64,000 nucleotides of DNA from Chlorokybus atmophyticus (Eukaryota > Plantae > Mesostigma and Chlorokybus algae), in contig RHPI01002112.1 of NCBI GenBank assembly GCA_009103225.1, forward strand, positions 76,283 to 140,282, given 5' to 3'. Shown piece by piece: positions 1 through 64,000 of this stretch. Below the pieces are notes generated by a model, which was given only the letters and a program-made list of their open reading frames with translations, was not told the DNA's origin and ran no database searches. The translations under genes were made by a program, and so were the position numbers. Within the stretch, counting starts at the first letter, position 1. Every line of letters starts with the position of its first letter.

Positions 1-3000
1 AATTGCGGTTGCTACATTGGGTCTTTCGTCAGCTGAAGCTTTGTCAATCTCTGCTCAGCAATGTTAAGCTAGTCTTGTGAGGCGATGAGCTGCATATCAA
101 ATCCACTCATAACAGTCATATGGAAGGGTTGTCACATCAGATGTTTGACCAAAACATGTATGTGGAACAATTGCTCCATATTGCCCCCCCCCCTTTGCAA
201 GAGATTGTATGAATTAATGCATCATTCTAAAGTATAGAGTTGACACATTATAATAACCATCATCCTATTACAAAAAAATGAATATGTTGGTAAGGAGCTG
301 CTCGACAATTAACTGAGGTTGAATTAGAGGAGGGGGGGAGGGGGACTAGCTGTTAATATAATGTGCACACATATCTCGTTATTAAACATCTTACATAAAA
401 TTCCTTGTATAAATGAATGACAGTCATCACTGGTCCATAAATTGTTGGTGGTTTATGCTTTTATTATAATTGTGCACAACCCAATATTGGACACCTCGTT
501 TGATGAATACCACCCAATTAAGTAATCATTTATATACAAAGGGTGATAACTGAAGGGCAATGAGCGATTAAGCAAGATGCAAATTGCCATCAAATGATGA
601 AGAATTATTAAACTTAAAGCTTGATTAGAGGCTAAGGCACAGCCATTAACGGCCCTAAGCTAGTCTTTCAATGATTGATTAATACCTTGAACAACGCAAC
701 GTGCCTTTGTTTCTACACAAGTAGGTTCGAAAAGTACGCAACCACAATGGTATCCAATATATTCGCTGTCAAGGAAAACTCCAATTGCCCATACAGATGA
801 TAGCTAGTTATGTGTAACAAATGGCCCTCAACCCACCAGTTACAGGTACAATCCAATCAGATGTTCTTTACCATTTAAAGCAAGTCATGTTGATAATAAT
901 TGGCTTCATACTTGACTTAATTCATACCATTAAAACCTTGAACTACTATGAACTAACGAGTGTAAATCAATAAGTTCACTAGCGACAATTCACCGGGTCA
1001 TCAGCAATTTCGAACACTATATTGTAATTTATTGATTATTTCATGCACTCACTCTTGCATCTTACAAACACTTGGTATTATTTAGGTCATTTTTTGATAA
1101 TCGACTTATATTATTCTCTTTAATTATAGATTACCACATTTAGATGATTAGCTCACGCCCATTAGTTCACACGGCAGTTTACTATATAGTTTATCCAATA
1201 TTAATTCCTCATGGTTTTGATTAAGCTTAGTTTATAGGCAATCTAGTAGTTCACATTCAGATCACAAGTGAGTGGCGGATTCTACTCATTTAGGGGGGCT
1301 TAGGTAAATTTATCATGTTGCAAACGGTCGCGGTGTCGCATATACTTGCGTGTGCTCGCGGCACGCGCGTCCAATGCCTTGGGCGTTTTTGCAATTTACT
1401 CTAGCAAACTTTGCAAATGTCACGTTAGATCTTATTGATTAATTAACCCAACTTCGCTAATTTACTTATTCCCCCTCGTAAGCTACACCTTTTACTTACA
1501 AATGTCTTCTCATCACATGGATGTCTGTATAACCCCCTAGTATCCTCATGCGATGATGGGAGGCTATATAGCTCACCCTTAGCGTGCATAGTGAGAATTG
1601 CTACCCTATGCCTTATGCATTTTTGCGAATTATGAGTTACAATATTTGCATCTAAGACAACTTGTAACATTTTTGCGAATGTCGCTGGGAACCTTCAGTT
1701 TCTCACACCATTCTCTAATCTGCGAAATACATTTTGTGACTCGTCAATTTATATTCACGGTGTCATATACCAAAGTAGGCCCAAGTAGTATTTAGCCTAT
1801 AGTTGCTAATTTATTGGATACCTTTTTGGCTTGGTATAACACTTATACTTTTTCGCTAATACACCACGTGATTTAGCGACTCGTTCAAACTACTTCAAAG
1901 TCCCATACCACTGAAATATCGTCAAACCACAACCACCAATTCACTGAATGGACCAGGCAGTCTAATTAAAACTAATTCGCATGCGTTATTCACATATTCA
2001 CATATATAGTTATATAATATACATGTAACCAAGTATCCAATTGATGGATAGACTACCACAGGATTAAACTTGGCCGTGTAACAATTTGCGACTATTAGCC
2101 TGATTACTTAAAATGGGTTGTTCGGCAAATTTACACATTGCACAAGTGCTCAGCAATAATAGTCTTAACCTCCTCCTCTCCTCTCCACTCTGCAAGTATG
2201 TTCCTACCGTATTAAGCGGTAATAGAGCTACCGTAAATCTACAAATCTACAAAATCCTACCCGACCTACCTGCTTGTCACTCTGATCTTAAACGCACATA
2301 AGATTAAAACCCACTTGATAAAGCTTGGCTCGGTAGAGGATTTGCCATGTGTTACTATGTATATTTGCTTATTAACCTAATCTATGCCGCCATTGCCACT
2401 GCTCCTAAAATTACGAGGCCCCTTCGTTTCTAAACTCTACTTCAGCGACAGCGAAGACCGCCCCCTTCATCTTTGAACACTGCCTCCCTACAAGGCATTA
2501 GCAAGTATATAGATATTTTCGCTATGGGCTATGGCGATAGCTCGCGACCGCTAACATGGCCGTACGGAGCTGCCAAGTGCACGCGACGCGCCTTGCGGAG
2601 TGGCAAGGCGGGCATTATGCTGAATTGCGGAATCCCGGATATGTGGATTCCTGCCTTCGGGAATCCATCCGAGGGTACGGCTAAATATATGCAGGACATT
2701 CAGTTAACCGACCAAAGCGGGTTACGAGTCGCGGAGTACGATACCTGGACTTGCATGCTGACATATATAGAGTGACTCAGGCTCCTTCTCGCAGGTGGTC
2801 AAGTCAGACCTTGCGACATTGTATTGTTGTGGCAGAAGAGTGTGGTGCTCTACAAGGGGCGTTGTGCATAGTGTTGGATAGCGTCTTGGACAGCAACACA
2901 CCTCACATATCCTATACACATGTACATGTGTGGAGGCATTGCATGACAAAACGCCATACCTGGTGTCCGCAAACAGTGATCACTCGTTAACCAAGTGAGA

Positions 3001-3285
3001 CAGTGCTGATCAGCAGGATTCTTGAGAATGGAGAAACAATGAAGGATAACAACCCTGTTCACGGAAAACTTATCAGAAGACAGCTGAACCTTGCGTGGCT
3101 GCAACTGTGGGTTGTAGTGGCTGACAAACCGAGGAGGAATAGGCGGACAACCTGTTGACACAAAACGATGCAAGCACACAGGCGAGTAGCCAGCCAACAA
3201 ACAATACACAGTGCATGCAACCATCCAGGAAAGTCCAACAAGTCCTGCTTAATTACAATGTACACTACGCAACAGCATGGTGCAG

Positions 3286-5357
3286 TCAACCACCTCCCAG
3301 CCGCGCCTTGCAGACAGGGCATTCATTTTTACGTCGCAGCCACTTATCAATGCACTGCCAGGCCAACATTTGGATGTTACTTGCATACCACAACCACGCA
3401 ACATCAGCGGGGCATGACTAGTATATACCTTCTTGTGGAAGGCGTGCAAGCAAGGCATGCGCCTTACAACATTGCGGACTTCTATGTCATCCAAGCAAAT
3501 GGCACAAGGCTCCAACTTGGCATCAGAAGCCTGAAAGCAGCACCCAAAGAATGCAAGTTAGGTCACAATCACCGCAACACCGCTACAAGCTAGCAGCAGA
3601 CTTACTTTTATGGTATGCGTGGGCAGCGAATCAATGGCTTCCTGGCTGGCACCACCGCCGCTGCCATGTGCCTGGTTCTCATCGAGGGCAAGCAGCGCCT
3701 CGTAGTCCGCTCTGAACAAGTGGATGTCGACAAAGCTTATTGCATACACTTCACCATCGTTGGGCTTTTGAACTAGCACTTACTCGGTGAAATCACGATC
3801 AGTGGCAGCTAGTCTCCACATATCAGTGGACACACCACCACCACCATGCCTTCCGCCCAACAGCGCTTGTAACATGCTTGTGCCAGCGCCAAATACCTGC
3901 GAAAAGGAGTCGTTTGCCATGACCACAGCCGGACAAACCATAAGCTGTGCATGCAGGAAAGATACACGCACAGTACTGCACCCAGGCAAACACGTACTGG
4001 ATCAAAGGCATTGCGCATGAAAGACGGGAAGACAGGTTGATGTGCGTAACCGCCTGACGGAAGCATGACACCTCGGCCCCGTCCCCGGCCTCGACCACGA
4101 CCTGCATGGCCGTGACGGTACTGTGGCATTGGGGGTGGTAAGAACTGCAACAGTATAAATGAGTAAATGTTCTACAAAAAACAAACAGCTGAATGTTGTG
4201 GCTCACACACACATGCATACCGATGGCCCAGCTGCATCACGGGCAGCCATTAGATCGGGAGGGAGGTGTGGGGGCGACTCGGGTGCATGCATGTAAGGTG
4301 ACCAGAGGGGAACAGGCCTGGCAGCCCTCTCCTCTTCTTCCTGCAGCCTTCTTGCCATTTCCTCGTCAATAGCAAGCTGCACCATGCAGCAAACCCAGTG
4401 AGTGCCTAAGGGTGCACTCCTCTACTAGAGAGCATCAACAGTACAAGCAAGTTGGGCAGCGCACGACATGCACCATATCTCAGCCTCACGTGAGCAGTTG
4501 CGGCGCGAGGGCTTTCATGTTCTTGAAGCCAGCGCGCGAGCCTTTCATCCTCATCAACATTAACATTAACCGCCTGCCATAACCATATGCTTTTAGGACT
4601 GGACCTACCCTTACCGTTATTTGGGCCTACAGCAATGCAGTGACGCCGCTGCCACACCCGAGATGTTGATGCTGATGGTCCACTCTCTTCTGACACCACT
4701 TGAGCTTCACCACTTGACACGCGCCGCCGCTTTCTGGTATATATGTATGATAGTAAGCAACCAAGTTGTCGTATATGTGAACATTAGCCTTGTCAAGTCA
4801 GCATGGCAACATTGCAACACTTACCTAGCTGGTTGAGCCCTGTGTGGTGGAGACCTGTGCTGTGCATGTGCACTACGCCTCTCAGGTGCAACTCCCTCAA
4901 CACTGCTGCTGTTGGGCCGTGCGGGAGCGCGTTCAGCTGGCGGTGACTCTGACAAGTCAATCACCACAGGTACTGTATGGCCTGAACTCGGCGGGGCAAA
5001 GGTATCTATAGTCCTACTTGTGTGCGCTGCCTGCTGTCCAGCATGCTGTGCGATAGAAAAGCGAGGGTTTGAGCGGATGCGCAGCTGTGGTGTACTTTGG
5101 GGATGCTCGCTTGTGCTGGGGACACTTGTGCTGGGAAGGCTTGTAGTTTCCAATTCTTCAGCATTGCCGGGTTGCTGCTTATGTTCTGCAGTGTGCACAC
5201 CAGCAGGCGTTCGTGGACGGGCAGACCTTCGCCGCGTGTGCCATGGGCTGATGTTATTATTGGCAACATGTCCAATTGCACTTGTTGACTGCGGCTGCCC
5301 CGCATGTGGTAATGGCGAAGACGCCACATCAATGGCTTGCGCTCGAGTGCCAGACAT
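3286..5357 (-). CDS. RING-H2 E3 ubiquitin ligase, multi-exon; 5' end uncertain (may extend to ~6280)
   Basis: Spliced GT-AG exons give ...DRDFTEADYEALLALDE...SLPTHTIK|ASDAKLEPCAICLDDIEVRNVVRRMPCLHAFHKK|CIDKWLRRKNECPVCKARLGGG* (exons 3429-3530 and 3286-3354). Complete C3H2C3 pattern, preceded by the DF..DYE.LL.LD motif of SDIR1/RNF165-like proteins. Upstream exons have DEEMARRLQEEE and DERLARWLQEHE motifs and an RG repeat. Confidence 0.9.
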
Positions 5358-6609
5358 CGCAAACCACTGCGTCCAAGCAGCCCTCTATGCAGTGGCTGCA
5401 GCTATCTGCTCACGCAACGGTGCGATCAGTGTCAGACACCGCCACCACAAAACTCGATATCCGTTTCCAGGATGCAGGTCCATTGAGCTATGTTCCTTGG
5501 TTTGTACAGCACGGGCCGCGAGAACACAGTTGATGAAGCACAGAAGTCACTAGACCAAGAATTGCAAATTGCTGACACAACGACGGCATCTGTATAATGT
5601 TTCTCACCCACATGTTAACACTATGCACCGTGAGTGACAATCATCTAAGATACGCATGTTGCCTTTCAACAAGCGCAGTGGTTGTTGACCAAACTTTCTC
5701 CGTCTAACCCTAACACGACAACATGAGTTTGGTCAACTTCAGGAGCACGCAACAGATTGGCATGCAACACTTGCCAGGAAACGACATGCAGGCAACCAGA
5801 CTTTCGCCCTCTCTTCAAGCTGATTAGACTTCAAGCGTACATTTCGAAATGCGAACAATCAAAACAGCCGTTTTCTGGTCACTTCGACTCATTGTGATCG
5901 CAGACAAGCTTTTTAGCAAAGTCATCTCGTCGGCTCTTTGGAACATGTGCAACGGCTTTCGTGCCTGTGAGCGTTAACGACATCCATTACACGACCCAGA
6001 TGACGACTATCAGACCTTGCACAACCATGACCGCTTGTCAGGTGAGTAAACTGAAAACGCTAGGGCGTATTGAATTGCCTCAACAACACGCCAATTGAGT
6101 CAAGCAAGGCAAAGCACCAGCAGCTTCCCATCCTACTTGACCATAGGAGTTTCTGACTTCTTTGCAGCGATCTCGCAGCAGCGACTAGCCTGTAACAGGT
6201 TGGCTCTCCGCCTTGCCAAGCTGAACAGCTCTACCAGCTGACCTCCGCGACCGCCTCTGCCTCGAGGACGGCGGTGGCATAGCTGACAAGGTTGCGTTAC
6301 GCTTCGGTCTAGACGCAAGCCCTAGATACGCTCACGTAAGCAAGACACGCTACCCCTGGTTAAAAGCTTCAAGCAACGGTCAGATTTAGCGGCGGCGTTT
6401 AGCCGTGGTTGCGAGACAGGGTATCATCAGATACCCTTGGATCAGTAAGATACGAATGCTCGGAACATTTAATTACAGTAGAACACGCATGGCCATGTGG
6501 GTGACGGCAAGATATGCCGTCTTGCGTCACCAAGTGACGTGTTTTGCCGTGACTCGATGCTGTGCTGACTGCCAGCTGTGCGGTTATAGCAGAGGTCAGT
6601 TGATAACTA

Positions 6610-6618
6610 AAACCCTAA
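6610..6618 (+). promoter_or_regulatory. Telo-box AAACCCTAA in the RING/ITPK divergent intergenic region
   Basis: Exact AAACCCTAA; known plant promoter element. Confidence 0.5.
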
Positions 6619-6849
6619 TTCAGGCGTATCTGGTAGGCGACGGCGGCGGTGCGCGCTGCGGCGTGGTCGGTGTGGTTGTCGTCACCTTCGTGCGCTGTGC
6701 CGTGGTAACTGTTGAGTGAGGGATTCAAAGCCCTGCGAGTGAGGCGCTGCGGAATTTGGCGGGAGTGACGTTCGGGCTGTGAGCCCTGGGGGAATCACCA
6801 GCGGGTGCGCAGTGGCGGCAGTGATGAGCGAGGCGCTCTTGTACGGGAT

Positions 6850-9581
6850 ATGGGGGTGGCTGTTGGCTATGCTCTCACCGAGAAGAAGGCTCTGAGCTTC
6901 ATACGTCCCGAATTGATTCAGCACGCCAGGTCGAGAGTGACACGCTGCCTGTCCAACCAGCGTGTTCAGTGGTTCACTCGGCAGGCATACACGCGGCTAC
7001 AGCCAGCTGTTGTTGTGTTCACAGCTTCATTTACCGACAACCTCAGTGTTCTACTAAGCACAGTAGTCAGGCTGTTTGTTCAATATTCGCAGCATAACTG
7101 CTGGGTTGTAGCTTTTGTACCGTTGCAAGTTTGCGATGACCGCACGTGCTGTCGTTGCGAGCCTTTCGCGCATCACGCGCAGAAGATATCAGTCCAGTAT
7201 CTTCTGTGTGTGTTGCTCGACCTTGTTAGTACTTCAGCATGGCCTGTAACGTTTCGTTTGTTGAGTCACGTGTGCCCAACTGTGCGTCAGTCTTGACGTA
7301 GTGCAGCAGTTTGGTCGGTTGCTGAGTTGCGTGCCAGTTGCAGCCATAGGGCAAGCCATTGCTTGATATGCTTCCCTCTGTGGGCTGCAGTGCAACTGCG
7401 TCCATGCACAATTGGGCACTTGGCAGTCTGGCTTTCACATTTGTCCATCGGGACATTTGACAGACTTCATGAGCACGGCACCCATTCTTGCTTGCCATTG
7501 CGAGTGCACTGATTGTGTACGTGTGTGCAGCTCATTGGGTGTACAGCTGATACCTGTTGACCCATATCGGTCTCTCTCTGAGCAAGGCCCGTTTGACATT
7601 ATCCTGCATAAGGTACGCCATTGGGTGGCTACAGTTGTATGGTTGTCATAATCGTGCATTGGTTGTGGTGTTGAGAATTGCTGGTGCTCAGAGTAACCTT
7701 TGACTTCGTGAGAGGAGGCTGTCTTGTGCTTGGTTTATGCATCATGTGTTTTTTTGTTTCGCATGCTGCACGCTGCAGTCATGTTACTCTCCTGACATGT
7801 TTGTTGTGCACATGCAGCTGCCAGCACGTTATAAGACATGGGTCCCCAACTTAGAGGTGATTGTGCGTTTGTCCGTGCATCTACTTGTCTTGCTTACCAG
7901 ATGAGCGGTAGTAACCCAATGGTTGCAATGCATGGCAGAGCTTCATGCAAACACATCCCGACGTCATTGTGGTGGACTCGCCAGCTGCCATCCGCAGGCT
8001 GGGCAATCGGCAGTCCATGCTGCAGAGTGTCAACGGCATTAACTTGCGAGAAGGTATGCACTGCATGCTCATGTTTGTGCTTTGGTGGTGGCGCTGAACC
8101 TGCTGACATGCGCTTGTACAGGGAAGGTGGGTGTTCCTCGCCAATTAGTGTTGACTGGAGATCCAGCCAAAGTTGTTAGTCATGTTGGCGACGCAGGCCT
8201 GACCCTCCCCGTAGGTGAGGCTATGTGCTTGCGAGGTGCTTCCAAGAAACACTGCGGTCGTGTATCTCCCAAACAAACCAGACTGCAGTGCTTACTGCTC
8301 TGGCGTTGTTGGCAGTTGTGAAGCCCCTCATCTCGGATGGAAGTGCTGTGTCTCACGAACTGGCCATCGCCTACGATCACGAAGGGCTAGCCAACCTGAA
8401 CATTCCTTGCGTGTTGCAGGAGTTTGTAAACCATGGTGAGTCATCCACCTAGCTCTCCTTGCATGGTACATATCTGCTGTACATGTCAGGATGCAGCTGG
8501 TGCAATCAGCTACATAGCATTAGCCGCCTGCCCTATACATGGCATGTGGTACAATGCGAGCACCGTGTTAGTCTGTGGGTTGGGCACATCATTGGTGGTT
8601 ATGCGTGCATAGTGCTCTGACGCACCTGAGGTTGCTGTAACTGGCAGCATGGCCACATCTGTTGTCAAAAGATGTCCTGGTCATGCTGTGCAACCACGGC
8701 CGCTTACAGACTGGCTGGTGGCAGGTGGTGTATTGTTTAAGGTATATGTGGTGGGAGAAAAGGTAACAGTGGTCAGAAGGCGATCATTGCCCGATGTGGA
8801 TAAAGAGAGCGAGCGACAAGAGATAACCGGCCTGAAGCCGTTTTCTCGCATCAGCAGTGCTGCAGAAACAGCAGCTGCAGAATGGGAGAGAGAGAGGGCT
8901 CTCATTGAGATCCCCCCGCAGAGCTTTGTGACTGCACTAGCCGCCGAGTTGAGGTTGCGATTGGGCCTGCACCTGTTCAACCTTGATCTCATTCGTGATA
9001 TTGATCATGGGCGCTACTATGTCATCGACATCAATTACTTCCCTGGATATGCAAAAATGCCAGCATATGCGCAGGTGTGTTTGAGTGGTGGGGTTTAAAT
9101 GTTCTGTATGGCCGTGCCGCGACAAAGGCTGCGTATCACTGGGCCAATGCTGCCCATGGATGTGTCGTCTTACACCTTGTTAAGCCAGCTGGTTCATATG
9201 CAGGTGTTTGGCGAGTTCTTGTCAGAACTAGGGGAGAGCCGTGCAAAGTTGTTGGCAGAACAGCAGCAGCAGCAGCAGAACCCCAGTGGCAATGGCGCTG
9301 TAGAGTCGGGCCTCAGTGTGCCTGTGCCAATTCCAGGGAGTGCGCATGACACATTGTCGACTCCTGTTGGGACACCAAGGGCGCTCTCCGTCGGCTCGTC
9401 GGAGCTCGCCTCCTCAGCCAAGTACAGCTGCTACGAGGACCCAGACGAGGACGGCAACAGCGACCACTCTGATACCTCCAAGGATGACCTTGTCAGCCCG
9501 ACAAAGTCTCCTTTGCCGGGCGTTATGTATGCTGTGTCCGGTGACATCACGATGCCAGGTGAAGACGGACAACTCCTGTGA
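6850..9581 (+). CDS. ITPK: Inositol-tetrakisphosphate 1-kinase (plant ITPK-type ATP-grasp), about 8 exons
   Basis: Exons read VGYALTEKK, PVDPYRSLSEQGPFDIILHK, HPDVIVVDSPAAIRRLGNRQSML, VVKPLISDGSAVSHELAI, LQEFVNHGGVLFKVYVVG, YYVIDINYFPGYAKMP. All are hallmark plant ITPK motifs with in-phase GT-AG junctions; TGA ends at 9581. Confidence 0.96.
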
Positions 9582-10562
9582 ATGCCCTACAATGTGGAAA
9601 GTTGGCACCTGGTATCCTGCGGCTCCTTTCACTCTTTGGTCGCGCGCTGCTCGCTTTGGTGGCATGCCCTTGATCAGAACACAGCGCTGCCCAAGGTGGT
9701 GGAATGGCAGCGTACGGAGTGCGTCAATGCTGCCTGCTGTTGAAGTGTCCTGGAAGATTGCAGCACGCATGTTGATAGGTTGCAAGCACCAAGCATTGCT
9801 CTATATACAGATCTTGCAGCTGAAGAATCTGGTAAATCACCTGGGTCTTTTCGCATTATGCTTTCATCACTGCCGCGTGTGCCATTGAGATGATGGACAT
9901 GTTGCCTGCGAGGGTGTGCGCATGTGTGTTGAGCTTTGGCGCTTGTAGGCTGGTGCTTGTGTGTACATCCGGTAGCCCCTATTACATACAGTAGCTGCCT
10001 GTGAAAGATGGCACTAAGTCAAGTTTTGTGTAGCCCATCAGCAAGGCAGGTGAAACAAGTTATGCAATGTGGATGCCAAGAGTGGAGTCCCAAGACGGCA
10101 CTTGCCAGAAAAATGTGCATTGCCCTTCACCATATGCAGTCTGCTGCCATTTCACACAGCGGGGAATGTGCCCTTGCACGGGATGCATGACTAGTCTAGT
10201 GTTCCAGGAACCAAGCATATATGAAAACATCTGTGGCTACAGTTCTTTGTACAATCGCGCCCTTTCCCCTTTCGCTCTAGGCTGTGAGTACATCCGCAAT
10301 GCATGTTGGCTGATTGTGTGTGACCAGCTTGACATAGCCAGCTATGCTTGTGCACATATGTGCCAGCACAGGCGGTAGATTTAGCAGTCGAAAGTAGGCA
10401 GCGCGCAAGCGCTGGGTACCTTGGTAGTCTTGTATGTAGTATGCAGGTGAGTGTGGGTGATTGCATGTTCTATGCACGTGCAATTGTGTATCGCATTCTA
10501 TGTACACAAGGTGTTGTAGCTTTATTGAGTTTGCTAAGTGAGCGTCATATTCACACGGCGGC

Positions 10563-11230
10563 AGGCTGGTCTCCCTCTCTCTCCCTCTCTCTCCCTTTCT
10601 CCCTCTCTCCCCCTCTCCCTCTCCCCCTCTCCCTCTCCCCCTCTAGCTCCCTCCCTCTCGCTCCCTCTCGCTCCCTCTCTCTCCCTCCCTCTCTCTCCCT
10701 CTCCCCCTCTCCCTCTCCCCCTCTACCTCTCTCGCTCTCTCGCTCTCCCTCTCNNNNNNNNNNNNNNNNNNNNNNNNNNNNNNNNNNNNNNNNNNNNNNN
10801 NNNNNNNNNNNNNNNNNNNNNNNNNNNNNNNNNNNNNNNNNNNNNNNNNNNNNNNNNNNNNNNNNNNNNNNNNNNNNNNNNNNNNNNNNNNNNNNNNNNN
10901 NNNNNNNNNNNNNNNNNNNNNNNNNNNNNNNNNNNNNNNNNNNNNNNNNNNNNNNNNNNNNNNNNNNNNNNNNNNNNNNNNNNNNNNNNNNNNNNNNNNN
11001 NNNNNNNNNNNNNNNNNNNNNNNNNNNNNNNNNNNNNNNNNNNNNNNNNNNNNNNNNNNNNNNNNNNNNNNNNNNNNNNNNNNNNNNNNNNNNNNNNNNN
11101 NNNNNNNNNNNNNNNNNNNNNNNNNNNNNNNNNNNNNTCCCTCTCTCCCTCTCTCTCCCTCTCTCTCCCTCTCTCTCCCTCTCTCTCTCGCGCCCTCGCC
11201 CTCGCGCCCTCGCCCTCGCGCTCGCTCTCG
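10563..11230. repeat. (CT)/(CTCC)-rich low-complexity tract interrupted by an assembly gap
   Basis: Pyrimidine runs on both sides of an N block (~10754-11137). Confidence 0.9.
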
Positions 11231-12304
11231 CGCTTGTGTGTGCCACACAACAATTTGCACGCCATAAGTTCATCCGCACACAGCTTGTCAAGCTGCACCT
11301 TGATCTGGCTGCTGCACAATTGAACACTGTTCGCATAAGCATCACAACATATGGCACGAGTATGCCAGCGACTCTGACACGCAGGTTGCGGTTATTAGTA
11401 ACAACTTGATGAAGCAGCGCATGCACTGCGTGTAGTAGTGGGTCAAAACTGGCCTATGGCCTATGTAGACATGTTGTTTTGTGGTGGTGTTGGGTTGTGA
11501 CCAACTCAATTCAACAACCCCACGTTGCAAGATAGCTCAACTGTACAGAGTGTGTAGCTTTGTTGGCTAGGTAAGAGCGCGGGGGGCAGCTGTGGGATGC
11601 AAATTAGGCAAGGCAAAGTCCTCAGATTCACTTGCTTGCAGCTGCCAGCACAGGCATGGGATGCTATGTTGAGTACTACAAGCAAGGGCATTGGCGACAT
11701 GGAAGCCATACCATTGGTAGAAGGCTGACAATGACCAAGGTTGTTGAAGCTATGAACCATGGCCAACATGCTGCTTCTTGTCCTACTGCACGCAATGATG
11801 TACCCCAAACACAAACAAGATTACTGCAAACACAAATAAGAGGACCAAAATCAACACAGTAGCTCTTGCCTGTCTGTCCAGCTGTCCTGTGCAGCACTGA
11901 CACATGACGGGTAAAATACAGACCACCCAGGGATCTGTTACAACATGTCCGAAGCCTGTGCGCACATTGTTTGAGGTGTGTGGCAACGACGGTGATGCGA
12001 CTGGCACCCATGTTGTGTGTGCTGTACTGCTGTTTTGCCGAGGCGAAGTTACACGCCTTGCAAAGTCTTGTTCTCTAAGACTTGTCCTGTACCCGGCGTC
12101 GGCGTCACTGGTGGCAGTGAAAATGCACAGTGCCGCACAGTCCAGTCCAGTCCAGCACGCAGTGCCTGTACTGTACTCTGCTCACCAGGCTCCAGGCAGC
12201 CCACTCACTGTGCCAAGACAAGACAAACCAACGACTGCACGAGCCATATGTCTGTGTGTCTGTGTGCATGCGTGTGTGTGTGTCTCACCATCCCAAGCGC
12301 CTCC

Positions 12305-12311
12305 TATATAA
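12305..12311 (+). promoter_or_regulatory. TATA box of the cupin gene
   Basis: TATATAA about 60-75 nt upstream of the candidate ATGs (12372/12384). Confidence 0.6.
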
Positions 12312-12371
12312 GCGTGCTTCGCCCACACCTACACCTACACACCCATCTCACCTCCTCCTCTCTCCTCCTCC

Positions 12372-13219
12372 ATGTCTCCAAGCATGAGGAGTACCACCTT
12401 TCTCCTGTTGTGCGCCTGTCTCTCTCTTCTCCTCCTCCTCTCCCATCAGGCCAGAGAGGCGTGGGGGGCTCAACCCATCGTCGAGGGAGACCCCCGCCAG
12501 TACGCCCACTCCTTCCGGGGCACCCCGCCCGTCATCGACGAGGAGGCGGGGAGGTTCTGGAGCATCAACAGGCAGCAGTTCACCGACGTACTCAACGAGG
12601 TGAGAGGGGGAGAGATGGTTGTTGTTGGTGTTGTTGTTGTTGTTGGGGAGGTTGTTGGGGAGGTTGGTTATATGTGTGTACAGATGGGTTACCATGTGTT
12701 CGCTATGGAGCTGGAGCCCTGCGCCACCACCATGCCCTATTTCGATGAAGGCTCCTACGCTTGCTTCATCAAATCGGGTAAGTCTTATGCTACACTCCAA
12801 CACTCCCTTCGCTGATGAAAGCACAAACCTCTCACACTCACACACACACATGTTACAGGCCGGATGTTGTGGCGGACGGCGATGCTCGGCAAGCCCCTTG
12901 GCGACGCGGCTCTCAACGCTAAGGACGCCGTCGTCGTGCCGGTCGGACACGCGGAAGCCCTCCATAACCCGAGCAGAGACACCAAGAGCCACCTCGTCTG
13001 CATGGCGTAAGAGAGGGGGGTGGTTGACTGTGCGTGTGTGCGTGTGCCTGTGCCTGTGCCTGTGCCTGTTTACACGCATGTTTGTACATGATATGCAAAC
13101 ACGCGCACACACACACACATGCACACACTCGACAGAGCGGTTCTCAATCATACTTGTGCGCGCGTGTGTACGTGCGTGGTTGCGTGTGGGCGAGAGTGTG
13201 TGAGTGATGCACACTCCTA

Positions 13220-13260
<41 letters not shown>

Positions 13261-14545
13261 CCCCAGCCGTTACGTGCCCAACGAGGGCTCCTACCTCCCC
13301 CGCGCCCCCCACTGGAAGCTCGCGGGTGACCCGACGGGCGATCTGCGCGACATCAGCGTGATGAAGAGCTTCGGGGCGGACGTCCTCGCGGCGGCGTACG
13401 ACATCACGATGGAGGAGGTGGGTGAGAGTTAGAGTGGGTNNNNNNNNNNNNNNNNNNNNNNNNNNNNNNNNNNNNNNNNNNNNNNNNNNNNNNNNNNNNN
13501 NNNNNNNNNNNNNNNNNNNNNNNNNNNNNNNNNNNNNNNNNNNNNNNNNNNNNNNNNNNNNNNNNNNNNNNNNNNNNNNNNNNNNNNNNNNNNNNNNNNN
13601 NNNNNNNNNNNNNNNNNNNNNNNNNNNNNNNNNNNNNNNNNNNNNNNNNNNNNNNNNNNNNNNNNNNNNNNNNNNNNNNNNNNNNNNNNNNNNNNNNNNN
13701 NNNNNNNNNTGGGTGGGTGAGGGAGAGTGTGACATGTTGGTTCTTGGCTAGGCGAGAGAGTTGACCAAAGATGTGGGAGCGCGGTTCTTCAAGTTTGATG
13801 AAGAGTGCAAATCCGCACCGAGAAAGGAGGTGATTGCATCATTCTGCTCTTTTCTGAGACAACTCAATCAATGCTACTAACAATGTAACGTGGTCTTCCT
13901 CTTAGGCAAAGAGTGTTGGCTCCAACCCGTCCGACGGCAATCCCTACGTGTGCCACTTGAGCATGATGAAGCCGTCGGAGCAGAACGAGTACGGGGAGTT
14001 CCGCGCGTGCGATGCCAAGACACACCCCAACACGACGCTGGCGGACATGTCTGTCAACCACATGATCATCGGAAAGGTTGGTATCTAGCGCTGAATCAGT
14101 GTAACTAGTAGGACAACAGTTTTGCAAGGTCACACAGGCGTGTGCACTTTTGTGCACACGCACACACGCACACACGCACACGCACACGCACCCATACACC
14201 CACACACACTCGCTCAGGGTGCCTTGCGCCTGCCTCATTTCCATCCCGCGACGGCCTCCATCATCGTCGTCTGGAAGGGCCGCGTGAAGGTGACCATCGC
14301 CGGGCCGGAGGGACCGCTGCTGCTTGCTAGGTCGCTGTCTGAGGGGGACGTCTTCATCGTGCCACCGGTAAGAAAGGGGAGCTGTGTTGAGATAGAGTGG
14401 ACTTGGCTGGTGAAGAGTGTGTGATCTGTGTGTGGGTGATGGAATGTAGGGTCACCCGCACGTGGTGGTCACGCCGTGCGAGCAAGAAGCGGAGCTCATC
14501 GGCTTCCGTGGAAGCGCCACGGACAAAACAGTCTTCTTGTCAGGT

Positions 14546-14584
<39 letters not shown>

Positions 14585-14805
14585 CAGTCACTCACTCACT
14601 CACTCACTGTCCAGGTCCCGACAACCTCCTCCAGTCCCTTTCGTCCGAGTCCGGCTCCTACCTCTCGACCGTGTTCGGCATCGAGGAGCAGAAGATACGG
14701 CGCCTGGTCTCCAGCCAGAAGGAGCGGGGCTTCGCGGGAGATCCAAAGTGCGAACCACCAACGTGGGAGACCGCTGATGGAGGAGATTGGGTGAAGGAGT
14801 TGTGA
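12372..14805 (+). CDS. Secreted bicupin, vicilin/7S-globulin-like; 9 exons; start at 12372 or 12384
   Basis: Signal peptide MRSTTFLLLCACLSLLLLLSHQAREAWG. Cupin 1: LEPCATTMPYF...FIKSG, KDAVVVPVGH, SVMKSFGADVLAAAYDITMEE. Cupin 2: GALRLPHFHPATASIIVVWKG, LSEGDVFIVPPGHPH, FLSGPDNLLQSL...LSTVFGIEEQKIRRLVSSQKE. All junctions are in phase. Confidence 0.85.
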
Positions 14806-15536
14806 GATTTGAGAATATGTTGTGTTGTGTGGGTTTGTGCGGGTTTTGTGTGTGCTGTAGTGTGGTGCGTAAGGGAAAGATATTCTCTTGAGATGGCAGC
14901 TGCTTGTGATGTATAGATATGGACACAAGCTTGTGAAGTTCTTTGCCTATACCAACTACATGCTCAGCGCAGAGTGTGTGGTAGTCATTCGTGAAATGAG
15001 ACACGATGATCATCACATGGACACAACCAAGACACCGCAGCATCACCCGTGAAGATGCACTGTGTAGGGCAGATTAGTGACGTAGTCTTGCGTGCACACA
15101 ACGTGCCCTCAAGTTAACAACGACGCACAAAAAAAAAAAAAAAAAATGACATACACCGTCAACCGCCTCACATGTGAAGGTGGTCAGAAGAAGAAAAAAC
15201 TGTGGCTGTGACTGGGTGTTTGTGCTCATAACAAAGTTTGCCTGCAAACATCAACGCATGCGCGTGTGGTGATTGTGTTAGAGAGCGACACTGAGGACAG
15301 GTGCGGGTGAGTAAGGCAGCGCCGCCACACGTTATAACACCTTTCCGACGCGTATACTACAATTGCACAAGCACTTTCTGTTTCAAAACTACTACAACTC
15401 CCTCGCAAGCAATTGTTGGGTGGTAATATACACGAGTACTGTCATTTGACAGTACTCGCTTGTACTGTTACTACTATGTTCGCATGGGTACTGCTTCTAC
15501 TAAATCACCTAAACAAGCAGGCACTTTTGCCAGCCA

Positions 15537-18500
15537 TCATCGCCTCTTCTCTGCGCCAGACAGGCCCGCCCCGCACCGCGCGACAAGGAATGCTGCATTG
15601 CGTTGGGCTTCTTGATCAACATCGGCGTCATTGGCGGCAACGAGTGCGTGTAGAGCGTCGAGTGCGCCGGGTTGAGATTGAAGGGCTGATAGCACCGCGG
15701 CAGTGCTGAGCACGGATCGGCCTTGTTGTGAGTTAGAGTGGGAGGAGTTGTTGTTGTTGTTGCCAATGCTGCTGCCGTTGTTGTTGTTGTTGGGTCCGCC
15801 TTGCATCCAGTTGGTCTTGTTGGTGCGGGTGCGCAGGGGGCTGCCGAGGGAGTTGTTGCCGCCGTTGTTGTTGTTGGAGCTGTTGTTGGTGTTGTTGGTG
15901 ATGTAGCTGTTGTTGCTGTCGCCGAAAGAGGAACGAGCCTTGTCGTGAATGATGTTGCGGAGGGCGCCCGTGGCGCCTGCCACAAGCATCTGGTCCCCTG
16001 TGCATGGTCGCAAAAGAGTGTTGGCAACATGCTGGAGAGAACAGGAGCTACATACAACTCTGCGAGCCACTCAACTCAATGCGCACACACGCGCTCGCAC
16101 ATGCATCCACGCACGCGTACACACACAAGCACATGGACATGGACGTGTGCACGTGACAAGATTGCTGTTTGTACCCGTGCACAGCAGAGAGGCAAGAGAA
16201 GGCACAGCGCTGCTGTGTCCCGCAATGGTGTCGGACGCATCGCGCGTCTGCGCCAGGTTCGCCAGCGCCTGCGTGGCGTAGACGCGCGCCATGTAGTGTG
16301 CCGCTTCGCTCTCTGCTTCCTCGGGATCGGTTGTGTCTTTGAGGCTGCTCTTCGGGCGCTCTGTGATGGACGGGTGGGTTCATCAAGTGCATGTGTTTGT
16401 GTGTGTGCAAAGGCATGTCACTGTAATACAATTCTCTCTCTTACCTTGCAGAAGCGACACCAACCCGTCAAGTGCGCCATCATAAGCCAGTATGCTCGTA
16501 TGCGTAGCCTGAGACTCCGCAAGGTTTCTCAAAGCGCCCGCTGCTGTGACCGCACCCTGCCAACACGTATCAAGACTCGATGACTGTTGGACACGGTGTG
16601 GGTTGTAGCAAAAACAACTCAACCGGGCAGTAGAAGTAGATAAGCACACACTCCACGAGCTTACCTGTGTGTTGGTAGTGACCGCGTGCAGAAGGGCTAC
16701 CATACCACCGATGACACCATCGCTTGCAGCAATGGGCTCCTGCATACCAACACATTCAGACAACGCAACATGCATTCCAACAAAAACTCCATTAACCCCA
16801 ACTGAGGCTTACCTGGTTTTCGGTGCAGTTGGCCAAGTTGCCCAGCGCGCAAGCAGCGTACACTCGAGTCTCCTGCCTTGGGGCCCTCAGCAGCATAGAC
16901 AGCCCGGACAGGGCGCCTGGCTCACGTGCAAGTACACGCTGCAAGGCACAGAAGAGAAGGCACAATTACAATGCTTGTGGTGCTTGGCTTGTGGCTTGTC
17001 ATCACGCATGGTATCTCTCGAAGGGCTTGCAGCGCAGCCACATGTGCACATATAGTGCGCACACCCGTGCGCACAATGTGTGTTCGTAAGCACGCAGACA
17101 CGCACGCATTCGTGCAGCATGCAATGGTGTACAGACCTGTGCATAAATTCCAGACTCAGCCAGCAAGCCCATCGTTGCTGCCGCTGTGGTGGACGCTCCT
17201 GGCCCGGCGTTGAGCACGCTGATGATGGCCGGGACCGCCCCTTCACAGCGCAGTATGGACGAGCAGCCCACCTGCATGACAGAGAATGAGACACAGAATC
17301 CCCACATAGCCGCATTTCAGTCATACCTTGGTGGTTGCTAGTCTGCTCAGCAGCGCCAAGGCGTCCAGTGCGGCGACCGCAGCGGCGTCGCCGTCGATTG
17401 CCTTCAGCTGCTCTGATGCGGCGCCGCCGTACGCGTCCGCGAGGAGACGGGTAAGGGACTCGACGACTACCTCTACGCTCTGAACAAGATCATAGTAAGA
17501 AGGCAGTGGACAGCTTTGTCTGGGATACAATGAGTAAAGAGTTGTGTGGCAGGCACAACGCCGAGTGATAGTGTGATAAGTGTGCCTTTAAGTATAAGGA
17601 TGTGTGTGTCCGCCACACAACCGTGCTGCTGTGCATAGCCCACTCACACGCATGCACGCACGCACACGCACACACACACACGCGCATTGCACGAATGCAT
17701 CGCAGAGAATGTGCCAAACACGCGCATACACGCACACGCACACGCACACGCACACGCACACGCACACACACCATGCCTACCTGGAGCATGCGATCCAGGA
17801 CGACCTGCCCGTACACCTCCGCAACGTGGCACACGGTGCTGGCTGCCGCCAGCGCCACGGGCGTGGGTTTTCTCTGTCTCTGTCCCGCGGTGGCGGGCTT
17901 GTTGTCGACGGAGTGGCTGCGGAGACCAAAGAGCAGCGACCCGATCAGGTCCACGGGACGCCAGTGCTCCGCGATGGACTTGGCGAAATCGACGTCGGCG
18001 GAGAGCTCCTTTAGGGCTGGCGAGGGGGTAATATATGTGAGAGAATGGACAATTGTGGACATGCACATACACATAGACGTGTGCGAGCGCGCACGCGCAA
18101 ACACACGCACAATTGCACACACATGCGTGCCCATGCACACGCACGCACGCACGCATACACGCGTATGACATCGCGTGCTGTTTACCTGAGAACGCTGCGG
18201 CCTTGACTTGATCGTTTCGTGATGTTGTCAATGCTGCCAGTGTCGACACCAATCCTCGCATCTGAAAGACCACACAGAGGGATGCACATGTGTCAGTGTT
18301 GGTTTGTGTACTATATTCTGTCGTGTGTCTTGTCACAACAAGTGTACCTGGCGCACGAATTGGGCTGCTGGACAGTACGTCGCCAAGGCAGCAACCAGCG
18401 AGGCCGCGCCCATAGCAAGGGCGGTCAGCTCGCCTTTGATGCGAGCAGTGGGTTGTTGTTGCTGTTGTTGTTGTTGCGTCGCGGCGGGAGGGACAGCTGG

Positions 18501-21500
18501 CTGTTGCTGGGCCTGGTTTGGTACAGGCTGCGGACTCAAGCTGGTGTTGAGAGGGCTGACCAGGCTCGGGCTCAGCATCGACGCTTCCGATGTCCCAGTT
18601 GCTGCATGCGTCGACGTGCGTTGGGGTGACCTCCAATGTGCGTGCGTGCGTGAGTGTGCATGTATGTGCGTGTTCTACATATGCATACGTGTAAAGCATG
18701 TGCGGTTTACCAGAAAAGACGCCTGGCGACATGCTTGGGTTGGGACTCGGGGTCGGATACGGGCTCAACGCAGCGTTGATCGGGCTCGGGTTAGGTGTTG
18801 GGCTGAAAATGTGCACATACGATGAGTATGACTCAGGAAGGCTCATGATAATGCCACATACTGTCCAACGGTGTCATATGTACCTGGGTGTGGAGAGCGC
18901 ATCGTTGCTCATGCTCGGGCTGTTCTGCTCCTGTAAGTTGGGCGAAGGGCTCCCGGCCTCAACATAGCCATGCCCACCCATCAGCTCCACAAGCCGCTCG
19001 ATAAGCGCTCCTTTGCACCTCTCAGCCATAAGCCTGTGTTGCAGTGACACAACATCAAGATCTGTTCAACACCACAGCTTCCTCTGCTATACACACCTGG
19101 CGCCCGAGTTGGGTTGGTCCAGAGCAAAGAGGCGCATGATCTCCATGTAGCAAAGCAGGTTGGCGCGACGATCGTCCGTGAGGAACGCGTCCGTCACGGC
19201 GTCGACGGCAACGGGGCGTCTCAGAAGCACCGCACGCAAGGACTCGACCACCGCAAGACTGCAAGAAAGCACCAGGCTTAGCACATGACAATTCTCTCAT
19301 GTATAGTGGTCAGGTGGTTCTTGTTGCTTACTTGCATAGGGTGCCAGCGCAGTAGTGGCGCAGTTTGGCATCGCGTGAGCGTAGCATGAGTGCGAGGGCG
19401 TCCAAGCTGCCGGACACGGCGCCAATGGCAGTGACGCCAACGCTGCTGCCGCTGAGGTTGACAAGTGCACCTGAGGAGGGCGCAAGCTTGAGCCTTAGCA
19501 GTACTGCCATGGCTGGCGATCTCACTCAAACGCACACGCAGGTGCATGCACTCGTGCACACCCATGCATGTGCATGAACGCGCGCACGCATTGTGTGAAA
19601 CAGAGTGTGTAACGCACCGGCGGCTGCTCTTCTTGCATCGGGGCTCGGCTTGCCACCGCGCGGCAGTAGCGCAAGCAAAGCGGGCACGCCGTCTGGCACA
19701 GATGCCAGCTCCCTGCGCCCTCTCTCGCAGAGGGCGAGATTTCTTACTGCCCCAGCAGCAGTCTCTTTGATCTGCACAACATCACCACATTATTGAACAT
19801 CCCATCACACGGGCGGCAGTCTCCTTGCCAGATGTACCTGCATGTCATCGTGTCGTAGTAACACAACAAGGCCACGCACGCCACCAGGAGCGGCCGCAAC
19901 CGCCTCCTGCGAAGCTATGTGGTTGGCCAAGTTGCCGAGCGTACCCGCCGCATACGCCTGCCAGCGACACATACATAAGTAAAATGCAACAACACTGTCA
20001 CAGCACAGCCACACAACACTCACCTGTGCCATTGTGTCGTTGCACGTAAGCGCCGACACCAGTCCCGCGAGCGCACCCGCAGCGGCAACGATGCGGGCAG
20101 CAAGCGCCGCGCTCTGGGAGAGGAAACTGAGGGCGGCAACGGCGTGTGCGCGCGCGGGAGTCTCGCACTCGACCAGGTTCACGAGGGCGGTGACGGCGCC
20201 GTCGGTGGCGCCGATCATCGTGCGGAGAGTGTCGTGCTGCGCCAGCGAACTGAAAATACCAGTCGCATACGCCTGCAGGTAGGTGCAAGTGTCAATAAAC
20301 TTCAGTGCGAGTAGCAAGGAACAACAGGACGCACAGAAAGACAGCACACACTCACGCACACACTCACACACATCGCCGCACATACGCGCGCATGCACATG
20401 CACACATGCATACAGCAAGCGTGTGACCTCATTCACTCACCTGCAGGTATTGGTCTGGAGATGACGCAGCAGCCACAACGCCGTTCAGCACGCCCGCAGA
20501 CGAGCCGAACTTGTCTTGCATGGGTTCGACATGCGCGAGTGCGCACAACGCGCGGCCTGCGGCTAGTCGCGTACTTTCTGGTATGTCTGCAATGGCAATG
20601 ATAGTGAGAGTAAGTTGCTTGTGACATTCAAAGCAAGCAGGCGCCTCAGGCAAGACGGTGCATTGTAACAACAACACACAAGCCAGGAGTCATCAACGGC
20701 AAGCGGCAAGCAAGCATGACAGTGAGACAGCTGTTGGCAGAAACTATCTAACAATCAACATTAAGCTATCATCGAAGGAGGCAACAAACATTAGTTTCTT
20801 TTACATGAAGCACTAATGCAAATCACTCACCACCGTTTAACCAGCAATAATGTACTGAGGACACGCTGAAATGCTTTAACACAGTCAGTCATAAGATTGA
20901 GACAAGGCCTTACCGTCATAGAGCAGGTCTGCCAGTCCAGAAAGCACAGCAGCTCCCTTTGCGGCAATGAAGTCCATGGAACAGCCGGCATCCGTAATCT
21001 CCGCTAACACTGTCGCAGAAGCAGCAGCACCCTCATGACGAGTCACCAGACATACGCCTGGCTCATCTCTCTGCAGAACACAGACATTGAGTGAGTTGAT
21101 GTGTCTAGTATCCATGCACGCTACCACGCACACGCGCACAAACATGCACGCACACACGTGCACACACTTATCTATACTGTCACACGCATTTTTGCTTGAA
21201 TCATGAGATTGTACCTTGTGTTCGCTGTCATCTTCCTGTTGCACCTCTTGAAGACAGACTTCCAACCCGCAAAGCAGCCCGTCCGGTTCGGCCAGCACAA
21301 GCTCTATGATGCTCGGCAGCGCCTCCAGAACAGCCGCAGCTGCGGTTGCGTGTATGGACGGGTGCGCGTGACGCATCATTCGCAGCAAGGTTGACACAAC
21401 CTGACATACAAAGAATCAGTGAACATGTGGGCGCGTGCGCGCTCATGAATGCATTCATCGGTGTATGTGTGCATACGTGCGCGTGCATGCTTGCGTGCGT

Positions 21501-24500
21501 GTGTGCGCTACAATTGCAGCATTATGAAATACACCACAGGTGAGTTCCATTGGCGTACGTGCCAGCACGCAGGCACGTACGCCGATGGAACTCACCTGTG
21601 GTGTATGTACAGAGGTGTGTTGCGCTTGCGCGAATAGCAACAGCGCCGTCGTGGCATTCACAACAACCTCATCCGGAAACTGCGCTTCCCTGGGCGCATT
21701 TTCATCAACTTCACCCCCAAGCGACCTGGTGCTGTTCTGTCTGGACACGGGCGGCTTTACACTTACACCGCCACCTTTAATCAACAGTTGCACTGTTGAT
21801 GCAACTGCTTCATCTATCAACGTTGCTATATCCGGCTTGTTGATGTCCAGCACTGGCACGATCGATGCGCACAGCAACGCGCAGCGCATCTGTGCTTGCA
21901 ATGCCACCGGCACGTTGTCTTGCAGCTGTTTGCATCTCAGCAACAAGGAAGACAAGCAACTTGTCAAGTTCGGCAAGGCGGCGACGGTTGCTCTGTTGCT
22001 GTCATCAGCGTTGCTGATGAAGAACAGCGCCAAAGCCGTAGCACTCGCTTGTATCATAACTTCTTCTGCATGGAGATGCAAAGCACTCGCTTTGCCGGCA
22101 ACGTTGTCCGGTTCATTGTTCGTCCACGATGACGCTGCTGGTTTCGCTGCCATGTGTATCAAACACGACAAGCTGCTCGGTATCCCTTCGCGGGTGCCGA
22201 CGATGGTCACTGTCTCAGGATGGCGCCTCATGACATCAATCAAGGCTTCGGTCGCTGCCAGCTGGCGCGTCTTGCCGGTGTCGACAATAACCTGCCCGGA
22301 TGCCACGCGCGTGACACGCTCGGGGATCTTCACTTTGAGCTTTGCGAGGTTGGCCTTCGCTGCGGTTTTGTCAGGTTGCAACATGACGCCGAGTGCGTCA
22401 ATCAGCGCGGTGTCGGGGGGAGGAAGTTGCTCTAAACACTCCCGCAAGACCTGCAAACAAGCAGGTTGCATGTGTTGTACAATGAATGCGTGAATTCTGG
22501 AGCTACACCTGCCAGAGCGTGTGTTTGTGTGCATGTGCGTGTGCGTGCGTGCATGCGTGCGTGCACCCACACACGCACACATCCGAGCATGTGCGCATGC
22601 ATGTGTGCGCCCGCGCTCGTGTATGTGTGTGTGTGTGTAATCGTGCAATGGCCAGACCTGTGAGCAGGCGATGGCTGTCCGCGGGTCGGTAGCGCGCAGG
22701 CCAGCCCGCAGTGACGAAGCGAACTGCGGGAGTGCCACGAGCTCAGCCCTGCCTTCCGCATTCGTCGCTTCACACATCCTCAACAACACCAGACTCGCGT
22801 GGAGCGAAGCCACCCCCTCATCCGTGCAAAGCAACCCCAGCAGCTTCTCCACAATATCAGTCTCTTGCAGCAACTCATCCTGCGCAACGAAGACACTCTC
22901 ATCCTCTGCATGACATGTGTGAAGACAACGACAACAATACAAACAGATCAGCATGTTGGGATGTTGCAACGTACTGCAATAGAGGGGTCTGCAGCAAGCT
23001 CGTATAGTGCCTGCGCAACCGCCCAAGAGACACCTGGTCTCGTAAGTGTCTCTGCACAGGCAGTCAAGAAGTCCGGGTACTCAAAGACCGCGACTCGCCA
23101 GTTCGGGTCTGCGGCGAGGGCGGCGAGGCAGAGAGCAGCGGCCTGGTGCGGCCCATGAGTGGCATCCTGCGATTTCCAGTTTGGTGGTAAGGCAACGAGA
23201 CAGTATAGACGCTCACGCGCAGACACGCGCGCACACGCACACGCTCACACACGTATACGCACACGCTTGCACGGATGCACTCACGCAGGCAGACACAGGA
23301 AGATAGAGAGTGTGTGTGCGCGTGTGGATGTGCGCACTCATTCTCTCTCTCTCTCTTGCTGTGCTTGGTGGGGCGACAAAAAACAACTGACGTATGCACG
23401 CATCCATGAGCGCACACACATAGATACAGACACAGAGAAAGAGACAATTTGTGTGCCCATGCGCACATGTGCACGCATGCGCTTGCGTGTACGCACATAT
23501 ACGCACGCCAGCGGAAATGGAAGGATTGCATGCACGTGTGTGCACGTGTGCATGTGTGTTCTGGCGTGAGACTCACCTCTGAAGCAGACACAAGCAGATC
23601 GAACAGAAGCTGCAGGGCCGTGTCCAGCACGTTGTCTGTGAGATCAACACCCGCGCGCGTGAGCCCGCGCACGAGCTGTGCGAAGGCTTGCGTAGCGGCG
23701 GTCTGAGCTGCTGGCGCAGGTAGCCGAAGCATCCGCAGCAGATGCAGAAGCAAGTTGGGTGCCGCCTGTTGACACCAACACATGTCAGTTAATTACATAC
23801 TGTGTTAAGCAGCAAACACACATGCAACTCAACCTACTGCAATCTGTGCACAGCACTCGGGACTACAGGCCAACTTTTGCAGTGCGTCTGCCAGCACAGC
23901 TGCTGCTGTCCGCAATCGAAGCCTGCATGCAATCAGTCTGTCAACTGGCAGGCGACATATCAGTGGGATATAAGGCGACACTTGCTCAGTAGAGTGACAA
24001 AATGTTCATGATGACTTGGCTTCATGCAGATAGCGCAATGGGGCATACCTTTTGGAGCTTTTGCGAAGCGTGGACTCGCCTTTTGTGGACGTCGCACGGC
24101 GCAGCAGAACTGTCACGGCTGGAAGCAGTGCCTCCATCTCCAACACCTAACTTGATCGCACGCAGTGCTTCAGTCAGCGGTGAGTGTTTGTAGGAGTGAG
24201 TGCTTGTGCGTTTGAGAGAGTGATATGCCACCTGAATCTTGATAGGGTCTTGCAGGACGTCGGCCAGTCGCACGAGCGTGGACGCTGCCCGTTCAGGTAC
24301 ACGGCCCTCTGTAACCACAATGGCATGTCAAACACACAGACACACGCGTTGTCTCAATGTGTTATCAATTGTACGACGAGGACAGGTGGCATGAAGATGG
24401 CGTTGAGTATCGATATACCTACCATGACACGCCAATAGAGTGGACAGCGTTGCCAGAAGCCCGTTCTGTGACTGGAGCATACGATCGCGCGCGGCGTCAA

Positions 24501-27500
24501 CAGTGCTGGAGGCTTCTCCTGCTGCTACTACGAAGACCTCCAGCGCAGCAGCCGCTGATGCCTGCAGCAGTATGCCCAGCATCAAAGAACCGTTTTTGAT
24601 TGATCAACTTGTGCATGCGCGCGTACGCGTGTGAGTGCATGTGTTTGTGCGTGCATGCGCGCGTGTGTGCGCAGCAAGGCTAACAAAGGCATGATACTCT
24701 ATAGGAGGCATGCCATCATACTCATACTCAATTATGCAATGTTCAAGACAGTTTCTGTCAGCACCTGCACTTCGGCTTCTTTCGATACAGCCAGCCGCAT
24801 AACAAGCTCCGGTAGCGGTCCATACAGCAGAGGCCAGTTCTGACTCACGCTGAGACCAAAGTGCCCCACGAACCCGCTTGCCTGAACGACAACAACAACA
24901 ACATGTCAACCCACACGCATGCACGCGCATCAAGGTGGGTGTACATACTTCACTTCTGACCTGATGGCGAGCATAGTCCGCAACCGTGATGTTGGCCAGG
25001 ATGGAAGCCGCGAGATGTCCCGCCTTGCGCCCGACATCATCCGGCAGCGAGCTTTTTGGCGACGGCAGCAAACCGGGCGACTTGGGAGTGGTTGGGGATG
25101 TGGGTTCCGTGTCCACGCCATCTGCTAGCGACGCCATGGGCACCGCAGCAACCTTCAGGAAGGTCTCCATTGTGGACACGAGCGGTGCGCCGTCTACGGT
25201 GGCTTCCTGTGCTGCAATGTTACACGGATTGTCAGATCATTCCTTGAAAGTAGACAAAAGCTGCAGGGGACAGAGACCCACACACAACACGTACACACGT
25301 GCGCACGCATGCACATGCGCACGCATTGGCACATGCACGTGCGCACCCTTGCACACGCGCAAATGCACACACGCACACACATGCACGTGGACACCCGCAC
25401 TCCCCATTCCAACATGCACACTTACTTCTTGGTTGGCCCTGCAGAAGGATGCACTCAAGGTTGCCTGGCCGCTTAGAGAGGTTCTTGACCGCGCCGGCAG
25501 CGGCCAAAGCGCCAGCAAGGTTGCCGGTCGCCATCATGAGCGTCATCAGCGCCGCAACCGCCCCGGGTGCACGCCCAATGCGATCCTGCGCACATGCACA
25601 CAAGCACACAACTCAGCGAGCATCAAGGTGCGTGCGTGCATGCCTGCCTGCTCGCGCGTGTGGGTGGGTGTATGTGAGTACACGTGTGCGTGCATATGGC
25701 ATGCACCTGCGCAAATACCTGTACAACAAGCTGAGCTTGCATTGTGCGCGGCGACCCAAACCCCACGCTTTGTCTTCCGTTCCCCGACCCCGGCGACAGC
25801 GCCAGGTATGGCGACGACCCATACGAGCGCGGGCTGGTTTTGCCTGCAACCGGCGATGGCGAGCGTCGGTCCGTGACGAGAGCCGACATAGCGTATGCGC
25901 CCCCTCCGGTGAACAAGCTGTTGCGCGCAGATGGGGATGCGAGGTCACCATTCTGCGCGGCCTTCTCCTTGTCGGAAGCTACGGTCAGGTTTTTCAAAGC
26001 ACCGGCAATGTAGGCTGCCGCGTCCGAGTTGATTGCCAAGCTCACCTGCAGCACATAAAGTTGATGGACATACCCAACACACCTGCACTAAACGCCACAG
26101 CGTTGTGTGTGCTTGTGTGTGGGTTGTGCCGTGTGCCAACATTGTGTGTGTGTGTTGAATGTTTGCGTTCTCGCACAAGCATTTGCGGGTGTGTTAGCAG
26201 TTAAGCGTTCAACATGGCAAAACAACTGTGCACTACCAATACGACAGAGGCTTGCAAAGATGTGCACAACTATCAGCAGAAAGCACTTACTGCTCGTCGC
26301 AATGCGTCAATCAGGACTGTCAATGCTGCAGGATGGCTGATGATGGCCTCTTTGCAATCGGGGTCCAGCGCAAGCACGCCCAACACCCCGCCTCCATGTG
26401 CAGCGCCCGTCCAGCCATTGGTCTCTTGCGATGACAACTTTGTTGACGGCAAGTCACCTGCAACACGAGCATTGTTCGTACAAGGCGTGCTCGAAAACAT
26501 ACATACTGCTACTACCCCAGCGCAACTTCAACCTGCCGACACCGACCTGGTTTTGGGCAGAACACTTGGTTTGCGGCTTCAGTTCCATCAACAATCAGTG
26601 CCGTGACTCCATCAATTACGCCAGGTGTGAGCCCAACAGAACGCCTCTCCTCGCCTTCGCCCTCGGCAAGCTTCCAGATGGCACCTGCTGCAGCCACCCT
26701 GGCAGCCCGCAGATTGCATATGAGACATGAGGCTACGCCACCTCCACATGTTGTGACGCACACGCACATGCGCACCGGCACGCTTGCGCAGATAAACATA
26801 CATGTACAGACACGTATAGTTAGTGACTTGCCTCAGTGCCCATGGCCCGTCTGCATGCAGGGCAGTTGCGAGCGCTTCAAGTGTTTGCGAGTGCAAAGCA
26901 GCTTTGTGCCGGAACTCCTTGTCATTGGCTAAGTTGCAGAGCGTGCCAGCGGCATGCACGCGCGCGCTGCAGTCGTCCTCCAGATCCGACTGTGTGTCTG
27001 GTAAAGTGACAGTTATGCGTGTGTGTGTGCGCGTGTATGTGTGTGTGCGCGCAACCCCCCTGAAAGTCACTATTTCTCTCAACAAATGGACGATCAGATG
27101 TTCAGTACAGCAAAACTCACCAGCCAACAGCCCAGTGATCGCGGGCAATGCGTCCGTGATCACCCCAACAGCTGAACTTGTTTCTGTGTCGGCCAAGGTA
27201 AGGTTCCAAAGTGCGCCTGGAAAAGATTAGGAAGGATGTTGGCAGTGCAGTGCACACTTTTCTAGCGTGCTTTTCATACGCAAGCAAGGCTGGTGCAATT
27301 CCTTACCGGCTGCGGGTGCTCGCACGCAGCTATAGGGAGACCGTAACAACGCGATCAGCGAGTGCAACACGTTGGGCGAAGTGGCAATACGCGCGCAATG
27401 CGTTGGCTCCAACGCCAGATTCCACACGGCTCCAGCAGCAAATGCCTGGCGGCATAACAATGCATAAACACGCGCTCAAGTTGCCAGCATCACGGCATTC

Positions 27501-29098
27501 TCAATACCCCAAACCAAACACAACTGTGTCTCAAAAGCCACATACCTGAGCCAAAGCATCCGGAGAGGGTTCACCGTTCTTCCCCGGCACCTGTCCAGTG
27601 TTTCCACACATGAGCAACGCGCAGTGGAAGCATGTCATGGTGGCTTCCAATGTATGAGCCACACAACCATCCAAGCCTCATGCCTCTGCCACTGGACAGC
27701 ATCATCCACGCATTGTCGCCCTATACCTGCGGGTGGGACAGGACTCCAACAAGCCCTGCCAAGGCTTCTGGGTGCGCAGCAATGGCGGCTTGAGCTTCGC
27801 AGCCGGCCGCAGCCGCATTGCGCAGAGCACCCGCGGCCAGGAGCCGCACATTGGCATCTGCCAGGCAGCAGACATTACTGTAACGCTCAAGCACACGCAC
27901 AGGCACAGGCACACACAATGCACACACGCACGTACGCACACTTCTGCAACTACACATGCGCGCGCACGCACACACGATGTGTCTCACATGCTTGCACGTG
28001 CACACACAGACAGTTGCATGCAGCAAAGCACCATGCAACAACAGCAGGTGAGCACGAGGTGACTCTGTTCCACAACCCGGAATCCAAGACTGGCTCACCT
28101 AACGATGTCAACAGGTTCACCAGTCCTTCAAGCGCACCCGGCAGGATAAGTATCGTTTGACCGATGCAGGACAGGTTGCCCAATGCGCTGGCAGCGTAAG
28201 CCTGTTTGCAGAACAATCGGTTTTGAGCATGACATGGGTGGGCGAAGGCGCGCACGCAAACCCAAGAGCACACGGCAGCTCTTGAGCGACTTGCAGTGCT
28301 CATTGTGGTTCAAAACATCCCAGAATGCATATGCTCGGCGGCTTGCAAACACCTTCCGTTCGTAAAGGTAGCCACATGCATATTCCCATGCGCATAGCAT
28401 GTGTGGGTGGGTGTGGGGTGTGTGGGAGGGGGGGGGCAAAGCGTGCGTTGCATGTTGTGTAACACTCATGCGGCTTTAATAATGCGCCTAGGCTGTTACA
28501 TGGCTACTCGCATGTACTTGACGAATCCAACAGGCGACCTCTCTGGGCGTCAGTGCAGTTCAACGGCACAGCATTTGATAGGTACGCCGTACCACTTATG
28601 CAAAGGGTGAAAGCAAGCTAACTAGGGCAACATCTGCTGTCCATTTGCCGCTAGTTGAGTGAAACAACCTGTGCGGAGTATTGTTCTCCAAGCTGTTCAT
28701 GCCGTGATTGTACTGCAGCTACCCTGCAGTGGTATAAGCAGAGCTAAACAAGATTCTTTGGCTGTGCGCGCCTTTAATTATGTTCATGCTGTAACTGAAA
28801 CTGAAACTAGCAACAGTGTTACAATGACAGCTGAGCAAGGTGCAACGCGTCTGCGTGTGTGTGTGTGTGTGCTTGTGTATGTGTACGTGTAGAAGTTAAC
28901 CAGACAACATGCCTGAACGCTGGGGTCGGCATGGGAGAGTAGTGGCACGAGATCGGCGGTGCTGGTGGGCTGGTGGCCGACGCGCTGCGCGTGCCCATGC
29001 TGCTTGCCTCCATGGCCAACCACCCCGCCACCGCCTCCGCCGGCTCGCGCCGTGGTGGCCACTGTGCCCTCACCACTCACCAATTGCTTTGCACTCAC
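15537..29098 (-). CDS. Very large armadillo-repeat protein, many exons; exon map incomplete
   Basis: Recurrent ARM helices: AYAASALGNLS, AAGALRNAA, AFAAGAVWNLA, HAAGTLCNLA, AAAGAIWKLA, IAGALKNLT, AAAGAVKNLS, AYAAGTLGNLA, AAGALRNLA, ATQALANLA, ATGALRNII. Asn-rich insert near the C-terminus; TGA at 15537-15539. Confidence 0.85.
21529..21606. repeat. Inverted repeat, 35-bp arms (1 mismatch), 8-nt loop
   Basis: ATACACCACAGGTGAGTTCCATTGGCGTACGTGCC-agcacgca-GGCACGTACGCCGATGGAACTCACCTGTGGTGTAT. Confidence 0.95.
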
Positions 29099-29504
29099 TC
29101 AACCGGTGCTCATAAGCACCGGTTGAGTGAATGCAAAGCAGGCAGCGACCAGCGCATCCTCCCTCCCCCAAACACACTGCCGCCCATGTCCGTCGCTGTC
29201 ACCAAGTGGCTACCACTGAGCGTCTGGGTCAGCTGTCACAGCCCACACACGCTAGGCCAGGCCAGGCAGCAGCTTGGGCGTTTCGCTCTCAAGCTGCTCT
29301 AGGCTTAAGCCTAAACACTTGCAAGCAAGCCACTGCTCTCTAAGCAAGCGGCACCAGAGTAGCCAACAGTCAGGCCAGGCCAGGCTGGTGGGCTGTGTGC
29401 GCAAGCAAGCAGCAAGTCAACCGTTTCCCATCATCTCCCTCTTGCCCTATACCTGCTCCGTGTCGTCCTTTCCCTCGTCCGCCTCCACCTCCGTCGCCCA
29501 GAGC

Positions 29505-29513
29505 AAACCCTAA
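29505..29513 (+). promoter_or_regulatory. Telo-box AAACCCTAA in the ARM/Tctex1 divergent intergenic region
   Basis: Exact AAACCCTAA. Confidence 0.5.
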
Positions 29514-29931
29514 GCTCAGGCGGTGCCCAGCCAGCTTCTGCCCTGCGGCCTGCTCATTGCCTGGGCGACCGGTCCGACCCGCAGGTTGCAACTACCAGCC
29601 GGCGGGCGGGCGCGATGGCGACCGGTAAGTCCTGTCTTAACTGCCGGCTGTTTGATTGCAGAACCGGTTCATCAATTGATTGTTCACTTGCACGTGACCT
29701 GCGACAGCGGCGGTTAGGCCGGACCGGACCAGGCTAGCCCAGGCCAGGCCAGGCCAGGGGCGGCGGCGGCGCACCGCGTACAGTCTAAGAGAACGTGTAG
29801 CAGGCCGGTCCGGAGGCCAAGCGTTCTGTTTGTGGGCGGCCTGGGCGGGTGGTAGGCCAGGCCCGACAGCCATCAGGCCAAGCCTGGCCAGGCCAGGCTA
29901 GGCCTGTCTTGGGCGAGGAGGCGGCAACAAC

Positions 29932-30790
29932 ATGCCTTACGCGGAGGATGACTTGTACGGCGGCGGGGCGAAGGCGGACACGGGTGTGAGTGCTGAGGAG
30001 GTGGAAACCATCGTCAAGGAGGTACAAGAGGAGAGACGACACTTGCAAAACGTTGCGGCGTGGTGGTTAACTTGTCGTAGGCTTGACCATGGCGCCTGTT
30101 GCCTCGGATTGTGTGTCTAGTTTGGCATGTCTTGCATGCAGTCACACCTCATAATATGTGCTAGACAGTGAACAACATGTGTATGGCTGGCAGTCCATAG
30201 AGGGCGTGCTTGGGCAAACGGCGTTTCAGCTCAACAAAATCAACGCATGGACTTCGAACGTAGTGGTAAGTGACAATGGTTGGGGAAGCAAAACGTAACA
30301 GCCAGTTTAAGGACAACTTGACTGATATCTGTAAACACAAGGACTGATTGCTGGCAAACCCAACTCCAACATCATGCTGTTTATCTGGCAGGAAGGCTGC
30401 TTGAAGCAGTTGGCTTCATTGAATCTACACTACAAATACGTTGGTAAGTGCAGTGGCAGCGGAGCGTCGAAGTGCTTTTACGAAGTGTTATATGGTGTAC
30501 TACTGACGAAACCCAACTTGTTTCAAAACACAGTGACATGCAACCTGATTCAAAAGACTGGCGGTGGAGTACATACAGCGAGCACGAGTCTTTGGGACCC
30601 AAGCACTGATGGTAAGAATCTTTAAGTACCAATTACAACCAGGTTGCAAGGTACAACAAGCTAAGGCAATTTAGCGATTTGCCTTGAGCTTGAAGCCAAC
30701 TGTGGGTGTTGCCCCGCAGGCAAGCACACTGTACAATGGGAGAATGTCACTATGCACTGCATTGTGACAGTGTACTGGCTGGCCATATGA
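29932..30790 (+). CDS. DYNLT1: Dynein light chain, Tctex-1 type; 5 exons
   Basis: Spliced: MPYAEDDLYGGGAKADTGVSAEEVETIVKE|SIEGVLGQTAFQLNKINAWTSNVV|EGCLKQLASLNLHYKYV|VTCNLIQKTGGGVHTASTSLWDPSTDG|KHTVQWENVTMHCIVTVYWLAI*. Matches the Tctex1 family end to end. Confidence 0.95.
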
Positions 30791-31098
30791 CACAGCCTAG
30801 CCGTCATGGGATACAATGAGGCCTGTCACAGTGCTCAATCCTGTACAAAACGCAACCAGCGGCGCCAACATGCATAGTCCTCTCTCCAAGCGGGTTGAAG
30901 CAATCAGGCCTTCACATTGTGTAACGATCTGCGTGAGCACACAGTGATGAGCCCATGTCAATGGCAGTGTGAGCAAGAGAGCAATGAACAGTGACCAACC
31001 TGTAGGACTGTTGGCTATGAGGATTGCTTTTGCCGGCTGGCCACTAGCGTAGACCTGATCTGTGTTGATTATAATAGCACTAGTATGCTAGGCTTCAG

Positions 31099-32722
31099 TC
31101 AATCTAGTGACTTGCGCTTGTCCTGCACACAATGCAAGCTTGCGTTTGAAACACAGATGGTGCAGCAAGACGACGTTTTTTAGAACAAGCAACAAACCAG
31201 CTATCACCTTCTTTCGTTTGTGTCGATCGCTCTCATCAGTGTCCCCTTCTCGTTTTCGTTTCTGCAACCGATCACAGTTGGCAACGGACAATTTGTCTAC
31301 AAAACCCAACCACACTGCACCCGTGCGTACTCAACCAAAAGCACCAATCACACATGAATGTGTGATTGGTGCTCTTGAAAGCTCTTGTTGCAAGCTGCGC
31401 TCGACAGCCGCTGCAGTTGCACTGATCAAACACATAACGACCTGAAGCAGCCGCATGTGTACGCACCTGTATATTCATACCCAGCACACCACAACAGTTG
31501 ACGAACGGAACATCTCACCTTGTGCTTTTTGTGCTTCTTGCGCTCAGACTCCCCGTTTGCCACTACACCGCCTGTGTCCTTATTCTTGTCTCTTTCCTTG
31601 TGCTTGTTCTTGTCTCTCTCTTTGTGCTTGTGCTTATGCTTGCGCTCCTCAGGAACTGCTCCAAAAGTAACCTCACCTTTCGCGCTCTGTCACAGCCCGA
31701 GCTCAGGTGCTCAGTAAAGCATGAAGGGAATGGGCTTTGTTTACTCCAGATGACCACACAACATTATAGACAGCAGTGTAGTATTTGCTAACGTACAAAA
31801 ACCTATGCAGAAACACTCGATTGTTAACAACGACCACACTGTGCTTACCTCCGGCAAGTATACGGGACCGGATTCTTCGAGAGTGAATGCTGCGCGCAGG
31901 ACATCAAACGACAATGGTTCAAGCTTTGGGGGCTGCAGAGGAGCTGGCGCCTCCATCAGGTGGCGCAGCTCAAGGCCCTGTCCGCGGCGGATCACTGTGT
32001 CACCAGCGGAGCGGGCGAAGTACCCAGCTTCTGCGATGGACTCCGGCTGCTCTTGCTTCATAGCTTTCTCCAGAGGCTTGCGCAGGTTGAAGTGCGTGAG
32101 CAAGTCGACAGCACCGGTCAGCTCAGGTTCACCTGCAATTGACATTGCACCTCAGAGTGGTCTTGACGACAAGCATTGACAGGCATTTGCAAGCACTCAG
32201 GCAAGTGCACATGCTGTACAGCTGTTTTGGAATGGGTGTATGAAGATTGGCCTTTGCATAGAACTGCAACAAAGGCTGATGTGCAAACCAACTCACATCT
32301 GAGCTGAGTCAATACGTCAATGGGTTATATACTCCAACTAACATTTTACTTCATATCAAGAGCAACTGGGTTGCAGCAGTGCAATGCAAGCTCAGTGCTA
32401 GATCCTTGATAAAGAGTGGCACACAACCGATTTTACCATGTAATATATACAGTTTGTACGTCTGCTCAAGAGTTTTCAAGTCGGCTAACACAGCTGATCC
32501 TGTCACCAATGCAATGGGATTATGTTGCACGCCACCAGACAATGCATCTATCAGCAAACTTCAGACGAGCAGCTGCACATGCATGCGCACACATGCCCTC
32601 TTACGTGGTTCCAACGCGAGACAATAAAATATTACAGCTTCCTTCTTGACAATACGGTCCGTGCCATCCCCTCCGCTGGCGGCGGCGGCGGCACCGTCCA
32701 CAACCGCCGCCGCCGCTGCCAT
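31099..32722 (-). CDS. MED19: Mediator subunit 19 (plant type); 5' exons and last exon tentative
   Basis: ELTGAVDLLTHF...GDTVIRRGQGLELRHL...AFTLEESGPVYLP followed by a KHKHKERDKNK-rich tail and KRKREGD...RHKRKK, as in plant MED19. Confidence 0.85.
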
Positions 32723-32793
32723 TGCCACCTTCACCAAGACAAACCAAACCAACCCAGCAACCTGATGTCCCGACATTAGGTTTTCTGGCAACT

Positions 32794-32976
32794 AAACCCT
32801 AATCTCGCACAAGCCGCACAAGCCGCTCGCACAAGCAGTCTCGCACAAGCTTCAGCCGCTTGGGTCTTACGAGCCCTCTGATATGCAGGCTGTCCTACCA
32901 GTGGCGACATTGGCACAGGCGATTCAAAGATCCGTCCAGCGGTCTGCTTGTGTCCTACTGCGGCGCTGTATGGGCC
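32794..32976 (+). promoter_or_regulatory. MED19/RPL5 bidirectional promoter: telo-box (32794-32802), GCACAAGC repeats, site II-like TGGGCC (32971-32976)
   Basis: Motifs read directly. Telo-box plus site II is the established plant ribosomal-protein promoter module. Confidence 0.6.
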
Positions 32977-33033
32977 CTCTTTCACCCCGGCGGCGGCGGC
33001 TGCGGGGAGGGTGTTGCGGGCGGCTGCGGCACC

Positions 33034-35014
33034 ATGGTGAGTGCGGGAGAGAGAACATCTTGCTTGCTGATCGCTGTCTGTGGCTGTGTTGGGTCTCTAG
33101 CTCTGCTGGAATCGGTGCGTGGCTGGCGGGATCAGCAGCCGCCGTTGTTCGCCGTCTGGAGTAGGGTTGCAGCGGGCGACGGACACTTTGCATTGCTATC
33201 ATCGCGTAGTTGGTGGCATCAATGTGGGTGCTAGGCCAGTTTCCGTGTGCTACACAGCATATGCGACCGGGTGGGAATGCACACATTAAACCGACCTCAG
33301 ACAATTCCGTGTGCCCTGCGATCGATTTAACAGTGACTTGGCTGTGCATGCACGTCGCCAGCTCCTGCTCGATCTGCATGCTAACAACATTTTGTCTAGG
33401 CCGTAAGATTGTTTGTCATGCTACATCTTGTTTCTAGTCCATTCTCAGTACGGACTGAAAGGTCATGGCCGTGCAGAGCTTGTTGCACTTAGATGTTGGT
33501 AAATTGCTGTCGAGGGTACGTATCAAAGTGTATATAATGTGAACATCGCCTTACAGGCGTTCCAAAAAAACACCAAGACTAAGGCGTACTTCAAGCGGTT
33601 CCAAGTCAAATACAAGCGCCGCCGCCGTAAGTTGCATTTGTGCACCCAACCTGCGGCAACAATGCTGTTAGACGTAATATCCCAGTACGACGCGCAGCTT
33701 CATGGTTTTGCTGCTCTGTGCAGAGGGGAAGACCGACTACCGCGCACGCCTGCGTTTGGTAACTCAGGACAAGAACAAGTTCAACACGCCGAAGTACCGC
33801 TACATCGTCCGCTTTGTATCCTCTTCAGTGTTTGTCTGTCTGCATTCTTTCTCAAGTAACTTTTGTTTGTCTCGCTCTTGAGCTGTATCATCAGCAACCC
33901 ATGAGTATCGCACCCTGCATTGTTTGGGAATGCACTGCAGTTATCCCTTGACCAAACTTCAGACCAACAAGGACATTGTTTGCCAAGTCGCCTATGCCAC
34001 GCTGGGTGGAGATGTGACCGTGGCCTCTGCTTACTCTCATGAGCTCGCCCACTACGGACTGAAGAACGGACTCACCAACTACGCTGCTGGTGAGCAGCGA
34101 CTTGTTCATATGCAGTAGTGATGGCACGCGCGGTCGTAGCAGTTACCACCATTGTGTTCTGGCGCTGATCTCGAATTATTGCACAGCCTACTGCACAGGC
34201 CTGCTGCTGGCTCGGCGCTTGCTGCAGACGTACAAGTTGGACTCCGTTTATGAGGGCAACAAGGAGGTAAGTGCGTTGCTTGGAGTTTACAGCTGTCCAA
34301 GGTGCATTCTTTACTCATTTTCGTTGATCAGGTCAATGGTGAGAACTACACTGTTGAGGAGGTTGAGGATGGCCCCCGCCCTTTCACAGCGCTTCTCGAT
34401 GTTGGCCTAAGGCGCACAACCACTGGCAACCGAGTTTTCGGTGCATTGAAGGTGCGCCTGGTTCTGGACTACTTCTGGCCCTGTAGAGTATCAGTCTGAA
34501 TTTATCTATTTGTCAGGGTGCTTTGGACGGCGGTATCAACGTTCCCCACAGCGAGAAGCGTTTCCCTGGTTACGACAAGGAGGGCAAGTCCCTGGACGCC
34601 GATGTGCACAGGCGATACATCTATGGTCAGCATGTTGCTGATTATATGAACTTGCTCAAGGAGGAGGAGCCGGAGAAGTATGCGACACAGTTCTCTCAAT
34701 ACGTTGCTGAGGGTGTTGAGCCTGATGATCTGGAGGACCTCTACGCCAGTGTACACGCTGCCATCCGCGCAGATCCTGCACTCAAGCGTGCCGAGCGCAA
34801 GAAGCCTGCCCAGCCGCAATCGTAAGTGTCCTCATGGTTGTTGGTGCTTATGGCTAGTGTCAGATATCCTATGTATGTGGCCAGCACGTTGCATGATCGC
34901 TGCTCATGCTGTGCTGTACTCAGGTGGCATCCGAAGAAGCTTACCTACGATGAGCGCAAGGAAGCCCTCAAGGCCAGGGTTGCCAGCATGCAGGCACAGG
35001 AGGAGGAAGATTAG
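33034..35014 (+). CDS. RPL5: 60S ribosomal protein L5 (uL18); first coding exon is the ATG alone
   Basis: M|[48 protein letters not shown]...GLTNYAA|[13 protein letters not shown]...[18 protein letters not shown]|[19 protein letters not shown]...KKLTYDERK...QEEED*. Confidence 0.98.
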
Positions 35015-35747
35015 GCCTTGTATAGTAATGTGCCTGCGTTGCTGTGCCTGCCAACAATCTTTTCATGGATTTTGCTGTTGTTCTGCTCTGTGGGTGTGCA
35101 AGTTGTTTGCCAGGGATTGCGGCTGAGTGGCATGGGGCATGTGTCGCCAGTGTCCAGCACATAAAATTCCCCCGCAAAGTAGTGCGCATGGTACGCTGCC
35201 ATGCGTGGGACGCGTGCTATGCGCAGGAATCGTGCCATGTGCGAACTCTAGCGATTGGGCTGGCCCAAGCCTTGGGTATCTTGTACCAACAATGTGCAAC
35301 GGAATGGCACATGGCCTATGCCATGTACACGCATTCTAGCATACCATCTCTTGTGCACAAATATCCCTGGCAGATCTTTTGCACACACGATGGCTTACTC
35401 GCATCTATGGTGAAGCAATGTGCTCCATGCAATCACGTCCGCAGCCAAGTCTGCAGAGAAGAACATCCCAACATTGAATCATGTGATCAATTCAAAGGGA
35501 GTGCCACAATCATTTAAGTTGCTGTGTTGGCAACTGCCATCTGCAGCTTTAAGCCCATCTTTACATGTGTTCTGATGGCGATGCGCGAGACTTATATGGC
35601 ACTTTTCAGGCTCAAATGACGCGAGTATATGGGCGCAGTAATGCATCGTCTCTCTCATATGTTTGCATATCAAAGAATGATAATTTAGTGATTCCTCATC
35701 ACTGACACTGGACGCTTACATGTTAATGATAATAAAGGGTACACATG

Positions 35748-36253
35748 CCCCACCACCCAACCCCACCGCAGCACCTAACTGCCAGCCCCAAACCACAACC
35801 GACTGCACTGGCACAGCATGCGACATTCAGCCACTGACGACCATGCGGGCAAGTCGCGACAGCCTTGCACGCAGTTGCGTACTGCTGACGTTGATACTGC
35901 AACCCTGGCAGCGTCAACAGCAGCAGGGGCGCAGACTGCCAAGAGAGAAGCAGGGCGGCGGGTGGAGAGAGAGCGAGTGAGCAGAGGGAGGGGGAGTCCG
36001 TCTGCTTTGTGCTGCTGCCACAACTATAGCCACACCGGTGCCTAACTGTGGGGACTCTACTTGTGTACAGGTAACTACGCATGCAGGTTGACTAACGGGG
36101 CAAGGGCTTAGCGAAAGTAGCTACCTAGTTTGTATAGGTAGCCCGGTGGTGTAAGAAGTTGTTTGCTGGCGTGTGCAAGTGTGCGTGTGTGTGTGCATGT
36201 CATGTTCACAATGCAATGGGGTCACATGCATAACATTGCATATATGTTACACA
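35748..36253 (+). repeat. PLE 5' terminal direct repeat (pseudo-LTR)
   Basis: Near-identical to 39506-40011; lacks TG...CA termini. Confidence 0.92.
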
Positions 36254-36544
36254 CACTGCCCTGGTTGGTCAGTCCGACCGTCCCAAGCCAGAGGCCAGCC
36301 CAGCGCGCTTGCGCCATTTTGGGTAAGCGGCTGGCTACCCTATGCTTCGGCATGGGTTCGTGCATGCCACATATGCGTTGTGATGTCATGAATGTCATGA
36401 GTGGCATGCGCTCTGTAAGTTGTGAGTGCTTGATCGGGAGCACTCTGCATGTTGAACTAATCTAGACAGCTGCTGTGTTGTTAGCTAGAAATAGTGCCCA
36501 CCCCGTTTGATCATACATAGCAGTGTTGCGAAGGGAACAGCGCC

Positions 36545-39375
36545 ATGGCATCACCAGCAAGGGATTGGCAGAGCATCAAAGCGCGAGTGTTGGACGTGCA
36601 TTGGCATTGGCAGCTGCCAGTGTTGAGAAGATTACGCAAGCGAGTGCTGCACATTTTGCACACGCCCTGGTGCCTGTCACCGACCGAGGACAACCATGTC
36701 ATTTATGTGATATATCTGCTGACTGGCGCGAAGAAGTGTTACGTGGGCATGACAGTGAATTCGGCATTTGAGCGGTATCAAGGGCATTGGAGAGCTGCAC
36801 ATCGTCCGACTGCTACTGTGCTGGAACAAACCATGTGCGAGATACCCGTGCAGTCGTGGGGAGTGTCACCAATAGAGTACATACCTACCTTGCCCAATGA
36901 AACCAATGATGCTTGGCATCACCGGGCTGCATAGAAGAGTGGTTGTGGACGCAGCGTTTGCGTACACATGTACCACGCGGATACAATGTGGAACATGGCC
37001 CCTACAAAAGTGCGAGACTACCACACTGGAGACGCCAGCAGTTGAGGAGGCAACCACAACCACAACCGCATGAACAACCAGGCAGAAATTGTGGCTACAG
37101 AGACTTCTTTAGGCGCAGCCAAAGACTGGCTGAGCGGGTACAACAACAGCGCCTGACCCTTGCCAATCTGCTGAAGTTCAAGCAGCTGAACTTGTGCAAG
37201 ATGTTGAATGTGCTACTGCATACAGCGCCGCAGGACCTGCGCGTGCTACCCAGTCATGTTGCTACACTCACAGAAACCCTGCAGCGTCTGCTTGCCAACT
37301 ACCCAACTGCATTACCGCAAACCCGCAGTGCAAGGCTGCTGATAGCATGCCCATTTGCCAATGGCGCAGCTGATGAACTGCAACTGCAAAAGCTACTATC
37401 ACACCCCTTGCTGCTGGCAACGCTGCCCGCACACCTGCAAGCACGCCTGGGCCAGCCACTGGTGGTGTGGCGTTGTAGTCAATCGGTGGGAAGAATGCTC
37501 TGCAATCGCACAAGAGACCTCCTGGCATCGACCGCCCTGCAGCAAGTGCAGGTTATGTCGGCAGCGCTGTGCGTGTGTCAACAACCGCAGTGGAGAGGCC
37601 AGCTGCATGCAGACCTGAACCATGTAGGCAGCTGTGACTACGACCGCGTGACATGCTCCACCGTGCTGCGCGGGATACTGCAGCGTGGGGCCAAGTTCCG
37701 GAGCCAGGTGCCGGCTGACGTCGCTGTGTGTTTGCCAGCAATCATATTTGCTGTGTCGCATTTTGCAAGCGAACTAGAGGACAAGTGGGGCCTGCCTTTT
37801 GTCTTGCAACAGTGGGTGACAACGTTGCTGTCGCTGGTACGCCAACGTGCGAATGCCATTACCGCCATGCCTGAGTACCAGGGACAAAATGTAAACCACG
37901 CACCGGATACTATGGCGCCGTGGGATGCTGCAGCTTTGCAGTTGCTGCATCGGGACTTTATCATTACAGAAGTGGACAAGTGCACTGGGACTCTAGTAGC
38001 AGTATGCAGGAAGCATTACTGGCTGTGCTTGACGCAAGAATTGGTGACGGAGACATATGAACGTGAAGATGCACAGGCCCAGGCAGTGCTGCAACGGCAT
38101 GCACAATGGAATCAACTGCATGACTACTATACTGCGAAATTACACCAACAGCCCAAGCTGCCGCACTTGTACTTGTTGTTCAAACTACACAAGACTCCAC
38201 CTCAACCACGCTTCATAGCGGCGGCGCGTGACAGTTCACTGGCGGATGCCAGTTTCTGGCTGAGCAGAGGCTATCAATGCATGACACCCATTTGGCATCA
38301 ACTGTGGGAGGTTGTAGTGGGGCTATCAACAGTACACCACAGCTGGATTATGAAGGATTCCGGAGCTCTTGGCAGATTGCAAGCCGCAATTAACACCACA
38401 CGCACAGTGCAAGACAAGCGCCAGCCTTTGTTGCTGTGGACTTTTGACTTCTCCACCCTCTATACACGCATACAGCACACATATCTGCTCGAGCGCATGC
38501 GCCGCTTGGTTAATGCCACATTTCACATGCAGCACCAGCGTACCCGTGCCACACACTTGCACCTGACCGTGAACCCGGACAGATCGGTACAGCACCGGTG
38601 GACAGCAGCAGCACAGTACCGGACGGACGAGGAAGGCACCTGGAGAACATTCACTGCGTAGTCGATGCACAACGTGCTGGCATTTCTGTTGGACAACTTG
38701 TATATACGCACGGCGAGTGATGAGTTGTACAAGCAGCGAGTGGGCATCCCCATGGGCAACAGTGCAGGGGTGCACTTAGCCAATGGTGACTTGCTGACAT
38801 ATGAGTTGGATTTTATGGAACACCTGCGACAACAGGGCCATGTGCAACTGTTGCAGCGATGTGCCACCGGCATCTTGCGCTACATTGATGACCTTTTCGT
38901 CGTGGGAGTCCCAGACTTTGAGCGGCTGCTCTACATGGACCCGCACGTACCCGGAGGAGGCTTGTACCCACGGTACAGCCTCACCGTGACACAAACAGCT
39001 GTGGGTACGAAAATGCCGTTTCTGGACTTGGAGGTGTTTCAAACGAAGGACGGCATTTGTACCAAAGTGTACAGTAAACGGGACTTGCCAGCCTACAGCA
39101 CGATACCGCACCACCGAGCCCCGTTGCCAACCGCAAACACCCCGCACACAGTGCAGCTGGGTGTCATTAGCTCGCAGTATGCGCGCTTCACCCGCGTGTG
39201 TACCTACAGAACACACTTTCTGACAGCCATGACAGATTTAATTCACGCCATGCAGCGTGATGGACACCCCTTGAACAAGCTGCTCACTACCCTCAGGCAA
39301 ACGCTGCTGCGCAGCAAGGAGTACGTCTATTGCGCACCACCCATGCTGTTGTACACGATGGTCGTCAAGAGGTGA
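36545..39375 (+). pseudogene. PLE GIY-YIG-RT ORF; frameshift near 36930, in-frame TAG at 38659
   Basis: VIYVIYLLTGAKKCYVGMT..AFERYQGH, EEWLWTQRLRTHVPRGYN, CVC...HV, RGAKFR, PHLYLLFKLHK..PRFI, TFDFSTLYT, QRVGIPMG, RYIDD, PFLDL, TKVYSKR. Confidence 0.88.
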
Positions 39376-39505
39376 AGGTGAAGCAACACCCGCAGCGCTG
39401 AAGACGTGCACCACCGGCAATGACACACTGCCCAACAGGCATCATGCGCGGGGAGCAAGCTGCGTGGTAAAGCAGCCTGCCCGTGCGAAGCAAATGTAGC
39501 TCCAA

Positions 39506-40011
39506 CCCCACCACCCAACCCCACCGCAGCACCTAACTGCCAGCCCTAAACCACAACCGACTGCACTGGCACAGCATGCGACATTCAGCCACTGACGACC
39601 ATGCGGGCAAGTCGCGACAGCCTTGCACGCAGTTGCGTACTGCTGACGTTGACACTGCAACCCTGGCAACGTCAACAGCAGCAGGGGCGCAGACTGCCAA
39701 GAGAGAAGCAGGGCGGCGGGTGGAGAGAGAGCGAGAGAGCAGAGGGAGGGGGAGTCCGTCTGCTTTGTGCTGCTGCCACAACTACAGCCACACCGGTGCC
39801 TAACTGTGGGGACTCTATTTGTGTACAGGTAACTACGCATGCATGTTGACTAACGGGGCAAGGGCTTAGCGAAAGTAGCTACCTAGTTTGTATAGGTAGC
39901 CCGGTGGTGTAAGAAGTTGTTTGCTGGCGTGTGCAAGTGTGCGCGTGTGTGTGCATGTCATGTTCACAATGCAATGGGGTCACATGCATAGCATTGCATA
40001 TATGTTACACA
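39506..40011 (+). repeat. PLE 3' terminal direct repeat (pseudo-LTR)
   Basis: Near-identical to 35748-36253. Confidence 0.92.
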
Positions 40012-40502
40012 GCCATGGCACGACGAAAGAGAGTGATATGCGCTGCTTTGCTCTGTGCGTGTGGATGCATGCTGCGCGCCGATGCGCAACCCTAACAAAG
40101 CGATGCAGTCTCGGCAGGGCGCACGAGGCAGTGCGTGGAGGCCGGGGATGTGGTCGGAGACGAGGGCGGAGTCCACGGAGTCTGCTGATGCTGCACGCAT
40201 GGGATGGATGAGCCGCTGACAAACAGCCGGGGTGAAGGTAACAAGGGCTGCACATGCATGCTTGCATGACCAATAGGGTGGGGTAGGAGTAGAGTAAGTA
40301 AGGTAGCTAGCCCGATGGTCGAACATGTGTGAAGTAGGTGAGTATATATGCCGTTGACGTGTGTTGTACATCATGTGGAAACGTATGCGCTGCACTATTG
40401 CATGCACGCAATAGCGTCTTGTATTTCCTGTACACATTTTCGTAATTTCTTTGTAATAGGTGGCTTTTTGAACACATGCAGTCAAGGCGTATGTCGTTGC
40501 TA

Positions 40503-42151
40503 GGTTGGCTTAGTTACTAACTGTATTGTAGCTAAGCACTAACACTAAAGCTGGCTGTGGTGAGTCGTGTGCTTTGCGTTGAGAGTTGCGTAAATGCCTA
40601 CCACAGTCTTGCTGACTCACTGCGTGAGGTGCTGCGTCGTTATTATAGGGTCTTACACTGCGCTAAAGACCTACCGTCCTAGACGACGGCGCCAGTGCCA
40701 CACGCCATTTGCACATGAACGCACAGCATTCCCGCCTTCACACATCCTGCTCCCTCACGCTTGGCTGTTGCTGTTGCTTGTGCCGCTCTGCTGGAGTTGT
40801 TACATTGCGCATGTGCATGTGTGCACAGGTTGGTTGGTTGCTTGCTGCTCGTTTGCTGCTTGCCACTGCATCCTGCTCCACCCCGCCTAGAGAACCTAGT
40901 GTATGTAGTGCACATAGTTGTAAAGCCCCTGTGGTAATTGAAGTGTTGTGCTTGGGCCTGTCGTGATTTTTGGTTTGCTTGCTGCTTGTGGTGCTGCTTG
41001 TGATGCGTTTTTATTTCTTCTTTGCCCTACGATTCATACCTTATGCAACTTGCCCCGGATCCTAATGTTGGAGGGCATAACGGCACCTTATAGCTTGATT
41101 GCCTTACTCTCACTGCCGGTGGCCTGTCTTTGCTACATGTAGCAAAGACCATTAAGGGATTGTGCGTGCTTCTGTTTACCTGTGTTTGCTTGTTCTGTTC
41201 TGTTGTGGTGCCGTTGTGAGATGCTGCATTGTCATTGTATGAGTGAACCAGGGGCTTCGCATGCTTTGCACTTATCTGCACAATTGCACGCATATAGCTC
41301 CTGCTGTTCGATAACCATGATACAAGATTGGGAGGTGGTGAACGTGTGCAAGGTGGTGTGATGAGGTGCCGGATAAGAGATACACATCGGGTAAGTAAAG
41401 GTGAGTTGCATGTGAACCTGTGAGGGGAGCAGCATGGTCTGCCCTCATGCAGTCAAGTCGTATGGCACTGCTCGGTTGGCTTTATTGCTAAGTCATTGCT
41501 AACCACTAACCTTGACGCTGCCCGTGGTGAGTCGCGTGCTGCCAATTGAAAATTGCGTAACTGCCTTTAATCATGATGATTCACTACGTGAGGTGATGCG
41601 TTGCTATGATGGAATCCTACATTGCGCCGCTACAAACCAACCGCCCTCATCGACGGCGCCAGTCCCACACGCCATTTGCACATGACTACGTAATCAATGC
41701 TTGGCGTGCTTGGCGTGCTTACACATTTGCTTTGTCCGCCATTGTGAGCTTAACTTTGACTTTGCTTGTTTAAGCAACTCTACCATTGGTTATACATGCA
41801 CAGCACTCCCGCCTTCACACTCTGCTCCCTCACGCCTGGCTGCTGCTGTATCTTTTACCTGAACGCCTGGCTGTTGCTGTTGCTTTTGCGCCGCATTTAC
41901 CTGAAGTGCTACCTTGCGCCTATGCATGTGTTCTCAAGGTGGTTGGTCGGTTGCTTCCCGCTTTCTGCTTGCCATTGTCTCCCACTGCAGTGCCTCGCCT
42001 ACATTTCATAGTGCATGTAGTGCACATAGTTGTAAATCCCTGGTGACAATTGCATTGCTCTTGCCAGAGCATGTCTTGGTGTCTTGTTTGCTTGCTGCTT
42101 GTGGTGCATTGGATTGCTTCTTTGCCCTAAGACTTATACCTTATACATTGT
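40503..42151. repeat. Diverged direct duplication (about 40503-41052 vs 41474-42151)
   Basis: Shared blocks such as GTGGTGAGTCG.GTGCT, GACGGCGCCAGT.CCACACGCCATTTGCACATGA, CCCGCCTTCACAC..CTGCTCCCTCACGC and CTTCTTTGCCCTA...ATACCTTAT. Confidence 0.75.
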
Positions 42152-43281
42152 CATGATGCATTATTCGGGCACTTTGCATGCTCTCTTCACGTATATAAAA
42201 ACTTGATGAAGGTGTAAGTTCAAGGTGCGTGCAATGATCCATTGCACTTGTGGTATCATGATGCCATGTTGCATGAGGCCTTCATGCAGTTGCTTCACAT
42301 GTTGGTCAAGTCGTTTGTGGCTGCTGCCTCCTGCTGCTCCACACTTGCATTGCGTCGCACATAGAGCACTTAGCTTAGTGTAGGCTGAATGACGATCCCG
42401 AGTGTAATAATTGTGTTGGCTGATGGATGCTAGCTTGTCCTGGTGTGTTGAGCATTTGCAAGTGAGCATGTGCATGTAATCTTTGATGACTATGATGTAT
42501 ACCTTGCAAGATGCAAGATAACGTAATGATACCATATCTTGGCGCGAACCTTGTTAAGTAGCTTTTTGATTGAATGTATCTGATAACTCATATCACTTGA
42601 GCTTAAGTACCTCAAATGGCCTAATTTTGCTTTTTAAAAGTTGATATTTACAAACGTATGAAACTGTACATGTTGGATAATTAACATGCCCAACTTGCTC
42701 CGATTGTGCATGTCCCATCGTAAGTGCGGTGCACAATATACTCATCTCGACGAAACCTACCCTATACTTGCAATTGCATTGATTGGATTGCTTAGCAGTA
42801 CGTGAACGAACAACAATCAACGACACTGATGTACTCAATTTTGTAATAATAACGGGATATCGCATGAACAGTTTGCGTCCTTACGATACTGTGTTCCGAT
42901 TGATTGTGCTTACCGCAAGCGGTCAGCCCTCAGATCCGACGGGCACACAGCCCTTCTCGCGACGCGCGGTTGTGAGATCGGACGCTCGCCGTGCGACATA
43001 AAGAATGACATGCGCCTTGTGAAAAGTGACGCGCGTTGATGAATAGCGTCGTCACTGGATACATTATTGCGAATTGCGAAAAGACTATGCTGCCCCCTTA
43101 AATCCAACGGCTGCTCCTTTTGCCACGTGACGTTCGTCAGAGCATCGTAATTGAAAAAGGTTATTCTGGTATCAGGCCGCCGTAATCAAGTAAAATTGAG
43201 CAATAAAAAGACGCATTTTAAGTTAAGGTGCATTCCCCCTGCATCCAACAGCCGCTTCTTTCAGCATGCGACGCTTGCCAG

Positions 43282-43811
43282 TGTAATGGGAGCAATAATA
43301 ATACGGGTATTATTGCTACCTAAATAACACATTTTGTATGTAATAAGTATCTAAATATGCTTATTTATACCTCTTTTCTACGGTTCCTCGCTTATTGAAG
43401 GCTATGATGCTTTATCATAGCTTAAATAAGAGTCCCAATGGGTGTAGAACCGCTTATTCAAGCCTATTTAATGTCACATTTGACAAAATGTGATCACTAT
43501 CTCGTTAAGTACCTTACGATATGTATCTTTTGTTAGGTGCCTTATCGATAGGTACCTTATCTGAGCTGTGATTGGCTCACGCTAGATTTCCTAACTACCC
43601 TATCTGTATGGTCGATGTCTAATTGTGAGTTAATTATCGAGAGGTATATAGTTAATATACTCTTAATATAAATGGTCACATTAAACTGTTGTGGGGACTT
43701 TTCAGTTCTCTGCTCAGTGGCGGCCACGCCATTAAAAGGTTTATCATAGGCGGTGTGGGTGTTGGGGTAGAGGATTGAAGGGGCATCACCGGCGACGGTG
43801 AGGCTGTTACA
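43282..43811 (+). repeat. 5' LTR, copy 1
   Basis: TGTAATGGGAGC...GCTGTTACA, homologous to the other three LTRs. Confidence 0.95.
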
Positions 43812-44358
43812 TTTGGCCTGGAGATCGGGACTTGGTTGGGACAGTTTTGGGGAGGTTCTAGGATAATCTGTTTCCAAACACTGTTAGTCTGAAACTCTCC
43901 CCCTTTGGCTTCGGCCTGGAGGTTGGGACTTGGTTGAGGACAACACAGGGTTAGGACATTCTGGTCCCATTCAGACATGTTTGATTGGTGACACTCCAGA
44001 TGCAACCTTTCCTGTTTTGAGACTGGTTTGGACTCTGTTTGGGACTTTTACAACTTGGGGTCATTTTGATCCTCTCGTTGAACCTGGTCCATTGGTGAGG
44101 TTCTCACCATTCCATTTTGCCTGTTTTGCAGACAAATGGAAGAGAACTCGGTGCCCACCTCAAAGGGGAAAGCTTGCAAAAAGAGCATTTATCCCGTGAG
44201 GAGGAGTTTCCATCCAGGGAGAATATTTCCAACCCGGATGATGCACCTAATGAGTCTCATGCTGCTAAGGATGTGGATGGCTTGGTGGAACCAGACGGAC
44301 CACCACCACCACCATCATTCATGCAGCCTGAAATCTCAATTCGCTTGACAAACAGGAG

Positions 44359-45300
44359 TTGTTGGACCATTTTCTTGGCACCTATGATGAGGAGCCTCGT
44401 GAGGCAAATGTCTCACTTGTCAACTTCCTCTTTCATGTGGCGGAAAAGATCTCAAAGCTCACCACCTTTATGGGGCGAGATTGGGAGGAATCAATGGGTG
44501 AAGGCAAACGTGTTCTGAATATGATCGAGCGCCTTCAACGCTCTGACAGTGGTCCACCTGTTCAGGCGCTTGCTCAACCTGCCGATTTTGTTCCCAACAA
44601 ACAAGCGGCAATTTTCGACTGGCTCGTGAAGCTGAGACACTATGTCAACTCCCTTCACAAGTCTAAGGAGGGGAAGTTGCGTGTAGCTGAGTTGCTGATC
44701 CCAAACGGTGCTCTGGCAGAGTGGTACCGCCGTAAGCAGAAGGATACCAACCTCGGGCGGGAAGTGAATCAGTTGTGCTCTTTCATGGAGCAGCGCTATG
44801 GTGGCGCAGATCCAGCCCAGGTTGCTCGCAACCAGTTGCACAATCTGCGTCAGCACGGGCGTCCGGTTCAACAGTATATCCAGGATTTGCAGTCGTTTGT
44901 CAGCAGAATTAATGCTGGCAAACTACCTATCAGTGATGCTGATCAGCTGGATATGTTCAGGCGGGGCCTGGACACAGATCTCGTGCAGCATGTGGCCGTC
45001 AACCCCGGAAGTTTACAAGAGTGGGCCTCGACGGATTTACCAATGCTGATGCAGATGGTTGCTGCTGTGGACAGTGTAGAGCGCTTTCACGCAAACATGC
45101 AAACCACAGCAAAAGAGGCAGCCCCGGTTTCAGCTGCAAAGCGCCCGGCCACCGACGACAAACCTTTTCTGAAAAAGGCAAAAACATCTCAGCCTGCTGG
45201 CCCCTACAACGCGGCCAAATCCACCATCACTTGCAGTTTCTGCAAGAAGACAGGTCATGGGGAGGCCAAGTGCTATGCAAAGCAGAATGCACATAAATAG
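44359..45300 (+). CDS. gag: gag, copy 1 (the true start may lie upstream)
   Basis: Capsid-like region (WLVKLRHY, A.WYRR, ARNQLHNLRQ) and zinc knuckle CSFCKKTGHGEAKC; ends in TAG. Confidence 0.88.
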   Translation: MLDHFLGTYDEEPREANVSLVNFLFHVAEKISKLTTFMGRDWEESMGEGKRVLNMIERLQRSDSGPPVQALAQPADFVPNKQAAIFDWLVKLRHYVNSLHKSKEGKLRVAELLIPNGALAEWYRRKQKDTNLGREVNQLCSFMEQRYGGADPAQVARNQLHNLRQHGRPVQQYIQDLQSFVSRINAGKLPISDADQLDMFRRGLDTDLVQHVAVNPGSLQEWASTDLPMLMQMVAAVDSVERFHANMQTTAKEAAPVSAAKRPATDDKPFLKKAKTSQPAGPYNAAKSTITCSFCKKTGHGEAKCYAKQNAHK

Positions 45301-48300
45301 GAATTGTCCGCAATTGGTAGCTTAGTCGAGCAGAACGACGTTAAAAACCCTGTACTTCTTGATAAAGTTTCCTCTCTTTGTGATGTATCAGATGTATGGA
45401 CTGATATGAGCACACCACCTGTGTTGACAATTGCAAACGGTTGTGTTTTATTCAATGTTCCATTCTCTGAATTGGTAATTGCTATTAAGCACTTACACGA
45501 GTTGCAATTACAACATGCTGTCACTGAATGCGTAGTTATCCCTCGGTATCATGGCCCGTGGTCGCGATTGCTGCAAGGGGGAGAAGTAATTATGCAACTC
45601 TTACGCAAGGATACAGGAGCTTCACCGTTGCAAGTGATCTTTATCAAGCCTGCTACCAATCACGGCACTCCGACATTAGCTACATCTGATGGTCACTCAG
45701 TGCCACTCAAGTGAAGATTTGAGAGTCAATTTATGGGCACACCATGTACAGCGTTTATTGATACTGGTGCAAACCATAACTTTGTTGAACATGACTGGGT
45801 GAAACGAAATAACATACCTTTCACACCAATCACGTCGTATGTACGTGCTGCTGGTTCCACCCTCAATGCAATTGGGGAGGTGAAGGGGCGTTTTGTTATT
45901 AGCAGCCACAAGACTCCACCAACTTTCATCGTGGTGGATATAGGCATTCCCGGGGTGGATGTTTTGGGTGAACAATGGCACACCGAAGCAGGTTTGCAAT
46001 TGGACTCTCGAGCAAATACGTGCATCCTCTGTAAGGGTAAACGTAAGGCGACGTTAATCGCACCTGTACTCGCACATGTTGCTCGCGACAATGTTCCGCT
46101 CTTTCCTGCTATGCAACTGAAACATTGCATACGCAAGCGTGAGAAAGTATATTTGATGCACTTACGACAGGTAGAGACACCTATTGAACAGGCCGTATCT
46201 GACCCTGTGGTGCAATCACTTACGGAACAATACGCAGATGTATTTCAGGATGAACTCCCAGAGTTGCCTCCTGATAAAAAACATACATCATACCATTCTG
46301 TTGGAAGAGGGGGCAAAGCCACCTTAGCGGCCTATCTATAGGGTGAGTCCCTTAGAACACGCGGAAATGGAAAAACAGCTCAAAGAGTTATTGTACAAAG
46401 ATTTATTAACAACGAGCATATCTCTTTTTGGTGCACCAATTTTGTTTGTGCCCAAAAAGAATGGCAAGCTACGCATGTGTATTGATTACCGTGCGTTAAA
46501 CAAACTAACTGTGAGAAACAGATTCCCTTTGCCTCGGATTGATGATTTGTTTGATAAGCTATCAGGTGCAACAGTGTTCATCACACTGGATTTGACCAGT
46601 GGTTATCATCAAACCAAAATCCACCCGTCGGATATACAAAAAACTGCATTCGCACCCCACTATGACACTTTGAGTATAAAGTGTTACCATTTGGGTTAAC
46701 AAATGCACCGGCTACATTTCAGACAGCAATGAACGCGGTATTTGCTGATGAATTGTACAAGTTTGTACTGGTAGATCTAGACAACATTATCGTGTTCAGC
46801 AAAACCCGGGAGGACCACCATAGGCATGTGGAATTGGTTCTAGCTAAGTTACGCGAACACAAATTCTATGCCAACCTGTCCATATGCAACTTTGCAAAGG
46901 AACTACCCTGAACTACCCTTTTTAGGGCATGTAATTGGCAAAGAAGGATTGAAACCAGATTCTCAAAAGGTGTGTGCGGTGAAGGATTGGCCACCACCCA
47001 AGGATGTACATCAGTTACGTGCTTTTTTGGGGCTAGCCAATTATTTCCGCAAGTTCATGATAGCATATTCTAGCATGGCAAATTCTTTAACATCTTTACT
47101 AAGAAAAGATGTTAAATTTGTGTGGACGGAGGCACACGAGGTTGCTTTTACTCGCATTAAAGATGCATTAACACAAGCCCCTGTGTTAGCCTTCCCCGAC
47201 CACACCAAGCCTTTTGTGGTGATCAGCGATGCTTCCACCATTGGGTGTGGGGCAGTCCTTCTACAAGATGACAGACCATGTGCATATGAAAGCAGAAAGT
47301 TCATTCCTGCTGAACGTAATTACACAACCACTGAGCAGGAATTGCTCGGGGTGGTGCACGCGCTGCGCACATGGCGTTGCTACTTGGAAGGGGTGGAGTT
47401 TTCAGTGATTACTGATCACAACCCGCTCACATTCTTTCATACGCAACAAAATCTGTCGAGGCGGCAAGCTAGATGGAATGAATTCATTTCTCGTTTCACT
47501 TTCACTTGGCAATACCGTCTGGGTCGCACCAATGTGGCGGATCCACTAAGTCGTAGCCCTGCTCTTTTGGCACTTACGCGCTCTCGAAATACGCGTAATG
47601 TACAACAGCCTGAAGATCCTTTCTTGAAAGAAGTGTCCACAGGTTATGACTCAGATGATTGGTTTAGCAGTCGAACCAACTTGCAACAGCTTATTGCTAT
47701 TGTTAGCAATCTGTGGTATAAAGGGGAGCAGTTGGCAATTCCCAACTCGGGCGACTTGCGTAAGCAATGCTTACATTCAGTGCATGACCCGCCATATGCT
47801 GGGAATTTGGAAAACAACAAAACACTTAAAGCTGCGCAACAGTTATACTGGTGGCCGTCAATGTCAGTTGGTGTGGATTAATATGTTCGCACATGTAACG
47901 TGTGTCAACGTAATAAGCCACTACGACAAAAACAAGCGGGACTGCTTGAACCATTAGTAATTCCAGAACAAAAGTGGGATATTGTCAGTATGGAATTGAT
48001 TGCTGACCTACCTGAAACGGCCAGATACACTGTTATTGTGGTTTTTGTTGTCCGTTTGTCCAAAATGGTGCATTTTGCCCCGTGTTGCTCAACTGTGAGT
48101 GCACGGGACTTGGCACATTTATTTGTGTCCACGGCCTTCGAGTTCACGGTGTACCGCATGAACTTATCATAGATCATGATCTTCAAATTGTCTGCAAGTT
48201 TTGGAGAGAAGTCTGTGAATTGTTGGGGGTAAAACAAAGCATGTCGATTGCTTTCCACCCGTAAACGGACGGACGAATTGAGCGAGCAAATTAAATACTG

Positions 48301-48933
48301 GAAGAAATGCTTCGCCACTATGTGGCTCCTAACCATGCTGTTTGGGACAGGTACTTGCCAATGGCAGAGTTCGCTGTGAACAGCGCGTGGCAGGAAAGTG
48401 TAAAGGAAACCCCATTTTTCTTGAATTATGGGATTCACCTGAACACACCAGCGTCATTGCGTGTACCTCGCAATGCCCTGACTGTACCAGCGGCAAAGGA
48501 ATTTGCCACTGATATGCAAAAAACTTTGGCTCGAGCTAAGCTATGTCTGTCAGAAGCACAGGACAGGCAAAAAGCTTATGCTGATACACATCGAAGAATG
48601 GCCACTTTCGATGTCGGCAATAAAGTTTTGCTTACCGCAAAGAACATAACCATTAAAGGTACGGATGCCCGCAAGTTGCTGCCCCGATGGTTAGGTCCTT
48701 TCTCTATCACTGATGGAATTGGTACGCACGCTTATCGACTGCAATTGCCCCCAAGTGTGCGTATACACAACGTATTCCATGTGAACTTGTTGAAACCTTA
48801 CTGCTCAGACGGTAGAACACAGCCTCCACCACCGCTAGTTGAAGTGGACAGCGAGTTCAAATACGAGGTGGAAGCTATATTGAACCATAAGCTAAATAGT
48901 CGAGGACGCGCAACTCGCTATCTGATGAAATGA
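45301..48933 (+). pseudogene. pol: pol, copy 1: MTase-like segment, PR, RT, RH, IN, chromodomain; several stops and frameshifts
   Basis: Motifs [48 protein letters not shown] are spread over broken ORFs. Confidence 0.92.
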
Positions 48934-49181
48934 AAAGGGTATGGCCCAGAACATAACAGTTGGGAGCTTGACAGGCATCTTACGCACTGCCGCGAGTTGC
49001 TTCGAGCTTATTGGGATTCACGTCCTGTCCCATAAACTGTGGGCTTGGTTTTATGACAGACTGGCAGTGCAGTTTCATTACCACCCTGTCATTTCCTGCT
49101 ATCTTACTGGTTACAATTACTCGAACCAAGCCTGATCAACTTGAGTTCAACGAGGACGTTGAAAACCTAAGTGGGGGGGAA

Positions 49182-49699
49182 TGTAACGGGAGCAATAATA
49201 ATAGGGGTATTATTGCTACCTGAATAACACATTTTGTATGAATAAGTACCTAAATATGCTTATTTATACCTNAAATATGCTTTTTATACCTCTTTTTTAC
49301 GGTTCCTCGCTTATCAAAGGCTATGATGCTTTATTATAGCTTAAATCTCAATGGGTGTAGAACCGCTTATTCAAGCCTATTTAGTGTCACATTGGATAAA
49401 ATGTGATCACTATCTCGTTGGGTACCTTATGATAGGTACCTTATCTGAGCTGTGATTGGCTCACGCTAGATTTCCTAACTACCCTATCTGTAGGGTCGAT
49501 GTCTAGTTGTGAGTTAATTATCGAGAGGTATATAGTTGATATACTCTTGATATAAAAGCTCACATCAAACTGATGTGGGGACTTTTCAGTTCTTTGCTCA
49601 GTGGCGGCCACGCCGTTCGTCGAAAGGCTTGTCATAGGCGGTGTGGGTGTTGGGGTCGAGGATTGAAGGGGCATTACCGGCGACGGTGGTGCTGTTACA
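49182..49699 (+). repeat. 3' LTR, copy 1
   Basis: Follows the PPT; TGTAACGGGAGC...GCTGTTACA. Confidence 0.95.
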
Positions 49700-50115
49700 G
49701 CCAGAGCGTCGTGACCGAAGAAGGCTATTATGGTATTAGGTCATCGTAATCAATCAAAATCGAGATCCAAGAAAACGCGGTTATATAAAAGTACTTTGCC
49801 CCGTGAACCTAGCGGCCGCTGCTTTCGTTACGCGACGCTTACCAGATCATCGTGATTAAAGAAGGCTATCATGGTATAGTCGCCGTAGTCAAGGGACAAA
49901 AAGTGATTGTCAAGTGCTTGCCCCCCTCAAGCGCGTCAGAGCATCGTGACCGTGGATGTTGATGATATGGGTATATTGATGGTTGTATGTTTCATGCTTG
50001 TAGCTTGTCAATTGATTGTGTGGTTTCTTTAAGTGCAAGGAAAGTCATGATGGATGGTATATTTTATATATGTTATTGAATAGAACCATACACGTATTTG
50101 GGATACGTTGTGACA

Positions 50116-50156
<41 letters not shown>

Positions 50157-50246
50157 NCTTTAAGTGCAAGGAAAGTCATGATGGATGGTATATTTTATAT
50201 ATGTTATTGAATAGAACCATACACGTATTTGGGATACGTTGTGACA

Positions 50247-50291
<45 letters not shown>

Positions 50292-51119
50292 TCTTTGTAT
50301 TGTCACCATTATAATTTATGACATTACCTATCGATACTATGAAGATCACACTTTGTAAAATTTTTGATTGCATCAGGTATAGTTGTGTATATAATTATGT
50401 TCAATATTTGTAAATGCACATGCAAACATTACATCTTACGATTTTACATATCTGCTAATCATTACCAATATAAGGTTAACATTTTATTACTATCCAATGA
50501 AGGTCCATGTGGTGCACGTGGCTGTGCTCATTTTCACATTGTGATGTGCATACATTGGAGTAGGTTGATTAAGGATGTCCTTTGCACGGCCTCGATCGCT
50601 TTACGGCTTGATGCAACGGTTTTGTAACTGATTGCAACGAGCCAATCAGATATTGGTCGCTAACGTGTAGTAGAAAACCGGAGGCTATGACGGGCGCAAT
50701 TATCTTATTGGTCGAACGGCTAACGATAAACAACTCGATCACCCGAGCTACCGTTAACATGGAGTAATGTAAGCTTATGGTGAGCATCACCGCTGGTTGG
50801 TACTGTTGCAACAATCATGAACTCGTTGATGAAGATTAACAAAGTATCAGTTGACGTCATACTTGCGTCAGTTTGCGAAGCTTCTACAAAAATGACATTA
50901 TCGTAGCCATTTGTAGACAATAGATCTGACCGCTGTAGTCAAGTCTCAGCAGTATTTAGGCAGCAGCTGTCCAAAGACAGTTGTGTCTCAGTCTGTTAAT
51001 TGTCGTGGTTGTGAGCAGTAGTAAGAGACAGACTAACTGTGCTTAACGTGTAATAAAAGTGCCGATTATGAACTATGTGTTTTGATCGATTACATGCTGG
51101 TGCTATACTGCACGCCCGT

Positions 51120-51211
51120 CACTTGGTTGGAGCAGCACTCAGAGACGGTCTCCGTGTGAGGAGAGCTACTCCTCACACGGAGACCGTCTCTGAGTGCTGC
51201 TCCACCAAGTG
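51120..51211. repeat. Perfect inverted repeat, 35-bp arms (51129-51163 / 51169-51203), 5-nt loop, 8-bp extension past one bulge
   Basis: GGAGCAGCACTCAGAGACGGTCTCCGTGTGAGGAG-agcta-CTCCTCACACGGAGACCGTCTCTGAGTGCTGCTCC. Confidence 0.97.
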
Positions 51212-51276
51212 TCTCAAGGAAAACTTAGCGTGTGAGGAGTAGAACACTTCGGTTTCAGTGGGAGAGGTGTGAGAGA

Positions 51277-51900
51277 ATGGTGAGTTCGGAATTCACCATG
51301 GCGGCGGTAATAGCGATGAGTGCGGAGCAACTTGCGTTTGACAACTTGGTGAAGGAGCAGTTGACCGTGCAGTACGGGAGCAGCAGTCGTGCCGGATGCG
51401 AGACCTCGTGACTTTAACGGAGAGGATGGCGACGTGTACAAGTGGTTGGACCACTACGAGCTCGTGGCGAGCTACCATTAACGGAAAGTGGAGAGGAAAG
51501 TGGAGATCAAGTTATGCCTGACCAGAGCAGCGGCGCAGTGGTACCGGGTGCAACTTGAGTCGATTAAGACATCATGGCGGATGCTTGCAAGTGCTTTGGG
51601 ACAATCATTTAGACATGTAAATGCGGACGCGGACGCCATGGCCCTAAAGGACCTTCATTGTTGTTATAAGAAGGATCCGGTGAACACTGTATGGCATGTT
51701 TAGAGTCAGAATCAAGCAGATGATAGCGAGGGCGGATGCGGCGATGAGTGAGAACTTCTCACTTGAAGGTGAGTTTTAAGTTCGCTTTGTCCTCGACTTC
51801 TACCGGCAAAATCAAAGGTGTACAAGCCCCTCCAACGCGAGACGAGGCACTGATAATAGCACAAATCTATGAAGCCGCGCAGAAGATGTTATTAAATCGT
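51277..51900 (+). pseudogene. Retrotransposon gag remnant from a family unrelated to the two chromoviruses
   Basis: PRDFNGEDGDVYKWLDHYELVASYH*...CLTRAAAQWYR...SWRMLASAL...PPTRDEALIIAQIYE matches Ty3/gypsy capsid motifs; no pol follows. Confidence 0.7.
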
Positions 51901-54900
51901 ATGGAGAGTACCGTATACGTACCTCCAAACGCAAGCGTCTCTAGAGACGGTGTGCCATGTGTGGCCGAGACGCTCAGCGTCTCCATCGGTCGGTCAGTGT
52001 ATGGGACGTCACGTTGTTACGGTAACAAGTTTCTAACCTAACCATATTTTATCAATTGTACGTTACTGATATCGAGCTCCTCTTGACGCTGTGATATCAA
52101 CAATTCTGCCCTGTGGCGTTGCTGGCGGCGGGGGAGGAGGAGAAAGCAGCGGCGGCGGCGGTGCCGTCCGTGGTGATAGTGTACCCATTAGTGGGTAGTG
52201 GGTAGAGGGTTAGAGGGTTAGGGTGTAAATAAAGCGGCGGCACTGGTTAGTTTAATGTGTTTTATCCCTTGTATTTTTGCTGTTCACCAGATCGTTGATT
52301 GATATGATGCTTGTCTGTGCGTACGTGTGCGTTGGTCTCAAGTGCGTGTGTCCATTTTATAGTGCATGACTATGTCTTTGATGATACTCACACACACACA
52401 CACATACCCACACACACACACACGCACACGCACGCGCACGCGCACGCACACGCACACGCACACACACACGCACACACAAGTCAAGCACTATGTGTGTGGA
52501 TGGGTGGGTGCGTGTGTGGCATGTGACTCTGCACTAGCATCAATAGTTTTGCGTTGTGTGCATGTTTGTGTCACTTATGTGTGCGTTTAGCATAGGCGTA
52601 TGACTGTTAGCAACAGCAACTGCGTTGTGCGCTTGTGTGCTTGTTAACGATAAAACTGTTCAAAAATGCGTGCATATGTCTCGTTTGGTCAGCGGCCGCT
52701 CAGAGCCTACAGCATGCCCTGATGGCCAACTTGTGCTTTACATATGTCAGGGTGGCGCAGCGGCGGAGTCAGCAGAGAGGAGCTTTATCAGCCAGCATGC
52801 AAGTTGGGTGCTTGCTGCTACAAGCCAACTATTGTGGCAACAATTGTTTGCATGTGTTGCGGTGTCAAATTCAGTCCTTGAAGTCCTTAATGCTGTGGTG
52901 TAGGTCATGCAAGGCGTATCGAAGGTTGACTAGTGGGCTCCAACATCTGCGCGCACAGGCTTCAAACAGGTCAGCAAATGGTTGTGTGCATGTGTGTGGC
53001 TTGCGCGCCTGGTGTGGCATGTGCGTATGCGTGTGCCTGCGATTGCGCAGCTGTTCAGCATAGGCGTGTGAAATGTCTGCAACAGCAGCAACTGCGTCTC
53101 CGCTGTATGTGTGTAGAGCAACTACTGCGCATGCATTGTGTTGAGTGTGTAGTTGTATGTATTTGCACTTGTTGCACTGATTGCTAACTATTGCAATGCA
53201 TCAAATGCAAGATCATGGCCTGGCGCATGGCTTTGCGTCATGTGAGAATCTTAAGCAGCTTGCAAGGGCTGAAAGTGTCAAAGGCTTTTCGGGACAGCAT
53301 TGGGTTCGCGGCGGCTGCAAAGTTGTTGAACAAAGGGCATCACGATGGAGAGATTCCAAGTTTCTCTCCATCGCGCATTCTGCCTGCTTTCACCTCAGCA
53401 ACTGCGCAAGCGCTATCGACACAAGTGACCAAGCAATCTGCATTCAATGCATCTTCTGTGTTTTGGCCTTTGGCGGCATTGGCAGCCATGGCTAGCGGCA
53501 TACAAGTAAGCGTCCATGGCAAGCCTTTCCTTGTGCTATAATGTCTTGTACTGCAGGACAAATTTTGGAGCCATTTTTGCAGGTCAACATGAGCAGCGAG
53601 CAAGAAGATGAAGAAGCAGAGGAGCGCGGAATGCTTCCATCCCCCGGTTCTGCACCGCGCGTGCCAACAGTGACGAACATATTAAACTGAAAACAACATG
53701 AACGCCCGGCCAATACTTGTTTGAAATATGAGCAAGGGCTGGGATTGTATGAGGTATAGACTTGTAATGCTATGCAACAGCAAGTGCTAATGGTTATGGA
53801 TCTTATTGTCTTACAAATAGAACAATTGTAGGAGTGGTGCACTCGCCATCAATGTCCATTCGCATTGAAGCAAGCACTGTGGAACGCTTCATGGCTGAGC
53901 ATCACGAGTGGGCATAAAACAAGTTGGAGAACCACATGAATAGTATGCAGGACGCCATTAAAGACCAGGCAATGCGAGACGGCAATGGCACTATACCGAT
54001 CAACTTGGGCAGCATCCCCATCATCCAATGAATCCTGCGAACCGCACGGCAAAGTATATCAAAGACTGCCAAACTATAAGTGTCATTTTCATTGCACCAA
54101 TTCTGATGCTTGTCTTGAACACACCAATATGACCTGCATATACCAAAAGGGAGTCTAAGGATCGGTTAGCTGGGACGGCTGCAGAAAGTTACACATTTGC
54201 TCAGTATCAGAGTATGATTGAGTATTGGCTTCACAAATGTGCAAACACTACCAACATTGTGAAGCAAGCCGTTCCATTATAGCTCGGTAATTGTTATTCA
54301 CTCTGCAATGTTGCGGTGTTGCAAACTTGTAGACATTGTATAGCAAGAGGAGTGTCACCGTCAACATTAGCGGCTGCTTCGTGCGTGAGTTGGTTGGATC
54401 TGGCAATGCGTCATACTTGTCTATTGCGCTGTGATGCTGTGAAGGCAGCAGAAGAATGCAACCTGTAAGCAAGTATGATGTGGGGACTGGGTGCTTGGGA
54501 CCTGATCAAGGCGTAATACTCTGCTTCGCATTGCGAATGGCAAGATAAATAAGGTGTGCATCTGCATTTTGTGCAAGCTTTGGCCAATCATGTACAACTT
54601 GTTACAACCATCCTACTATGTTGGTGCAGAATGGCAACGTATATACAATACTTTGGAGGGTTGCGACATTGGAATCTCATGTGCGACATGCACGATGCGC
54701 TGGCATTCACATTCTTCCACAAGTACCACATCGCGCAACGCCCATTCCCTTCTTTTGAATCGCGACAATCTGGGTAGGGCATGCGCATAGCACCGTGCTT
54801 GCATACAATGCTTAATTGATGATGTATCCCGGTATGGTGAGCCATTGTTTCCTGGTGAGAGGACTGCAAAGGCTATCAGTTGCAAACAGCAATACTTGAA

Positions 54901-56483
54901 CTCCTGCGAAGCATTCAAAAAATGTGGCATCATTACCGGCCGCGCCAAAGTACATGCCCCGCGCAAAGAAGCAAGTCAGCGAGCCACGAATGCCGGGTGA
55001 GTTTACACTATGTTGTGCCATTGTCTTAATGAGCACAACTTAGCATTAAGTTGTTAGGGCAAGTGAGGAGGGCATAAAGCAAAATAGCGGTGGAACAACG
55101 AGCACAAATCCTATGTGACACAGCTCCATGTGGGTACTTGTGCTGTACTAGCAGGTTATGGGCATCAATTTCACGAGCATAAGCATGTGCTGGCCCGGTC
55201 ACGGTTTCCCTACCCGCCAACATCCGTGAGAGCATCTTCCCGCAGCTGGAGGAGCATCTTGCCTCTGTCATACAGGTACCTTATGTTGGATTCTTTTGCA
55301 CATTTGTTACTCAGTCGGAGAGGTGTTTGCTTCGCAACATGTAGCCAAGTGTTGCACTGTATTGATGTTGGCACACGCTTTACACATGCATTTTTGCAGC
55401 ATTGCTTCGATGGTCCCGACGAGGTGCGAGACTATACTGCATACAAGCATCTTCTCATGTTGGACTATCTGCAAGATGTCATCGGAAGGTAAGCAAGTGT
55501 ATATCTTTATCAACAAGTGCAGTCCGTGAGTCTTGTGTATTGCTTATCAGGATGTCGCCATCATATGCAACGAAGTTGTTCAACTGCGCGGCGGTACCAC
55601 ATACGGCTGCACAGATGTATCAGTTTGTGACCACGATCTGTTTAACACGCCACAGTTCTACGCGTGGGCCAACATTGTTGTCGCCGCTTACGATCAATCC
55701 ATGCAAGAAGCAAATCCGCAATGTGAAGATTTGTCGGATTGGGTATGTATGACACACAAGCTGCTGCTTGGTTGACGTGATGTTGTACAATGCATGTCTG
55801 TCCCCTTAATGATGCTTGAGGTCTATGTTGTGGTCGCGCAGCTAGCGCACATCATGCGCGGCAACTACGCATTGTTGACTGTGATATAGACCGCATTGTG
55901 GACGTCGCTTGCAAGCTTCTTCGTGTCATTACAGCTATCGACACTGGCTTTGCTGCGACACATGCAGAAGTGAAGGTTGTGGCTGACTTGGTGCGAGAGC
56001 TAGATGCCGGTATGGGGGTGTCTTTGCCTGCAGATGTGGCATCAATAACTGCTCGTGAAGAGGCACCGTCCGCATCATCACCACCACGCAAACGCGCACG
56101 TGCCAATGATCCCAGTCGTGCTGCTGATCCATTATCGGCGGCAGGCAATAATGTCACTCGGCACTCAGCACATTCTGTCGCCGCTACCTTTGTACCTACC
56201 AAGTATAAAATGGTTGACGTACCAACCATGGTGGTGTGGCAAGAATACACAACGGGCATAGGTGGGCCGACAAGCCGCGACTTGGATGACAAGTTCAAGT
56301 GCACTTGGCGTTGTAACAATGAGCGCTTGCGCAAGCAATACGGCAAGCGCTCAATGTACTGTATAAAGCTATCCAGGAGTTGGCGGCATTGCGGAACATT
56401 AGCGAAGACATGGCAGCACAACAATTGGATCAGCAGAGGCAAGAGCAGCAAAAGCCAACCGCAAATGGCAGAGGCACCAGACC

Positions 56484-57018
56484 TGTAACGGGAGCAATAA
56501 TAATAGGGGTATTATTGCTACCCGAATAACACTTTAAATACATTTTGTATGAATAAGTATTTAAATATGCTTATTTATACTTCTTTTCTACGGTTCCTCG
56601 CTTATTAAAGGCTATGATGCTTTATCATAGCTTAAATAAGTCCCAATGGGTGTAGAACCGCTTATTCAAGCCTATTTAGTGTCACATTTGATATAATGTG
56701 ATCACTATCTCGTTAGGTACCTTACGATAGGTATCTTTGGATAGGTACCTTATCGATAGGTACCTTATCTGAGCTGTGATTGGCTCACGCTAGATTTCCT
56801 AACTACCCTATCTGTAGGGTCGATGTCTAGTTGTGAGTTAATTATCGAGAGTTATATAGTTGATATACTCTTGATATAAAAGGTCACATCAATCTGATGT
56901 GGGGACTTGGAGTTCTCTGCTCAGTGGCGGCCACGCCGTTGAAAGGCTTGTCATAGGCGGTGTGGGTGTTGGGGTAGAGGATTGAAGGGGCATCACCGGC
57001 GACGGTGGTGCTGTTACA
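56484..57018 (+). repeat. 5' LTR, copy 2
   Basis: TGTAACGGGAGC...GCTGTTACA followed by the PBS. Confidence 0.96.
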
Positions 57019-57295
57019 TTGGTATCCAAGAGCTGGGGGGTGACGTGGGTACTTATAGGGGGCGGCGACCTGCTTTCGGCCAATCAGAAGGCGTCGTCGG
57101 CGGCCTCCTATTCGTCCACGCAGCCCAAGCTTCAAGTTCGCTTCCCTGCGCTACCTCCACGTTGAAGCCACCTATTAAAGAGGCGGCCTCTCCACGTGTG
57201 AGGTACCATCACATGTCGGTGACTTGCCTGCTTGCCTGCTTGTCAGCTGCTTGCCAGGTGCTTGCCAGGTGCACGTGTGTACTTTCATGCACATC

Positions 57296-57550
57296 ACACA
57301 GTGGTTTGCCAGTGCACTATCATTACTTGCAGTGATTGCCTGTCATTGCATGCGGTGATTGCGGCTTGCTAGTGTGCCATCACTGTTTGTCACACTTAGT
57401 GCACTATCATTGCTTGCAGTGATTGCCTGTCATTGCATGCGGTGATTGCTTGTCATTGTGCTTGCCAGTGCATGTCACAGTTAGTCACCGTACGGCTTGC
57501 CTGTTGCATGCCTGTGGCTTGCCTGTTGCATGCCTGTGACGTACCTGTGA
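57296..57550 (+). repeat. Tandem repeats in the gypsy 5' leader
   Basis: Two copies of AGTGCACTATCATT.CTTGCAGTGATTGCCTGTCATTGCATGCGGTGATTGC and two of GCTTGCCTGTTGCATGCCTGTG. Confidence 0.85.
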
Positions 57551-58037
57551 CCTGCCAGCGGCTTTGCCGGGTCGTTTGACCCGGGTCCGTAAGTTCCAAA
57601 CCAAACTGTTCCCAAACCCTCCCCCTCTGGCTTCGGCCTGGAGATCGGGACTTGGTTAGGACAGTTGTGGGGAGGTTCTAGGACAATCTGTTCCCAAACC
57701 CTGTTAGCCTGAAACCCTCCCTCTCTGGCTTCGGCCTGTAGATTGGGACTTGGTGGAGGACAACACAGGGTTAGGACATTTTGGTCCCACTCAGACTTGT
57801 TCTGTTTGGTGACACTCCAGATCCAACCTTGCCTATTTTGGGACTGGTTTGGACTCTGTTTGGGACTTTTACAACTTGGGGTCATTTTGATCCTCTCGTT
57901 GAACCTGGTCCATTGGTGAGGTTCTCACCACCCCATTCTGCCTGTTTTGCAGGCAAATGGAAGAAAACTCGGTGCCCACCTAAAAAGGGGAGAGCTCAGA
58001 AAAAGAGCAACTTTCCCGTGAGGAGGAATTTCCATCC

Positions 58038-59132
58038 ATGGAAGATATTCCGAATCCGGATGATGCACCTGATGAGTCTCAAGCTGCTAAAGCTGCGGAA
58101 GCTTCAGTGGATGATAGATCACCTTCTATATTCCCTGAGTTTTCTATTCGCATGACACAGCAGGACTTGATGGAGCATTTCCTTAGCACCTATGATCAGG
58201 ACCCTCGTGAGGCAATTGTCTCATTCGTGAACTTTCTCTTCCTATTGGCAGAAAAAGTTTCAAAGCTCACCACCTTTATGGGGCGAGATTGGGAGGGGCA
58301 GATGGGTGAAGGCAAACGTGTTCTGAATATGATCGAGCGTCTGCAGCGTGCTGACGGTGGTCCACCTGTTCAAGCACTTGCTCGTCCTGCCGAGTTTGTT
58401 CGCAACAAGCAAGCGGCCATCTTCGACTGGCTTGTGAAGTTGCGACACTATGTCAACTCCCTTCACATTTCTGAGGAGGGGAAATTGCGTGTAGTTAAGT
58501 TGCTGATCCCAAACGATGCTCTGGCAGAATGGTACCGCCGTAAGCAACGGGGTACAAACCTCGGGCGGGAAGTAAATCAGTTATGCTTTTTCATGGAGCA
58601 GCGCTATGGTGGCGCAGATCCTGCCCAGGTTGCTCGCAACCAGTTGCACAACCTGCGTTAGAATGGGCGTCCGGTTCAGCAGTATATCCAGGATTTTCAG
58701 TCGTTTGTCAGCAAGATCAATGCTGGCAAACTACCTCTCAGTGATGCTGATCAGCTGGATATGTTCAGACGTAGCTTGGACACAAATCTCGTGCAGCATG
58801 TGGCCGTCAACCCCGCGAGTTTGCAAGAGTGGGCCTCGACGGATTTACCAATGCTGATGCAGATGGTTGCTGCTGTGGACAGTATAAAACGCTCTCACGC
58901 CAACATGCAAACCACGGCAAAAGAGGCAGCCCCGGTTTCAGCTGCAAAGCGCCCGGCCACTGGCAACAAACCTTTTGTGAAAAAGGCGAAACCATCTCAC
59001 CCTGCTGGCCCCTACAATGCGGCCAAATCCATCATCACTTGCAGTTTCTGCAAGCAGACAGGTCATGGGGAGGCTACGTGCTATGCAAAACAGAATGCAC
59101 AGAAGGCCAAGCAGCAGAGAGAAAAGAAATAG
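58038..59132 (+). pseudogene. gag: gag, copy 2 (internal TAG at 58659 where copy 1 has CAG)
   Basis: Homologous to copy-1 gag; knuckle CSFCKQTGHGEATC. Confidence 0.9.
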
Positions 59133-62100
59133 GAATTGTCCGTGGTTGGTAGCATAGTCGAGCAGAACGACTTTAAAAACTCTGTACTTCTTGATAAAGT
59201 TTCCTCTCTTTGCGATGTATCAGATGTATGGACTGATATGAGCACACCACCTATGTTGGGAAATGCAAACGGTTGTGTTTTAATCAATGTTCCATTCTCT
59301 GAATTAGTAACTGCTGTTAACCACTTACACGAGTTGCAATTACAACATGCTGTCACTGCATGTGTAGTTATCCTCGATATCATGGCCCGTGGTCGCGATT
59401 GTTGAAAGGGGGAGAAGTAATCATGCAACTCTCCCGCAAAGATACAGGAGCTTCACCATTGCAAGTGATCTTTATCAAGTCTGCTACCAATCACGGCACT
59501 CCGACATTAGCTACATTTGATGGTCACTCAGTGCCACTCAAATGGAGATTTGAGAGTCAACTTATGGGTACACCATGTACAGCATTGATTGATACTGGTG
59601 CAAACCATAACTTTGTTGAACATGCTTGGGTGAAACGTAATAACATTCCTTTCACACCAGTGACGTCATATGTACGTGCTGCTGGTTCCACTCTCAATGC
59701 AATGGGAGAGGTAAAAGGGCGTTTTGTTATTAATGGCCATATAACCCGACCAGCCTTCATCGTGGTGGATATTGGTATCCCCGGGGTGGATGTTGTTTTA
59801 GGGGAACAATGGCACACTGAAGCAGGTTTACAATTAGACTCTCGAGCCAATACGTGCACCCTTCGTAAAGGGAAACGTAGGATGACTTTAACAGCATCTG
59901 TACTCGCACGTATACCACGCGATAATGTTCCGCTCCTCTCTGCTATGCAATTGAAACGTTGCATGCGTAAACGTGAGGAAGTATACTTACTGCACTTACG
60001 ACAGGTGGAAACACCTGCTGAACAGGCTATCAGTGACCCTGTGGTGCAGTCACTTACGGAACAATTCGCAGATGTATTTTAGGATGAACTCCCAGAGTTG
60101 CCTCCCGATCGAAACATACATCATACCATTCCGTTAGAGGAGGGGGCAAAGCCACCTTGGCGGCCTATATACAGGCTAAGTCCCTTAGAACACGCGGAGA
60201 TGGAAAAACAGCTCAAAGAGTTATTGGACAAAGGTTTAATAACAAAGAGCATATCTCCTTTTGGTGCACCAATTTTGTTTGTGCCCAAAAAGAATGGCAA
60301 GCTACGCATGTGTATTGATTACCGTGCGTTGAACAAGGTCACTGTGAAAAACAGATACCCTTTGCCTCGGATTGATGGTTTGTTTGATAAGCTGTCAGGT
60401 GCAACAGTGTTCAGCACGCTGGATTTGACCAGTAGTTATCATCAAATCAAAATCCACCCGTCGGATATGCAAAAAACTGCATTTCGCACCCCACTAGGAC
60501 ACTTTGAGTATAAAGTGTTACCATTTGGGTTAACAAATGCACCGGCTACATTTCAGACAGCAATGAACGCGGTATTTGCTGATGAATTGTACAAGTTTGT
60601 ACTGGTATATCTAGACGACATTATTGTGTTCAGCAAAACCCGGGAGGACCACCACAGGCATGTGGAATTGGTTCTAGCTAAGTTACGCGAACACAAATTT
60701 TATGCCAACCTGTTCAAATGCAACTTTGCAAAGGATGAACTACCCTTTTTAAGGCATGTGATTGGCAAAGAAGGATTGAAACCAGATCCTCAAAAGGTGT
60801 GTGCGGTAAAGGATTGGCCGCCACCCAAGGATGTACATCAGTTACGTGCTTTTTTGGGGCTAGCCAATTATTTCCGCAAGTTCATGATAGCATATTCTAG
60901 CATGGCAAATTCTTCAACATCTTTACTAAGAAAAGATGTTAAATTTGTGTGGACGGAGGCACACGAGGTTGCTTTTACTCGCATTAAAGATGCATTAACA
61001 CAAGCCCCTGTGTTAGCCTTCCCCGACCACACCAAGCCTTTTGTGGTGATCAGCGATGCTTCCACCATTGGGTGTGGGGCAGTCCTTCTACAAGATGACA
61101 GACCATGTGCATATGAAAGCAGAAAGTTCATTCCTGCTGAACGTAATTACACAACCACTGAGCAGGAATTGCTCGGGGTGGTGCACGCGCTGCGCACATG
61201 GCGTTGCTACTTGGAAGGGGTGGAGTTTTCAGTGATTACTGATCACAACCCGCTCACATTCTTTCATACGCAACAAAATCTGTCGAGGCGGCAAGCTAGG
61301 TGGAATGAATTCATTTCTCGTTTCACTTTCACTTGGCAATACCGTCCGGGTCGCACCAATGTGGCGGATCCACTAAGTCGCAGCCCTGCTCTTTTGGCAC
61401 TTACGCGCTCTCGAAGTACGCGTAATGTACAACAGCCTGAAGATCCTTTCTTGAAAGAAGTGTCCACAGGTTATAACTCAGATGATTGGTTTAGCAGTCA
61501 AACCAACTTGCAACAGCTTACTGCTGTTAGCAATCTGTGGTATAAAGGGGAGCAGTTGGCAATTCCCAACTCGGGCGACTTGCGTAAGCAATGCTTACAT
61601 TCAGTGCATGACCCGCCGTATGCTGGGCATTTGGGGAAACACAAAACACTCAAATCTGCGCAACAGTTATACTGGTGGCCGTCAATGTCAGCTGACGTTG
61701 ATCAATATGTTCGCACATGTGACGTGTGTCAACGTAATAAACCACTACGACAAAAACAAGCGGGATTGCTTAAACCATTGGCAATTCCAGAACAAAAGTG
61801 GGATAGTGTCAGTATGGATTTGATTACTGACCTACGTGAAACAGCAGCTAAATACACTGCTATTGTGGTTTTTGTCAATCGTTTGACTAAAATGGTGCAT
61901 TTTGCCCCGTGTTGCACAACTGTAAGTGCACGGGACTTGGCACACTTATTTGTGTCCACGGTCTTTCGCGTTCACGGTATACCGCGTGAACTTGTCACAG
62001 ATCGTGATCCTCGTTTTGTCTCCAAGTTTTGGCGAGAAGTCTGTGAATTGTTGGGGGTAAAACAAAGCATGTCGACTGCTTTCCACCCGCAAACGGACGG

Positions 62101-62869
62101 TCAAACTGAGCGAGCAAATTAAATACTGGAAGAAATGCTTCGCCACTATGTGGCTCCTAATCATGCTGATTGAGACGGGTACTTGCCAATGGCAGAGTTT
62201 GCTGTGAACAACGCGTGGCAAGAAAGTGTAAAGGAAACCCCATTTTTCTTGAATTATGGGATTCGCCCAAACACACCAGCGTCATTGCGTGTACCTCGCA
62301 TTGCCCTGACTGTGCCAGCGGCAAAGGAATTTGCCACTAATATGCAAGGAAATTTGGCTCGAGCCAAGCTGTGTCTGTCAGAAGCACAGGACAGGCAAAA
62401 AGCTTATGCTGATACACATCGAAAAATGGCCACTTTCGATGTCGGCGATAAAGTTTTGCTTAATGCAAAAAACTTAACCATCAAAGGTACGGGTGCTCGC
62501 AGGTTGCTGCCCCGATGGTTAGGTCCTTTCTCTATCACTGATAGAGTAGGTACGCACGCTTATCGACTGCAATTGCCCCCAAGTGTGCGTATACACAACG
62601 TGTTTCATGTAAACTTGTTGAAACCTTACCGCTCAGACGGTAGAACACAGCCTCCACCACCGCCAGTTGAGGTGGACAGCGACTCGGAGCTCGAATACGA
62701 GGTGGAAGCTATATTGAACCATAAGCTAAATGGTCGAGGACGCGCAACTCGCTATTTGGTGAAATGGAAAGGGTATGGCCCGGAACATAACAGTTGGGAG
62801 CCCGACAGGCATCTTGCGCACTGCCGCGAGTTGCTTCGAGCTTATTGGGATTCATGTCCTGTCCCATAA
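59133..62869 (+). pseudogene. pol: pol, copy 2: MTase-like segment, PR, RT, RH, IN, chromodomain; 1 frameshift (~59375) and 3 nonsense codons
   Basis: LIDTGANHNF, YLDDIIVFS, H...H...C..C zinc finger, SMDLITDL / TDRDPRF / GQTERAN, YEVEAILNHK...YLVKWKGY. Confidence 0.95.
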
Positions 62870-63016
62870 ACTGTGGGCTTGGTTTTATAACAGACTGGCA
62901 GTGCAGTTTCATTACCACCCTGTCATTTCCTGCTATCTCACTTGTTACAATTATCCGAAATCAAGCCTGATCAACTTGAGTTCAACGAGGACGTTGAAAA
63001 CTTAAGTGGGGGGGAA

Positions 63017-63533
63017 TGTAACGGGAGCAATAATAATAGGGGTATTATTGCTACCTGAATAACACATTTTGTATGAATAAGATTTAAATATGCTTTTTAT
63101 ACCTCTTTTTTACGGTTCCTCGCTTATCAAAGGCTATGATGCTTTATTATAGCTTAAATCTCAATGGGTGTAGAACCGCTTATTCAAGCCTATTTAGTGT
63201 CACATTTGATATAATGTGATCACTATCTCGTTAGGTACCTTACGATAGGTATCTTTGGATAGGTACCTTATCGATAGGTACCTTATCTGAGCTGTGATTG
63301 GCTCACGCTAGATTTCCTAACTACCCTATCTGTAGGGTCGATGTCTAGTTGTGAGTTAATTATCGAGAGGTATATAGTTGATATACTCTTGATATAAAAG
63401 GTCACATCAATCTGATGTGGGGACTTTCAGTTCTCTGCTCAGTGGCGGCCACGCCGTTGAAAGGCTTGTCATAGGCGGTGTGGGTGTTGGGGTAGAGGAT
63501 TGAAGGGCCATCACCGACGGTGGTGCTGTTACA
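63017..63533 (+). repeat. 3' LTR, copy 2
   Basis: Follows the PPT; ends TGTTACA and then the TSD. Confidence 0.96.
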
Positions 63534-63689
63534 AGACCATTGACTGTAGCAGAACTGACTGAAGTGTTGCGCCCCAAGAACAGGAAAGATGTTGGAGAAT
63601 AGCTTAGGTAGTCTGGTGCAATAAGTTGATCAGTTGTGCAGTCACTTATTGAAGTAGCTTGCACATGCGTATTTTTGGCTTTATTGCCA

Positions 63690-63825
63690 CACACACACAC
63701 GCGCACGCACACGCACGCACGCACGCACACACACACACGTACATGTACATGTATATTTATATGCATGTATATGTATATATATGCATATACACATATATGC
63801 GCATATACACATATAAATATATATG

Positions 63826-63860
<35 letters not shown>

Positions 63861-63964
63861 ATGTATATACATATCTATATATACACACATGTATATATAG
63901 ATATGTATTAACATATATACATACGCACATACAAGCATACACACACATACATATACACATATAC

Positions 63965-64000
<36 letters not shown>
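63690..64000. repeat. Compound (CA)/(CGCA)/(TA) microsatellite
   Basis: Read directly. Confidence 0.9.

Follow-up and report, generated by a model that had tools for sequence, protein, structure and literature searches.

A probable decayed CryptonF-type DNA transposon, divided by introns and a nested Gypsy element, in a streptophyte alga

A series of short, frame-changing reading frames on the + strand of Chlorokybus atmophyticus contig RHPI01002112.1 raises the question of whether they are the exons of a single transposase gene and, if so, of what kind and in what condition. The stretch of DNA analyzed, here termed the window, is 64,000 nt in length, and the locus in question spans positions 53589-56483. 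Our analysis indicates that this locus is very probably a decayed copy of an intron-containing DNA transposon of the CryptonF type.

Transposase blocks and exon-intron structure

By translation, all of the CryptonF transposase blocks were found on the + strand between 53589 and 56483 and in the correct order. An N-terminal core-binding-like region is followed by a tyrosine recombinase core and a C-terminal GCR1_C domain, and the whole is interrupted by GT-AG introns (Table 1). The codons for the R-K-HxxR-W-Y residues follow one another in that order on the one strand, each aligned by eye to the corresponding catalytic position in the published CryptonF sequences, and all five positions are exactly those given in the initial annotation of this DNA. 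No reverse transcriptase-like ORF was detected within 52.5-56.5 kb, no RNase H within or adjoining this interval, and no inverted repeats bracketing the Crypton gene; one copy of the Crypton was present in the 64-kb window. CryptonF elements are defined by this domain order together with the lack of reverse transcriptase and terminal inverted repeats (PMC3212892). Thus, the architecture of the locus corresponds to the published definition and supports the CryptonF reading.

The exons were compared by eye to the machine-read CryptonF proteins of Additional file 3 of PMC3212892. About ten colinear blocks matched the Phytophthora proteins CryF1_PI and CryF1_PS, with an identity of approximately 30% over about 330 residues (by eye). 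The number of colinear blocks and the identical spacing, which is maintained over introns and frameshifts, place this match beyond chance, and homology of the recombinase core to published CryptonF sequences is suggested on the basis of this by-eye comparison. The domain order, catalytic residues and colinear blocks shared with Phytophthora CryptonF are therefore in agreement with the architecture initially proposed, and the translations and splice-site check bore out its conserved blocks over frame-changing, GT-AG-separated exons.

By splice-phase check, at least five GT-AG introns of 46-124 nt were found to be in phase (five to seven when candidates are counted). The RPANT motif of exon 1 is identical to that of CryF1_PI, and removal of intron 1 preserves the 15-residue spacing to W-C seen in the Phytophthora CryptonF proteins. 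Further blocks in the N-terminal region are EWC (53832), Y-T-D-Q..HP.HP.N (~53990-54040) and KRE..DR..Y...EYW (54139-54238); stops at 53915 and 54130 are possible lesions or may be intronic. Splicing of the candidate intron that follows would excise a TAG at 54280 and leave 16 residues from EYWLHK to CLLR, compared to 18 in CryF1_PI. For the intron downstream of the catalytic lysine, an alternative GT donor two bases upstream of 54556 was out of phase. Splicing ahead of the W and Y exon generates N-A-G-A-S-E-E-G-I, which parallels L-A-G-A-T-E-S-Q-I of CryF1_PI, and the box II exon itself matches AK.HA.R...AG of the same protein by eye.

One junction (54773-54823) was found to be disrupted. The sole GT-AG interval at this position is 18 nt, below intron size, and the junction is probably a lesion. 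A 107-nt intron (54773-54879) would be in phase but was rejected, as it deletes Y-G-E-P-L-F-P-G..I-S, a block that aligns with CryptonF. Downstream of the tyrosine, the LQD and H.LFNT..F..W exons match LQD and H..FN[ST]..F..F of published CryptonF. Two donors lie here: a weak one at 55478, which keeps the phase, and a strong GTAAGC at 55489, which does not. Translation of 55551-55742 in frame 1 is open but has no H.LFN[ST]..F block, and this reading was set aside.

Table 1. Features of the Crypton locus, the nested retrotransposon and flanking repeats (positions in the window).
Feature	Position	Strand	Details
(C-purine)n microsatellite, possible left flank	52409-52478		70 nt; 1.1 kb upstream of ATG
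Exon 1	53589-53753	+	ATG 53589; RPANT motif 53703-17; by translation
Intron 1	53754-53831	+	78 nt; GTATAG...TTGTAG; phase 0
N-terminal core-binding-like exons, putative borders	53832-54238	+	Frames 0, 2, 1; by eye vs CryF1_PI/PS
Candidate intron	54239-54370	+	132 nt; GTGCAA...CATTAG; in phase; other acceptors present
Box I arginine exon, CLLRCD	54371-54464	+	R = cgc 54427-29; CLLR identical in CryF1_PI
Intron	54465-54510	+	46 nt; GTAAGC...ATCAAG; phase 2; junction codon CTG
Catalytic lysine exon, NGKINK	54511-54555	+	K = aag 54542-44; matches G-K-T-N of published CryptonF
Intron	54556-54629	+	74 nt; GTGCAT...GTGCAG; in phase; junction codon GTA
Exon with G-G-L-R-H...C...A-L-A...F and FPSF	54630-54772	+	Matches RH..C..ALAL..F and PDF of CryF1_PI
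Disrupted junction	54773-54823	+	Frame 1 to 2; TAG 54775 and 54788
Box II exon, K-V-H-A-P-R, ending ..N-A-G	54824-54996	+	HAPR 54953-64 (H 54953, R 54962)
Intron	54997-55057	+	61 nt; GTGAGT...TGTTAG; phase 2; junction codon GGG
Exon with W, Y, LAGY and IFPQLEE	55058-55275	+	W = tgg 55091-93; Y = tat 55112-14
Intron	55276-55399	+	124 nt; GTACCT...TTGCAG; phase 0
Two exons, putative shared junction	55400-55742 (55400-55477/88, 55551-55742)	+	Blocks LQD and H.LFNT..F..W
Last exon part 1, linker and GCR1_C (~56189-56483), putative upstream border	55820-56483	+	Pfam, phmmer, HMM
Ty3/Gypsy chromovirus	56484-63533	+	7,050 bp; within Crypton last exon
Last exon part 2	63539-63602	+	20 full codons 63540-63599; stop TAG 63600-02
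(C-purine)n microsatellite, possible right flank	63688-63739		52 nt; 85 nt past stop codon

Homology searches with the C-terminal domain and the recombinase exons

The GCR1_C-like domain that had been proposed to follow the recombinase was confirmed by Pfam, phmmer and a purpose-built HMM. Pfam GCR1_C was matched at an E-value of 4e-4 and 21 bits (cut-off 23) over profile positions 13-53 only, a match that is partial because a frameshift splits the domain. A phmmer search of 1.84 billion proteins returned 12 matches, all of them GCR1_C proteins (best E 5e-13), with neither a close relative nor a recombinase partner. When an HMM built from 41 GCR1_C repeats was run on the six-frame translation of the whole window, the piece at 55820-56485 was detected at an E-value of 1.6e-7; the runner-up was the shifted frame at 56323-56526, which resumes at HMM positions 52-79. 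The core of the domain, V-W-Q-E-[YW]-T-T-G-I..G-G-P..R-D-L, is nearly identical to that of CryF1_PI. Word-index protein searches found nothing with the 222-aa last-exon piece, two matches (neither with a recombinase) with one GCR1_C repeat of the metagenomic protein P0003 and, when 13 aligned GCR1_C-repeat proteins served as the query for recombinase plus GCR1_C, 29 matches that were all repeat proteins. A scan of metagenome contigs with the GCR1_C exon confirmed nothing.

Homology searches with the recombinase region were run exon by exon. The initial annotation had named HMMER searches for NDC10_II and GCR1_C as a check: GCR1_C was detected as described above, so the search was not empty, whereas no single exon matched the Pfam recombinase models, Phage_integrase included, or NDC10_II. 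PHROGs searches of the refined exons returned no recombinase family, and PDB sequence searches with three pieces gave no relevant match. By protein-language-model search, the HxxR exon was placed near the tyrosine recombinase families DUF3504, Phage_integrase, DUF3435, Integrase_1 and MrpR_C_cat at 0.84-0.89, with an unnamed bacterial hypothetical-protein cluster at the top rank (0.91); the same search with another exon provided no lead to a recombinase family. An AlphaFold model of the 69-aa HxxR exon had a pLDDT of 49, too poor for fold comparison.

Lesions, the nested Gypsy insertion and alternative explanations

The Crypton copy is dead and is a pseudogene. A nonsense codon, three frameshifts and, within the last exon, 7 kb of inserted Gypsy sequence break its open reading frame. 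The nonsense codon, an in-frame TGA at 53688-90 of exon 1, is followed by no AG ahead of RPANT that could splice the stop away. Each of the frameshifts, at ~55086, ~55203 and ~56354, resembles the loss of one base, with stray bases AG at 55086-87, CG at 55202-03 and AT at 56354-55. At ~55086 and ~55203 the residue spacing is exactly that of CryF1_PI/PS if one base is missing, and there is no space for an intron.

The locus had initially been taken to end at 56483. This position is instead the junction with an inserted LTR retrotransposon, and the coding sequence continues to 63602. The LTRs of the Ty3/Gypsy chromovirus (56484-57018 and 63017-63533) are 94.8% identical with TG..CA ends, a 5-bp target duplication (AGACC) is present at 56479-83 and 63534-38, and Pfam domains for protease, RVT_1, RNase H, integrase and chromodomain occur in that order. 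In the reconstructed empty site, from which the Gypsy and one duplication copy are removed, the frame of 56356-56483 continues unbroken: base 63539 closes the Pro codon opened at 56482-83, and the distal part of the exon finishes the GCR1_C tail (..P-L-T-V-A-E-L-T-E-V-L..). The last 21 Crypton codons are thereby parted from the rest by 7 kb. Two lessons for annotation follow from this locus: tracks based on ORFs overlook intron-split transposases, and the nested Gypsy conceals the end of this Crypton gene.

All three frameshifts are single-base losses and, as the window contains N gaps, could be assembly errors. The Crypton might then have been intact and potentially active until recently, with the Gypsy as its only disabling lesion, a scenario that would also accommodate the complete set of catalytic residues and the identity still retained between the Gypsy LTRs. 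We consider this improbable for three reasons: the exon 1 TGA, a lesion of the substitution type, is beyond rescue by splicing; the break at the 54773-54823 junction is a further defect; and the long, open frames of the neighboring Gypsy indicate that local base-calling is not generally poor.

Still less probable is a domesticated, Crypton-derived host gene comparable to yeast Ndc10 or Gcr1. The single copy in the 64-kb window, the lack of close relatives in the phmmer search and the retention of every catalytic residue could be read in this way; yet the nonsense codon, frameshifts and Gypsy insertion, and the transposon-rich surroundings with two Gypsy copies in the window, are those of a transposon copy, and the catalytic residues kept here are typically lost once a Crypton gene is domesticated (PMC3212892). 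A DIRS/Ngaro-type retroelement remnant as the source of the recombinase, or chance recombinase-like blocks beside a true GCR1_C, is barely credible even though the recombinase Pfam models found no match, given the lack of reverse transcriptase and RNase H noted above, the CryptonF-specific blocks beyond the catalytic residues (RPANT...WC, and LAG[FY] and IFPQ.E after the Tyr) and the downstream GCR1_C fusion, which is a CryptonF signature (PMC3212892).

Relation to known Cryptons and possible origin

Domain order, catalytic residues and colinear blocks of the decayed CryptonF-type copy are shared with the oomycete elements CryF1_PI and CryF1_PS (Kojima & Jurka 2011, PMC3212892), and oomycete and fungal CryptonF elements have a very similar GCR1_C core and likewise lack inverted repeats. 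By contrast to CryF1, the algal gene contains five or more short GT-AG introns, has about 13 fewer residues from the box I Arg to the Lys, and is represented by a dead copy. The crypton-derived yeast proteins Ndc10/Cbf2, Gcr1, Msn1 and Hot1 have GCR1_C in common with the algal copy, and Ndc10 and Gcr1 also have a recombinase-derived middle part as a common feature; the yeast genes are intact and single-copy with the catalytic residues lost, whereas the algal copy is broken with the residues kept. The nearest database relatives of the algal GCR1_C (best E-value as given above) are tandem repeat proteins from ENA metagenomes (P0001-P0033), which carry two to five GCR1_C domains and no recombinase, an architecture unlike that of the algal copy.

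CryptonF elements were initially considered fungal and oomycete. The host range is wider than this view and includes Chlamydomonas (PMC9977147). The suggestion that such elements are little documented in green algae holds only in part, as CryptonF-1_cRei of Chlamydomonas reinhardtii is active and has been seen transposing (López-Cortegano et al. 2023, PMC9977147). This element is likened to the present copy by description, both being CryptonF elements of green-lineage algae, although the host algae differ. CryptonF elements are thus already known and seen jumping in Chlamydomonas, and the present copy is an ordinary addition that provides an extra data point on host range; a single dead copy says little alone. 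Our search of the literature found no paper naming Cryptons together with streptophyte algae.

An intact element of this type would carry a single gene for a protein of roughly 700 residues, with an N-terminal core-binding-like region, a tyrosine recombinase core (R, K, HxxR, W, Y) and, at the C-terminus, GCR1_C for DNA binding. The mechanism proposed by Goodwin et al. and the behavior of CryptonF-1_cRei suggest, by analogy, that the recombinase may join a short element-end sequence with a near-identical target, and the element would thereby integrate or excise without terminal inverted repeats. The Ty3/Gypsy chromovirus inserted in the last exon at a later step. The present copy is incapable of such recombination.

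Regarding origin, we offer only as a doubtful proposal that the copy represents, taken jointly, a CryptonF lineage of an early-diverging streptophyte alga that is either old in the green lineage or horizontally acquired from oomycetes or fungi and that perhaps integrates into (C-purine)n. In the former case, CryptonF would predate the divergence of plants from fungi and stramenopiles. With respect to horizontal transfer, the algal GCR1_C core is strikingly close to that of Phytophthora CryF1_PI. CryptonF-class elements in Chlamydomonas target a CAYCG motif and cause rearrangements (PMC9977147); compared to this target, the strict C-purine repeat flanking the present copy cannot contain CACCG. 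With respect to microsatellite integration, the longest and second-longest (C-purine)n runs of the window flank the Crypton copy, one on each side.

Recombinase blocks and likeness to published CryptonF proteins

The Crypton locus (+ strand) was read by stop-to-stop translation of 53300-56800, by inspection of the raw sequence and by a coordinate-only script. All of the catalytic residues named in the initial annotation were found at the positions it had given. As it had also held, no single ORF covers the Crypton blocks, which are spread over all three frames. Searched singly, the exons gave no match to the Pfam models NDC10_II and Phage_integrase and, one by one, none in PHROG and PDB sequence searches. 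A protein with both recombinase and GCR1_C was returned neither by three word-index searches nor by a phmmer search (1.84 billion representatives). Because the profile and sequence searches of single exons gave no recombinase match, homology was judged by eye, by comparison of the window translation with CryF1_PI and CryF1_PS, Phytophthora proteins of the published CryptonF alignment (PMC3212892). The window blocks were found to be colinear with these proteins, at an identity estimated by eye as ~30% over ~330 residues; judged from sequence, this likeness would be beyond anything attributable to chance.

Catalytic residues, sequence blocks and introns of the Crypton locus
Feature	Position	Strand	Property	Published CryptonF
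Catalytic R (LLRCD)	54427-29	+	translation	
Catalytic K (NGKINK)	54542-44	+	translation	
H-A-P-R	54953-64	+	translation	
Catalytic W	55091-93	+	translation	
Catalytic Y	55112-14	+	translation	
R-P-A-N-T	53703-17		then W-C after 15 residues	identical motif; same spacing with 53754-53831 removed
Y-T-D-Q..H-P-H-H-P-M-N				Y-S-D-Q..H-P-H-P-R-N
K-R-E-S-K-D-R				K-R-E-Y-A-D-R
C-L-L-R				C-L-L-R
G-K-I-N				G-K-T-N
R-H..C..A-L-A..F				R-H..C..A-L-A..F
F-P-S-F				V-P-D-F
A-K-V-H-A-P-R				A-K-T-H-A-A-R
N-A-G / A-S-E-E-G-I			spans an intron	L-A-G-A-T-E-S-Q-I
R-W-N				R-W-N
Y-V-T-Q-L				Y-L-S-A-L
L-A-G-Y				L-A-G-F
A-R-S-(R)-V-S-L-P...I-F-P-Q-L-E			equal length	A-R-A-S-V-D-P-P...V-F-P-Q-V-E
L-Q-D				L-Q-D
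H-D-L-F-N-T-P-Q-F				H-P-P-F-N-S-T-G-F
GCR1_C core V-W-Q-E-Y-T-T-G-I-G-G-P..R-D-L..W-R				V-W-Q-E-W-T-T-G-I-H-G-G-P..R-D-L..W-R
GT-AG intron	53754-53831	+	78 nt, phase 0	
GT-AG intron	54465-54510	+	46 nt, phase 2	
GT-AG intron	54556-54629	+	74 nt, phase 2	
GT-AG intron	54997-55057	+	61 nt, phase 2	
GT-AG intron	55276-55399	+	124 nt, phase 0	

In a protein-language-model search, the exon carrying HxxR was matched best (0.91) to an unnamed bacterial hypothetical-protein cluster, with DUF3504, Phage_integrase, DUF3435, Integrase_1 and MrpR_C_cat among the named clusters (0.84-0.89); these matches provide an independent lead to recombinase families. Another exon gave no match in this search. The N-terminal exon 54139-54279 (..Y-T-F-A-Q-Y-Q-S-M-I-E-Y-W..) weakly matched Pfam DUF7441 (E 0.07, 13.6 bits).

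The proposal that the gene contains introns is borne out by five GT-AG intervals, which connect adjacent blocks in phase and give back the published CryptonF spacing; 54239-54370 and 55478-55550 are possible further introns.

The GCR1_C domain

Of the two profiles expected, NDC10_II was not detected exon by exon, and GCR1_C was matched at 55820-56485 below cut-off (E 4e-4, 21 bits versus 23), over profile positions 13-53 of 80 only. With the GCR1_C piece as query, phmmer against the same representatives returned 12 matches (best E 5e-13), all with two to five tandem GCR1_C domains and no other domain. An HMM built from 41 GCR1_C repeats of these proteins was scored on all stop-free six-frame pieces of the window, and 55820-56485 ranked first (E 1.6e-7, HMM 13-56), followed by 56323-56526 in another frame (HMM 52-79). 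Thus, the GCR1_C domain is complete but split by a frameshift, and its placement after the recombinase blocks is upheld by Pfam, phmmer and our HMM. Its nearest database relatives are P0001-P0033, proteins from ENA metagenome contigs with two to five tandem GCR1_C domains and without recombinase or other Pfam domain.

Gypsy insertion, gene end and lesions

Self-comparison of the window revealed that 56484-57018 recurs at 63017-63533 (94.8% identity), 43282-43813 and 49182-49699. These four repeats are LTRs that bound two copies of a single Ty3/Gypsy chromovirus, in which Pfam detected protease, RVT_1, RNase H, integrase zinc and core domains, SH3 and chromodomain. The copy at 56484-63533, located within the last Crypton exon, begins with TGTAAC, ends with GTTACA and has AGACC at either side (56479-83, 63534-38). 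When it is removed with one AGACC, the frame of 56356-56483 continues (..G-T-R-P-L-T-V-A-E-L-T-E-V-L-R-P-K-N-R-K-D-V-G-E) to a TAG stop at 63600-02, and the sequence 3' of Gypsy provides the terminal "L..L...L" part of GCR1_C, as in published CryptonF sequences. Position 56483, initially taken as the gene end, is therefore an LTR junction, and the true end lies 7.1 kb downstream.

The two Gypsy copies are ~90% identical to each other. The LTRs of 43282-49699 (target duplication GCCAG) are 83% identical versus 94.8% for 56484-63533 (target duplication AGACC), and the insertions are therefore of different ages.

An in-frame TGA (53688-90) lies between the ATG (53589) and RPANT, a motif in exon 1, and the stretch from this TGA to RPANT has no usable AG acceptor. 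Three frameshifts carry two stray bases each (AG 55086-87, CG 55202-03, AT 56354-55), the last within GCR1_C between codon 56351-53 and the codon starting at 56356. All three sites have too little space for an intron, and one missing base at each makes the residue count exact against the Phytophthora proteins. Junction 54773-54823 is likewise broken, with two stops, a frame change and an 18-nt interval as its only GT-AG. Assembly error could account for the three single-base losses, but for neither the nonsense codon nor the Gypsy insertion.

Classification, possible target and setting

A recombinase joined to GCR1_C is the architecture that characterizes CryptonF (PMC3212892), and the recombinase residues and blocks followed by GCR1_C argue for the classification originally made. 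The Crypton is real and rightly placed in CryptonF, an already known element type, and the locus is a dead, Gypsy-disrupted copy. The statement that CryptonF is found mainly in fungi and oomycetes no longer holds: among the transposons of one Chlamydomonas strain, CryptonF-1_cRei is the most active; it targets CAYCG for insertion, leaves by clean excision and gives rise to inversions and translocations (PMC9977147). A literature search found no paper tying Cryptons to Chlorokybus, Mesostigma or other streptophyte algae.

No inverted repeats were found around the Crypton gene, and self-comparison detected no second copy within the 64-kb window. Perfect (C-purine)n runs of at least 20 nt number 13 in the window (0.7% of bases). 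The two longest, 52409-78 (1.1 kb upstream of the ATG) and 63688-739 (85 nt past the stop), share orientation and flank the Crypton and Gypsy composite. The Crypton may have inserted into a (C-purine)n repeat, the flanking runs being the split target; such repeats are common in the Chlorokybus genome, and the arrangement may instead be coincidence.

The window is eukaryotic and transposon-rich, with 43-58% GC and N gaps, and many of its spurious ORFs consist of CA-type microsatellites. Interval 51128-51204, in unannotated surroundings, is a 77-bp hairpin-forming palindrome (perfect 36-nt inverted repeat, 5-nt spacer), and at 50024-50285 a 131-bp unit is tandemly duplicated (99% identical), with a long (AT)n run in each copy.
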